This document shows, in pieces, positions 1 through 45,321 of a stretch of DNA of 45,321 bases; position 1 is the stretch's first letter, and every line of letters starts with the position of its first letter. Location: sequence record OR352959.1; one strand, written 5' to 3'. This DNA is from Escherichia phage AV129. Both the position numbers and the translations under genes were made by a program. The notes under the pieces are model-generated. The model did no database searches. It was not told where the DNA came from and saw only the letters and a list, made by a program, of their open reading frames with translations.

Positions 1-33
1 AACCAGTACCACCGGCACAGGAGAGCGAAGAAG

Positions 34-387
34 ATGGCGGGCTTTAATTACGCAGGATTAAAGCGGAAAGTGAATCCGCTGATTAAAAAATTCGGCATGG
101 CCGTTACGGTTACGCGTCCCGGATCGGTTGACCGCGTAGACGGCGACGAAGTGGTAATCCCACCAACGTCGTTTGACGTCATCGGCCTTCGCGAGGAGTA
201 CAAGCCAAGCGAGATCGACGGAACGCGTATCGTTGCCGGTGATGTGAAGTTTTTATGTCGGGCGGGTGAGCAATTGCGGGTTGGCGACCTGGTTAACCTG
301 AACGGCACTGACTACCGGGTCGTCAACCCTAACCCACTGCAACCGGCGGGCACTACCATGCTGTTTCAACTACAGCTAAGGGGCTAA
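34..387 (+). CDS. putative head-tail connector / neck protein
   Basis: 117-aa ORF at the start of the plus-strand neck/tail block; call by position only. Confidence 0.3.
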   Translation: MAGFNYAGLKRKVNPLIKKFGMAVTVTRPGSVDRVDGDEVVIPPTSFDVIGLREEYKPSEIDGTRIVAGDVKFLCRAGEQLRVGDLVNLNGTDYRVVNPNPLQPAGTTMLFQLQLRG

Positions 388-388
388 C

Positions 389-982
389 GTGGCTGAAGTC
401 TACTCATTCGCCGCCACTATTGCTACGTGGGTGGATAAGACGAAGGAGAACAACGATAAGGCGGTGCGGGCGTACGGTATGCAAATACTCGGACGCCTTA
501 TTGAGATCTCCCCGGTGGGCGACCCCCGCCGGTGGAAGATTAACAAGGCTTACGCGCTTGCACGCGAACACGCGAACAAGGTGAACGCCGCACAGCGCCG
601 CAAGAATGGTGGCAAACTGAAGCGAGGGCAGAAGAAGCACGCCAGTGTGCTCGTCTCATTCAAAACTAAAAATGGCAACGTCACGTTCCGCCAGCGTGGC
701 TGGGCCGCGAAGAATTACACCGGCGGGCGCTTCCGTGGTAACTGGCAGGTGACGTTCGACCGCCCGGCTGTTGGCGCTATTGACCGCGTGGACAAGGCCG
801 GAACGGCAACATTAGCCGCGGGGCGTGAAGTGCTGGCACATTACGATTCGAGTGAATACGGGTCGATCTGGTTTACTAACAACGTGCCATACGCGCAGCG
901 CCTGGAGTATGGCTGGAGTAAACAAGCGCCCGCGGGGATTGTTCGCGTAGTAGCGGCAGAAATTAATTCGAAGGTGAAATAA
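389..982 (+). CDS. putative head-tail joining / neck protein
   Basis: 197-aa ORF tightly packed after the previous gene; weak resemblance to HK97 gp10-like neck proteins; mainly positional. Confidence 0.3.
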   Translation: MAEVYSFAATIATWVDKTKENNDKAVRAYGMQILGRLIEISPVGDPRRWKINKAYALAREHANKVNAAQRRKNGGKLKRGQKKHASVLVSFKTKNGNVTFRQRGWAAKNYTGGRFRGNWQVTFDRPAVGAIDRVDKAGTATLAAGREVLAHYDSSEYGSIWFTNNVPYAQRLEYGWSKQAPAGIVRVVAAEINSKVK

Positions 983-1404
983 TGAGCAATACTCTAATCC
1001 GCAAGGCGCTTAACAGCGTAGTAGAAGAGTTATCGGTAAGCCTGAGCACTAGCACGCGCCCGATAAAGGTTAACTGGGAGAACGTGAGCGGCGACCACGC
1101 AAACGGCAGCGGTGTCTACCTGGAACCGTACCTGCTTCCGGCCCCGACCCAGTTTGTGGGCTTCCAGCAGAAGGGACGGATCTATGCAGGCGTGTATCAG
1201 GTTGCCGTGGTATTTCCTGCGGGCACGGGCACACAGTACGCGAGCGAACTGGCGGACGCCATCGCGACGTCTGACAAATGGCGGGCAGTCAAGATCGCTG
1301 GCGCAGCTTTCCAACTTCAGGACGCGCCCTACACCAGTTCAGTGATTGAGGACGTTGACCGTGCCCGCATCGTGGTTACAGTCCCCTACACCTGTTGCGC
1401 CTGA
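982..1404 (+). CDS. putative tail completion / tail terminator protein
   Basis: 140-aa ORF with overlapping stop/start to the upstream gene, immediately before the major tail protein. Confidence 0.3.
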   Translation: MSNTLIRKALNSVVEELSVSLSTSTRPIKVNWENVSGDHANGSGVYLEPYLLPAPTQFVGFQQKGRIYAGVYQVAVVFPAGTGTQYASELADAIATSDKWRAVKIAGAAFQLQDAPYTSSVIEDVDRARIVVTVPYTCCA

Positions 1405-1464
1405 TTTGGCGCAATTCTATGCGTGCGGTATCATTAATCCGTATATCTAAACAGGAGCGTCATT

Positions 1465-2190
1465 ATGGGTTATCAACTTCCTAACGGGTCCAGCGTCCAG
1501 ATTGGGTCCGTACTGGGCAGCGGCATCGCTGTTACGGCAGCTACCAACGCCGCAGCGTCGATCTCTGATCTTACGAAAGGTTGCGTTATTACCTGCGCGG
1601 CTTCTCATGGCCTGAAAGTCGGCGATGTGGTAATGTTCACTAAAACTCCGTGGGTCCGTGCGCTGAACCTAGCGTTCATCGTGGGTAAAGTAGCTACCAA
1701 CGACGTTACGCTGGCGCGCTTCGACACCTCTGACGTGACCAAATATCCTACTGGCGCGTTTGCGGTAGGCACTCCGGGCGAAGTGGTGAAAGTGTCTAGC
1801 TTTATCGACTTCCCGTACATTACCAACGTTGCCGTATCTGGTGGCGACCAGCAGACGACTACCTTCCAGCCGTTGCAGGTGAACACCGCAATCAGTCTGA
1901 ACACCACGAAAAATCCGTTGGTGCAGACTTACACCTTCACCCACGACGAAGAAGACCCGATCCGCCCGATTCTGGAAGACCTGGACGACACACAGAAAAC
2001 CACTGTGATTAAGTTCACTAACCCAGCGGCAGCAAGCGGCAAAGGCGAGATCCGTATTTACCCGGCAAAGGTATCTTTCCAGAAGATTCCTTCCGCTGAA
2101 GTAAACAACGTGGAAACGGTGCAATCCACTCTGACCATGCAGTCTGATATGGTTATCTACCGTAAGGATCTGGTCGAGGCATTGTCTTGA
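1465..2190 (+). CDS. major tail (tube) protein, putative
   Basis: 241-aa ORF with RBS-like caggag upstream, directly upstream of the chaperone pair and tape measure, followed by a strong intrinsic terminator. Confidence 0.55.
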   Translation: MGYQLPNGSSVQIGSVLGSGIAVTAATNAAASISDLTKGCVITCAASHGLKVGDVVMFTKTPWVRALNLAFIVGKVATNDVTLARFDTSDVTKYPTGAFAVGTPGEVVKVSSFIDFPYITNVAVSGGDQQTTTFQPLQVNTAISLNTTKNPLVQTYTFTHDEEDPIRPILEDLDDTQKTTVIKFTNPAAASGKGEIRIYPAKVSFQKIPSAEVNNVETVQSTLTMQSDMVIYRKDLVEALS

Positions 2191-2220
2191 TTTGGTCGCT
2201 TAAGTAGCGAGTGATAATAT

Positions 2221-2246
2221 GGGGCCGGCACGGCCCCTTTTTTATT
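2221..2246 (+). terminator. rho-independent terminator
   Basis: GGGGCCG-gca-CGGCCCC hairpin followed by a T6 run. Confidence 0.7.
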
Positions 2247-2259
2247 GGAGAATACTACA

Positions 2260-2622
2260 ATGGCTAAAGCACCACTCTTCACACTCGACCCTAAGCCAAC
2301 CTTTAAGCTGCCGATTGAGATCCCGCGCCCTGGTGAGAACGAGCCGGGCAAGATGACTTTCACCGTCCGCCACCGCCCGATCGACGAATTTTCGCAAACC
2401 ATGCAGGACACCGAAAGAAAGCTATCGGAATATGACGACAATGACCCGGACGGCTTTAACGTTATGGTCGAGGCCATCATGCACGTCGCGGAAGGCTGGA
2501 ATCTGCCAGACGAATTTAACGCGGAGAACGTCCGCCGCCTGGTGGTCAACTATCCACGCGCGTTCGGTGTGTTCCACACGTCGTACTATCTCGAACTGAT
2601 GGGGTTGCGTGAAAAAAACTAA
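2260..2622 (+). CDS. tail assembly chaperone (lambda G-like)
   Basis: Small ORF between major tail protein and tape measure; ATG at 2260 preceded by GGAGA (the track's 2245 start is a TTG); ends at a slippery site. Confidence 0.7.
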   Translation: MAKAPLFTLDPKPTFKLPIEIPRPGENEPGKMTFTVRHRPIDEFSQTMQDTERKLSEYDDNDPDGFNVMVEAIMHVAEGWNLPDEFNAENVRRLVVNYPRAFGVFHTSYYLELMGLREKN

Positions 2623-2936
2623 TTGAGGCGGCGCGACGCTTTTATGGCCCGCCGCCACCCTCTGAAGATTTAGCCGCAAGTTTATGGGGCGCGGCACCCG
2701 AAGATGTTTGTCCGCCTGTTGCGCTATGGCCCGATAACGCGAAGATAGTCGCAGTCTTCACAGATTGCGCCACGCAATGGCGCACCGGATTTGGTGGCGC
2801 ATACGGCATCGACTACGGCGTGCTGGAGTGGTTATTTAAGATGCACGGTATCGAAAACGAGCAGCGCGCGTTTAAAGATATCAAGCTAATGGAACGCATC
2901 GCGCTTGATGAAATGGCGCAGCAGAACCCCGCATAA
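2260..2936 (+). CDS. tail assembly chaperone frameshift fusion (lambda GT-like), needs -1 ribosomal frameshift
   Basis: The -1 frame is open from the slippery heptamer at 2613-2619 to TAA at 2934-2936 with no ATG start of its own, and its translation is protein-like (GIDYGVLEWLFKMHGIENEQRAF). Confidence 0.6.
2613..2619 (+). promoter_or_regulatory. -1 programmed frameshift slippery heptamer A_AAA_AAC
   Basis: Zero-frame codons GAA AAA AAC TAA; canonical X_XXY_YYZ heptamer immediately before the chaperone stop codon. Confidence 0.6.
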
Positions 2937-2938
2937 TG

Positions 2939-3256
2939 AAGCGGGACAAGCGGGACGTCCCGTTTTGTCCCGCCCCTGTGAAACCGCATACCTACTCACT
3001 TTCATTGCATAATCTAAAAGCGGGACAAGCGGGATGTCCCGTTTTGTCCCGCCCCACAAAAGTGCATACGTATTCAGTTTTATTGCATAAAACAAACGGG
3101 ACAGAAAGCGGGACAAACAAGGGGCGGGACAAAACGGGACAGCACCCCGTCCCCGCCAGTGCTGCCGCGGTTTTTAGCCGATCGGGACAGGCGGGACAAT
3201 CCCCAGTCTTTCAGACTAGACGGGGGGTCAGTGGCCCCCATCGTCTGAGACTGAAT
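2939..3256. repeat. CGGGACA iteron cluster with head-to-head palindromes and a long imperfect hairpin (copy 1 of a duplicated element)
   Basis: At least 12 GGGACA boxes; two near-identical palindromes GCGGGACAAGCGGGAC/GTCCCGTTTTGTCCCGC at 2941-2973 and 3021-3053; 3084-3256 is near-identical to 31893-32060. Confidence 0.7.
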
Positions 3257-3321
3257 AAGGTTTGTTTTGAAATCGCTGATACAATATCCATCGGCAACTG
3301 CATAAAAAAGGGGACTGCATA

Positions 3322-5964
3322 ATGGCAGATCAGGCAGCAGGCATCACGCTAAAGGCTGATGTTGCACAAATCAGAACGGCAAATACTGTGCTGGACTCCT
3401 TCGCACAGAAATCCGAGAACACAGAAAACAAGGTTAAGAAATTAAACGACACCCTCGGCAAGTCCAAAAAGGTGACGAGTGACGCCGCGGGCGGAATGGA
3501 AAAGCTGGCAAACGAATCGCAGCGCGCCGCCGATGGCATGACGAAACAGGAGAGACTCGCCAACAGGTTAGGGATGTCGACTAAAAACCTGGGCTTTGCC
3601 TCGCGTAACGCCGCATTCCAGCTACAGGATATTGCGGTAACGCTTGAGATGGGGATGCCGGTTCACCGCGTCATGCTTCAGCAGTTACCGCAGCTAACTG
3701 GGGCGTTCGGTGGACTGGGTAACACGCTGCGTTATGTTGCGGGCTTCCTCGGCCCAGTAGGGATCGGCCTCGCCGCCGTAACGGCAACGTTAGGCGTGGG
3801 CGTGGCAATTACGTCCCGCGCAGAGAACCAGGTCGCCGCGCTTAACAAGACGCTGGCGCTGTCAGGTAACATTTCCGGCCTCACTGCAAACCAGATCCTG
3901 GTGTTATCCGAGAACGCCGAGCGCATGGGCGGATCATTCCGCAAGACGCGTGACACAATCCAGGCGCTGGCGGCGGCGGGTGTGAAAGCGGGTGGTGACT
4001 TCGGCGCATTGGCTAAGGTAGTTAATGACTTTGCGAAGGTGTCCAGCCAGCCGATCGAGGATGTGGTCGCGGCGGTGGCGAAGCTGTCAACCGACCCGGT
4101 AGGCGGCTTACGGGCATTGGCGGATAAGTATCACGTCGTAAACGAAGCGCAGATCCAGCAGGTACAGTCGCTTGTGGATATGGGTCGCGAGACAGACGCG
4201 GTGGCGCTGGCTAACAAAACCGCCGCGGCGTCGTTCACCACTATGACCAACGATATTAAGTCCAACATGGGTACGCTTGAGCGTTCGATGAACGTCGTCA
4301 CATCGGCAGCTAAATCTATGTGGGATGCCATCCTGGATGTTGGGCGCGCGCAGTCATCGAATGAGTCCGAGATGAAAGCGCGTGAGTCATTGCAGCGGCT
4401 GACCACGGCTTACTATGCCGAGATGAAAGCGGTAAACGCTGCCGGTGGGGTGATGACCGAAGCGCAGAAAGCGCGTATTAACATGCTTTACAGCGAACTT
4501 GTCGCACAGGAGAAGGTGGTGGCGTCGCTCACCCTGCGCAACCGTGCTGAGCGGGAAAACGCCAGCGCCGCGGACGAAGCAGCAAAGGCGAACGAAGAGG
4601 CCAACCGTACCGCCCGCGACCGCGCTGCGTTTGAGAAGGAGTACGCAACAAACGCGAAGAGGCGAGCTGACGAGATCGCCCGCCTCAATTTGCTGAATAA
4701 GCGTGGCGTGATTGACGAGAAAGAACTTGCCGAGGCGGTGAAGCAGGTAAACGAGCGTTACAAAGACCCCGCCCCGAAGAAGGCCGCCGCTGTTCGAGTC
4801 GATGCCGGGCTGAAAATGCTGGAGGTCGCACGGAGCGAACTGGCACAGCTTCGAGAATCAGGCAAGCAGATCGAGGCCAACTCTTCGACGCAGACCAGAA
4901 CGCAACGCGCGCAAGCGGCCCTTAACAAGCTGATTGCCGACAACGAGCAGTTAATCGCTGCGAGCAAAGAAAGGGCGCTGACGGCAGCAGAGAAGCAGCA
5001 ATTAGTCGAGTTCGGGCGCGTGAAGGAAGTCCGCGAGCAGATCGTCGAAGAAGCCAAATTGCTGGACGCGAAAGAGAAGCAGGTCAAGGCGCACGCGCAG
5101 ATCGACGCCTTCGTTAAGAACCAGAACGCCGAGCTAAAAGCCACCGCGGCGGGCTATGCGCTTTCCACTCGCGAAGCGGCAAACCTGCGTGAAGAATTGC
5201 AGCTAATTGACCGCCTTAAGCGGGTGGGCGCTAGCGATACCGATATTGATCTGGCGGTGTCTAAGCTGCGCGAAGTGCAGGAAGCACAGACCGGTGCTAA
5301 CGCCTCGCTATGGGATGGCTTCAGCCGCGGGCTTAAGGATAGCGTGGATGAAATGGGTAACGGCTATACGCAGATGACGTCACTCACAAAATTCACGTTC
5401 GGCGCTATGCAGGACACGATGAACAAGTTTTTCGAGACTGGCAAGCTGAACGCAAAGGATATGGTTAAATCCATCCTTAGCGAATTAATCAAGCTGGCTA
5501 CATCGCAGGCGTTCAAGTCCATCGTTAGCGCTTTCGGCGGTGACGGCGGCAAAAACGGATTGTTCGGCGCTATCTTCTCTGGCCTCACTAAGAATGCGGA
5601 CGGCGGAGCGTACGCAGGAGGCAATCTCGCGGCCTATTCGGGGAAAGTGGTAAGCCAGCCTACCTTTTTCAGTTATGGCGTCCAGGCGTTCGCTAAGGGC
5701 GCAGGATTGATGGGTGAGGCCGGACCCGAAGCCATCATGCCACTGAAGCGCGGGCCGGACGGGAAACTGGGTGTTGCCGCGTCTGGCGCAGGCGGTGGTA
5801 TGGTCGTGACGACTAACGTTTACACGGGGTCCGGTAAAACAGATACCAGTGTCAGCGGGCCGGACCCCCGTACCGCGCAGGCGTTCGGCAAGCAAATCAC
5901 CGAAGCGGTGAAGGCCGAGATCGTGAAAGCGACGAAACCGGGTGGTGTACTTTACAAACGATGA
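3322..5964 (+). CDS. tail tape measure protein
   Basis: 880-aa ORF after the chaperone pair; long helical Ala/Gln/Lys-rich middle and Gly-rich C-terminal region typical of tape measure proteins. Confidence 0.85.
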   Translation: MADQAAGITLKADVAQIRTANTVLDSFAQKSENTENKVKKLNDTLGKSKKVTSDAAGGMEKLANESQRAADGMTKQERLANRLGMSTKNLGFASRNAAFQLQDIAVTLEMGMPVHRVMLQQLPQLTGAFGGLGNTLRYVAGFLGPVGIGLAAVTATLGVGVAITSRAENQVAALNKTLALSGNISGLTANQILVLSENAERMGGSFRKTRDTIQALAAAGVKAGGDFGALAKVVNDFAKVSSQPIEDVVAAVAKLSTDPVGGLRALADKYHVVNEAQIQQVQSLVDMGRETDAVALANKTAAASFTTMTNDIKSNMGTLERSMNVVTSAAKSMWDAILDVGRAQSSNESEMKARESLQRLTTAYYAEMKAVNAAGGVMTEAQKARINMLYSELVAQEKVVASLTLRNRAERENASAADEAAKANEEANRTARDRAAFEKEYATNAKRRADEIARLNLLNKRGVIDEKELAEAVKQVNERYKDPAPKKAAAVRVDAGLKMLEVARSELAQLRESGKQIEANSSTQTRTQRAQAALNKLIADNEQLIAASKERALTAAEKQQLVEFGRVKEVREQIVEEAKLLDAKEKQVKAHAQIDAFVKNQNAELKATAAGYALSTREAANLREELQLIDRLKRVGASDTDIDLAVSKLREVQEAQTGANASLWDGFSRGLKDSVDEMGNGYTQMTSLTKFTFGAMQDTMNKFFETGKLNAKDMVKSILSELIKLATSQAFKSIVSAFGGDGGKNGLFGAIFSGLTKNADGGAYAGGNLAAYSGKVVSQPTFFSYGVQAFAKGAGLMGEAGPEAIMPLKRGPDGKLGVAASGAGGGMVVTTNVYTGSGKTDTSVSGPDPRTAQAFGKQITEAVKAEIVKATKPGGVLYKR

Positions 5965-5971
5965 TAAAATG

Positions 5972-6000
5972 GCCCTCACATCCATCGTGGGGGCTTTTTT
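5972..6000 (+). terminator. putative intrinsic terminator
   Basis: Imperfect hairpin GCCCTCAC/GTGGGGGC followed by T6 right after the tape measure stop. Confidence 0.45.
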
Positions 6001-6600
6001 ATGTCACAAGGTACAATCACATTAACTAAGGGGAGTAAGACCGTTACGGGCGCGGGAACGGCGTTCCTTAGCGAGATCGGGAAGGTACGCGTATTCGCCC
6101 GCATCGACGGCAACGACTACACCGGCAAAATTGCAGCATTCAACTCGAACACGGTCATTACACTGAAAGATAACTGGGCCGGCCCGACAAAAGCCGGTGC
6201 GGCATATGAGCTAATCGAAGCGCACGACCCGCGATCAAACGAATGGCCCTATTACTGGCACATGCAATTGCAGGGCGGCGGCGACGTGCAGTTAGCTTTC
6301 CGATCCGAGGAATTGCAATTCGGTAATGGTTACGGTCAGAACATCGCGGACGGCCCGAACGCCGAGACGAAACAATTTCCCGTGCAATTCATCGGACTGA
6401 CTACTGACAAGTGGTGCGACCCTAAACTGGTTTACAACTTTCTTCGCGGTCACTTCGTCAAACCGTTTGTTGTCACCGCGCCGGATGGCGAAACAGGTTT
6501 ATTCGTGGTCGAGCGTTCGAGCTTGTCGTACACTGACAACGGACACAACACGGCAACGGTGTCCGCCACCCTTAAGACTGCCATTGGATTCGTAAGATGA
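6001..6600 (+). CDS. minor tail protein (gpM-like / distal tail), putative
   Basis: First ORF after the tape measure in a lambda-like order. Confidence 0.45.
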   Translation: MSQGTITLTKGSKTVTGAGTAFLSEIGKVRVFARIDGNDYTGKIAAFNSNTVITLKDNWAGPTKAGAAYELIEAHDPRSNEWPYYWHMQLQGGGDVQLAFRSEELQFGNGYGQNIADGPNAETKQFPVQFIGLTTDKWCDPKLVYNFLRGHFVKPFVVTAPDGETGLFVVERSSLSYTDNGHNTATVSATLKTAIGFVR

Positions 6601-7385
6601 ATAAACTATATCGCGAGGCGACGCGCTTTGACCCGTCGGGACGCGTTCGCCTGATCCACATTGACGCGCAGGACGTGGAGCCTGGCGACGGCGCGATCGG
6701 CGCGGGCCATCACTATTTTCACTATTGCTTTATTCCGCACACTGCCGAGGATATTGCCGCCGCAGGTGGTGACGAGGACAAGCTAAAACCTAAATCCATC
6801 TTCTTCGGCGGGCAGGAGTTCGAATTTTGGCCCTTCGATTTATCCGGTCTTAACTTCTCCACATCAACGGCAGCAGAACCGCAGCTAACCATCGTCGATA
6901 TTGGCGGAATCATCACCCGGTTGTCGCTGAATCACGACCAGCTACTGGGCGCGAAGGTTGAGATCATTGATACGTTCGCGAAGTTCCTTGATAACGGGTC
7001 GGATCCAGACCCGACGCAAAAACGTGTCCAGGAGTATTACATCGACTCACAGGTCGGTCGCAATCCTGGCAAGCAGATCACCTTCGCATTATCCTCACCC
7101 GCGGATATGGAGGGGCAAGTAGTTCCCCGCCGCCAAATAATGAATATGTGCGAATGGGCGCTCAATGGGAAGTACGCCAGCGGGGACGGCTGCACGTGGA
7201 ACCTTGCGAAGCCTGGCATCAAATACTACGACGAGCGCGGTAATGAAGTCATTGCGATGAACATGGACCGATGCGGCGGCTGTTTGTCCGACTGTTATCT
7301 TCGATTTGGGCAAGGGCTTGCGGACCCTAAAGCGGCGGTGCTGGACTTCGGAGGCTTTCCGGGGTCCAGATTAATTAAGGGGTAG
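6597..7385 (+). CDS. minor tail protein L-like
   Basis: Position between the M-like and K-like genes; C-terminal Cys cluster CGGCLSDC as in lambda gpL-type proteins. Confidence 0.55.
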   Translation: MNKLYREATRFDPSGRVRLIHIDAQDVEPGDGAIGAGHHYFHYCFIPHTAEDIAAAGGDEDKLKPKSIFFGGQEFEFWPFDLSGLNFSTSTAAEPQLTIVDIGGIITRLSLNHDQLLGAKVEIIDTFAKFLDNGSDPDPTQKRVQEYYIDSQVGRNPGKQITFALSSPADMEGQVVPRRQIMNMCEWALNGKYASGDGCTWNLAKPGIKYYDERGNEVIAMNMDRCGGCLSDCYLRFGQGLADPKAAVLDFGGFPGSRLIKG

Positions 7386-7387
7386 CC

Positions 7388-8128
7388 ATGCTGACGAAAA
7401 AGGTTAAAAGCGATATCGCCGCACATGTCGCGGCATGTCTGCCGGAAGAAGCCTGCGGCCTTGTCGTCATGGTGGGCCGTAAGCAAGTATTCGTCCCGTG
7501 CCTTAACGTGTTTGAAGACCCGACCGGCGTGCGCTCACGCAAAGACGCTTTCACGATTAGCGATATGGCCTGGATGGATGCCGAGGATATGGGCGACGTA
7601 GTGCGCGTAGTCCACTCGCACCCAGGTCAGCGCGAGTTAACCCCGTCGTTGGGCGACGTTAACGGATGCAACGGCAGCGGCGTCGTCTGGACCATCACTA
7701 ACGAATATGGCGACTTTATCGAGATCGACCCGGAAGACCCGCCGCTGGTGGGTCGCCGATTTGTTCTCGGAATTACGGATTGTTATGGCCTCGTTATGGA
7801 CTGGCACAAAAAGCAGGGAGTAAATTTGCCAGACTTCCGCGTGCCGTACAACTGGTGGGAGACCGGGGAGAACCTGTACATGGATAACTGGTACGGTGCA
7901 GGCTTCAGAGAATGCGAGGAGAATACGCCTGGGGCGATGGTCATCATGCAGATTAGCGCGCCAGTGCCTAACCATGCCGGAATCTACCTTCCGGGCAACC
8001 AACTACTACACCATATCTACGGAAGCCTGTCGAGCGTGATACCCTTCCGGGCAGGATTTTTCCGCGACAATGTGGTTAAATGGGTACGTCATAAAGACCT
8101 ACCGGGGAATATCACAGAATGGCAATGA
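7388..8128 (+). CDS. tail assembly protein K-like (MPN/JAMM + NlpC/P60)
   Basis: JAMM-like motif VVHSHPGQRELTPSLGD and Cys-containing NlpC/P60-like segment GITDCYGLV. Confidence 0.75.
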   Translation: MLTKKVKSDIAAHVAACLPEEACGLVVMVGRKQVFVPCLNVFEDPTGVRSRKDAFTISDMAWMDAEDMGDVVRVVHSHPGQRELTPSLGDVNGCNGSGVVWTITNEYGDFIEIDPEDPPLVGRRFVLGITDCYGLVMDWHKKQGVNLPDFRVPYNWWETGENLYMDNWYGAGFRECEENTPGAMVIMQISAPVPNHAGIYLPGNQLLHHIYGSLSSVIPFRAGFFRDNVVKWVRHKDLPGNITEWQ

Positions 8129-8736
8129 CCACATTTAAATTGTACGGCGTCTTAGGACGTCGTTTTGGTAAAGTGCATAAGCTGGACTGCTTCACACCGG
8201 GCGAGGGTATCACCGGCCTGTGCGTGAAGTTACCCGGCTTACAGGACTTTCTAATGTCGGCCCACCTGGACAACATGATGTTCAAAGTGCGCAAGGGCAA
8301 TCACACTCTGACCGGCTACGATGAGCTAGGCGAGTTCCACGGCAATCGCGTAGTGACCATCGCGCCGGTTATGACTGGTGCAAAAAGCGGACTGGGCCAA
8401 TTGCTGGCGGGTGTAGCAATCGTGGTGGCGTCGTTCTATACCGGCGGGCTTGCGACTGCCGCTTTTGGAGCTTCAGCGGCGACCGCGGCCTCTATCGGCG
8501 CAGCGACGTTTTCGTTCGGGATGTCGATGGCGCTGGGTGGCGTTATGCAATTGTTATCACCGCAACCGAAGGGATTGCAGACAAGGCAGGACGTTGATAA
8601 CAAGGCGTCGTACGCGTTCGGCGGACCGGTAAACACGACCGCGCAAGGCACGGCACTTGGTGTATTATGGGGCGAGCGTGAGATCGGCGGCGCTATTATT
8701 TCCGCCGGAATCGTAACCGAGGACTTGAACGAATGA
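8119..8736 (+). CDS. tail assembly protein I-like
   Basis: 205-aa ORF with a Gly/Ala-rich hydrophobic C-terminal half, between the K-like and J-like genes. Confidence 0.55.
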   Translation: MAMTTFKLYGVLGRRFGKVHKLDCFTPGEGITGLCVKLPGLQDFLMSAHLDNMMFKVRKGNHTLTGYDELGEFHGNRVVTIAPVMTGAKSGLGQLLAGVAIVVASFYTGGLATAAFGASAATAASIGAATFSFGMSMALGGVMQLLSPQPKGLQTRQDVDNKASYAFGGPVNTTAQGTALGVLWGEREIGGAIISAGIVTEDLNE

Positions 8737-11700
8737 CGATTATCTACGATGTCACGGGCCATAAAGGCGGCGGTGGCAAACAGCACACCCCACAGGAGAC
8801 GCCAGACAGCCTGCATTCGCTGGCTAAAATCCGCATCTTGCTCGCGCTGGGCGAAGGTGAGTTCGAAGGCATTACCGACCCTAACGAATTACGGCAGCGC
8901 GTATACCTGGACGGAACACCGATCCAGAACGCCGACCGGTCTGAAAACTTCCCGGGCGCGCGCGTGGAGTTCCGCCCAGGCACGCAGCATCAAGACGTGA
9001 TTCACGGATTTTCAGCGGTGGAAAGTGAACAATCTGTCGGCGTAAAACTGGAAAACGGCACGCCGTGGGTGCGCCAGATTAATGACACCAGTCTTGACGC
9101 CGTGCGCATTCGAATCGGCATTCCGGCCCTGTACACTAACGAAGATAATGGCGACCTGGTGGGCGGGCGCATCGACTATAAGATCGTTGTGTATACGGAT
9201 AACGCCGACCCGCGTGAGTTCAGATTCGCCGCCGTTGGTAAAACAATGTCGCTATATGAGCGCGACCACCGCATCGAATTACCGCCGAACGTGAATACCG
9301 GCTGGCGAGTGGAGGTGCACCGCATAACGGCAGACTCCACATCGGCGAAAGTGGTTAATGATATCCGGGTGCAATCCATCACTGAGATTATCGACGCCCG
9401 CCTGCGTTACCCGCTAACCGCGCTGTTGTTTGTGGAGTTCGACGCCAAAGCGTTCCAGAACATCCCGCGCGTGTCCATCAAGTGCAAAGGCCGCAAAGTT
9501 CTAATACCGAACAACTACGACCCGATTAATCATACCTATTCCGGGGACTGGGACGGCACGTTTAAACGCGCATGGACGGATAACCCCGCGTGGCACTGGT
9601 ACGATATTTGTATTACTGAGCGCTTCGGCCTCGGTCGGCGTATCAAACCGCAAATGTTAAACCGGTACGCGCTCTACCAGATTGCGCAGCGCTGCGATCA
9701 GTTTGTCAGCGACGGCAACGGTGGTCGGGAAATCCGCTTTAAGAATGATATGTACATTCAGTCACAGACGGATGCCTGGACCGTGCTTAAGGATTTAGCC
9801 GCTATCTTTGCCGGTATGACCTGGTGGGGAAATCAGATGTTGAATATCGTCAGTGACCAGCCGGTCGCAGCGGTATCGCACACCATCACCAACGCCTCGG
9901 TCATTGATGGTCGATTCGACTACGCGTCCGGTAGCCAGAAAACCCGGTATTCCACGTTCGCGGTAGCATACGGCAACCCGAAGAACCACTATGAAGATGC
10001 CATCGCAACGGGCCAGCGCGTCGAACTGGTACGCCGCCATAAGATTAACCGTCTGGATATAACGGCGATCGGCTGTACGCGTGAGTCAGAAGCGCAACGA
10101 CGTGGGCACTGGGCGCTAATCTCCAACCAGCTTGACCAGCAAGTTAGCTTTAAGGTTGGCATGGAGGGACTTTTCTTTATTCCGGGTAGCGTAGTCGCGA
10201 TCGCCGATACAAACATTTCTGGCGGCTTCGAGACACGCGGCGGTCGCCTGTTGCCGGACCCTGGCACGCGTACCGTGCTTAACACGGACAGCGAAATCAC
10301 GTTCCGCCCAGGTGATAAATTCCTGGTACGCACCGATAGCGGTAATGTGGAGACTCGCGAGATTGCCAGCGTCAACGGCAACAAGGTCACGCTAAAAACC
10401 GCACTGGATGCCGACCCGATTCCAGACCAACCGTTTTGCGTTGATGGCGACGATATCCAGTTGCAAAAATTCCGCATCACCGACCTGGAATATGACGACG
10501 CCACCAGCACTTTCTCGGTGCGAGGGATTGAGTATAACGATAGCAAATATGATGCCGTCGATAATGGCGCTCGCCTTGACCCTGGCATCTTCACGCAAGT
10601 GCCTGACGGCGTAATGAAGGGGCCGGAATCCGTGACCATAACCCCGTCGCAGATCTCATCGCAAGGCCAGCTAATCACCAACGTGGATATTGTTTTCCCG
10701 CCGGTGAAGGATGCCGTTGTTTATGAAATCCAGTGGCGGCGTACAAGCCTGCAGAATATGGCGATCCAGTGGGGAAACGACTGGGTAAACATCCCCCGCA
10801 CGGCATCTAACGGCGCGCACATTCCTAACGTGTTCTCCGGAAACTATCAGGCGCGCGTCCGTGCGATCGGTATGGGCGAGATTTCATCCCCGTGGGTGTC
10901 GTCCGCCATCACGCCGGTGGAAGGTCGCCTCGGTGGGCTTAACGCACCAATCATCACCAACGCGATTTCTGGTCTGCATCAAATTCTATGGAAGTGGAAC
11001 CACAACAACGCCGCTTCGGATATATCATACACCGAGCTTGAAGTCCGCAAGCGGGGCGAAATGGAATGGAAGTTCTTGACCAACGTCCCATATCCGGGGT
11101 CAGACTATGCGCAAACGTCGCTGGAGTTCGGGATCTACCAGCAGTTGCGCGCCCGTGTAGCAGATAAAATCGGCAACCTGTCGGACTGGTCCGCCCCGTT
11201 TGAAGGCCAGGTGAGTGACAAAGTTGACGAGTACATGAAGGGGCTTGATGACGAGTTCTTGACTTCCGAGGATGGTAAACACTTCCAGGAAGCAATAGAC
11301 ACGATCCCGCAAGGTATCTATGAGTCTATGCTCACCGACGCCCAGCAGATATTCAATGCCCGCGCCGAGTATAAAGGTATTTATGCGGAAATCACGGTGG
11401 CGTATAACGTGGCGACTGACGCCCACAAGGCGGTCGCGCAACTTGAGACGTTGATCGGAACGCGCCTTGACGATGCGGAAGCGTCTATCCACACGTTGCA
11501 GACCGCGCAAAGCACGCACGAACAAGCGTTCGCCCAGTACCAACAAACTGTTGCCGCTAAGTTCGGGGAACAGGAAGCTGCCATCCAGCAAGTACAAACG
11601 GCAACGGCAGACGTAGCGGGCGCACTGGCGGAGTATAAGACCCAGGTCGCGGCGCAGTTCGGGCAGCAGTCCGCAGCTATCGAGCAGAAGATGACGTCCT

Positions 11701-12179
11701 CGTTTAACCATGCGGGCGGTAGTGCCACATACAGCCTTAAGGCTGGCGTGACGTATAACGGGACTTACTACGATGCCGGTATGCAGCTTTCGGTCGTGGC
11801 GGAAGGTGGCGCGGTTAAATCCCGCATCGCGTTCAAGGCGGACCAGTTCTACATCATGCACCCATCTAACGGGTCGCTTTCGTCCGCGTTTATCGTCGAC
11901 GGCGGGCAGGTGTACATCGACACAGCACGTATCAAGAACGCGTCCATCAACTTCGCGCAGATCACAGACACGCTTCAGTCCAATAACTGGAATCCGGGTA
12001 TCAGTGGCTGGCGTATCGCGAAGGATGGCGGGGCGGAGTTCAACAACGTAACGGTACGCGGCAACTTGTTTGCGACCACGGGTAACTTCGGATTCTCCGG
12101 CGGGTCGGTACAGATCGACGCAACCGGCATTAACGTGCCATTACCTGGCGGGGGTAGGGTGAAAGTGGGGACGTGGTGA
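8733..12179 (+). CDS. host specificity protein J-like central tail fiber
   Basis: 1148-aa ORF at the end of the tail tip gene order; N-terminus MTIIYDVTGHKGGGGKQHTPQE is gpJ-like. Confidence 0.85.
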   Translation: MTIIYDVTGHKGGGGKQHTPQETPDSLHSLAKIRILLALGEGEFEGITDPNELRQRVYLDGTPIQNADRSENFPGARVEFRPGTQHQDVIHGFSAVESEQSVGVKLENGTPWVRQINDTSLDAVRIRIGIPALYTNEDNGDLVGGRIDYKIVVYTDNADPREFRFAAVGKTMSLYERDHRIELPPNVNTGWRVEVHRITADSTSAKVVNDIRVQSITEIIDARLRYPLTALLFVEFDAKAFQNIPRVSIKCKGRKVLIPNNYDPINHTYSGDWDGTFKRAWTDNPAWHWYDICITERFGLGRRIKPQMLNRYALYQIAQRCDQFVSDGNGGREIRFKNDMYIQSQTDAWTVLKDLAAIFAGMTWWGNQMLNIVSDQPVAAVSHTITNASVIDGRFDYASGSQKTRYSTFAVAYGNPKNHYEDAIATGQRVELVRRHKINRLDITAIGCTRESEAQRRGHWALISNQLDQQVSFKVGMEGLFFIPGSVVAIADTNISGGFETRGGRLLPDPGTRTVLNTDSEITFRPGDKFLVRTDSGNVETREIASVNGNKVTLKTALDADPIPDQPFCVDGDDIQLQKFRITDLEYDDATSTFSVRGIEYNDSKYDAVDNGARLDPGIFTQVPDGVMKGPESVTITPSQISSQGQLITNVDIVFPPVKDAVVYEIQWRRTSLQNMAIQWGNDWVNIPRTASNGAHIPNVFSGNYQARVRAIGMGEISSPWVSSAITPVEGRLGGLNAPIITNAISGLHQILWKWNHNNAASDISYTELEVRKRGEMEWKFLTNVPYPGSDYAQTSLEFGIYQQLRARVADKIGNLSDWSAPFEGQVSDKVDEYMKGLDDEFLTSEDGKHFQEAIDTIPQGIYESMLTDAQQIFNARAEYKGIYAEITVAYNVATDAHKAVAQLETLIGTRLDDAEASIHTLQTAQSTHEQAFAQYQQTVAAKFGEQEAAIQQVQTATADVAGALAEYKTQVAAQFGQQSAAIEQKMTSSFNHAGGSATYSLKAGVTYNGTYYDAGMQLSVVAEGGAVKSRIAFKADQFYIMHPSNGSLSSAFIVDGGQVYIDTARIKNASINFAQITDTLQSNNWNPGISGWRIAKDGGAEFNNVTVRGNLFATTGNFGFSGGSVQIDATGINVPLPGGGRVKVGTW

Positions 12180-12186
12180 ATGCGAA

Positions 12187-12206
12187 GGGGCCATCCGGCC
12201 CCTTTT
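12187..12206 (+). terminator. rho-independent terminator at a convergent gene junction
   Basis: GGGGCC-atcc-GGCCCC hairpin followed by TTTT. Confidence 0.6.
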
Positions 12207-13179
12207 AATATATGTTAGGAATGACGAGTAACGGGGTTGGTACTGCAATATTTTTACCCGGCATTTGGAATTGTTGCCGTGAGTAGTTGCCAATGACGCG
12301 GTTTTTAGCTATGCGCACATTATTGCCCGCCATTCGTATACCGTTCATGCGTACGTGGTTATAGCCGCCGTTGTTCTCAATAAGCGCGCCGGTGTATGAA
12401 AGCTGGACCAGGCTGTTACCGATGTACTGATCGCCGCCGCCGATATTAATAAGGCGGTCATAAACAAACGGCTTATTCACAGTTGAGAACGTGACCTGAC
12501 CCTGGTTGTTTGTCATGGTGATGCCGTTCCCAGGGGTGGGCGGCGTATTGTTGAATATAACCAAGTCCATTTCAACAGCCGCGCCTACGTCGTCAATCCC
12601 ACCATAGGATGCATTACGGACGATAATACTTCCGCCATCGAAGCCGACAGACACGTTTCCGTCGTCCCAGCGCGCGAATGGGACACCGCCTACTGGTAAC
12701 GGCATACTTCCGTTCACCCACACGCGCTGCGCATATTGGCAGGTCATTAGCCTGGACACATTGGATATAGCGGTGAAGTCCGTCGAATTCGCCACCAGTA
12801 AGCCAGCGTTGCGCGATCCCACCGGCAGCACTTCCATAATCACCCCGCCCCATGATGGAAGCCCGCTATATGCGTTATACGCGTCCTCACCGCGCAAGGT
12901 GATTCCGCTATCCCCATTACGCTGTATTGACGTTATGTAAAACGGATCTGGCAAGACCAGTGTCTGGTCGAAGACTTCCATCACTTCAACGGGACTTGTT
13001 AGCACGACGACCAGATCTGACCCCGGCGTTAGCGGAGTGTTAATAGTTAGCGTCTTGTCAGACTGGCAGCGCTGATAGAATGATGTACAGAATGACGGCG
13101 CGCGTAGCCCAGCGGTTATCTCCATAACCGGTCGCCCGTCGTTGTAGTCGATAAGTATCCCAGCGCCCATTATTACCAC
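12205..13179 (-). CDS. putative tail-associated / receptor-binding beta-rich protein
   Basis: 324-aa Gly/Asn/Thr-rich ORF on the opposite strand between the J-like gene and the side fiber, translationally coupled to an upstream lipoprotein gene. Confidence 0.3.
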   Translation of the reverse strand: MVIMGAGILIDYNDGRPVMEITAGLRAPSFCTSFYQRCQSDKTLTINTPLTPGSDLVVVLTSPVEVMEVFDQTLVLPDPFYITSIQRNGDSGITLRGEDAYNAYSGLPSWGGVIMEVLPVGSRNAGLLVANSTDFTAISNVSRLMTCQYAQRVWVNGSMPLPVGGVPFARWDDGNVSVGFDGGSIIVRNASYGGIDDVGAAVEMDLVIFNNTPPTPGNGITMTNNQGQVTFSTVNKPFVYDRLINIGGGDQYIGNSLVQLSYTGALIENNGGYNHVRMNGIRMAGNNVRIAKNRVIGNYSRQQFQMPGKNIAVPTPLLVIPNIY

Positions 13180-13394
13180 TCCCGTGATTTAACTGATACC
13201 GTACCCGAGAAGTTGCCGTCGCTATCGGCAGACAGACCAGTGAAGCGCATATCCACATCTCCGGCTGGCACTTTCTTCCCGTCGACGTAGCGCAACATGC
13301 AGCTACCGTAGGCAACCGTAATGCAATCGCCGTTGTTGCGTTCTACAGCACAACCGGACAACAGAACCGCACAAATCATAATTAAAGTTTTCAT
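13173..13394 (-). CDS. small lipoprotein, putative superinfection-exclusion (Cor/Llp-like)
   Basis: ATG at 13394 with GGAGA RBS; signal peptide MKTLIMICAVLLSG followed by lipobox Cys; ~73 aa; sits next to the receptor-binding genes. Confidence 0.5.
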   Translation of the reverse strand: MKTLIMICAVLLSGCAVERNNGDCITVAYGSCMLRYVDGKKVPAGDVDMRFTGLSADSDGNFSGTVSVKSREW

Positions 13395-13474
13395 GGTATC
13401 ATCTCCTATATTTGGTTGAGTTTTAGTATTACACCGCTCGATCAAGAATGCAACCAATTTACGAGGATTTAGCT

Positions 13475-15298
13475 ATGGCAGCGGGTACTCTATCCGTAAC
13501 GAATAACAGCAAGGCGGTTGTCGGGGTAGGCACGACGTTTACCGCGTTTAACGCTGGCGACTTCTTAACGCTGGTGGTAGGGCAAGTCCCCTACACTGTT
13601 GCTATCGCGTCAGTCGAAAGCGACACCGCGCTTACGCTGGTGCTGCCGTTCGACGGCCCCACGGCAACCGATCTCGCGTGGGATGGCGTTAAGCGCGATA
13701 CCATGTCACTGGCGACGATGGGCGTAACCGTACAGGCACAGAAAGCATTGCGCTTGATGATTGCAGATGAAAACAACTGGCGTGCAATCTTCGGCGACGC
13801 TGAAGAAATAACTGTGACGTTGCCTAACGGGCTGGTAATGCAGGGTATGTCATGGGGATATCTGTCGCAGTTGATGAAACAGGTCGACCCAGTTGAGATG
13901 CGCAACCTGCAACAGCAAGCCGCCGCATCTGAAGCAGCCGCGCAGGGATACCGGAACGAGGCCGAAGGCTTCAAGACCGAGACGGCGGGCATTCGCGACG
14001 CCACCAATCAGATTAAGGCGGATACGCAGGCGATCCACGACGCCACTAATACCATCAAGACGCAGACTGACCAGATTAAGACTGATACTCAGGCCATCAA
14101 GGACCAGACGAACCAGATCAAGACTGACACCGGCGTTATTCGTGACGAAGCCAATATGGCGAAGGCGGACGCGCAAGCCGCCAGCACTGCCGCGGAGGGA
14201 TTTCGCGACCAGGCCGAGGAATGGGCGCAAAGCGTTAACGCGGATAACCTGCTAACCAAATCCGGCAACCTCGCGGGGCTTGCGGACAAAGGTGCGTCGT
14301 GGGCTAACCTCATGCCGTCCGGCCCGCTTCGAGTAGGCGCTGATCCCGTCGACAATCTGGACGCTGCGACTAGAGGATGGGTGTGGCGCGGTCTTGATGA
14401 CGTGGGGGTGTGGGCCTTACGCAATAACTATGCTTCGGAACCCGCTGGCGGCGCAGAAGTATACGGCGGTCGCTTCGACTCATCTGCGAACGTCGCAGGG
14501 GCCGAAAAATACAGAATGTCGCTGCAACTTCAGGGATTTAATAACGTAGACGCCTGGACACGTTTGGTTACCGCGAACGTCCGCAGCATGGAGAACGCGG
14601 CGACGTGGGACTTTAAGTACGATGGTAAGTTGCTTTTCAACAAAGGATTGGTCCCCACGTCCGCCACGGCGTCGCCGGGTAATACCTACGTCACCCTTGC
14701 GAATACCTGGTATAACGGCCAATACTCGGGCCACGTCGGCTTTGTTGGGGGCGGGGTGGGGACGAGTGGTGGCGGGTGGCGTAACTTTATTTCGTTCGGA
14801 GCGCTGATCCACACGGAGGCCGGTAACTCACACCCCCACGCTATGATTTCGCAGGTCTTTGACTATGATTTGGCGTCGGGGGTACAGCCCAACGGCGATA
14901 TCGTTCGAAACACAACATTCAACCCCGAAGCATATGATATTACCTTCGGCAACAACTCAGGGACTGTTAACTATATTTTCGCAAAGTCACCAGTATCCGA
15001 TAGGGCGCTGAAGCATGATATCGCCAGGATCGATACTCAAGTTGCGTACGATAACGTTATGGCGATGGAATACTCTTCCTTTGTTTATAACTACGACAAA
15101 AAGGAGACGGTCAGACGTGGTTTTATCGCGCAGCAGTTGGAAGAGATCGACCCGCAGTATGTTCGTAAGTACGCCGACGCAACGGGTAAAGAGTTTCTGG
15201 CATTAGATGAAAACGTCCTGTTACTTGACCTTGTCGCGACTGTTCAGCATTTGGCGGCGAAGGTTGAGGCGTTAGAAAGTAAGTTAGCGGAGAAATGA
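13475..15298 (+). CDS. side tail fiber with C-terminal intramolecular chaperone (peptidase S74-like)
   Basis: Nine heptad-like repeats (xIKxDTQ type) in the shaft; C-terminal SDRALKHDIARID...LESKLAEK resembles self-cleaving fiber chaperone domains; ATG at 13475 with gagga RBS. Confidence 0.7.
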   Translation: MAAGTLSVTNNSKAVVGVGTTFTAFNAGDFLTLVVGQVPYTVAIASVESDTALTLVLPFDGPTATDLAWDGVKRDTMSLATMGVTVQAQKALRLMIADENNWRAIFGDAEEITVTLPNGLVMQGMSWGYLSQLMKQVDPVEMRNLQQQAAASEAAAQGYRNEAEGFKTETAGIRDATNQIKADTQAIHDATNTIKTQTDQIKTDTQAIKDQTNQIKTDTGVIRDEANMAKADAQAASTAAEGFRDQAEEWAQSVNADNLLTKSGNLAGLADKGASWANLMPSGPLRVGADPVDNLDAATRGWVWRGLDDVGVWALRNNYASEPAGGAEVYGGRFDSSANVAGAEKYRMSLQLQGFNNVDAWTRLVTANVRSMENAATWDFKYDGKLLFNKGLVPTSATASPGNTYVTLANTWYNGQYSGHVGFVGGGVGTSGGGWRNFISFGALIHTEAGNSHPHAMISQVFDYDLASGVQPNGDIVRNTTFNPEAYDITFGNNSGTVNYIFAKSPVSDRALKHDIARIDTQVAYDNVMAMEYSSFVYNYDKKETVRRGFIAQQLEEIDPQYVRKYADATGKEFLALDENVLLLDLVATVQHLAAKVEALESKLAEK

Positions 15299-15304
15299 GA
15301 ATAA

Positions 15305-15328
15305 GGGGCCATACGGCCCCTTTTTTTT
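15305..15328 (+). terminator. rho-independent terminator
   Basis: GGGGCC-atac-GGCCCC hairpin followed by T8. Confidence 0.7.
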
Positions 15329-15902
15329 AGTTTGAGTTTTCCCAGTCCATTTTGCGCCGCACCAGCGGGCTTTCAAAGTATTCCTTGCCCTCAACTTCCA
15401 CCAAAGGCCAGTCGTTCACAATTACGTACGGCTCCGCGATATCCTCAATCACTCCGTGCGCGCTTTGTGGCCCTAACGACACACCAACCAGGATAACCCC
15501 GGCAACGCGACGTGATAGATATTCGCGAGCGCAACGCGCCTCAACCAGTCCGCGACGGATGCCGCTGGTGGCCTTAACCTCGTAGGTCCATACGGCATCG
15601 ATCACATGCTCGCGGAAGTCTGGACCGGACTTAACCTTGCGCTTTCCTACCATGATAATATCTCCGCGGTCGATGGTGTTGGCGCTAAACAGGCCGGTAC
15701 GCATTAGTAAGCCTTGCGGTATGCAACTACGCCCGCCCGCCTGCCCCTCAAGGTACATGCCTGCAAACATTTCGCCCAGCACACCGACCAGTCGGCTTTG
15801 CTTGCACGCGTCAGACTTTAAGCGCCACTGGTCAAACTCGATGCTTGCTATCATTGCCGCCAGGTGGAATTGTTTACCAGATATTTCGTATTCGCCGTAC
15901 AT
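15327..15902 (-). CDS. hypothetical protein (possible PD-(D/E)xK-type nuclease)
   Basis: 191-aa ORF; GPDF...YEVK resembles a PD-(D/E)xK core; weak. Confidence 0.3.
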   Translation of the reverse strand: MYGEYEISGKQFHLAAMIASIEFDQWRLKSDACKQSRLVGVLGEMFAGMYLEGQAGGRSCIPQGLLMRTGLFSANTIDRGDIIMVGKRKVKSGPDFREHVIDAVWTYEVKATSGIRRGLVEARCAREYLSRRVAGVILVGVSLGPQSAHGVIEDIAEPYVIVNDWPLVEVEGKEYFESPLVRRKMDWENSN

Positions 15903-15944
15903 TGTGGATCCTTCATTGATGCGGGCCGAAGCCCGCTATTAGCA

Positions 15945-16616
15945 TTATTTAAGTGCGCCAGTCACCAGTGTTTTTTCCATGTTACGGAAATCTTCCTGCG
16001 TCATGAGGATTTTCGATCCGTCTTCGCCGGTGAGCACGACCATAGGCTGTCCGTCCTGGGCTACAACTCCAAAATCGCGGGCCTTAACAGTCTTGCTGAA
16101 CGAGGCTACCGTGTCCTCTGCAACGCGAATTGCGCTGTTATACGCATTAATTTCACCGTCGAGACGCACGGACAGGTCCGAAGGTTTGAACGCGCCGCCT
16201 GTCTTGATAGGCCAACCCTTGAGGCTGTCGAATTGCGCTGCCGTTGTATCGATCTGAATCTCGTCATGCACGGTCATGTAAGACTCGCCCAGCAGGGCGG
16301 CATACGCCACCAGATCCACGATGTTATCTTCCTGGTGCTTACGGTGCTGGCGCACCAGCTTCAGGCAGATCAAGAAGGTCCAGGCTTCTTGCTCGGTAAG
16401 GTCGCGACCGGTAAGCGCGTTAAACACGGCGGCGATTTGTTTAGCACTGCGCTCCTCTTTCTCGTTGTCATAGCCGTTTTCTTTTCCGCGCTGTTCCATA
16501 GTGGTGGCGGCGTTTTTGCAGTATTCGTATGCTTTCACAGTATTACCCTTTTTTAGCGAGGGGGCTGTACTGCCCCCGACACGTTTACTATAGTGCAACC
16601 AACCTATTGGTTGCAA
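15945..16616 (-). CDS. hypothetical protein
   Basis: 223-aa ORF with protein-like composition; start uncertain (internal ATG at 16499). Confidence 0.4.
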   Translation of the reverse strand: MQPIGWLHYSKRVGGSTAPSLKKGNTVKAYEYCKNAATTMEQRGKENGYDNEKEERSAKQIAAVFNALTGRDLTEQEAWTFLICLKLVRQHRKHQEDNIVDLVAYAALLGESYMTVHDEIQIDTTAAQFDSLKGWPIKTGGAFKPSDLSVRLDGEINAYNSAIRVAEDTVASFSKTVKARDFGVVAQDGQPMVVLTGEDGSKILMTQEDFRNMEKTLVTGALK

Positions 16617-17074
16617 GTGAATTTTGCAACGTTTATTGCGTAAATTTTCGGGACCAAATCACCACACGCCCGACGAATTGCCGCGATGTTCTTCTCGCAA
16701 TCTTCAATGATGACCAGTTCAGACACGTCCGCGTAGACGACCATTTTGAACACGGCGCACGCCTTAAACTCTGGCGGCGGGGTGTCGTCTAGCATGTGGC
16801 GCATGAACAACCTGCCTGTCGGGAATACTTCCAGTTGCTCGGCGGTGGTCTCCCAACATTCTCGCTGCCGGTTTGTCAGATACGCTATCTCGAAGCCTTG
16901 CTCTTTGTACATGCGCAGCAGCGGCAGCATATCCATGTTCAGGTCTTCGCGGACGTGCGCTTTGTGCCACTTTGCCCAAAAGGTTGATTTCGTTTTTATA
17001 CCCGGCACCAGGTCAGCGCGTGCATCACTCGAACCATTAATAACGCCATCAAGATCACAAATCAGTAGTTTCAT
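16604..17074 (-). CDS. HAD-superfamily phosphatase (nucleotidase-like)
   Basis: N-terminal HAD motif I LLICDLDGVI. Confidence 0.55.
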   Translation of the reverse strand: MKLLICDLDGVINGSSDARADLVPGIKTKSTFWAKWHKAHVREDLNMDMLPLLRMYKEQGFEIAYLTNRQRECWETTAEQLEVFPTGRLFMRHMLDDTPPPEFKACAVFKMVVYADVSELVIIEDCEKNIAAIRRACGDLVPKIYAINVAKFTCNQ

Positions 17075-17295
17075 TTTAAGCTCTCAATAAGGGTGTATCG
17101 GACGCTGCGCGCGGAAAACTTGTTACACACAAGATGCCAACTGGCGGTTATGACAAGCCAGCCGGTAAGATCCAGGCCCCGGATATATTCTGGACGTGAC
17201 ACTCGCTTCACGCGATTGCGGCGCGGGTCGATGTTATAGTCTCTTTGCATTTGGTCTACTACCGCGGGGTCGCGGTCAACGATTAAGATATTCAA
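17071..17295 (-). CDS. hypothetical protein
   Basis: 74-aa ORF packed between the HAD and methyltransferase genes. Confidence 0.3.
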   Translation of the reverse strand: MNILIVDRDPAVVDQMQRDYNIDPRRNRVKRVSRPEYIRGLDLTGWLVITASWHLVCNKFSARSVRYTLIESLK

Positions 17296-17761
17296 GGAGT
17301 TCTCCTTCGCTCATTATTTCAATTTGTGCGCTGCCGATGGGCGGCGCTTCGTCAAATATTATCAATTGCTGGCACTTGTTATTGCTCGGCCCGACTTCAC
17401 CGGTGACAGCGTGAATAAATCTAATCCGCCAGTCCAGAAGAATTATCAGGTTTGCAGTCTTCCGGGCCAACTTCGCCCACTTAGTCGACGTGTCCTGATT
17501 CAGCAGCATGACCGTCCGGCGCCCGTACGCTGCGCACTTGACCCACGGCAGCGGATCTGAATACGGCGGATTGCACCACTTCCACCCTTTCAACTCTGCC
17601 CAGTCCTCATCAAGCGCGCTGTGCTCCGCCGTGAAGTAACGCGGTAGCAGGTGGTTTGCATCGCTTGCCGCCATATCGTAACGGAATCGGTACTTCCGAC
17701 GAAGCGGTTTAAATAAAGCTGGCGGCGTGCGCCAGCTATCTTTTTGCTCACTCTTCTGCAT
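17276..17761 (-). CDS. DNA N6-adenine methyltransferase (phage Dam-type)
   Basis: Catalytic motif NPPY (WCNPPYSD) in a 161-aa protein. Confidence 0.7.
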   Translation of the reverse strand: MQKSEQKDSWRTPPALFKPLRRKYRFRYDMAASDANHLLPRYFTAEHSALDEDWAELKGWKWCNPPYSDPLPWVKCAAYGRRTVMLLNQDTSTKWAKLARKTANLIILLDWRIRFIHAVTGEVGPSNNKCQQLIIFDEAPPIGSAQIEIMSEGELLEYLNR

Positions 17762-18212
17762 GATCTTGGTCTATCGCACACAGGGCAGTCTTTTCGCCTT
17801 TCTTCCGGATTCGCTGTAATCGCAGCGACTCCGACACCCCCAAAGGGCGCTCATCCGGGTAGAAGCTGCCGTTAGTGTTATTGCGCCACGCTATCAGCAC
17901 CAGATCTTTCCGGTCGATCTTAGACTGGCGACCTTTGGGGCGCACGTACTCCTCGGCACGTTTGCAATGCTCGCGCAGACCTTCGGCAGTGATGCGGTTT
18001 AGCGCGACGGTGGTGGTGTATCCGGTGCGCTGCATAATACCCATCAACTCATACAGCAGATCGAAGCGCTCCTCTAATTCCTTGCGCGCCTTCTCCTCGC
18101 CTTCATAGCTCGCCAGGTAGGTGTCTGCCAGCGCGCTAACACGTTCGACCTGTTCGCGGGCTTCGAGGCATTGCGCGGCCCAGTAATTTTTCTCTTCTTG
18201 TAAAATTTTCAT
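17748..18212 (-). CDS. hypothetical protein
   Basis: 154-aa ORF rich in charged helix-like segments. Confidence 0.35.
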   Translation of the reverse strand: MKILQEEKNYWAAQCLEAREQVERVSALADTYLASYEGEEKARKELEERFDLLYELMGIMQRTGYTTTVALNRITAEGLREHCKRAEEYVRPKGRQSKIDRKDLVLIAWRNNTNGSFYPDERPLGVSESLRLQRIRKKGEKTALCAIDQDHAEE

Positions 18213-18455
18213 TTATTTAATCTCCGTAGTGCGGATTTCCTTGCGCGGAATAAATTTGCCGTCTTTCTCGACCCAGCAAGTTCCGAAACGCCATTGGGTA
18301 TTACGGCCTGTTTGCTCGGCATACACGGTCTTGCATTCGTAGCGTTCCGTGTAGTAAATAGCCGCGGTAGGTACGAAAATACAAACGGCAAACATGAGGG
18401 TGAGTATCACCCAAAATCGAAGGTCGCCGTCGTAGTCGAAAAATAATGATCTCAT
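18213..18455 (-). CDS. small membrane protein
   Basis: 80-aa ORF with one strongly hydrophobic segment WVILTLMFAVCIFVPTAAIYY. Confidence 0.4.
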   Translation of the reverse strand: MRSLFFDYDGDLRFWVILTLMFAVCIFVPTAAIYYTERYECKTVYAEQTGRNTQWRFGTCWVEKDGKFIPRKEIRTTEIK

Positions 18456-18536
18456 CGTGTTGTCTCCAGGTATTAAAAAGGGCGTCCAAACCGGACACCC
18501 TCAATATAATGCAACCAATATGATTATGCAACCAAT

Positions 18537-18860
18537 TCACGCATAAAAATTCGGGTCGCGCGCGACGTCTACCAGGTAAAGGTTGCTTATGCGGTTGCCG
18601 TAGTGCCCTGGAGTGCGCTGGCGGCACACAACGGCGAAGCCGGGAGGGATTGTATTGCCCGTCTCAATAATCCACGCCACGCGTGCGCCAGACAGCGTCT
18701 TTCCGTTGCATTCGATACGTGTTCCGCCGTCGGCGGTATTGAGGTTGCCAATCTTGCAGCCGGTGGACTTCAGACGGATGACTCCGGTTTTGCTGTCGTA
18801 GGTGAATAGCTGGTTAGTCATTGCGACCGAAAAATCGATGGTTTCGTATGTAGCGTTCAT
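18537..18860 (-). CDS. hypothetical protein (weak HNH-like resemblance)
   Basis: 107-aa ORF; C-terminal GHYGNRISNLYLV is faintly HNH_3-like but the canonical His is not evident. Confidence 0.3.
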   Translation of the reverse strand: MNATYETIDFSVAMTNQLFTYDSKTGVIRLKSTGCKIGNLNTADGGTRIECNGKTLSGARVAWIIETGNTIPPGFAVVCRQRTPGHYGNRISNLYLVDVARDPNFYA

Positions 18861-19552
18861 TTTAAATTTTCCTCGTTAACCGCTATCGCGAAGCCGCGCG
18901 GAGTGAGTGAGCGGATTAATTTTGTACGAGCGGATTTACCACCGAGGCGACTATACTGTTTCGAGTATCCTTTTTCAACGAAAACAGGTTTCTTCTCTGG
19001 CATACGGAAGCCGTTGCCGGTCCATAAGCAAGTCAGCTTCGGATATGAATCGCGGGCGTTGATGTATTCCGGGAAGAGCGGGTGTACGTCATCCTCCGGC
19101 AGATACCCCCCATACTCCCACGGGTCGAACGAGTGATCCGGCTTGCGCCACTGGGTGGAAAGCACACTGCGCGGATTCTAAATCATATATGGCACTTCGA
19201 AGAAGTCACCCAGGTAAGCGGCGATCTTCGCGGTGCGCACCGCCTTAAGCTGAAAGGCTGGGTCTTTAGCCCGCTTGCGCGGGAAAGCTGGCGCGCCGCT
19301 CACTGCCAGATCCGTGCACGGAGGAAACGCATAGATGATATCGGGCGTACCGAAATCACCATTCATCGCGCGGTCAACGAAGTCCAGATCGATAAACTCA
19401 TTGCGATACCGGATTCCGCGACCATAAATCCGGTAGTCAAGGTAAGACCCGTGATCGGCTTCGGAGTAGTTGAAGCAATAACACTTATGCCCCATCTCGG
19501 CAGCACGCTCAATCATCAAACCGCTGCCGTCAAACAATGACCAGATTATCAT
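18857..19552 (-). pseudogene. ORF interrupted by one in-frame amber codon; possible methyltransferase-like protein
   Basis: ORFs 19178..19552 and 18857..19165 are in the same frame, separated by TAG at 19178-19180 plus 4 sense codons; N-terminal part has LFDGSG and FPPC motifs. Confidence 0.45.
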
Positions 19553-21063
19553 TTGCGCGCCTTTTTAGCTTTCATGTATTCCATCAAGTCGTCCTGTATA
19601 TCTCGCTTACTGTCTCGACGCTCAGCGACCAATTCGTCCAGTGTCCCGCGAGCCTGGATAATGTAGACGAATACCGGTCGTGGGTGTCCGGCCTGCATCT
19701 GGCGAACCGGCCCGATACGTTCAACGATCTGCGAAAAGTGCTCAAAGTTCCAGGTGTCTGAGAAGATTGCCAGGTGATGACCGCCGTCCTGCAAGTTAAG
19801 GCCGTGGCCCGCCGATGCCGGGTGTGCAAACATGATGGGGATCTCGCCCCTGTTCCATGCTTCCATATCCTTATTGCCCTGCTTTCCTTTACCCAACGCA
19901 ACGCCGTGCGGAAATTTCTTCTTAAGACGAGCCAGGTCATGTTTATACTGATACGCAACAAGCAACGGCGCCCCGTTCAGCTCCTCAACGATACTTTCCA
20001 GCGCGTCCAGCTTCGCGTCGTGAATCTTCACCCACTCGTCGGTCCGTTCGCCGTCTTCGTCCACCTTATACACCGCGCCGGAAGCAAGCTGAAGGCACTT
20101 AATTGTCTTCGATGCCGCGTTCGCCGCTTCCACTGTTCCGCTTTCCAGTTCGGCAAATAGCTCGCTTTCAAACTGGTCGTAAATCTTGCGGGCTTTCTTC
20201 GGCAGATCCACAACAACCGGCGTATATATTGGCTTGTCACATCCGAAGTATTCAGCCGCGTCAACGGTTAGTGATACGTCAGACAGGCGTTGTTGTATTT
20301 CTTTCTCGGAGTTCTTTAGCGGGGCGTGCTGCATCGTGAAGCTGCCAGGCTTAACAGGCTTGCTAATAAACCAGCGATCGGTAAATGCCTTATAGCTACT
20401 GCCGAGGCGTTCGCCACCGTCGACAAACCACGTCTGACCCCATAAGTCTTTTAGCCCGTTTGGCGCTGGTGTGCCGGTAAGGTTAATCCAGCGCTTGACG
20501 TGTTTATGTGCAATCGCTGCCAGTGCGCGGGCGCGCTTGCTCCCCTGCTTGCTACGATAGCCTTTCAGCTTAGTCGATTCATCGGCAACAACGACCGTAA
20601 AGGGCCACGCATCGCCGTAATAGTCAACCAACCACTCAACAACATCATAGTTAACACAAACCACGTTAGCGTCGCTCTCAAGCGCGGCAATACGGTCCTT
20701 CTCAGGTCCAGTGCCGTCTACGACCAGCAGGGATGAGAATCGCCATTTCTCCTGCTCCGGTGGCCAGGTGCCGGACGCAACGCGCAGCGGGGCCAGCACC
20801 AGTACGCGGTCCTCATGATGGGACAGGACGCCAGTCTGGAACATTTTATTCAGCGCCCACATTGTCGCGCCGGTTTTACCGGATCCCATTGTCGCCCATA
20901 TATTACATCGCTTATGCTTGAGGATGAACGCGGTTATCAACTTCTGATATTCGCGGCGTCGGAATCTTGCCATGTCTTTATTCCGCCTTTTTCCAGACTT
21001 CTGTCTCACTGTTCCAGTTCCTTTTTGTGGCGTCGTAGTTGGTGGCGTGTCCGATGTGGACAC
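19549..21063 (-). CDS. SF2 helicase (DEXD/H-type)
   Basis: Walker A ATMGSGKTGAT and DExx box VVADESTKL; true start may be the internal Met at about 20973. Confidence 0.7.
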   Translation of the reverse strand: MSTSDTPPTTTPQKGTGTVRQKSGKRRNKDMARFRRREYQKLITAFILKHKRCNIWATMGSGKTGATMWALNKMFQTGVLSHHEDRVLVLAPLRVASGTWPPEQEKWRFSSLLVVDGTGPEKDRIAALESDANVVCVNYDVVEWLVDYYGDAWPFTVVVADESTKLKGYRSKQGSKRARALAAIAHKHVKRWINLTGTPAPNGLKDLWGQTWFVDGGERLGSSYKAFTDRWFISKPVKPGSFTMQHAPLKNSEKEIQQRLSDVSLTVDAAEYFGCDKPIYTPVVVDLPKKARKIYDQFESELFAELESGTVEAANAASKTIKCLQLASGAVYKVDEDGERTDEWVKIHDAKLDALESIVEELNGAPLLVAYQYKHDLARLKKKFPHGVALGKGKQGNKDMEAWNRGEIPIMFAHPASAGHGLNLQDGGHHLAIFSDTWNFEHFSQIVERIGPVRQMQAGHPRPVFVYIIQARGTLDELVAERRDSKRDIQDDLMEYMKAKKARK

Positions 21064-21202
21064 CGGTAGCCCGGAAGCTCTTAAATTTTTGCCAGCACAC
21101 CGTCAACGGCAGCGGGTAATTCATGCCTGCGATAAACCACACGCGATCGCCCGGTTTACATTCGCCCAGCTTGGTGAGTCGGTAATGTTCTTTCATCGTC
21201 AT
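20978..21202 (-). CDS. hypothetical protein
   Basis: Start set at MTMKEHYRL (ATG at 21202) with GAGAGAGA RBS-like sequence. Confidence 0.3.
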   Translation of the reverse strand: MTMKEHYRLTKLGECKPGDRVWFIAGMNYPLPLTVCWQKFKSFRATGVHIGHATNYDATKRNWNSETEVWKKAE

Positions 21203-21220
21203 GTCTCTCTCTAAAAATGG

Positions 21221-21237
21221 CGGGACAAGCCCGCCGT
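21221..21237 (-). terminator. putative minus-strand intrinsic terminator
   Basis: GGCGGG-acaa-GCCCGCC hairpin with a T-run on the minus strand. Confidence 0.45.
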
Positions 21238-21242
21238 ATTGA

Positions 21243-21476
21243 TTATTCTTGTTCTGCGCGATAGCGGCGCTGCCGTTCGCGCTCTTTCTTATTGCGGCAC
21301 GACTTGCACTCGGCCCGATGACCGTCTGGACTTCGCGCAGTCTTGCCGGTGTACTTGTGGAACTGGGATAGCGGCTTGATGCATCCGCAATTACTACAAC
21401 GTTTTTCTTCAATCATTTCTAAAATCCTCGATAGTGCCAACCTGCACACTATACCGCTACGCGACCAATTCAGCAA
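21243..21476 (-). CDS. zinc-ribbon protein
   Basis: C-x2-C ... C-x2-C arrangement (CSNCGC ... CKSCR) and basic C-terminus; start may be internal. Confidence 0.4.
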   Translation of the reverse strand: MLNWSRSGIVCRLALSRILEMIEEKRCSNCGCIKPLSQFHKYTGKTARSPDGHRAECKSCRNKKERERQRRYRAEQE

Positions 21477-21735
21477 CCAATAAATCGCAGTCGGCTATGT
21501 TGTCGATAACGCGAACGTCAGCACCGCGGCGGGCCATCCGTTCATGTTCGCGCACCTGGTGCGGCTTCGGTTTCCCACCTGGGCGCTTCACTTCGACGAA
21601 CACTATTTTGCCGTTGATGATAATAATAAGGTCGGGCGCACCTGCGCGCCCCTCCCATGCCAGTTTTCGGCAGAATCCCCCAACGGCTTTAACCAGCTTC
21701 ATCAGGTGACTTTGTATCTTGCCTTCTGGTGTCAT
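21457..21735 (-). CDS. VRR-NUC domain nuclease
   Basis: GAPDLIII...VEVKRPGGKPKPHQ matches the VRR-NUC PD-(D/E)xK core. Confidence 0.65.
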   Translation of the reverse strand: MTPEGKIQSHLMKLVKAVGGFCRKLAWEGRAGAPDLIIIINGKIVFVEVKRPGGKPKPHQVREHERMARRGADVRVIDNIADCDLLVAELVA

Positions 21736-21968
21736 TTGGTCTGCAACTCCACGTTACGCAGACGAAGGTCTACCGGTATATCCGACCGGCCGGTTAGTGC
21801 CAGCGCCAGGTTTTCAGGCGTGACGAGTGCCGTAATGGTCTTGCCACGTTCCAGTCTAATGACGATTCTAATCTCGTCATTGTCCGTCGCGCCAGCGCGC
21901 ATAATGCTCATTTCTGCTTTCATAATCTTACTTCCTGTACCTGTACATAATGTCGCCTTCGGCGGCAA
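21732..21968 (-). CDS. hypothetical protein
   Basis: Small ORF immediately downstream of the polymerase gene; start uncertain. Confidence 0.3.
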   Translation of the reverse strand: MPPKATLCTGTGSKIMKAEMSIMRAGATDNDEIRIVIRLERGKTITALVTPENLALALTGRSDIPVDLRLRNVELQTK

Positions 21969-24900
21969 GTGGGAAGCCTTTCGCCCAAATAGGCAGGTCG
22001 CACATCAGCGCGCAAAGCTCCTCGGTCGTGTAGTCGTCGGTGTCCGGCACTTCTGTGATCAATTCGTCGTGTACTGACAGGACGATTTCATACCCCGCAG
22101 CTTCAACGCCAGGCATGGACCATGCGAGAATATCGCGACACAACGCCTGTACGATGTTCTCCGTCAGTTTGCCGCCGTAGGTATACTGGAATCCCCACTG
22201 GCGCGTCGTCTGATTCTCGCCCTGATATTTAATGCGTGTGCTGGTGCGCTTCTTGCCGGTGTCTTCGTCAATCTCGGTAGTGACAGACAGCGCGATGCCG
22301 GGGTAGCTCATGATGCGCCCCGACGGCAACTCAATTTTCAACCACCACCCAGCGGCGTTCGGGTCGTCGCGCTCCTCGTCAAAGGTTGGGTCGTGCTTCG
22401 CCTTCGTACGGACAATCTTGAGCGCTTTTCTACCGTCCGGGCGAACGTTCGCGCCAGCCCAGTATGCTTTACCAGGATTGCGGATTGCACACAACACCGC
22501 GTCCTCAAGCTCTGCCCAAAAGGCTACCGTCTTCGGGTGAGCCTCACGCCACATACGTTTGATCGCGTCACAGGTAAGCCATACGTTTTTCGGCAGTAAG
22601 TAGGTTGGGCGCTCGTCCTTCTTGCCGGGCTTCGGCGGGCGCTTCGCTTCGTTAATGCGAGCGTACTCATAACCACGTTTCGCCGCCGCCCAAATGTGAT
22701 CCGGGAACGTGCCTTTCATGACGTCAGCCATAGTGTAAAGGTCGAGGCCCAGGTTTTTAGCGAACTGCAAGAACGCCGCGACGCCGCCACCGTAGCCCAG
22801 ACCAAGCTCGCAGTTATGCGCCACCAGAAAACCAGACTTAGACGCAATAAGGAACCGGTTTCCGTCTTCCACATCAATCAGGTCGTAAACCGGCTCGCAA
22901 TAGGTTAACTTCCCGTTCCAGTTCAGCAATGCGGGTAAGGGCTTCATCGTACTTTCGCTGAAGCTCGGGCACGCTGCGCCGGTTACGGCAGTTTTCCGAA
23001 CGGCTGACAAACCGAAGGTTTCCAGGCTCATAGTTGCCGTCTGTATCGATCCGGTCCATTTCGAAGTCTGGCTTATCCCAGCCGTCCAGCGTTTGAACGT
23101 AGAGAAGAAACGACCTTTTATCTCTCTTCCATTCGTCACATACGGCAATCCCACGACCGCCGTAGTTTTTATACCCTTTAGCGCGGGGGTTTGCCGTTCG
23201 TGATATTGCCGCTGACAGCCGGTTGAGCAGCCGCGTTCTGTGCGCATCGTCTGGCATTGCGTCATCGTAGCAAAAATACTGTTTACGATACCGCTTTGTC
23301 GCTTCAATTGCGCAGAGGTTGCATTGGGATGTTTTACCCCTTCGGACGTTGTCATACCCGACGCGTCCTGGCATCGCTCCGCAATCACATTGGGCCAGCA
23401 GTTGTCTGTGCCCCTGTCGTTTTGGTAATTCGCGCAGGATAACCAGGCGTCCATACCTCTCGCCAGGGCGCGGACCATCGTGCACCTGTCTGAAACGAGT
23501 TGCCTTGCCTCCTTCCATGAATGCGTCAAGATTTTGTGGTCTTCTGTCATCAAGACCCCGTCCACGTCTATCACTGGTTTCCACCCCATAAGGTGCGCGC
23601 CTTTTGTACTCACCCATTTTTCGCCGTTCCATACTTTATCCGTTGATGTTACGGCCATAATATCCTTGAACCCGCCATTGGTCAATACTTGGGTATGGCG
23701 GTGCAAGCAAGCCTTCCCTATCTGGCGTAAATCCTTGCGGTTGGCTTTGATGTAATCCGGGTCAAGGCCAAACATCTTACCGGCAGTTTCACAATAGATA
23801 TCGCGACCGGCCTTAAACACCATTAGCGCGGTTTTCTCGCCTGCGGTCCAGGCAAGTCCACGCCCTTCCACGTTGGAGTAGTCCGCTACGACAAACTTCT
23901 TGCCCTTAGCCGGGATAATGCACCCGCGAACGGTCGAGGCTGTTAGCTTAGATATGTCATACGCCCAGTGCGCGGTCCCGCGTAACAGGGAATTGATGCC
24001 GTTGGTGAGCATGTGCGACCGGACCCAAAAAGCAACGTCGCTCTCGCCTTCGCGGCGCTTAATCTTCCCTTCGTGATCGTCGCTATACTCGCCGCGTGCC
24101 AGGTTTTGAGGCTGGAAGCCTTTACCCGCCCAGCGCAGCGTGCGCTTTGCGCCACCATACTGAAGACACCCACGGCGGCGACCATCTGCGGATAAGCCGT
24201 TAACTAACGGATTGTACTTAGTCGATGCCGTTGATGACGCACCGAGGCGCATTTCGATAAGCGCTTTGCCTTCGTCGGGGAAGTCCGGGTCTTCAAGCAG
24301 GTCGTTAAGTGTGGATTTCTGCGCGTTGTGGATTGTGAACGCAGGCGCGAGGTCGCGCAGCGCTGGCAGGAAGTCATTGCCGGTCAGCTTACCGCCGAAG
24401 CGCTCCCATGCTTCTTCCTTCAATTCTTCCTTATGCGCCTGCACCGCTTTGATCGCGGCGTTCGCCAGGTCAACGTCCACATAGAAGCCGCGGTCATTGA
24501 TCAACTGGTCAATAAGCAGGATTTCGTCTTCCTTCGGCGTGTTACCCCAGTCCGGTATGCGCCAGTAGACTTCCCTCATCGCTATAATATCCAGTGCGGC
24601 ATAGCGCAGGAATTTAGCCCATTCCTCGGGGTGCGTCTCGCGCGTATAGCGACGGATTTTGTAGGTCTTAGGGGTGGGCTTACAGAATCGTTTGATCAGC
24701 GCCTTGCCAGCCTTATCCTTCGCGTGCTCTGCGTCGACGCCCAACACCTGGCACTGCATATCGAGGCTACCCGGCAGCGCGTGTCGAAAGGCCATAATCA
24801 TGGTGTCTTCGATCTGGACTACCGGCAGGTCAATGCCCCACTTCTCGCGAATAACCAGGCGGTCAAACAGGAGGCCGTTAGCCATCACGATTTTTGCTTT

Positions 24901-25116
24901 CTTGCGGGATACCCGGCGGAGCGCCTTGCGCAGTTCACGCGGCATTGTGGGGGACTCGGTGCAATCCCATGTCTGCACGCGGCCCTCGTCGATGGCGTAT
25001 GTGCAAATCATAATCTCGGTAGTTGGGTGTTCCGCGTAGGCGTACGCCCCAACTTTCTTCAGGTCCACCCCGCTAAATGTCTCGGTGTCGAGAAACAGGC
25101 GTTCGAAGTCTTTCAT
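21928..25116 (-). CDS. DNA polymerase, family A with 3'-5' exonuclease domain, intein-containing
   Basis: Exo motif FLDTETFSG, motif A ADYSNVEGR, motif B split as RQIGKA / CELGLGYGGG around a ~299-codon insertion; C-terminal VHDE motif C. Confidence 0.85.
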   Translation of the reverse strand: MKDFERLFLDTETFSGVDLKKVGAYAYAEHPTTEIMICTYAIDEGRVQTWDCTESPTMPRELRKALRRVSRKKAKIVMANGLLFDRLVIREKWGIDLPVVQIEDTMIMAFRHALPGSLDMQCQVLGVDAEHAKDKAGKALIKRFCKPTPKTYKIRRYTRETHPEEWAKFLRYAALDIIAMREVYWRIPDWGNTPKEDEILLIDQLINDRGFYVDVDLANAAIKAVQAHKEELKEEAWERFGGKLTGNDFLPALRDLAPAFTIHNAQKSTLNDLLEDPDFPDEGKALIEMRLGASSTASTKYNPLVNGLSADGRRRGCLQYGGAKRTLRWAGKGFQPQNLARGEYSDDHEGKIKRREGESDVAFWVRSHMLTNGINSLLRGTAHWAYDISKLTASTVRGCIIPAKGKKFVVADYSNVEGRGLAWTAGEKTALMVFKAGRDIYCETAGKMFGLDPDYIKANRKDLRQIGKACLHRHTQVLTNGGFKDIMAVTSTDKVWNGEKWVSTKGAHLMGWKPVIDVDGVLMTEDHKILTHSWKEARQLVSDRCTMVRALARGMDAWLSCANYQNDRGTDNCWPNVIAERCQDASGMTTSEGVKHPNATSAQLKRQSGIVNSIFATMTQCQTMRTERGCSTGCQRQYHERQTPALKGIKTTAVVGLPYVTNGREIKGRFFSTFKRWTAGISQTSKWTGSIQTATMSLETFGLSAVRKTAVTGAACPSFSESTMKPLPALLNWNGKLTYCEPVYDLIDVEDGNRFLIASKSGFLVAHNCELGLGYGGGVAAFLQFAKNLGLDLYTMADVMKGTFPDHIWAAAKRGYEYARINEAKRPPKPGKKDERPTYLLPKNVWLTCDAIKRMWREAHPKTVAFWAELEDAVLCAIRNPGKAYWAGANVRPDGRKALKIVRTKAKHDPTFDEERDDPNAAGWWLKIELPSGRIMSYPGIALSVTTEIDEDTGKKRTSTRIKYQGENQTTRQWGFQYTYGGKLTENIVQALCRDILAWSMPGVEAAGYEIVLSVHDELITEVPDTDDYTTEELCALMCDLPIWAKGFPLAAEGDIMYRYRK
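22813..23709 (-). other. intein inserted in polymerase motif B
   Basis: Insertion starts with Cys (CLHRHTQVL), has block B-like VLMTEDHKILT, ends YDLIDVEDGNRFLIASKSGFLVAHN followed by +1 Cys. Confidence 0.7.
22874..23632 (-). CDS. HNH homing endonuclease, nested in the intein in a different reading frame
   Basis: Zinc-finger-like QCDCGA...SQCNLC, then YKNYGGRGIAVCDEW and DRIDTDGNYEPGNLRFVSRSEN; frame differs from the polymerase frame; likely start near 23518 (MEGGKATRF). Confidence 0.75.
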   Translation of the reverse strand: MERRKMGEYKRRAPYGVETSDRRGRGLDDRRPQNLDAFMEGGKATRFRQVHDGPRPGERYGRLVILRELPKRQGHRQLLAQCDCGAMPGRVGYDNVRRGKTSQCNLCAIEATKRYRKQYFCYDDAMPDDAHRTRLLNRLSAAISRTANPRAKGYKNYGGRGIAVCDEWKRDKRSFLLYVQTLDGWDKPDFEMDRIDTDGNYEPGNLRFVSRSENCRNRRSVPELQRKYDEALTRIAELEREVNLLRAGLRPD

Positions 25117-25283
25117 TGCTTTATCCTCACTACGGCGTCAGCGCTGCCGATCATGGAGAAGATGCCGTCTGACAGGGCGATCTCCTCGCCGTTGTTGCGA
25201 ATCTCGGCAACGGTGAAATATTCCCCCAGCAATTTGGACCATACCTGCATTCCGACTTTTACTTCGCTGGCTTTAATGCGCAT
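25113..25283 (-). CDS. small hypothetical protein translationally coupled to the polymerase
   Basis: 56-codon ORF (MRIKASEVKVGMQVW...) not in the supplied track; its TGA overlaps the polymerase ATG. Confidence 0.3.
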   Translation of the reverse strand: MRIKASEVKVGMQVWSKLLGEYFTVAEIRNNGEEIALSDGIFSMIGSADAVVRIKQ

Positions 25284-25303
25284 TTTTCATTGTCCTATTA
25301 AAA

Positions 25304-25322
25304 AGCCCGCATTAAGCGGGCT
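25304..25322 (-). terminator. minus-strand intrinsic terminator
   Basis: AGCCCGC-attaa-GCGGGCT hairpin with a T-run on the minus strand, downstream of the SSB-like gene. Confidence 0.55.
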
Positions 25323-25341
25323 TGAATAGTGGGTCTTGCCC

Positions 25342-26064
25342 TTAACGGCGGCGACGTTTGCGTGGCGCTTCGTCTTCGTCGTCGTCCTCATCTTCGTCAT
25401 CGCGAGGCTTACGACGTTTGCGAGGTTTTTCATCTTCCTCATCGTCATCACGACGTTTTGACTTTTTGGACTTACGCGGGCTTTCGTCTTCGTCATCGTT
25501 GCCCAAGTCTTCGTCGGAACATGAAGACCCGCCACCTCCGAAGGCTTCTCCGTCTTCACGGAATCGCAGACCCAGCAAGCCTGCCCCGAGTCCCTTGCCG
25601 TTGGTATTGTTCCACGCCCAAATATCAAGGGACACGTTACAATAACAACCAGAGTAGATCTCCTGGCCTTCAATCTCGTCGCCGTCGATGGTCAGACCCT
25701 GTTCAGTCTGCTTCTCGCCGAGTGACGTTTGAATGATAGGCTGTTTGAACGATTTGGCGTTGATGTACAACATGCCTTCGAATTCTTCGGTTACTTCGTC
25801 GCGCTCGTCGCCGTCGCGAACTGCACATTCCTTAGAATCCTGGGCGTAGTGGCGGTCCATCCACTTATCGGCATTCTTCTCGGATTTCAGCTTGTCGGTG
25901 AGCACTGCGCGCGCTGCCGCTTCCACTTTGTCCACCTGCGGGTCTTCTTTATCCAGAAGAATAACGGCACGGTATGCCGGTTTTTGTCCATCCTGTTTCG
26001 GGGTATCACGTTCCCAGATTTTCAGGAAGCATACGCGCACTTTTTTCAGGTTGACTTTAGCCAT
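25342..26064 (-). CDS. ssDNA-binding protein-like (T7 gp2.5 / DUF2815-like), with mixed-charge repeat tail
   Basis: Start MAKVNLKK with gagga RBS; adjacent to the DUF2800-like exonuclease; C-terminal alternating acidic/basic blocks ending KRRRR. Confidence 0.45.
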   Translation of the reverse strand: MAKVNLKKVRVCFLKIWERDTPKQDGQKPAYRAVILLDKEDPQVDKVEAAARAVLTDKLKSEKNADKWMDRHYAQDSKECAVRDGDERDEVTEEFEGMLYINAKSFKQPIIQTSLGEKQTEQGLTIDGDEIEGQEIYSGCYCNVSLDIWAWNNTNGKGLGAGLLGLRFREDGEAFGGGGSSCSDEDLGNDDEDESPRKSKKSKRRDDDEEDEKPRKRRKPRDDEDEDDDEDEAPRKRRRR

Positions 26065-26154
26065 TTTCCAATTCCTCATTTTCACATGTATCGGGGTTAT
26101 TGGAAGCCACCCCGTTCGGCTTGGTTGCTAATTTACTTGGTTGCGCCTAAGCGG

Positions 26155-26397
26155 TCAAGCATTTTCATTAAAAAGATTTCTGGTCACGTAGTTGGTAGCG
26201 TTCTCGATCCAGCTTAACGGCGGGCGTTCGATGTTCTTCCCCACCCAATCGGCGGCAGCTTCGCTATAGCCGTCATCCAGCCAGCGGGTCGGATGTCGAA
26301 TCATCCACGCCACCATTAACACGCCTTGCACACAATTCAGGATAAAGCCCAGCGCGCCGATAACAAACATCAATAAGATTGCAAATACTTTATTCAT
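26155..26397 (-). CDS. small membrane protein
   Basis: 80-aa ORF with N-terminal hydrophobic segment AILLMFVIGALGFILNCVQGVLMVAWMI. Confidence 0.4.
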   Translation of the reverse strand: MNKVFAILLMFVIGALGFILNCVQGVLMVAWMIRHPTRWLDDGYSEAAADWVGKNIERPPLSWIENATNYVTRNLFNENA

Positions 26398-27820
26398 CGC
26401 TTAAGTCCTCGTCAGTAGCTTCAGACCACGCAGGGCGCGGGTCGTCGATGGGTGCTAATACCGGTTTGGCCGGTGCGCGCGTGATTTTATCACACAGCTT
26501 CGCCCACACTTTCGGTTTCTCATCCTTCAATACCTTCTCGGCATCCGTAGGACTGAGCAATGTTTCTTTGTACATCACGTCGCGTTTGATCCGGGCCTTC
26601 GTGAAGATTTCAATCACTTCGCTCTCGTCCGCCCACTTGCGATTCCCTTCCTTACCGGCAACCATCTTGAGGCCCAGCGATTCACCATCACCCGCCATGA
26701 CCGCCTTGAATACCGCGGACTCGATAGCCTTGATGTGCTGGCGCATTGCGTCTAAACCTTCATATGCCTTGCGCAGTTCTGCGGCGGTCATAGCGCCTGG
26801 GGCCGCTTCTTTCTTACCACGCTTCGCGCGTCGTGCCGCTTTGCGGGCTTCGCGGGCCATATTGCGGTCGTGATTGGCGCATTCTTCCTCTGTCGCAATA
26901 CTCACGTCGTCGCCCAGGTCTTCGTCTGTTGCCGTTGGCGGGGCCATCGTGTCGATTGCAGCCTTAGCGCGGGCGCTACACTGATCCGCAAATCGGCACC
27001 ACTGACACGCATCAACGCTCGGTCGGAAGTCGGCACGGGTGAGTCCTTTCTTACCGCGGGCATACGCTTCCAGGGCGGCGATAGCACGCTTGGACGCAAA
27101 CTTCGCGAATATCTCCAGGGCTTCTACCGAAATATCCCACTCAGACGCCCCGCCACAATACGGCTGGAAGATAACCAGGCGCACGGTCGTGATGTCGTAC
27201 ATGGATTGCAGCTTGCGCAGCAGGCCGAGCGCATACAACATAAGCTGTTTGTTTTCTTTCGCCTCGACCTTATGTCGCCCAGTCTTCAGGTCTCCAACAA
27301 TCAGCATGTACGTGCCGTCGGTCTTCTTCATGACCATGACCATATCGGCAGTGCCGAACGTCTTAACCCTGTTGCCGTCGATCTCGAAGCCAGAGTGTAG
27401 GACGCGGGTAAGATCGGCGCGCATCTCAAGCTGGACAAACTCCGCCACTTCGAGGAGCGGGCGCCAGTGGTCGATGTATGCGTCGCACTGTTTCACCATA
27501 TCGTCGTTGACCAGTACGCCGCCTTTCGGCGCTTTCGGGTGTGCCTTTACTGGCCCCTTACCTTCGTTCTCGACGTAGCACCCTTTGTAAGTCTTCGCGG
27601 TTATCAGCTTCTCACCGGCAATGATGCGGTTGAGCACGACTTCAGATACGGTGTGCATACTCGTACCGTTAATCGCCGCTTGCCCGGATTCGTTCGGGAT
27701 ACCTTGTTCTACCACCAGGGCGGCTGGGCAACCCATCCATTTTTTAGCACCGGATGGGCCGAGTAATGAATGCTCCGTGTTGCTACCGGATTGCGTTTTA
27801 CGTTTTGGTTTAATCGCCAT
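26390..27820 (-). CDS. PD-(D/E)xK exonuclease (DUF2800 / Cas4-like)
   Basis: 476-aa protein with C-terminal Cys cluster CQWCRFADQC and internal nuclease-like D...E.K segments. Confidence 0.6.
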   Translation of the reverse strand: MAIKPKRKTQSGSNTEHSLLGPSGAKKWMGCPAALVVEQGIPNESGQAAINGTSMHTVSEVVLNRIIAGEKLITAKTYKGCYVENEGKGPVKAHPKAPKGGVLVNDDMVKQCDAYIDHWRPLLEVAEFVQLEMRADLTRVLHSGFEIDGNRVKTFGTADMVMVMKKTDGTYMLIVGDLKTGRHKVEAKENKQLMLYALGLLRKLQSMYDITTVRLVIFQPYCGGASEWDISVEALEIFAKFASKRAIAALEAYARGKKGLTRADFRPSVDACQWCRFADQCSARAKAAIDTMAPPTATDEDLGDDVSIATEEECANHDRNMAREARKAARRAKRGKKEAAPGAMTAAELRKAYEGLDAMRQHIKAIESAVFKAVMAGDGESLGLKMVAGKEGNRKWADESEVIEIFTKARIKRDVMYKETLLSPTDAEKVLKDEKPKVWAKLCDKITRAPAKPVLAPIDDPRPAWSEATDEDLSDE

Positions 27821-28008
27821 TATTCCACCCTTGAAAATTGAGCAATGTAATAGTCGTGTTTAACATTGGCCCGCTTCGCGGCTTCGTTCATGGTCGATGC
27901 CAGTTCTCGGGCTTGCGTCCAGCAGCAATTCCAGTTTTGATTCATAACAATTTCTGGTTGCTCGTCGCCGGTGATACGGCAACGAAATAAAACAAAGAAT
28001 ATAGCCAT
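27820..28008 (-). CDS. hypothetical protein
   Basis: 62-aa ORF in the operon. Confidence 0.3.
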   Translation of the reverse strand: MAIFFVLFRCRITGDEQPEIVMNQNWNCCWTQARELASTMNEAAKRANVKHDYYIAQFSRVE

Positions 28009-28260
28009 TTATTTTGTCTCCCAGCGGTCGATTGTTTTTGCTTCGGATGCAACAGCGAAGCGAACAAATTCCAGATTGGAATCCGCCCAAATATAAAAGT
28101 CGGGATTAATAAAGGTGGTGCGCTTAATTTGCGCGGGGGTATTGCGGCGTTTGTCTATTACGGCAACGCGTGACTGAAAATTGCCGATGCGTTCGAATAG
28201 CCAATAATATGGGCGCTGGTCGCGTGAGTCCACCGCCTCGATTAGCGTGAAGCGTGCCAT
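28009..28260 (-). CDS. hypothetical protein
   Basis: 83-aa ORF with protein-like composition. Confidence 0.35.
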   Translation of the reverse strand: MARFTLIEAVDSRDQRPYYWLFERIGNFQSRVAVIDKRRNTPAQIKRTTFINPDFYIWADSNLEFVRFAVASEAKTIDRWETK

Positions 28261-28280
28261 TGTCTCGTCCTCTAAAAAGA

Positions 28281-28300
28281 GGCCCGCTAATCTGCGGGCC
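28281..28300 (-). terminator. minus-strand intrinsic terminator
   Basis: GGCCCGC-taatct-GCGGGCC hairpin with a T-run on the minus strand. Confidence 0.55.
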
Positions 28301-28308
28301 GGAATATA

Positions 28309-28737
28309 TTAGTCTTCCAGTTCGAAATAGGTTTCGACGATTTCTTTTAGCTCTTTGTGGAAGTCTTCGACGTCGTCATCTTCCAGCTTGGCGATTGATT
28401 TGATCTCGAACGATTCCAGCAGGTCGTCGAATTCGTCGTTCGCATCGTCGTCGTCACCACCGGCAATAATCGCGGCATACTGTTTGATCTCGTCGCGCAT
28501 CTCTGCCAGCGGATCGGCATCTTTCTTACCTTTGCCTTTCGCCGGTGCTTTTTTAGCTTTAGCCGGTTTTTCGTCTTCGGCTTCATCGTCGCCATCTTCG
28601 ACAACTTCTTTTTTGGCCTTAGACGGCTTCTTGTCGTCCTGCTTACCAACGGCAGCGCCAACGGTTTCATAATGCTTTGCGATGGTTTCCAGTGCTACTA
28701 CGCCGCGAGTGATCAGGTTTACGATTTGCTCAAACAT
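28309..28737 (-). CDS. highly acidic early protein (possible host-takeover / DNA mimic)
   Basis: Start MFEQIV (ATG at 28737) with GGAGA RBS; Lys-rich linker then Asp/Glu-rich C-terminus; first gene of the leftward early transcript. Confidence 0.4.
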   Translation of the reverse strand: MFEQIVNLITRGVVALETIAKHYETVGAAVGKQDDKKPSKAKKEVVEDGDDEAEDEKPAKAKKAPAKGKGKKDADPLAEMRDEIKQYAAIIAGGDDDDANDEFDDLLESFEIKSIAKLEDDDVEDFHKELKEIVETYFELED

Positions 28738-29078
28738 GGTATATCTCCGATTGGTTAAGTTTAGGTGTCGGCAGTTAACTTCGTCGGTGGCCTTAACATA
28801 TTGCCAGGTTACGCGTTCTCCCGTTCGGGTAGTGGACCTGGTTATATAATCACGGTTGGGAATCCTGACACTTCGATCCGGCCCCTGCGTTGCCCCTCTC
28901 CAGTTTGCGTCCTGCATCCTGTCGACGGGGTGAATAATAGATTGGTTGCAGGATGGGTGTCAACAACTAATTTCAAAAAAAAGCGCCGAGGCAAAATGCG
29001 ACGGCGCTAACCAATAAGAGACAATGAGACGGGAATTATTATTACACGCGTGCGCGCCCGTTTCAATATCCAAAGGAT

Positions 29079-29127
29079 TTGACACCTTGCGGTTTTAGGT
29101 GTAGTTTCGTTGGTCATTAACCAACTG
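29079..29127 (+). promoter_or_regulatory. sigma70-like early promoter with overlapping palindromic operator
   Basis: TTGACA, 17-nt spacer, TAGTTT, then inverted repeat GTTGGT-n-ACCAAC just upstream of the HTH regulator gene. Confidence 0.4.
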
Positions 29128-29138
29128 AGGGCAGAGCA

Positions 29139-29468
29139 ATGAATGTAAACGACGCAATCGAAATGTTAACGAAGACTGTTAGCAGTGAAACAAGCCGGTC
29201 ATGGGCTTATACCGATGCCGTGGGGGCGGTGTTATTTGAAATCGAACGACTGCGGCTTACCGAAAAAGAATTGCGCGCGAAGCTGGAATTACTCAACGGT
29301 ACGGCAGCCAGCAAGCTGCAAAAGCACAATGAAGAAATGGAAGAATACAAAAAGCAGGTTATCCGTTTGCGCAATGAGGGAAAGTCATGGGCAATGATCG
29401 CCGAGTTGACCGGAATTAATCAGAGCACAGTGCGCTCCTGGGTACGCAATAATAAAACTTCAAAGTAA
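29139..29468 (+). CDS. HTH DNA-binding regulator
   Basis: C-terminal GKSWAMIAELTGINQSTVRSWV helix-turn-helix; first gene of the rightward early operon. Confidence 0.55.
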   Translation: MNVNDAIEMLTKTVSSETSRSWAYTDAVGAVLFEIERLRLTEKELRAKLELLNGTAASKLQKHNEEMEEYKKQVIRLRNEGKSWAMIAELTGINQSTVRSWVRNNKTSK

Positions 29469-29478
29469 GGCAACGGCA

Positions 29479-31743
29479 ATGAGCTTGATTAAATTCGCTG
29501 TAACACGACCCGCTAAAAAAGGCGAAAAAGCCAGGGCGGAAAACTTCCAGATGACTACCGAAGAGTTTTTCGAATTTATCAAAGATGCGAAAGAAATCTC
29601 CTCGGTGCATATCAACAAGACGGAAGATAAAGCCGAGTATGCGCGCCGCAAGCGTAAGGCCGATGGTATCGTGGCTTATACCAGTGATGGGCTGCGCCGC
29701 AAGACCAGTGCCGTGGACCGTTCGATCCTGTTCTTCGATATCGACCGTACCGACACCCGCACCCTGCGCCGCTGCCGTAAGGCGTTCATCGACGCGGGAC
29801 TGGAGCACGTCTTCCACACCACAACCGGCGACCGCCACCCGCTGAAAGGCGGCACGCGTTGCGCTCGTTTCCTGGTGCTCACTGACAAGCCTGTACCGGC
29901 AGAAGACCTGGGCCGCGTCCAGTATGCACTATTACACCAACTGGGTCTGTCAGATGTGGACTTCGACGATTGTACTAAAGACACAAACCGCCTTATGTAC
30001 CTGCCACACCAGCAGTCTGTTATTAAATGCCATTACGGCAAACGTGCCCGCGTCCGTCGTCTGCTTCGCCTGGCGGATAAGCTGGGAGTGGAAAAAGAGG
30101 AAGTACGCCGCGAACTAACCCAGGGCGATGACGGCGTGGCGGACGGTATTCTGGATTGGTGCTTCCAGGCAGGATTCGAACCGCTGTCGTCCGGTCGTGG
30201 CTATGAAGTGCCATGCCCGAACGAACACCTGCACAGTGGTGAAGGGTCCACCGCTATCATGGTTAAGGATGGCGAGATCCGTTTCAAGTGTATGCACACC
30301 GGCAACGAGTGCTGTTCCGAACTGAACAGACACCAGCACCTGGCGCTACGTCTTATCGGGATCCCGGACCACTTGAACGTCGAACCGCACAACATGTCAC
30401 GTAAGCAAATCGCCGCCATCCTTCCGGGACTGGACGATGAGGAAGTGGAATCGTGCTATGCGCATATCGTTGACGCGGTTGGCGACGGCGAAGAATATGG
30501 CGTGTGCACCGATGCGGATCTGGATAACGAGCCGGTTGCGCTGTTCAGTAAGCACGACCCGATCATCGAGGGGTTGATTAACTTTAAATCGACCTGGTAT
30601 ATGGCGGGCGAGTCGAACATCGGTAAATCGTTCTACGTGCTGGGGCAAATGGGCGCTGTTGCCGCCGGTATTCCGTTCGGTGGTGCGAAGGTTGTCCAGT
30701 CGCATTGCTTCTATTTCGATGCGGAAGGTGGCGAAGCCTCCAACCAGCGTAAGGAAGCATTGCAGATCAAATATGAGCACGACCTCGACAAGCTGCACAT
30801 TATCGACCTGCAATCACGCGGCTGGGATATCACCAGCAAGTCAGGATTGCGTGAAGTTATCAGCTTCATCAACCGCACCGCTAACGGCGAACCGGTTGGC
30901 CTGGTGGCGTTCGACTCACTCAACCAGACTGTTGCGTTGCGGTCCGCCGATGCTAAACCGTTCGACGAGAACAACGCCAGCGATATGGGCGAAGTGGTCA
31001 AAGCGCTGAAGGCCATCGCGGAAAATACAGGCGGCAGTGCGGGAGTCATCCACCACCCGGCGAAAGGTGCAAACGGCAGCAGATCCCCCCGCGGGTCCGG
31101 CGCGCTGCATGGTGCTGTTGATTCGGCGTTCTTCCTTGAGCAACCGGACGACAACCAACCAGGCCAATTGAACCTGTATCACGAAAAGGCACGTAACGGC
31201 ATCAAGCAAGCGCCGCGCGGATTCGTCCTGCTCAAGTGCAAGGTTAAGGTGGATCTCCGCAAGTCCGAGGCGTTCGAAGCCCACCAGTCCACCAGCACCG
31301 GGCCGGACTTCGGCGATGTGGTTGCCGGTTGGGACGTCAAGCCAATTGCATCCACGCCACGCGACGAGACTCTTTACCTCGTACCGGTCGCCCTGGCACC
31401 GTTCGCCATTGAGCAGGCGAAGTCCGCGGGCAAAGCAGCAGTTAAAGAAGAGAACACTGCCGGACCGCGCAACGAAAAAGAGAAAGTGCTTTATGCGGCA
31501 CTGGAAAAACTGATGGAAGATAACCCGGACCATACCGGATTCAGTAAATCGGCAATTGTCCGCCAGGCTGGATTGGCAAAAGGAGGAACATCGACGAAGG
31601 CAATCGACGATATGGTCGAGCGCGGAGTGTTAGGTTTTTATACCGATCCGCACACCGGGGCCATCTATGGGTCGTCGAATATCGTCATAAAAACGAATAT
31701 ACCCATCACGCTTTCGGCGACCGACGACGACTTAAAAGATTAA
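29479..31743 (+). CDS. DNA primase-polymerase / helicase
   Basis: N-terminal prim-pol-like region (FFDIDRTD) and RecA-like NTPase with Walker A GESNIGKS. Confidence 0.8.
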   Translation: MSLIKFAVTRPAKKGEKARAENFQMTTEEFFEFIKDAKEISSVHINKTEDKAEYARRKRKADGIVAYTSDGLRRKTSAVDRSILFFDIDRTDTRTLRRCRKAFIDAGLEHVFHTTTGDRHPLKGGTRCARFLVLTDKPVPAEDLGRVQYALLHQLGLSDVDFDDCTKDTNRLMYLPHQQSVIKCHYGKRARVRRLLRLADKLGVEKEEVRRELTQGDDGVADGILDWCFQAGFEPLSSGRGYEVPCPNEHLHSGEGSTAIMVKDGEIRFKCMHTGNECCSELNRHQHLALRLIGIPDHLNVEPHNMSRKQIAAILPGLDDEEVESCYAHIVDAVGDGEEYGVCTDADLDNEPVALFSKHDPIIEGLINFKSTWYMAGESNIGKSFYVLGQMGAVAAGIPFGGAKVVQSHCFYFDAEGGEASNQRKEALQIKYEHDLDKLHIIDLQSRGWDITSKSGLREVISFINRTANGEPVGLVAFDSLNQTVALRSADAKPFDENNASDMGEVVKALKAIAENTGGSAGVIHHPAKGANGSRSPRGSGALHGAVDSAFFLEQPDDNQPGQLNLYHEKARNGIKQAPRGFVLLKCKVKVDLRKSEAFEAHQSTSTGPDFGDVVAGWDVKPIASTPRDETLYLVPVALAPFAIEQAKSAGKAAVKEENTAGPRNEKEKVLYAALEKLMEDNPDHTGFSKSAIVRQAGLAKGGTSTKAIDDMVERGVLGFYTDPHTGAIYGSSNIVIKTNIPITLSATDDDLKD

Positions 31744-32275
31744 ATTTTGCGCGCATTGGTTGCCGATATGGGAATTCCCATATCGCTAAAAGATTAATTT
31801 GTGCGCGCATTGGTTGCCATTTTGAGTGTTTTTATCTGGTCGTATTGGTTGCCGTGTAGCGTAGACGCAATGAATAGTTATGCAGATTTCGTGCATAAAC
31901 CAAACGGGACAGAAAGCGGGACAAACAAGGGGCGGGACAAAACGGGACAGCACCCCCGTCCCGCCCCGGATGGCGCGGCCTGGAGAGGCGCGGGACAAGC
32001 GGGACAAACCCCAGTCTTTCAGACTAGACGGGGGTCAACGGCCCCCCTCGTCTGAGACTGCATAAAATCCGGGATTGCAAAATACACGGCAGCATGTTGC
32101 GGATTGCGGTCGTCACTGGACTAGGCAACCAATGCGAGTTGCTGAATGGTGGGTAGAAAATGCAGTTTGCAGTTGCAGCAGATAGCGATCAACTTTTTCA
32201 TGCGCGTGATTAATATTGGTTGCATTCACCCCGGCACCTTGCTATATTGGTTGCGCACCAACAGGAGGGCGGAAC
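31744..32275. repeat. repeat-rich ori-like intergenic region (contains copy 2 of the iteron/hairpin element)
   Basis: 532 bp non-coding: 22-nt direct repeat x2, 22-bp perfect palindrome at 31764-31785, GGGACA iterons and long hairpin at 31893-32060, several TTGGTTGC boxes. Confidence 0.55.
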
Positions 32276-32455
32276 ATGAAAACCGAAATGGTTAACAAGC
32301 GCGAAATCAAGATCGGCGATACGGTAGTCCACAACGGGGAGCTTCGCACTGTGTGCAAGCGAGCGTTTAGCATTGATGAATTTATGGGCCTGCTACTTTG
32401 GGGCGACAGCTATCGTTTAGGGTGTAAACTGGTTGAGAGGGTTACGGAACTATGA
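32276..32455 (+). CDS. hypothetical protein
   Basis: ATG at 32276 preceded by AGGAGGG; 59 aa. Confidence 0.35.
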   Translation: MKTEMVNKREIKIGDTVVHNGELRTVCKRAFSIDEFMGLLLWGDSYRLGCKLVERVTEL

Positions 32456-32778
32456 AAGCGATTATCTGGAATTACGCAATGGCTATGGCGGCGGCACAAG
32501 AAGCGGCGGAGTTCGCCGGTGAGGGAGCGGAAGCGGTCGAAAGACTATCGGCAGCGTGGTCCGTTGTTCGCATCACGCAGCAGGCCATCGCCTGTATGCT
32601 TGAGCGCCGCTTCGACACTATGGCGGAGATACAGCCGTTGGCGAACGCCATCCAGGACTACGCGCTCGCATTTGCCCGTGAGCGCCTGGCGTATCGCTTC
32701 GGGATCGGCGAGACGGCAGTGACAAACGTCGCCCGGATTAAAGCACAGCGCGAACTATTCGCCCAGCTTGCGAAATAA
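32452..32778 (+). CDS. hypothetical protein
   Basis: 108-aa ORF with overlapping stop/start. Confidence 0.4.
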   Translation: MKAIIWNYAMAMAAAQEAAEFAGEGAEAVERLSAAWSVVRITQQAIACMLERRFDTMAEIQPLANAIQDYALAFARERLAYRFGIGETAVTNVARIKAQRELFAQLAK

Positions 32779-32787
32779 GAGGCCAAA

Positions 32788-33057
32788 ATGAGCCGTAGAC
32801 GCGCAAAACAGCTTTCGTGGCATATTCCCCTGCATTGCATACGAATATGGGCTAAGAATGCGGTTGAGGGCGAATCTGTATTCTGGAGCTATCGCGACGA
32901 CGTTAAGCCGTTGACGCAGACTCGCTACTTGCACCAGTTCGCAGCACAACACGATTTCAGGGTGCGGACCTCCTTGCAACCAATGGGGATCCGTATTACC
33001 TTACGCCGGAAGCCCGCCGTTGAGCGGGTAGGCAAACACTGGAGGCTGAGCAAATGA
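32788..33057 (+). CDS. hypothetical protein
   Basis: 89-aa ORF. Confidence 0.3.
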   Translation: MSRRRAKQLSWHIPLHCIRIWAKNAVEGESVFWSYRDDVKPLTQTRYLHQFAAQHDFRVRTSLQPMGIRITLRRKPAVERVGKHWRLSK

Positions 33058-33202
33058 CACCAATGCAAAGAGCGCTAATGGCTGGATTCTCGCAGAAGTT
33101 TATTTCAGTAGACGCCTGCATAGCTGATTATGAGATGGACGGCATCGCTACGGTATGCGATGGCGACACGAAGACTATCGACGAGCTTGAGGAGACAGAG
33201 CA

Positions 33203-33757
33203 ATGAAATTACTATTCCGCCGTAAAGCTGACGGGCGCATCCTGAAGCCGATACAGACCCTGGCCGCATACGTGCGCCTACACCACGCCGCAAGCGATCG
33301 TGTCTGGTGGGCGAAGCAAGACAAGCTGCCGGCAAACTTTGACGTACTCACTCACGATATTGAGCGCGGCGATGTGCTGCGTGATATCCGCGACGGTAGT
33401 ATGTGGATCGTGGAGCACACCCACCAGCACGGCTTGCGGTTGAAGTCCGGAATCTTGCTAAAGGGTATGACGTACTTCGGGCTAATCAACTACGAGCGAG
33501 TGGGCCGCAAATACAGCCTCCGCAAACGCCAGCCGCATGAGCGCGTCGAGTTCCGCAAGTCGCAGCCCGCGTATGCCACCTACGACGCGAGCAAAGTGAT
33601 GGAGCCGATCCGCCATGCCACGCGTGAGATAGTCAATCGCTTTGATGCCGTGACGAATGCACAGCGCCATGCGCAGGAATACGGCGTTGGATTCATCCGT
33701 GTCGAACAGGACGGCAGCATGAAGGCCATCGACCCGCGCTCGGTGATTCTGAAATGA
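33203..33757 (+). CDS. hypothetical protein
   Basis: 184-aa ORF. Confidence 0.4.
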   Translation: MKLLFRRKADGRILKPIQTLAAYVRLHHAASDRVWWAKQDKLPANFDVLTHDIERGDVLRDIRDGSMWIVEHTHQHGLRLKSGILLKGMTYFGLINYERVGRKYSLRKRQPHERVEFRKSQPAYATYDASKVMEPIRHATREIVNRFDAVTNAQRHAQEYGVGFIRVEQDGSMKAIDPRSVILK

Positions 33758-33878
33758 GTGCGTCTATCCGTGATATGCTGATGCACAACCGCTTTGAGAT
33801 AGGCGGTCGGGTATTTCGCAATTACTTCGTGGCGCGTGCCTGGGCGCGCCATATTGGCAAACCAGAAGGGGCAATACG

Positions 33879-34166
33879 ATGCTACACGATTTGATATATT
33901 GGTTTGGGTTGGCCTGCGGGCTATGCCTTATCACTGCGTCGCTTGGCGTAATATGGGTATTCCTGGTATGGCCCGCGGTGGAAGCTGCCAGCATTACCCG
34001 CATGACGTTCCAGATATACAAGCGCCGCGGAATCACAGAGCACCCGACCAGGTTGCGAATGTGGTGGCTATGGTATCGGGATATGATAGGGGGCAGGATG
34101 TTCGAGGCCGTCCGATCGGAAGGGTGGGAGTGGAAAGGCGTCGGCAAGTGGTCCATTTTCGATTAA
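33879..34166 (+). CDS. membrane protein
   Basis: N-terminal hydrophobic segments (WFGLACGLCLITASLGVIWVFLVW). Confidence 0.35.
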   Translation: MLHDLIYWFGLACGLCLITASLGVIWVFLVWPAVEAASITRMTFQIYKRRGITEHPTRLRMWWLWYRDMIGGRMFEAVRSEGWEWKGVGKWSIFD

Positions 34167-34218
34167 TTATGCAAGCGTGATATAGTCCCAGTGAGCTAAA
34201 ACTTACTGGGACTTTTTT

Positions 34219-34509
34219 ATGGATAAGCTAAACGAGTGGTTATTTGCCATCGCGTGTCTGGCTGGCGGCTTCGTAGGCGCACGCATTCACGGCGAAGCTG
34301 CGAAAGGGCCGCTAAACTTCGTTTTATATATCGTAGTTGGCTTCCTGTGTGCCATATTTGGTGCGCCAGCTATCGCCGAATGGGCGGGCTTATCGGGCGA
34401 GCGCACTGTCGCCGGTTTGGGCTTCGTAACCGCAATCTTCTGGATGCCAATAGCCGCCCGGATCAGGGAGACTATTGAGTCGTTCCGACTTCCGGGGGGC
34501 GCAAAATGA
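34219..34509 (+). CDS. holin-like membrane protein
   Basis: 96-aa protein with multiple hydrophobic segments and charged C-terminus, directly upstream of the endolysin. Confidence 0.5.
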   Translation: MDKLNEWLFAIACLAGGFVGARIHGEAAKGPLNFVLYIVVGFLCAIFGAPAIAEWAGLSGERTVAGLGFVTAIFWMPIAARIRETIESFRLPGGAK

Positions 34510-34751
34510 TTATCTCCGTCCTGTTGTTTGTTATCATAGGGGCTTCGTCCCTGTTTAACGTGTATGCGCCGTCCGTCCGGGATGGCTTCTTCGGTCGGGT
34601 GTTATATCTGCTAACGGCGATGATCTGCGTTATCGGATTGTTGCAAACAGGAGACGTATCTGACACCACCTGGACCGCGTTAATCTGGCTGTTTGCATTG
34701 CGCACGCTGCGTAATGCTGTTTTGAATGGGGTAAAACATGCGATTCAGTGA
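34506..34751 (+). CDS. holin/antiholin-like membrane protein
   Basis: 81-aa protein with two hydrophobic segments, overlapping the neighbouring genes. Confidence 0.45.
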   Translation: MIISVLLFVIIGASSLFNVYAPSVRDGFFGRVLYLLTAMICVIGLLQTGDVSDTTWTALIWLFALRTLRNAVLNGVKHAIQ

Positions 34752-35229
34752 CAACGGTCTACGATTTACGGCAGCATGGGAGACTTTCAGCCCAGTGCCG
34801 TATTTCGCGACTAAGAAAGAGCAGGCCCGCGGCCTGTACACCTGGGGCTATGGGCACACCGGCACTAACCCGCCGCGGAGCATTACCCGTGCGGAAGCAC
34901 TGGAGCTACTCAAGCGCGACGTGGTGTATGCCGAGAACTGGGTGAACAAGTACGCACATCCGAGCATTAACCAGGCGCAATTCGACGCGCTGGTGGACCT
35001 GGTTATCAATGCCGGTCCGGGTCCGATCATGCCGGACGACGTAGCCGGTGACTTCGACGATGCGATCCGCCTGGGTGACTGGGCGAAGGTCCGTGCTACT
35101 CTGCCACAGTTCCGCAAGCAAGGCGGGGAAGTGCTGAAAGGGCTGGTCCGCCGAGCAATCGGCAGACAAGCGCTATTTGATGGTAAGCAGTGGGACGTTG
35201 CCGAGCGAATCGGGCGTAACGCAGCATAA
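34738..35229 (+). CDS. endolysin (phage lysozyme-type glycoside hydrolase)
   Basis: Catalytic-region pattern FTAAWETFS ... GLYTWGYGHTG typical of T4/lambda-type lysozymes. Confidence 0.8.
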   Translation: MRFSDNGLRFTAAWETFSPVPYFATKKEQARGLYTWGYGHTGTNPPRSITRAEALELLKRDVVYAENWVNKYAHPSINQAQFDALVDLVINAGPGPIMPDDVAGDFDDAIRLGDWAKVRATLPQFRKQGGEVLKGLVRRAIGRQALFDGKQWDVAERIGRNAA

Positions 35230-35245
35230 TACGGGGAAACACAGT

Positions 35246-35413
35246 ATGTTAAAAAGTATTCTTGATCATAACGCCGACGCGCTCGCCGCGCTGGCTAAAA
35301 CCGAAGACCCAGGCGCACGCGCCATTATCGCGGACACTATCAGTCATGCTGGCGTCTTTGACGCGAAGCTGCCGAGTCCGCCACCGCCGGAAGAACCAGG
35401 CCCAGCGGCCTAA
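35246..35413 (+). CDS. hypothetical protein
   Basis: 55-aa ORF after the endolysin, Pro-rich C-terminus. Confidence 0.3.
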   Translation: MLKSILDHNADALAALAKTEDPGARAIIADTISHAGVFDAKLPSPPPPEEPGPAA

Positions 35414-35416
35414 ACA

Positions 35417-35446
35417 CGAAGCCCGGTTAATTCCGGGCTTTTTATT
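35417..35446 (+). terminator. rho-independent terminator
   Basis: GCCCGG-ttaatt-CCGGGC hairpin followed by a T-run. Confidence 0.7.
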
Positions 35447-35650
35447 GCTTGACTTGCAACCAACATAGACGCCATACTGCGACCAATCAACAAGAGGAGT
35501 ATTACACTATGGCACGTAATGATATTTGGGTATTGGCAATCTGGTCCGCCGCGGGATTTATCGGTATGGTTATTTGCGAATTGCTATAACCCGCCGCAAT
35601 AGGGACCGTGGTATATTGTCCCCGGTCCCATAATCAGGAAGTGGATTAAT

Positions 35651-36793
35651 ATGCACCCGCAAACTAAAATCACCGACGAGCAATTGATCGCCGAGTTGCA
35701 ATCCGGCACTACCGCGAAAGAGATTGCGAAGAAGTACGGCCTTTCCCTACGAAATGTCTACATGCGCAAAGCCCGCCTGTCGAAGAAAGGTATTGGTCAC
35801 GGTAACGATGCCGTAATTCGTAAGCGCGTTGCCGATGGCTTCGGTGTTAAGCGCGTATCCGCCCTGGTGCGCGGCAATGGCGAAGAGGTCATGTCGTGGG
35901 TTATCACTGAGCAGGACAAAGAGCGCCAGCTTGAAGCAATGCGCGCCGTTGTCGAAGGTATGAACAGCGAAATCACTCCGGCAGCACCAGTAAGCGCCCC
36001 GCCTGTCCCGATCCAGGCGCTCGACCTACTCAACCTGTACACCGTGTCCGACTTCCACCTGGGCATGTTGGCCTGGGGAGAGGAGACTGGAGAAGACTGG
36101 GATATGGCGATTGCCGAAGACCTGTTCCACCGCTGGTTTGTCGAAGCCTTCGCACGCGCACCGGACGCAGGCACTGCCGTAATTAATATCCTCGGTGATA
36201 TGGCGCACTTTGATAGCCTTGACGCCGTCACACCGGCAAGTGGTCACGTACTGGACGCGGATACACGCTACCAGAAGCTGGTCCGCTACATGATTCGCAT
36301 GGTGCGCAACGTGGTAGAACTGGCGCTGCAAAAACACCACAAAGTCAAACTGCTAATCGTCCAGGGGAATCATGACGAGTCTGGCATGATTTGGCTGGCT
36401 GAAATGTTCAATACCCTGTACGAGAACGAGCCGCGTGTCGATGTGGATACGTCCCCGGACGTATACAAAATGGTGCAACACGGCAAGACCACGCTATTCT
36501 TCCACCACGGGCATAAGGCACGTTTTGACGCTATTGAAACCGTCATGATTTCAAAATTCAGACAAGCGTTCGGATCCAGCGAGTATAGCTACGCGCATGT
36601 AGGCCACTTGCACCACCAGAAGATTGTAGAATCCCGCAACATGATTGTTGAACAGCACCGGACCCTCGCAGCGAAAGACGCATATGCCAGCCGCGGCGGT
36701 TGGATGTCCGGTCGTAGCGCCAACGTCATCACCTATAGCGCCAACTACGGCGAAGTAGCGCGCTTAACCATTAGCCCGGAAATGTTGAAATGA
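35651..36793 (+). CDS. HTH-domain metallophosphoesterase
   Basis: N-terminal HTH-like TAKEIAKKYGLSLRNV; metallophosphatase motifs GDMAHFD, GNHDE, HHGH, GHLHH. Confidence 0.55.
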   Translation: MHPQTKITDEQLIAELQSGTTAKEIAKKYGLSLRNVYMRKARLSKKGIGHGNDAVIRKRVADGFGVKRVSALVRGNGEEVMSWVITEQDKERQLEAMRAVVEGMNSEITPAAPVSAPPVPIQALDLLNLYTVSDFHLGMLAWGEETGEDWDMAIAEDLFHRWFVEAFARAPDAGTAVINILGDMAHFDSLDAVTPASGHVLDADTRYQKLVRYMIRMVRNVVELALQKHHKVKLLIVQGNHDESGMIWLAEMFNTLYENEPRVDVDTSPDVYKMVQHGKTTLFFHHGHKARFDAIETVMISKFRQAFGSSEYSYAHVGHLHHQKIVESRNMIVEQHRTLAAKDAYASRGGWMSGRSANVITYSANYGEVARLTISPEMLK

Positions 36794-37002
36794 TTAGACA
36801 AGTATTCATGAGCACGCAGGCCACCCGCCTGAAAGAGCTACGCAAACAACTCGAAGGCTTGCGCCGATTCGAACGAACGGCAGCGGCAATAGGCATGTCT
36901 ATCAGTGAGCGGATCGAGATACTATCTCAAATACGCTACACAGAAGGCGCAATACGCGAAGTAGAAAGCATGTTAACCAGATACCACGGTCGCGCCGTTT
37001 AA
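36790..37002 (+). CDS. hypothetical protein
   Basis: 70-aa helical ORF. Confidence 0.35.
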   Translation: MIRQVFMSTQATRLKELRKQLEGLRRFERTAAAIGMSISERIEILSQIRYTEGAIREVESMLTRYHGRAV

Positions 37003-37027
37003 TCCTCCCAGCCCGCCGATTTGGTGG
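37001..37027 (+). terminator. putative intrinsic terminator / attenuator
   Basis: AGCCCGCC-gattt-GGTGGGCT imperfect hairpin followed by T6. Confidence 0.4.
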
Positions 37028-37098
37028 GCTTTTTTGTGCCTGTTATAATCCCCCTTAGATGGCAGGGCCGTCTCCTATGTTGCCGATGGTCGGCGCAT

Positions 37099-37671
37099 AT
37101 GAACAAAAGGGCATATATCATGGCAGAAATCAAAGTTAAGGGCCGACGCGCCAAACTGGACGGACGAGTAGCAGTTACCCCACGCCGTAAACCAGGAGAG
37201 CAAACCGAGCATACCAATCTCGGACCTGAAATCGAGTACGGCAAGCGCCGTAAAGGCGGCAAATGTGGACGCCCTACTGACTACAGATCCGTTTACTGCG
37301 ACCAGCTTCGCCGCTATTTTGCCGACGCCGACGCCTGGCAGGTCAACTACTCCGATAAAGGCGCTGCGCAAGTAATCCCACGCAACAAAATGCCAACCTT
37401 CGGTCGATTTGCCGCGGAAATCGGTGTGGGCGTAGCTTGCCTGTATCGCTGGGCGCGCGCACATGAGGAGTTCGCCGAGGCGATGGCGGATGCTATGGAG
37501 TTGCAGAAAACTTTCCTGATGGAAGCTGGTGGCGTGACCATCGCGGCTGGCTTCGCTACGTTCCTGCTTAAAGCCAACCACGGCGTCCGCGACGATGCTC
37601 CACTGGATGACGACGAAGATGATAACGGCGACGTCGTTGTCGAACCTACCGGAAAAGGTCAGGGCGAATAA
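37099..37671 (+). CDS. terminase small subunit
   Basis: Immediately upstream of and overlapping the large terminase; HTH-like region FGRFAAEIGVGVACLYRWARAH; acidic C-terminus. Confidence 0.55.
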   Translation: MNKRAYIMAEIKVKGRRAKLDGRVAVTPRRKPGEQTEHTNLGPEIEYGKRRKGGKCGRPTDYRSVYCDQLRRYFADADAWQVNYSDKGAAQVIPRNKMPTFGRFAAEIGVGVACLYRWARAHEEFAEAMADAMELQKTFLMEAGGVTIAAGFATFLLKANHGVRDDAPLDDDEDDNGDVVVEPTGKGQGE

Positions 37672-39056
37672 TGCGTAACTATGCGGCAGAACACCGCGCC
37701 CTCGAACGGGCGATCGCAAAGCGAAATCGACCGCCGCGACCGACACGCGTTGCGCAGGCCGTCCGCCTGTATCAGCCTGATTGCCTTCCGCACCAGGTGG
37801 AACTACTGCGTGACACAAAGACCAAAATACTCGGCCTGTGTTCCGGCTTCGGTGGCGGAAAGTCATGGGTAGCGGCACGTAAGGTCATCCAGCTTCTGAC
37901 ACTGAATCCGGGTCACGACGGAATTGTGACAGAACCTACTATTCCACTCCTGGTCAAAATCATGTACCCGGAACTGGAGAAGGCTTTCGACGAGGCAGGC
38001 TTCCGGTGGAAGTTCAATAAGCAGGACAAGATCTATAACGTGCTGGTGAAAGGCAAATGGACCCGCGTAATCTGCGAGTCAATGGAGAACTACACGCGTC
38101 TTATCGGTGTTAACGCCGCGTGGATTGTTGCCGATGAGTTCGACACCACGAAGCAAGACGTCGCAATGGCGGCTTATCACAAATTGCTCGGTCGTCTACG
38201 TGCTGGCTTCGTCCGCCAGTTCGTCATCGTGTCCACCCCGGAAGGCTACCGGGCGATGTACCAGATTTTCGAAGTGGAGAAGGATAGCCAGAAGCGTTTG
38301 ATCCGGGCGAAGACTACCGATAACCACCACCTACCGGCAGACTTCATCGACACGCTGCGCAGTCAGTACCCAGCTAACCTGATCGACGCGTACCTGAACG
38401 GCCTGTTTGTCAACCTTACGTCGGGCGCGGTATACAAGATGTTTAACCGTGAGGAGAACGCAAGCACCGAAGAAGTGCAGCCGGAAGACACGCTGATTAT
38501 CGGTATGGACTTTAACGTCACGAAGATGGCGGCGGTCGTGTACGTAAGACGGCAGCGCATCACCGAAAACAAGGAGTTCCTCGACGAGATACACGCAGTG
38601 GATGAATTTGTGGATCTGTTTGATACCCCGGCTATGATTGAGGCGATCGAAGAGCGCTACCCCGATCATTGTGCCGCCGGCCGGGTCGTTGTTTACCCGG
38701 ATAGCAGCGGCAAGTCTCGCAAGACTGTCAACGCATCGTCGTCAGATATCGCACAACTGGAAGACGCTGGCTTCGAGGTGGAGTACGACAGCGTTAACCC
38801 GCCTGTGAAAGACCGATTGATCGCGATGAATACGATGATGTGCAACTCGAAGGGCGTGCGCCAGTATTTTGTCAACCTGGATAAATGCCCTACACTAGCG
38901 AAATGTCTGGAACAGCAGGTTTACGACCTGAAGAAAGGCGAGCCGGATAAAACCGCCGGTGTGGACCACATGAACGATGCCGCGGGCTATCCAATTGCGC
39001 ACCTGTTCCCAGTGATTCGCCCAATCGCCGTTGTTCCAACTGTAGACTTCTACTAA
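37671..39056 (+). CDS. terminase large subunit
   Basis: Walker A GFGGGKS and Walker B WIVADEFD, followed by a nuclease-type C-terminal half. Confidence 0.85.
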   Translation: MRNYAAEHRALERAIAKRNRPPRPTRVAQAVRLYQPDCLPHQVELLRDTKTKILGLCSGFGGGKSWVAARKVIQLLTLNPGHDGIVTEPTIPLLVKIMYPELEKAFDEAGFRWKFNKQDKIYNVLVKGKWTRVICESMENYTRLIGVNAAWIVADEFDTTKQDVAMAAYHKLLGRLRAGFVRQFVIVSTPEGYRAMYQIFEVEKDSQKRLIRAKTTDNHHLPADFIDTLRSQYPANLIDAYLNGLFVNLTSGAVYKMFNREENASTEEVQPEDTLIIGMDFNVTKMAAVVYVRRQRITENKEFLDEIHAVDEFVDLFDTPAMIEAIEERYPDHCAAGRVVVYPDSSGKSRKTVNASSSDIAQLEDAGFEVEYDSVNPPVKDRLIAMNTMMCNSKGVRQYFVNLDKCPTLAKCLEQQVYDLKKGEPDKTAGVDHMNDAAGYPIAHLFPVIRPIAVVPTVDFY

Positions 39057-39066
39057 GGAAACGACC

Positions 39067-40587
39067 ATGACCGTTAACGTTGACAACCAGCACCCACTTT
39101 ATGCGCGCATCGCGCAAGAGTGGAAAATGATCCGTGACTGTGTAGCAGGGGAGCGCGCCGTGAAGGCGTGCGGCCCCTTGTACCTGCCTCATCCCGCCAG
39201 TGGCGACAACACTGACCCGAAAGCACGGGCGCGGTATAAGGCGTATAAGCAGCGCGCTGTATTCCTGAACGCCACCGCCCGCACACTTAACGCGCTGTTA
39301 GGCGTTGCCTTTGCTAAACCGGTAAGTCTGGACCTTTCCGGGGCGATGGCTGACCTTATTGACGACGTAGACGGCAGCGGTATGCCGCTGCCGCAACTCC
39401 TGCGCGGTGCTATGTCCGAAGTTCTGCAATCAGGCCGTGCGGGCTTTATGGTGGACTACGATCGCCAGGCGCATTTTGATGAACTGGGTAACGTAGTGCC
39501 GCAGACCGCCGCTGAGATGGCGTCACACCGCCCGCTTATCCGCCTGTACACGGCAGAACAGATCATCAACTGGCGGCAGACCCACGGCGTCGATACGCTA
39601 ATTGTGCTGAAGGAAACGGACGAAATCAGCACCGAAGACCCGGACGACTTCGCAAACCACGAAGTAACAATCTGGACCGAGCTTCGCATGATTAACGGTG
39701 CGGCACACGCCCGCCGCTGGTTTTATAACGCGGACACGTCCGATGTGCAAATGGACTTACCGCGTGGATTCACCCGCACCGATCTTGTGCCGCTGGTGGA
39801 TGCTACCGGTAAGGCGCTGACACAACTTCCGTTTTGCTGGTGTGGCGCGGTGGACAACAACGCAACGCCAGACGCCGCTCCGCTGGCGGATATCGCATCC
39901 ATCAACATTAAGCACTACAACGCCGAAGCGGACGTCGCCGAGATCGCGCACATCGTGGGCCAACCTACCCTGGTTGCGACGGGCTTGACTCAATCATGGG
40001 CGGATAAAAACCTGAAAGGCGGCATCGCGCTCGGAGCGACTAAGGGCGTTATTCTGGGTCAGAACATGGACGCTAAACTGATCCAGGCTGAGGAGAGAAA
40101 CCTGTCAGTTGCGCTGTGTGAGCGTCGCGAATTGCAAATGGCTAAACTTGGTGCGGCCCTGGTTGAGAAGGGGACCGCACCTAAGACGGCAACAGAGGCG
40201 GCCTACGATGCGCAGACTGATAACAGTATCCTGTCGCTTATTGCCGGTAACGTTGAGAAGGCGTTCAACCGTGCGCTGCAAATCGTCCAGCTATTCACGG
40301 GCGACACCGCCGACCAGCGTGTGACGCTGAATAAGTTCTACACCGAAATCACGGTTGATGCGCAGCTTATGACCGCGATGATGTCTGGTGTGCAGACTGG
40401 TACGGTCCGACTGGCTGACTTCATCAAGTGGATGATGGCGCAGGGCGTTATCGACGACTCGCAAACCGTCGAGCAGGTGGAAGACGAATTGCGAAATCAG
40501 AATCCATTGCCCCAAATGTCCCCCGATGCGGTAGAATCTACCGAAGAAGACCCGGACAAGGTAGCGGACAATGGCGAAGACAATTAA
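39067..40587 (+). CDS. portal protein
   Basis: 506-aa ORF directly after the large terminase; acidic C-terminus. Confidence 0.75.
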   Translation: MTVNVDNQHPLYARIAQEWKMIRDCVAGERAVKACGPLYLPHPASGDNTDPKARARYKAYKQRAVFLNATARTLNALLGVAFAKPVSLDLSGAMADLIDDVDGSGMPLPQLLRGAMSEVLQSGRAGFMVDYDRQAHFDELGNVVPQTAAEMASHRPLIRLYTAEQIINWRQTHGVDTLIVLKETDEISTEDPDDFANHEVTIWTELRMINGAAHARRWFYNADTSDVQMDLPRGFTRTDLVPLVDATGKALTQLPFCWCGAVDNNATPDAAPLADIASINIKHYNAEADVAEIAHIVGQPTLVATGLTQSWADKNLKGGIALGATKGVILGQNMDAKLIQAEERNLSVALCERRELQMAKLGAALVEKGTAPKTATEAAYDAQTDNSILSLIAGNVEKAFNRALQIVQLFTGDTADQRVTLNKFYTEITVDAQLMTAMMSGVQTGTVRLADFIKWMMAQGVIDDSQTVEQVEDELRNQNPLPQMSPDAVESTEEDPDKVADNGEDN

Positions 40588-41674
40588 TCAATATATGGCG
40601 GATCGAATGATTCGCCGTCACATCTTCACCCAGCGCTTGAGCAATGATCAGGCGCGGAGGGTGCTGGCTATGTGGGAGAAATTCAGGCCCACTTTACTGG
40701 GTAAGCTGACCGAGTTACTTGATGGCAAAAAGTCCATGAACAACAAGGCACTTACCACACTGTTAACGCAACTCGACAAGACCGTCAAAACGGAACTGCG
40801 CACCGAGTTTAAGGCGCTGGCTGAAAGCCTTCAGGAGTTCGCCGACACCGAGGCTGATTATCTAGCCGACACATTAATGGCAGCGATCCAGCCTGCGGTT
40901 GCCGTACCGGCTGTTGAGGTTGTGAGCGTTGTAACCGGCGCGCAGATTGCCGCAACGGCAATGAAAAACCCGTTCCAGGGTAACACCATGATGCAATGGC
41001 CTGACTCACTTTCCGAGTGGACCAGGACGCAGATCGGCAATCAGGTGCGCGCTGGATTCATCCAGGGCAAGCCAACGATGGAAATTATTGCGGACGTGAG
41101 GCGCGCGCTAGGCGGTCGTAGTGCGCAAGCAATCTCAAGCGTTGTTAAGTCCGCAGTCAACCACTATGCGGCGACCGCCCGCGAATTAATGGTGAAAGCT
41201 AATGAAGATATTCTCGAAGGTCGCCAATGGTTGGCTACATTGGACACTCATACCTCCCCTATGTGCCAGCTACGCGACCGCCTGTTTTACCCTGTGGGCG
41301 TCACTCCCGAGACCAAAGGAAAGCGCGGCGGAAAAGTGGTGGCTGGATCGCAGTATGGCGCTGGTCCGGGCAAGCTGCATTATTGCTGCCGTTCGACGGA
41401 GACGTGGGAAGTCAAAGGTATGGAAGACTGGCCCAGTGGTAAGCGTCCGGCACTGAAGGCTGACGCGGGTCGGTTGCTGAGTGAACAGGTAGACGCGCAG
41501 ACTGATTTCTTCTCATGGGTGCAGCGCCAGCCGCGCCATATCCTGGAAGAATTATACGGGGTGCAACGCGCCGACCAGATTATGCGCGGTGTGAAAGTGC
41601 CGAAGATGTTCACCGATACGGGCGAACTAATGACTATTGCGCAGCTTAAAAACAGGGGGCTATGGCGTGATTAA
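40571..41674 (+). CDS. head morphogenesis / minor head protein (Mu F-like)
   Basis: 367-aa ORF overlapping the portal stop. Confidence 0.55.
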   Translation: MAKTINQYMADRMIRRHIFTQRLSNDQARRVLAMWEKFRPTLLGKLTELLDGKKSMNNKALTTLLTQLDKTVKTELRTEFKALAESLQEFADTEADYLADTLMAAIQPAVAVPAVEVVSVVTGAQIAATAMKNPFQGNTMMQWPDSLSEWTRTQIGNQVRAGFIQGKPTMEIIADVRRALGGRSAQAISSVVKSAVNHYAATARELMVKANEDILEGRQWLATLDTHTSPMCQLRDRLFYPVGVTPETKGKRGGKVVAGSQYGAGPGKLHYCCRSTETWEVKGMEDWPSGKRPALKADAGRLLSEQVDAQTDFFSWVQRQPRHILEELYGVQRADQIMRGVKVPKMFTDTGELMTIAQLKNRGLWRD

Positions 41675-41975
41675 GTATGCAGCGATTGGGCTGGTAATAG
41701 GCCTGGCGGTTGGATTCTGGCAGGGGGATTCCTACCGCACTGGCGTTGTGGCGAGAGCGGCGCAAGAAGCGCAAGCGAAAGCCCAACGGCAGCAAACTAA
41801 GGTCGTCGAGGGGGCAGTGCAAGCAGAACAGACCCGCGACGTAGAATACCGGACTATAACGAAAGAGGTTGTTAAATATGTTACGCGCCCTAACCGCCCT
41901 GATTGTAGTTTTGATGCTGAGCGCGTGCGGATCAAGCAACGTGCCGTTGATGCCGCTAACGGAGTCGGTCTATAG
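41667..41975 (+). CDS. i-spanin (Rz-like)
   Basis: GTG at 41667 after SD-like cagggggc; N-terminal TM segment IKYAAIGLVIGLAVGFW, Gln/Ala-rich coiled region, C-terminal Cys. Confidence 0.55.
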   Translation: MIKYAAIGLVIGLAVGFWQGDSYRTGVVARAAQEAQAKAQRQQTKVVEGAVQAEQTRDVEYRTITKEVVKYVTRPNRPDCSFDAERVRIKQRAVDAANGVGL

Positions 41976-42108
41976 ACCGCCTTGCACCTTTGAGAATGCC
42001 TCGGCAGATCCAGACGAAGACTTGCTGGTTGATGTTAAGAATATGGAGTGTGGTGCTAAGCTAAGGGCGCAAGTGCTGGAGTTACAGAAAATAATTCGGG
42101 GGCCGTGA
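41869..42108 (+). CDS. o-spanin (Rz1-like lipoprotein), overlapping the i-spanin in another frame
   Basis: Signal peptide with lipobox LSAC, Pro-rich mature region; starts inside the Rz-like gene in a different frame. Confidence 0.6.
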   Translation: MLNMLRALTALIVVLMLSACGSSNVPLMPLTESVYRPPCTFENASADPDEDLLVDVKNMECGAKLRAQVLELQKIIRGP

Positions 42109-42122
42109 TGGCCCCCTTTTTT
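42097..42122 (+). terminator. rho-independent terminator
   Basis: GGGGGCC-gtgat-GGCCCCC hairpin followed by T6. Confidence 0.7.
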
Positions 42123-42127
42123 GTTAG

Positions 42128-42646
42128 CTACAAACGCATCGGCATGATAACAAGGAAGGCACCGCCTTTGAACAGCACACGGGTCGCCTTGTCTACTCCC
42201 TGAAATTCCAGTTTTAAGCTATCAAACTTACGGTCGAACAATTTAGCAATTTTGCAGGCGTCTGACAGGTATACCCCGGCAAACCCTATAGCTTCCACTT
42301 TAGCGCTATCGAAAGACGTAACTCTACTCCAGTCTGGGAATCGGCCGTCTACGATCTCTACGGGTATGGTACCGATTAATACGTCTTTACTATCAAAGAA
42401 CGCAGCGGAGGTGCCGTCTATGTTGCAGTATTCGAATTTAGTAGGTAAGCGGCCTTTAATTGCTACTATTTTACTTTCACCTTCGGGAACAACCGCGGAC
42501 CCGCAGAACAAACGATGACCGTCGGTGGACACGATGAATCCTTTCTCGTCGAAAAATACACCGTTCAGACAGTATCGCACGTCATTAGTCGCGGCGCACA
42601 TCATAGCGGCTTTAAGATCGGCATAGTTAACTTTAATCATTGTCAT
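42128..42646 (-). CDS. truncated DnaN-like protein (beta sliding clamp domain II plus C-terminal remnant)
   Basis: DVRYCLNGVFFD, STDGHRL, VDGRFPDWSRV and C-terminal VIMPMRL match conserved segments of bacterial beta clamp as I recall them; only 172 aa; start MTMIKVNY. Confidence 0.7.
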   Translation of the reverse strand: MTMIKVNYADLKAAMMCAATNDVRYCLNGVFFDEKGFIVSTDGHRLFCGSAVVPEGESKIVAIKGRLPTKFEYCNIDGTSAAFFDSKDVLIGTIPVEIVDGRFPDWSRVTSFDSAKVEAIGFAGVYLSDACKIAKLFDRKFDSLKLEFQGVDKATRVLFKGGAFLVIMPMRL

Positions 42647-42788
42647 TTCCTCGTTGTTGGTGTGCAACCAATATATGCAACCAATACGCGGATTGCAAGC
42701 GAATTTTGCGATTATTTTTATCACTGATAATATTAGAGGCGTGAAGTCGAGCGGGTGGCCCGCTCTGCCACAATCCCAGGGGGATAGC

Positions 42789-43493
42789 ATGAAACTTACT
42801 AAAGCAGAATATGACGCGTTGCCGGAAGGTATGAAGGCGCTTTTTGTTGCCGATGGTGACGGGTATAAATCAACGTTCATGACCGCAGAAGAAGTACAAG
42901 CGGAAATCAAGGGTCTGAAAGACAACAACGCGAAGCTGGTGAGCGAGAAGAAAGCAGAAGCTGAACGTCGCGCCGAAGCCGAGCGCCTTGCGAAAGAGAA
43001 AGAGGAAGCCGCCGCGCGCAAAAATGGCGACCTCGAAGCGATCGATAAGTCCTGGAAGGATAAGTTTGCGAAACACGAAGCAGATACATCGGGAAAAATC
43101 GAAGCCTACCGCAAGCAGATCCACGATCTAACCATCGGCAGCGCTGCCAAAGACCTGGCGTCGAAGCTGTTCGGTAAGAATGCAGGCATCATGCAACGTC
43201 ACGTTATGGATCGCCTAACGCTGGAAGACGGCGAAGACGGCAGCTTGAAAGTGCGGGTATTGCAGGATGGCAAACCGTCCGCGCTGACTATGGAAGAGCT
43301 TGAAAAAGAGTTCCGTAATAACGCCGATTTTGCATCCGTCCTGGCTGGCACGCCAGCCGGTGGCGCGCCTAGCAAACCGACGCAGGTTGTCGAAGATGTG
43401 AAGTCGAAAATCACTATGGGCCATAGCTTCGGCATCACTGACCTTACGAAACAGGCAGGTGATATCATCGCTAAGATGGGCGACGACGAGTAA
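42789..43493 (+). CDS. scaffolding protein, putative
   Basis: ATG at 42789; Glu/Lys/Ala-rich coiled segment; sits between the portal/morphogenesis genes and the major capsid gene. Confidence 0.5.
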   Translation: MKLTKAEYDALPEGMKALFVADGDGYKSTFMTAEEVQAEIKGLKDNNAKLVSEKKAEAERRAEAERLAKEKEEAAARKNGDLEAIDKSWKDKFAKHEADTSGKIEAYRKQIHDLTIGSAAKDLASKLFGKNAGIMQRHVMDRLTLEDGEDGSLKVRVLQDGKPSALTMEELEKEFRNNADFASVLAGTPAGGAPSKPTQVVEDVKSKITMGHSFGITDLTKQAGDIIAKMGDDE

Positions 43494-43497
43494 GCAG

Positions 43498-43524
43498 ATT
43501 GCCCGCGAAAGCGGGCAATTTTGC
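43498..43524 (+). terminator. putative intrinsic terminator
   Basis: TTGCCCGC-gaaa-GCGGGCAA hairpin followed by TTTTG. Confidence 0.5.
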
Positions 43525-43590
43525 GAGCGCGTAAATCTAAGGTAACATTAACGTCACTGGGCGAATGCTCACAACTCAAAGGATTTCGAT

Positions 43591-44691
43591 ATGTCTTTAA
43601 CAGTGTTCCAGCGTAAACTCGTTACCGCGGTTACGCAAATGATCCCCGATAACCTGAACGTTTTCAACGCCGCCGCCAATGGCGCTGTTGTTCTCGGTAC
43701 TGGTGAAGTGCTGAAGGATGTTGTAGAGAAAATGTCCGTAGGCTTGATCGCCAACCTCGTTACCGACCGTAACGCCTATGCCCCTGTCGGTACTCCGGCG
43801 ACCGCTAAAGTGCTGGCGCGTATGCTGACCAACTCCGTTAACCTATCCGCGAAAGTGGGTCCGGTAGCGATCACTAAGGCTATGATGGCTAAAATCGAAA
43901 CCAACGTTAACAGCGTTGCGGCTGAGATTGCGGCGCAGGCTACTCAAGCGATTATGCTGCACTACCTGAAAGCGGGTATCGGCGCGGGTAAAGCGGCGAT
44001 CGAAAGCAACGCAGCGGCAAAATACACCCAACCGGCGCGCGTTGACGGCGTTGGCGGTCGTACCTTCCCGACCCTGGCAGACTTCCCGCTGGCGGCTTCT
44101 AAGTTCGGCGATCAGGCGTCTTTGATTAAATCCTGGTTTATGGACGGCGTTACCTGGGCAAACTTCATTGCGTACCAGGCACTCCCTTCCGCGGAACAGG
44201 TATTCGCAATTGGCGATCTCCAGGTAATGGGCGATGGCCTGGGCCGCCGCTTCATTATCTCCGATGCCGCTGCCGATGCTATGGGCACGGGTAACATGCT
44301 GGGTCTGGTCCCTGGCGCGGTTGCCGTTACCACCAACGGCCTCGATATGCTGGCGCAGGAGAAAGGCGGTAACGAGAACATCGAACGCTGGTGGCAGGGC
44401 GAGTTCGACTTCAACGTGGCTGTTAAAGGCTATCGTCTGAAGGCGTCCGCTCGTACCCCGATCGAAGGCGTCCGCTCATTCAAGCTGGACGATATCACCA
44501 CTTCCGCTAACTGGGAACTGGACCAGGGCCAGGTAGACAACGCACCGGCAACCGTTCAGGACGTTGGCGCTGTTGGTGATGGCGACACTAAAGGCCGTCG
44601 TAAGACCCAGGCCGCACAGGCAGTGCCTACCCGTCACATCAAGGAAACCGCTGGCGTACTGGTTACGCTGACTGCGACCACCGCGTCTTAA
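43591..44691 (+). CDS. major capsid protein, putative
   Basis: 366-aa ORF with aagga RBS, after the scaffold and followed by a strong terminator. Confidence 0.65.
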   Translation: MSLTVFQRKLVTAVTQMIPDNLNVFNAAANGAVVLGTGEVLKDVVEKMSVGLIANLVTDRNAYAPVGTPATAKVLARMLTNSVNLSAKVGPVAITKAMMAKIETNVNSVAAEIAAQATQAIMLHYLKAGIGAGKAAIESNAAAKYTQPARVDGVGGRTFPTLADFPLAASKFGDQASLIKSWFMDGVTWANFIAYQALPSAEQVFAIGDLQVMGDGLGRRFIISDAAADAMGTGNMLGLVPGAVAVTTNGLDMLAQEKGGNENIERWWQGEFDFNVAVKGYRLKASARTPIEGVRSFKLDDITTSANWELDQGQVDNAPATVQDVGAVGDGDTKGRRKTQAAQAVPTRHIKETAGVLVTLTATTAS

Positions 44692-44711
44692 AGGGCGCAC
44701 ATCCCAAAGGG

Positions 44712-44735
44712 GCGGGCTTATGCCCGCCTTTTTTA
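44712..44735 (+). terminator. rho-independent terminator
   Basis: GGCGGGC-ttat-GCCCGCC hairpin followed by T6. Confidence 0.7.
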
Positions 44736-44749
44736 TAGGAGTGAATACA

Positions 44750-45250
44750 ATGTATGGCGACCCGCAAACTTTTGTCGATTATGCCGCTGCGCGAGGCGTT
44801 GAAATTACGCTGGGAGATGCAACGCGACACCTTACCATCGTTAATGACTTCCTTAACGGCATCAACTGGATCGGCGAACAAGCGGACCAGACCGGAATCG
44901 ACGCATGGCCCCGCATCAATTACCCATCGGACGGTAGGCCGGTGCGCGACACGCTAACCGAAGTTGTGGCGGTAGTGCCTGCCGGACACATCGTAGACTT
45001 TGCATCAATCCCCGTCGCCGTTGAGCAAGCCGTTTACCGGCTGGCGCTGTTGGTGGCAGACGAGATCGATATTTCTCCGGTCGGCGATGGTAAAGAGACT
45101 ATCCGCGAAACGGTTGGCCCGATCACGATGGAGTATGACGCCGCGTCGATTGGAGGCGGGGTATCGTTCCCGTGGTGGGATGGCTTGTTAGGGCACTGGG
45201 TTGATTCTGGCGGCAACGCCGCAGGCAATTTCGACGTATTCAGGGGGTAA
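44750..45250 (+). CDS. putative head completion / head-tail connector protein
   Basis: ATG at 44750 with aggagtg RBS (the track's 44720 start lies inside the terminator hairpin); first gene after the capsid gene. Confidence 0.3.
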   Translation: MYGDPQTFVDYAAARGVEITLGDATRHLTIVNDFLNGINWIGEQADQTGIDAWPRINYPSDGRPVRDTLTEVVAVVPAGHIVDFASIPVAVEQAVYRLALLVADEIDISPVGDGKETIRETVGPITMEYDAASIGGGVSFPWWDGLLGHWVDSGGNAAGNFDVFRG

Positions 45251-45321
45251 TATGAATCCTGCATTACTCGCGGCGATAATCGCCGCCAACACTAAACGGC
45301 AACCAGTACCACCGGAGCCAG

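Follow-up and report, generated by a model that had tools for sequence, protein, structure and literature searches.

A short phage homologue of the beta sliding clamp with a predicted non-ring architecture and a conserved clamp-binding-motif pocket

The window analysed here is the whole 45,321-nt sequence of Escherichia phage AV129 (OR352959.1), a member of the genus Dhillonvirus. On its minus strand, between the spanin pair and the scaffold gene, lies a short gene whose product resembles the bacterial beta sliding clamp, DnaN. The gene and the sites around it are as follows:

42098..42116, bidirectional: predicted intrinsic terminator hairpin, common to the spanin operon (plus strand) and the DnaN-like gene (minus strand)
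42128..42646, minus strand: short DnaN-like gene, 172 aa from the ATG at 42646; probable start at the ATG at 42640, giving 170 aa
42647..42652, minus strand: ribosome-binding site (RBS) GAGGAA, 7 nt 5' of the ATG at 42640 and kept in relatives
42663-42673 and 42676-42686, minus strand: paired direct copies of TATTGGTTGCA, overlapping the spacer and -10 element of the promoter as well as the first part of the 5'UTR
42670..42698, minus strand: predicted sigma-70-like promoter, TTGCAA (42698), 17 nt, TATATT (42670)

Translation from the in-frame ATG at 42646 to the stop codon, which ends at 42128, reproduced the 172-aa minus-strand ORF of the original prediction, which had been made from the letters alone. 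The mechanical ORF extends 5' as far as a TTG at 43021. Despite this open frame, the closest homologue clusters are 170 aa long and begin with MIKVNY. Since GAGGAA directly abuts the ATG at 42646 but sits 7 nt from that at 42640, the latter is the likelier start.

The four sequence motifs on which the resemblance to DnaN had been based were all found and could be aligned to the E. coli protein, using a reference sequence that agrees with PDB 1MMI over residues 1-366:

DVRYCLNG: E. coli DnaN residues 150-157
STDGHRL: E. coli DnaN residues 171-177
VDGRFPDWSRV: E. coli DnaN residues 237-247
VIMPMRL: E. coli DnaN residues 360-366

Single-sequence searches supported the homology. A phmmer search of the PDB matched 34 beta clamps (best E 5e-7), and TIGR00663 was matched at E 1.3e-5, with 24.4 bits against a curated threshold of 137.65. 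The sole clamp domain of Pfam matched by the window protein was the DnaN central domain, PF02767 (E 2.4e-4), which at 21.8 bits falls below its gathering score of 27. Aligning a 40-member family profile with E. coli DnaN by hhalign gave a probability of 99.2% (E 1.7e-19). An AF2 model built from the family alignment had a pLDDT of 92.8 and a pTM of 0.89, and the best 50 matches listed for it by Foldseek against the PDB were beta clamps only (E ~2e-8). Profile and structure comparison, the checks proposed with the original prediction, thus placed the similarity far above chance and confirmed that the short phage protein is homologous to the bacterial beta sliding clamp.

This homology is not new but has stood in annotations since the records of two earlier phages. 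The orthologue in Sodalis phage SO-1, gp07 (96.5% amino-acid identity), is labelled 'putative DNA pol III beta subunit; possible moron', and gp15 of Burkholderia phage Bcep43 is labelled 'DNA Pol III b subunit fragment'. For some 20 years the names given to such genes have been 'Pol III beta subunit' and, in error, 'RusA-like resolvase'. The second name belongs to PHROG 3007, which carries the label 'RusA-like Holliday junction resolvase' and to which the window protein belongs, with a full-length match (E 5.4e-54 over residues 3-172). We reject this label: there was no match to PF05866, no RusA domain was found in the window protein by Pfam at E values up to 10, and the structural neighbours are all clamps. 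The unsupported name has spread from PHROGs to many RefSeq phage records (for example, L001:5082-5600 in our set of loci). No functional study of these short homologues came to light in the searchable literature. What is added here is the exact architecture, the conservation confined to the pocket, the size and context of the family, and the nature of both the genomic slot and the repeated boxes.

The original prediction had called the gene truncated. As a description of a decayed remnant this does not hold, given a large, conserved family of short proteins and pairwise dN/dS values of 0.18-0.27 among four Dhillonvirus orthologues. A word-index search recovered 153 homologues, nearly all of 165-195 aa, and an exhaustive profile search returned 2779 cluster representatives at E <= 1e-10, the best 150 of which were all short (mostly 165-245 aa) and matched nearly the full profile. 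Family members are typically of ~170-210 aa. Judged by these substitution rates, the gene is under purifying selection and is not a decayed fragment.

The hhalign alignment defined which parts of the clamp have been kept. Residues 10-118 correspond to DnaN 138-254, that is to domain II, and residues 119-172 to DnaN 314-366, the C-terminal half of domain III, including the IGFNxxY segment and the VxMPMRL strand. There is no counterpart of domain I or of E. coli residues 255-313. The earlier description of domain II plus a shortened C-terminal remnant was therefore right as to domain II, the remnant being in fact the 314-366 half-domain. An alternative phmmer alignment, in which residues 117-146 fell on domain III in its first half, was rejected; the mapping to 314-366 is preferred because it is colinear, fits both the IGFNxxY segment and the secondary structure, and needs no internal gaps.

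In the AF2 model the order of secondary structure elements is b-a-b-b-b / b-loop-b-b-b / b-a-b-b-b, and the beta-alpha-beta-beta-beta motifs of the clamp fold are present, with sheets outside and helices inside. The exception is the helix of the second half of domain II, which lines the DNA channel in real clamps; all family members have a short loop in its place. The retained parts form an unbroken quarter-ring arc of three such motifs, in native clamp geometry. At 170-172 aa, the protein does not have the three tandem domains and ~366 aa of DnaN. In the beta dimer, I78 and F106 of domain I pack on I272 and L273 of domain III, and K74, R96, R103 and R105 of domain I form ion pairs with E298-E304 of domain III. 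All of these residues fall in absent regions. Both sides of the head-to-tail interface are gone because domain I and residues 255-313 are missing, and the earlier view that such a fragment could not form a normal three-domain clamp is borne out by the coverage of the alignment. In its predicted architecture the gene product is thus shown to be a stand-alone, non-ring derivative of the beta clamp. We also considered a 'poison subunit' that would cap domain I of host beta through I272/L273, and rejected it, since that surface lies in the deleted segment.

The retained elements are those that build the hydrophobic pocket in which QLxLF-type clamp-binding motifs dock. A 2024 review (PMC11139829) assigns R152, L155, T172, G174, H175, R176, L177, P242, R246, V247, V360 and M362 to subsite I of this pocket, and H175, N320, Y323, V344, M362, P363, M364 and R365 to subsite II. 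All 18 positions lie inside the retained segments, the C-terminal half-domain supplying those of N320, Y323 and M362-R365. Of the 18 pocket positions, 12 were at least 90% conserved among the 40 aligned sequences, as against 35 of 172 overall (hypergeometric P = 7e-6), and the equivalents of L155, G174, H175, R176, P242, Y323, M362 and P363 make up eight of the 14 invariant columns. The other pocket positions vary conservatively, save the equivalent of V344, which is variable in true clamps too (PMC11139829). Hence both subsites are conserved at the sequence level, and the supposition that part of the pocket had been retained was correct as to retention and understated its extent. Since it is the pocket that is conserved within the retained segments, the family resembles a clamp pared down to its client-docking site. 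Part of this retention could nevertheless reflect a constraint on the fold, because the same residues are the most conserved in DnaN generally.

Individual Dhillonvirus copies differ in and around the pocket. At the equivalent of Y154, which borders the pocket and lies outside the 18 scored positions, the window copy has Cys (codon 26 of the 172-aa frame, 42569-42571), as against Tyr in the other 39 of the 40 family members; phage rolling has Phe at this position. The window copy also has Ala at the N320 equivalent, in subsite II. Close relatives differ at the equivalents of D173 and V247, with TheodorHerzl having Asn at the former, a position that is invariant elsewhere.

The region surrounding the gene is well represented among phages. 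Positions 41600-43600 of the window matched 158 phage records, nearly all from Dhillonviruses of Escherichia or Shigella, and were 95.6% identical to SO-1. The SO-1 annotation gives the order portal, MuF-like head morphogenesis protein, i-spanin, o-spanin, gp07 (on the opposite strand), scaffold and major head protein, which confirms the plus-strand spanin pair and scaffold gene originally named as neighbours. Promoter-like and terminator-like sites, both predicted, flank the gene, in keeping with the proposal of an antisense unit with its own promoter inside the late block. Among Dhillonviruses, the slot between the spanins and the scaffold gene was found in three configurations:

DnaN-like gene alone: the window, SO-1, TheodorHerzl and JLBYU27
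Nmad5 gene followed by DnaN-like gene: rolling, WF5505, EP23, CHD5UKE2 and 101114BS4
Nmad5 gene alone: the majority of Dhillonvirus records

Equivalents of window positions 42128-42790 in three of the loci compared are L002:828-2164, L003:824-1588 and L004:823-1587. The DnaN-like gene is present in 15 of the 158 Dhillonvirus records, and Nmad5, a protein of 254 aa (PF18757), in about 146 at >=80% identity. The two cargos are not homologous by hhalign (probability 0.5%), and no PDB relative was found for Nmad5. The gene for Nmad5 can be deleted and is toxic on cloning, and a Lys-to-Glu change in Nmad5 allows a Dhillonvirus to escape the Tmn defence (PMC11846954, the one experimental study of direct relevance that our literature search yielded).

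In other Dhillonviruses the same ~45-bp terminator stands downstream of Nmad5; phage rolling has two copies of it, one on each side of the DnaN-like cassette. The three states of the slot would be interconverted by recombination between the terminator repeats, and between the ACGAGGAAA RBS segments, which are likewise repeated. With its predicted promoter and terminator, its insertion into the late block and its variable presence, the unit has the attributes of a moron. We infer that in Dhillonviruses the DnaN-like gene is accessory cargo, outside the essential replisome.

The promoter region itself is not particular to this gene. Paired GCAACCAAT boxes had been placed at 42662-42684; they exist, at the slightly shifted positions 42664-42672 and 42677-42685, each within one of the two TATTGGTTGCA copies listed above. 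A gene-specific role is contradicted by two observations, namely that the same promoter and 5'UTR precede Nmad5 in most Dhillonviruses and that the motif occurs 13 times genome-wide. Indeed, the promoter, both TATTGGTTGCA boxes, the 5'UTR and the RBS are near-identical in six Dhillonviruses, whichever cargo follows. With one mismatch allowed, the 13 copies of TATTGGTTGCA in the window compare with 0.73 expected, and start at the following positions:

13449, 16605, 18510, 18527, 21472, 28940, 31843, 32214, 32245, 32975, 35455, 42663 and 42676

Most copies are intergenic, and they are often paired. TATTGGTTGCA supplies the TTGCAx -35 element in arrangements of the form TTGCAx-17-TATATTGGTTGCRCACCAAC...AGGAGG, with a conserved 5'UTR GGTTGCRCACCAAC..AGGAGG, and a group of small early genes, the helicase and primase-helicase genes and the ligase/Dam cluster are each preceded by such an arrangement. 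The motif is accordingly associated with promoters throughout the phage, and the boxes are not the site of a regulator dedicated to the DnaN-like gene. By its distribution, TATTGGTTGCA looks like an early or middle promoter class or a regulator site, which suggests that the DnaN-like gene may be co-expressed with the replication genes. The copy at 13449-13459 precedes a second antisense unit, located in the tail block (12205-13457, minus strand), which encodes a phage lipoprotein (PF24052) and a DUF6453 protein and may be a moron of the superinfection-exclusion type.

A survey of related phages, as had been suggested, showed that the short family recurs, often in early or replication operons. 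In Kagunavirus and in Bcep43 the gene lies antisense within the head module, and in Skate it shares an operon with a gene for a ParB-HTH protein, adjoining the coat-protein gene. Serratia phage Eta has the order ParB-like, clamp-like, helicase; in Skarpretter the gene lies amid methylase, dUTPase and primase genes, in a Vibrio phage it is flanked by Erf, RepL and primase genes in the early region, and in one metagenomic phage it stands beside a Pol A replication module. In lambdoid prophages it comes directly after cro or cII and before Rep_O/lambda-P or DnaC-like genes, and in one prophage it ends a recombination operon that also carries a homologue of the theta subunit of Pol III. In this last case, a Serratia-type prophage (L017), the theta homologue (PF06440, 103-369) and the mini-clamp (5001-5534) lie in the same early operon, so that one phage carries two imitations of host replisome parts. 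The ParB-like and ParB-HTH genes are directly upstream of the clamp-like gene in the unrelated phages Eta (L009:2661-3482) and Skate (L006:4927-5736), which could indicate a functional pairing.

The carriers also differ in their replication machinery. Pol A is encoded in Dhillonviruses and Kagunaviruses, for Eta no DNA polymerase is annotated, and phages of the O/P type use host Pol III. SO-1, Eta and fFiEco02 all lack an annotated clamp-loader gene. The DNA polymerase ORF of the window (21928-25116, minus strand) is open for 1062 aa across the group I intron with HNH endonuclease annotated in SO-1; a nested 252-aa ORF (22874-23632, minus strand) overlaps it in another frame, and only residues 393-469 of the polymerase ORF match the Pol A profile. 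Because two long overlapping ORFs on the same strand are unusual, the insert could be an intein or another in-frame insertion.

These observations are consistent with a model in which the mini-clamp acts as a non-ring sink, made early, that binds clamp-binding motifs and titrates those host clamp clients that carry a single motif. We assign this reading, early expression and motif binding included, a probability of roughly 0.45. The protein would be made early, from a sigma-70-type phage promoter of the class that precedes replication genes, and its pocket would bind the QLxLF-type motifs of host proteins away from the real clamp. As a monovalent sink it would prefer single-motif clients that are off DNA, such as Hda, MutS/MutL, translesion polymerases and free delta, and the Pol III holoenzyme would not be poisoned. 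Host replication and repair would be shifted to the advantage of phage DNA replication. Host proteins are the probable ligands, since no phage replication protein carries a canonical motif: across eight phage sequences (the window and seven other phage loci) canonical clamp-binding motifs occurred at or below chance, and none was found at the termini of replication proteins. A general poison of the replisome appears unlikely, because the carriers include phages that depend on host Pol III. A precedent for client binding outside a ring is a laboratory monomeric variant of beta, which binds delta ~50-fold more tightly than the dimer does and gives no processive synthesis.

Not every feature of the protein points to a pure sink. 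Two conserved lysines, K132 and K135, on the remaining helix of domain III could indicate DNA binding, which would fit an adaptor better, and the adjacency to replication initiators fits recruitment as well as a decoy. We regard such an adaptor, in which the pocket would hold a host enzyme (the Pol III core, Pol I or ligase) and a second surface would contact phage DNA or an initiation-helicase complex, as the main rival of the sink and as possible, if on the doubtful side; the other rivals are minor. By analogy with monomeric factors of the herpesvirus UL42 type, it would bring host enzymes to phage forks without encircling DNA. In many unrelated phages, including some without an annotated DNA polymerase (Eta and the lambdoid O/P types), the gene immediately downstream encodes a replication initiator or a helicase, and D129, K132, A134 and K135, none of them pocket residues, are conserved on a helix that lines the channel in real clamps. 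However, the neighbours are too varied (O/P, DnaC-like, Prim-Pol, SF2 helicase and Pol A modules) for a single phage partner to be evident, and the gene is dispensable in ~90% of Dhillonvirus records that otherwise have the same replication modules. That dispensability also weighs against the idea that four copies, their half-domain edges pairing into a pseudo-domain III, close a ring. The exposed half-domain face in the model, left by removal of half of domain III, suggests self-association or a partner, and may well require one; clamp domains have internal pseudo-twofold symmetry, and three motifs in each of four chains would restore the 12 motifs of the beta dimer. Such a two-subunit arc or four-subunit, 12-motif ring, with pockets on both faces and loaded on phage DNA without a loader, could tether host enzymes, but the channel helix of the second motif is deleted throughout the family and the carrier genomes examined have no annotated clamp-loader gene. 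We consider the ring and the self-associated arc alike very unlikely.

A general shut-off of host replication, by trapping the clamp-loader subunit delta or Pol III alpha with an outcome like that of N4 gp8 or Twort Gp168, would draw on the tight binding of delta by monomeric beta noted above and on the full retention of subsite I, the docking site of the L73/F74 plug of delta; Dhillonviruses and Kagunaviruses, with their own Pol A replisome, would be immune. It is unlikely all the same, for the gene is also found in the replication operons of lambdoid prophages and of Eta, which have no annotated polymerase and need host Pol III and its loader. A loop of beta gives delta additional contacts, and this loop, which we take to fall in the deleted 255-313 segment, counts further against a shut-off. 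The company of Nmad5 raises another explanation, in which the pocket captures the motif of a host defence or exclusion protein, or the gene replaces Nmad5 and so avoids sensing of the Tmn type. The slot is shared with the non-essential Nmad5, a point mutation of which escapes Tmn, and presence within the genus is patchy; yet there was no PADLOC match, the analysis identified no defence protein that carries a clamp-binding motif, and elsewhere the gene is stable in replication operons rather than in anti-defence islands. A counter-defence decoy is accordingly hard to credit, and the client sink remains the reading that we prefer.

If the client sink is correct, clamp-binding motifs are trapped by a natural, free-standing protein of many enterobacterial and other proteobacterial phages, among them lambdoid prophages in which the gene heads the replication operon. 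This would be a principle of host takeover distinct from that of the known phage clamp inhibitors, because the docking site is imitated instead of blocked. It would also provide a scaffold of ~170 aa for ligand studies and screening of the beta-clamp pocket, an antibiotic target.

Compared with DnaN itself (E. coli P0A988; PF00712/PF02767/PF02768), the phage protein keeps domain II and the second half of domain III in native geometry, but has 170 aa rather than 366, has neither the dimer interface nor one of the channel helices, and scores under the curated thresholds. With this predicted architecture the mini-clamp cannot be a canonical, ring-forming processivity clamp. In being non-ring with an intact pocket it resembles the engineered monomeric beta I272A/L273A, which still binds delta and DNA and cannot tether Pol III; that protein, however, is a laboratory point mutant with all three domains, whereas the phage protein is a natural form of 1.5 domains. 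Phage factors that act in the host clamp network are likewise known from Twort, whose Gp168 binds in the beta channel, and from Mu, whose MuC uses beta for late transcription, and N4 gp8 targets delta. None of these three is a clamp homologue: they bind the clamp or its loader, whereas the mini-clamp imitates the site at which clients bind. Other Pol III subunits have phage homologues as well, such as Hot of phage P1 (PF06440), a full-length homologue of theta, which is likewise a small replisome part carried by a phage, derived in that case from a different subunit.
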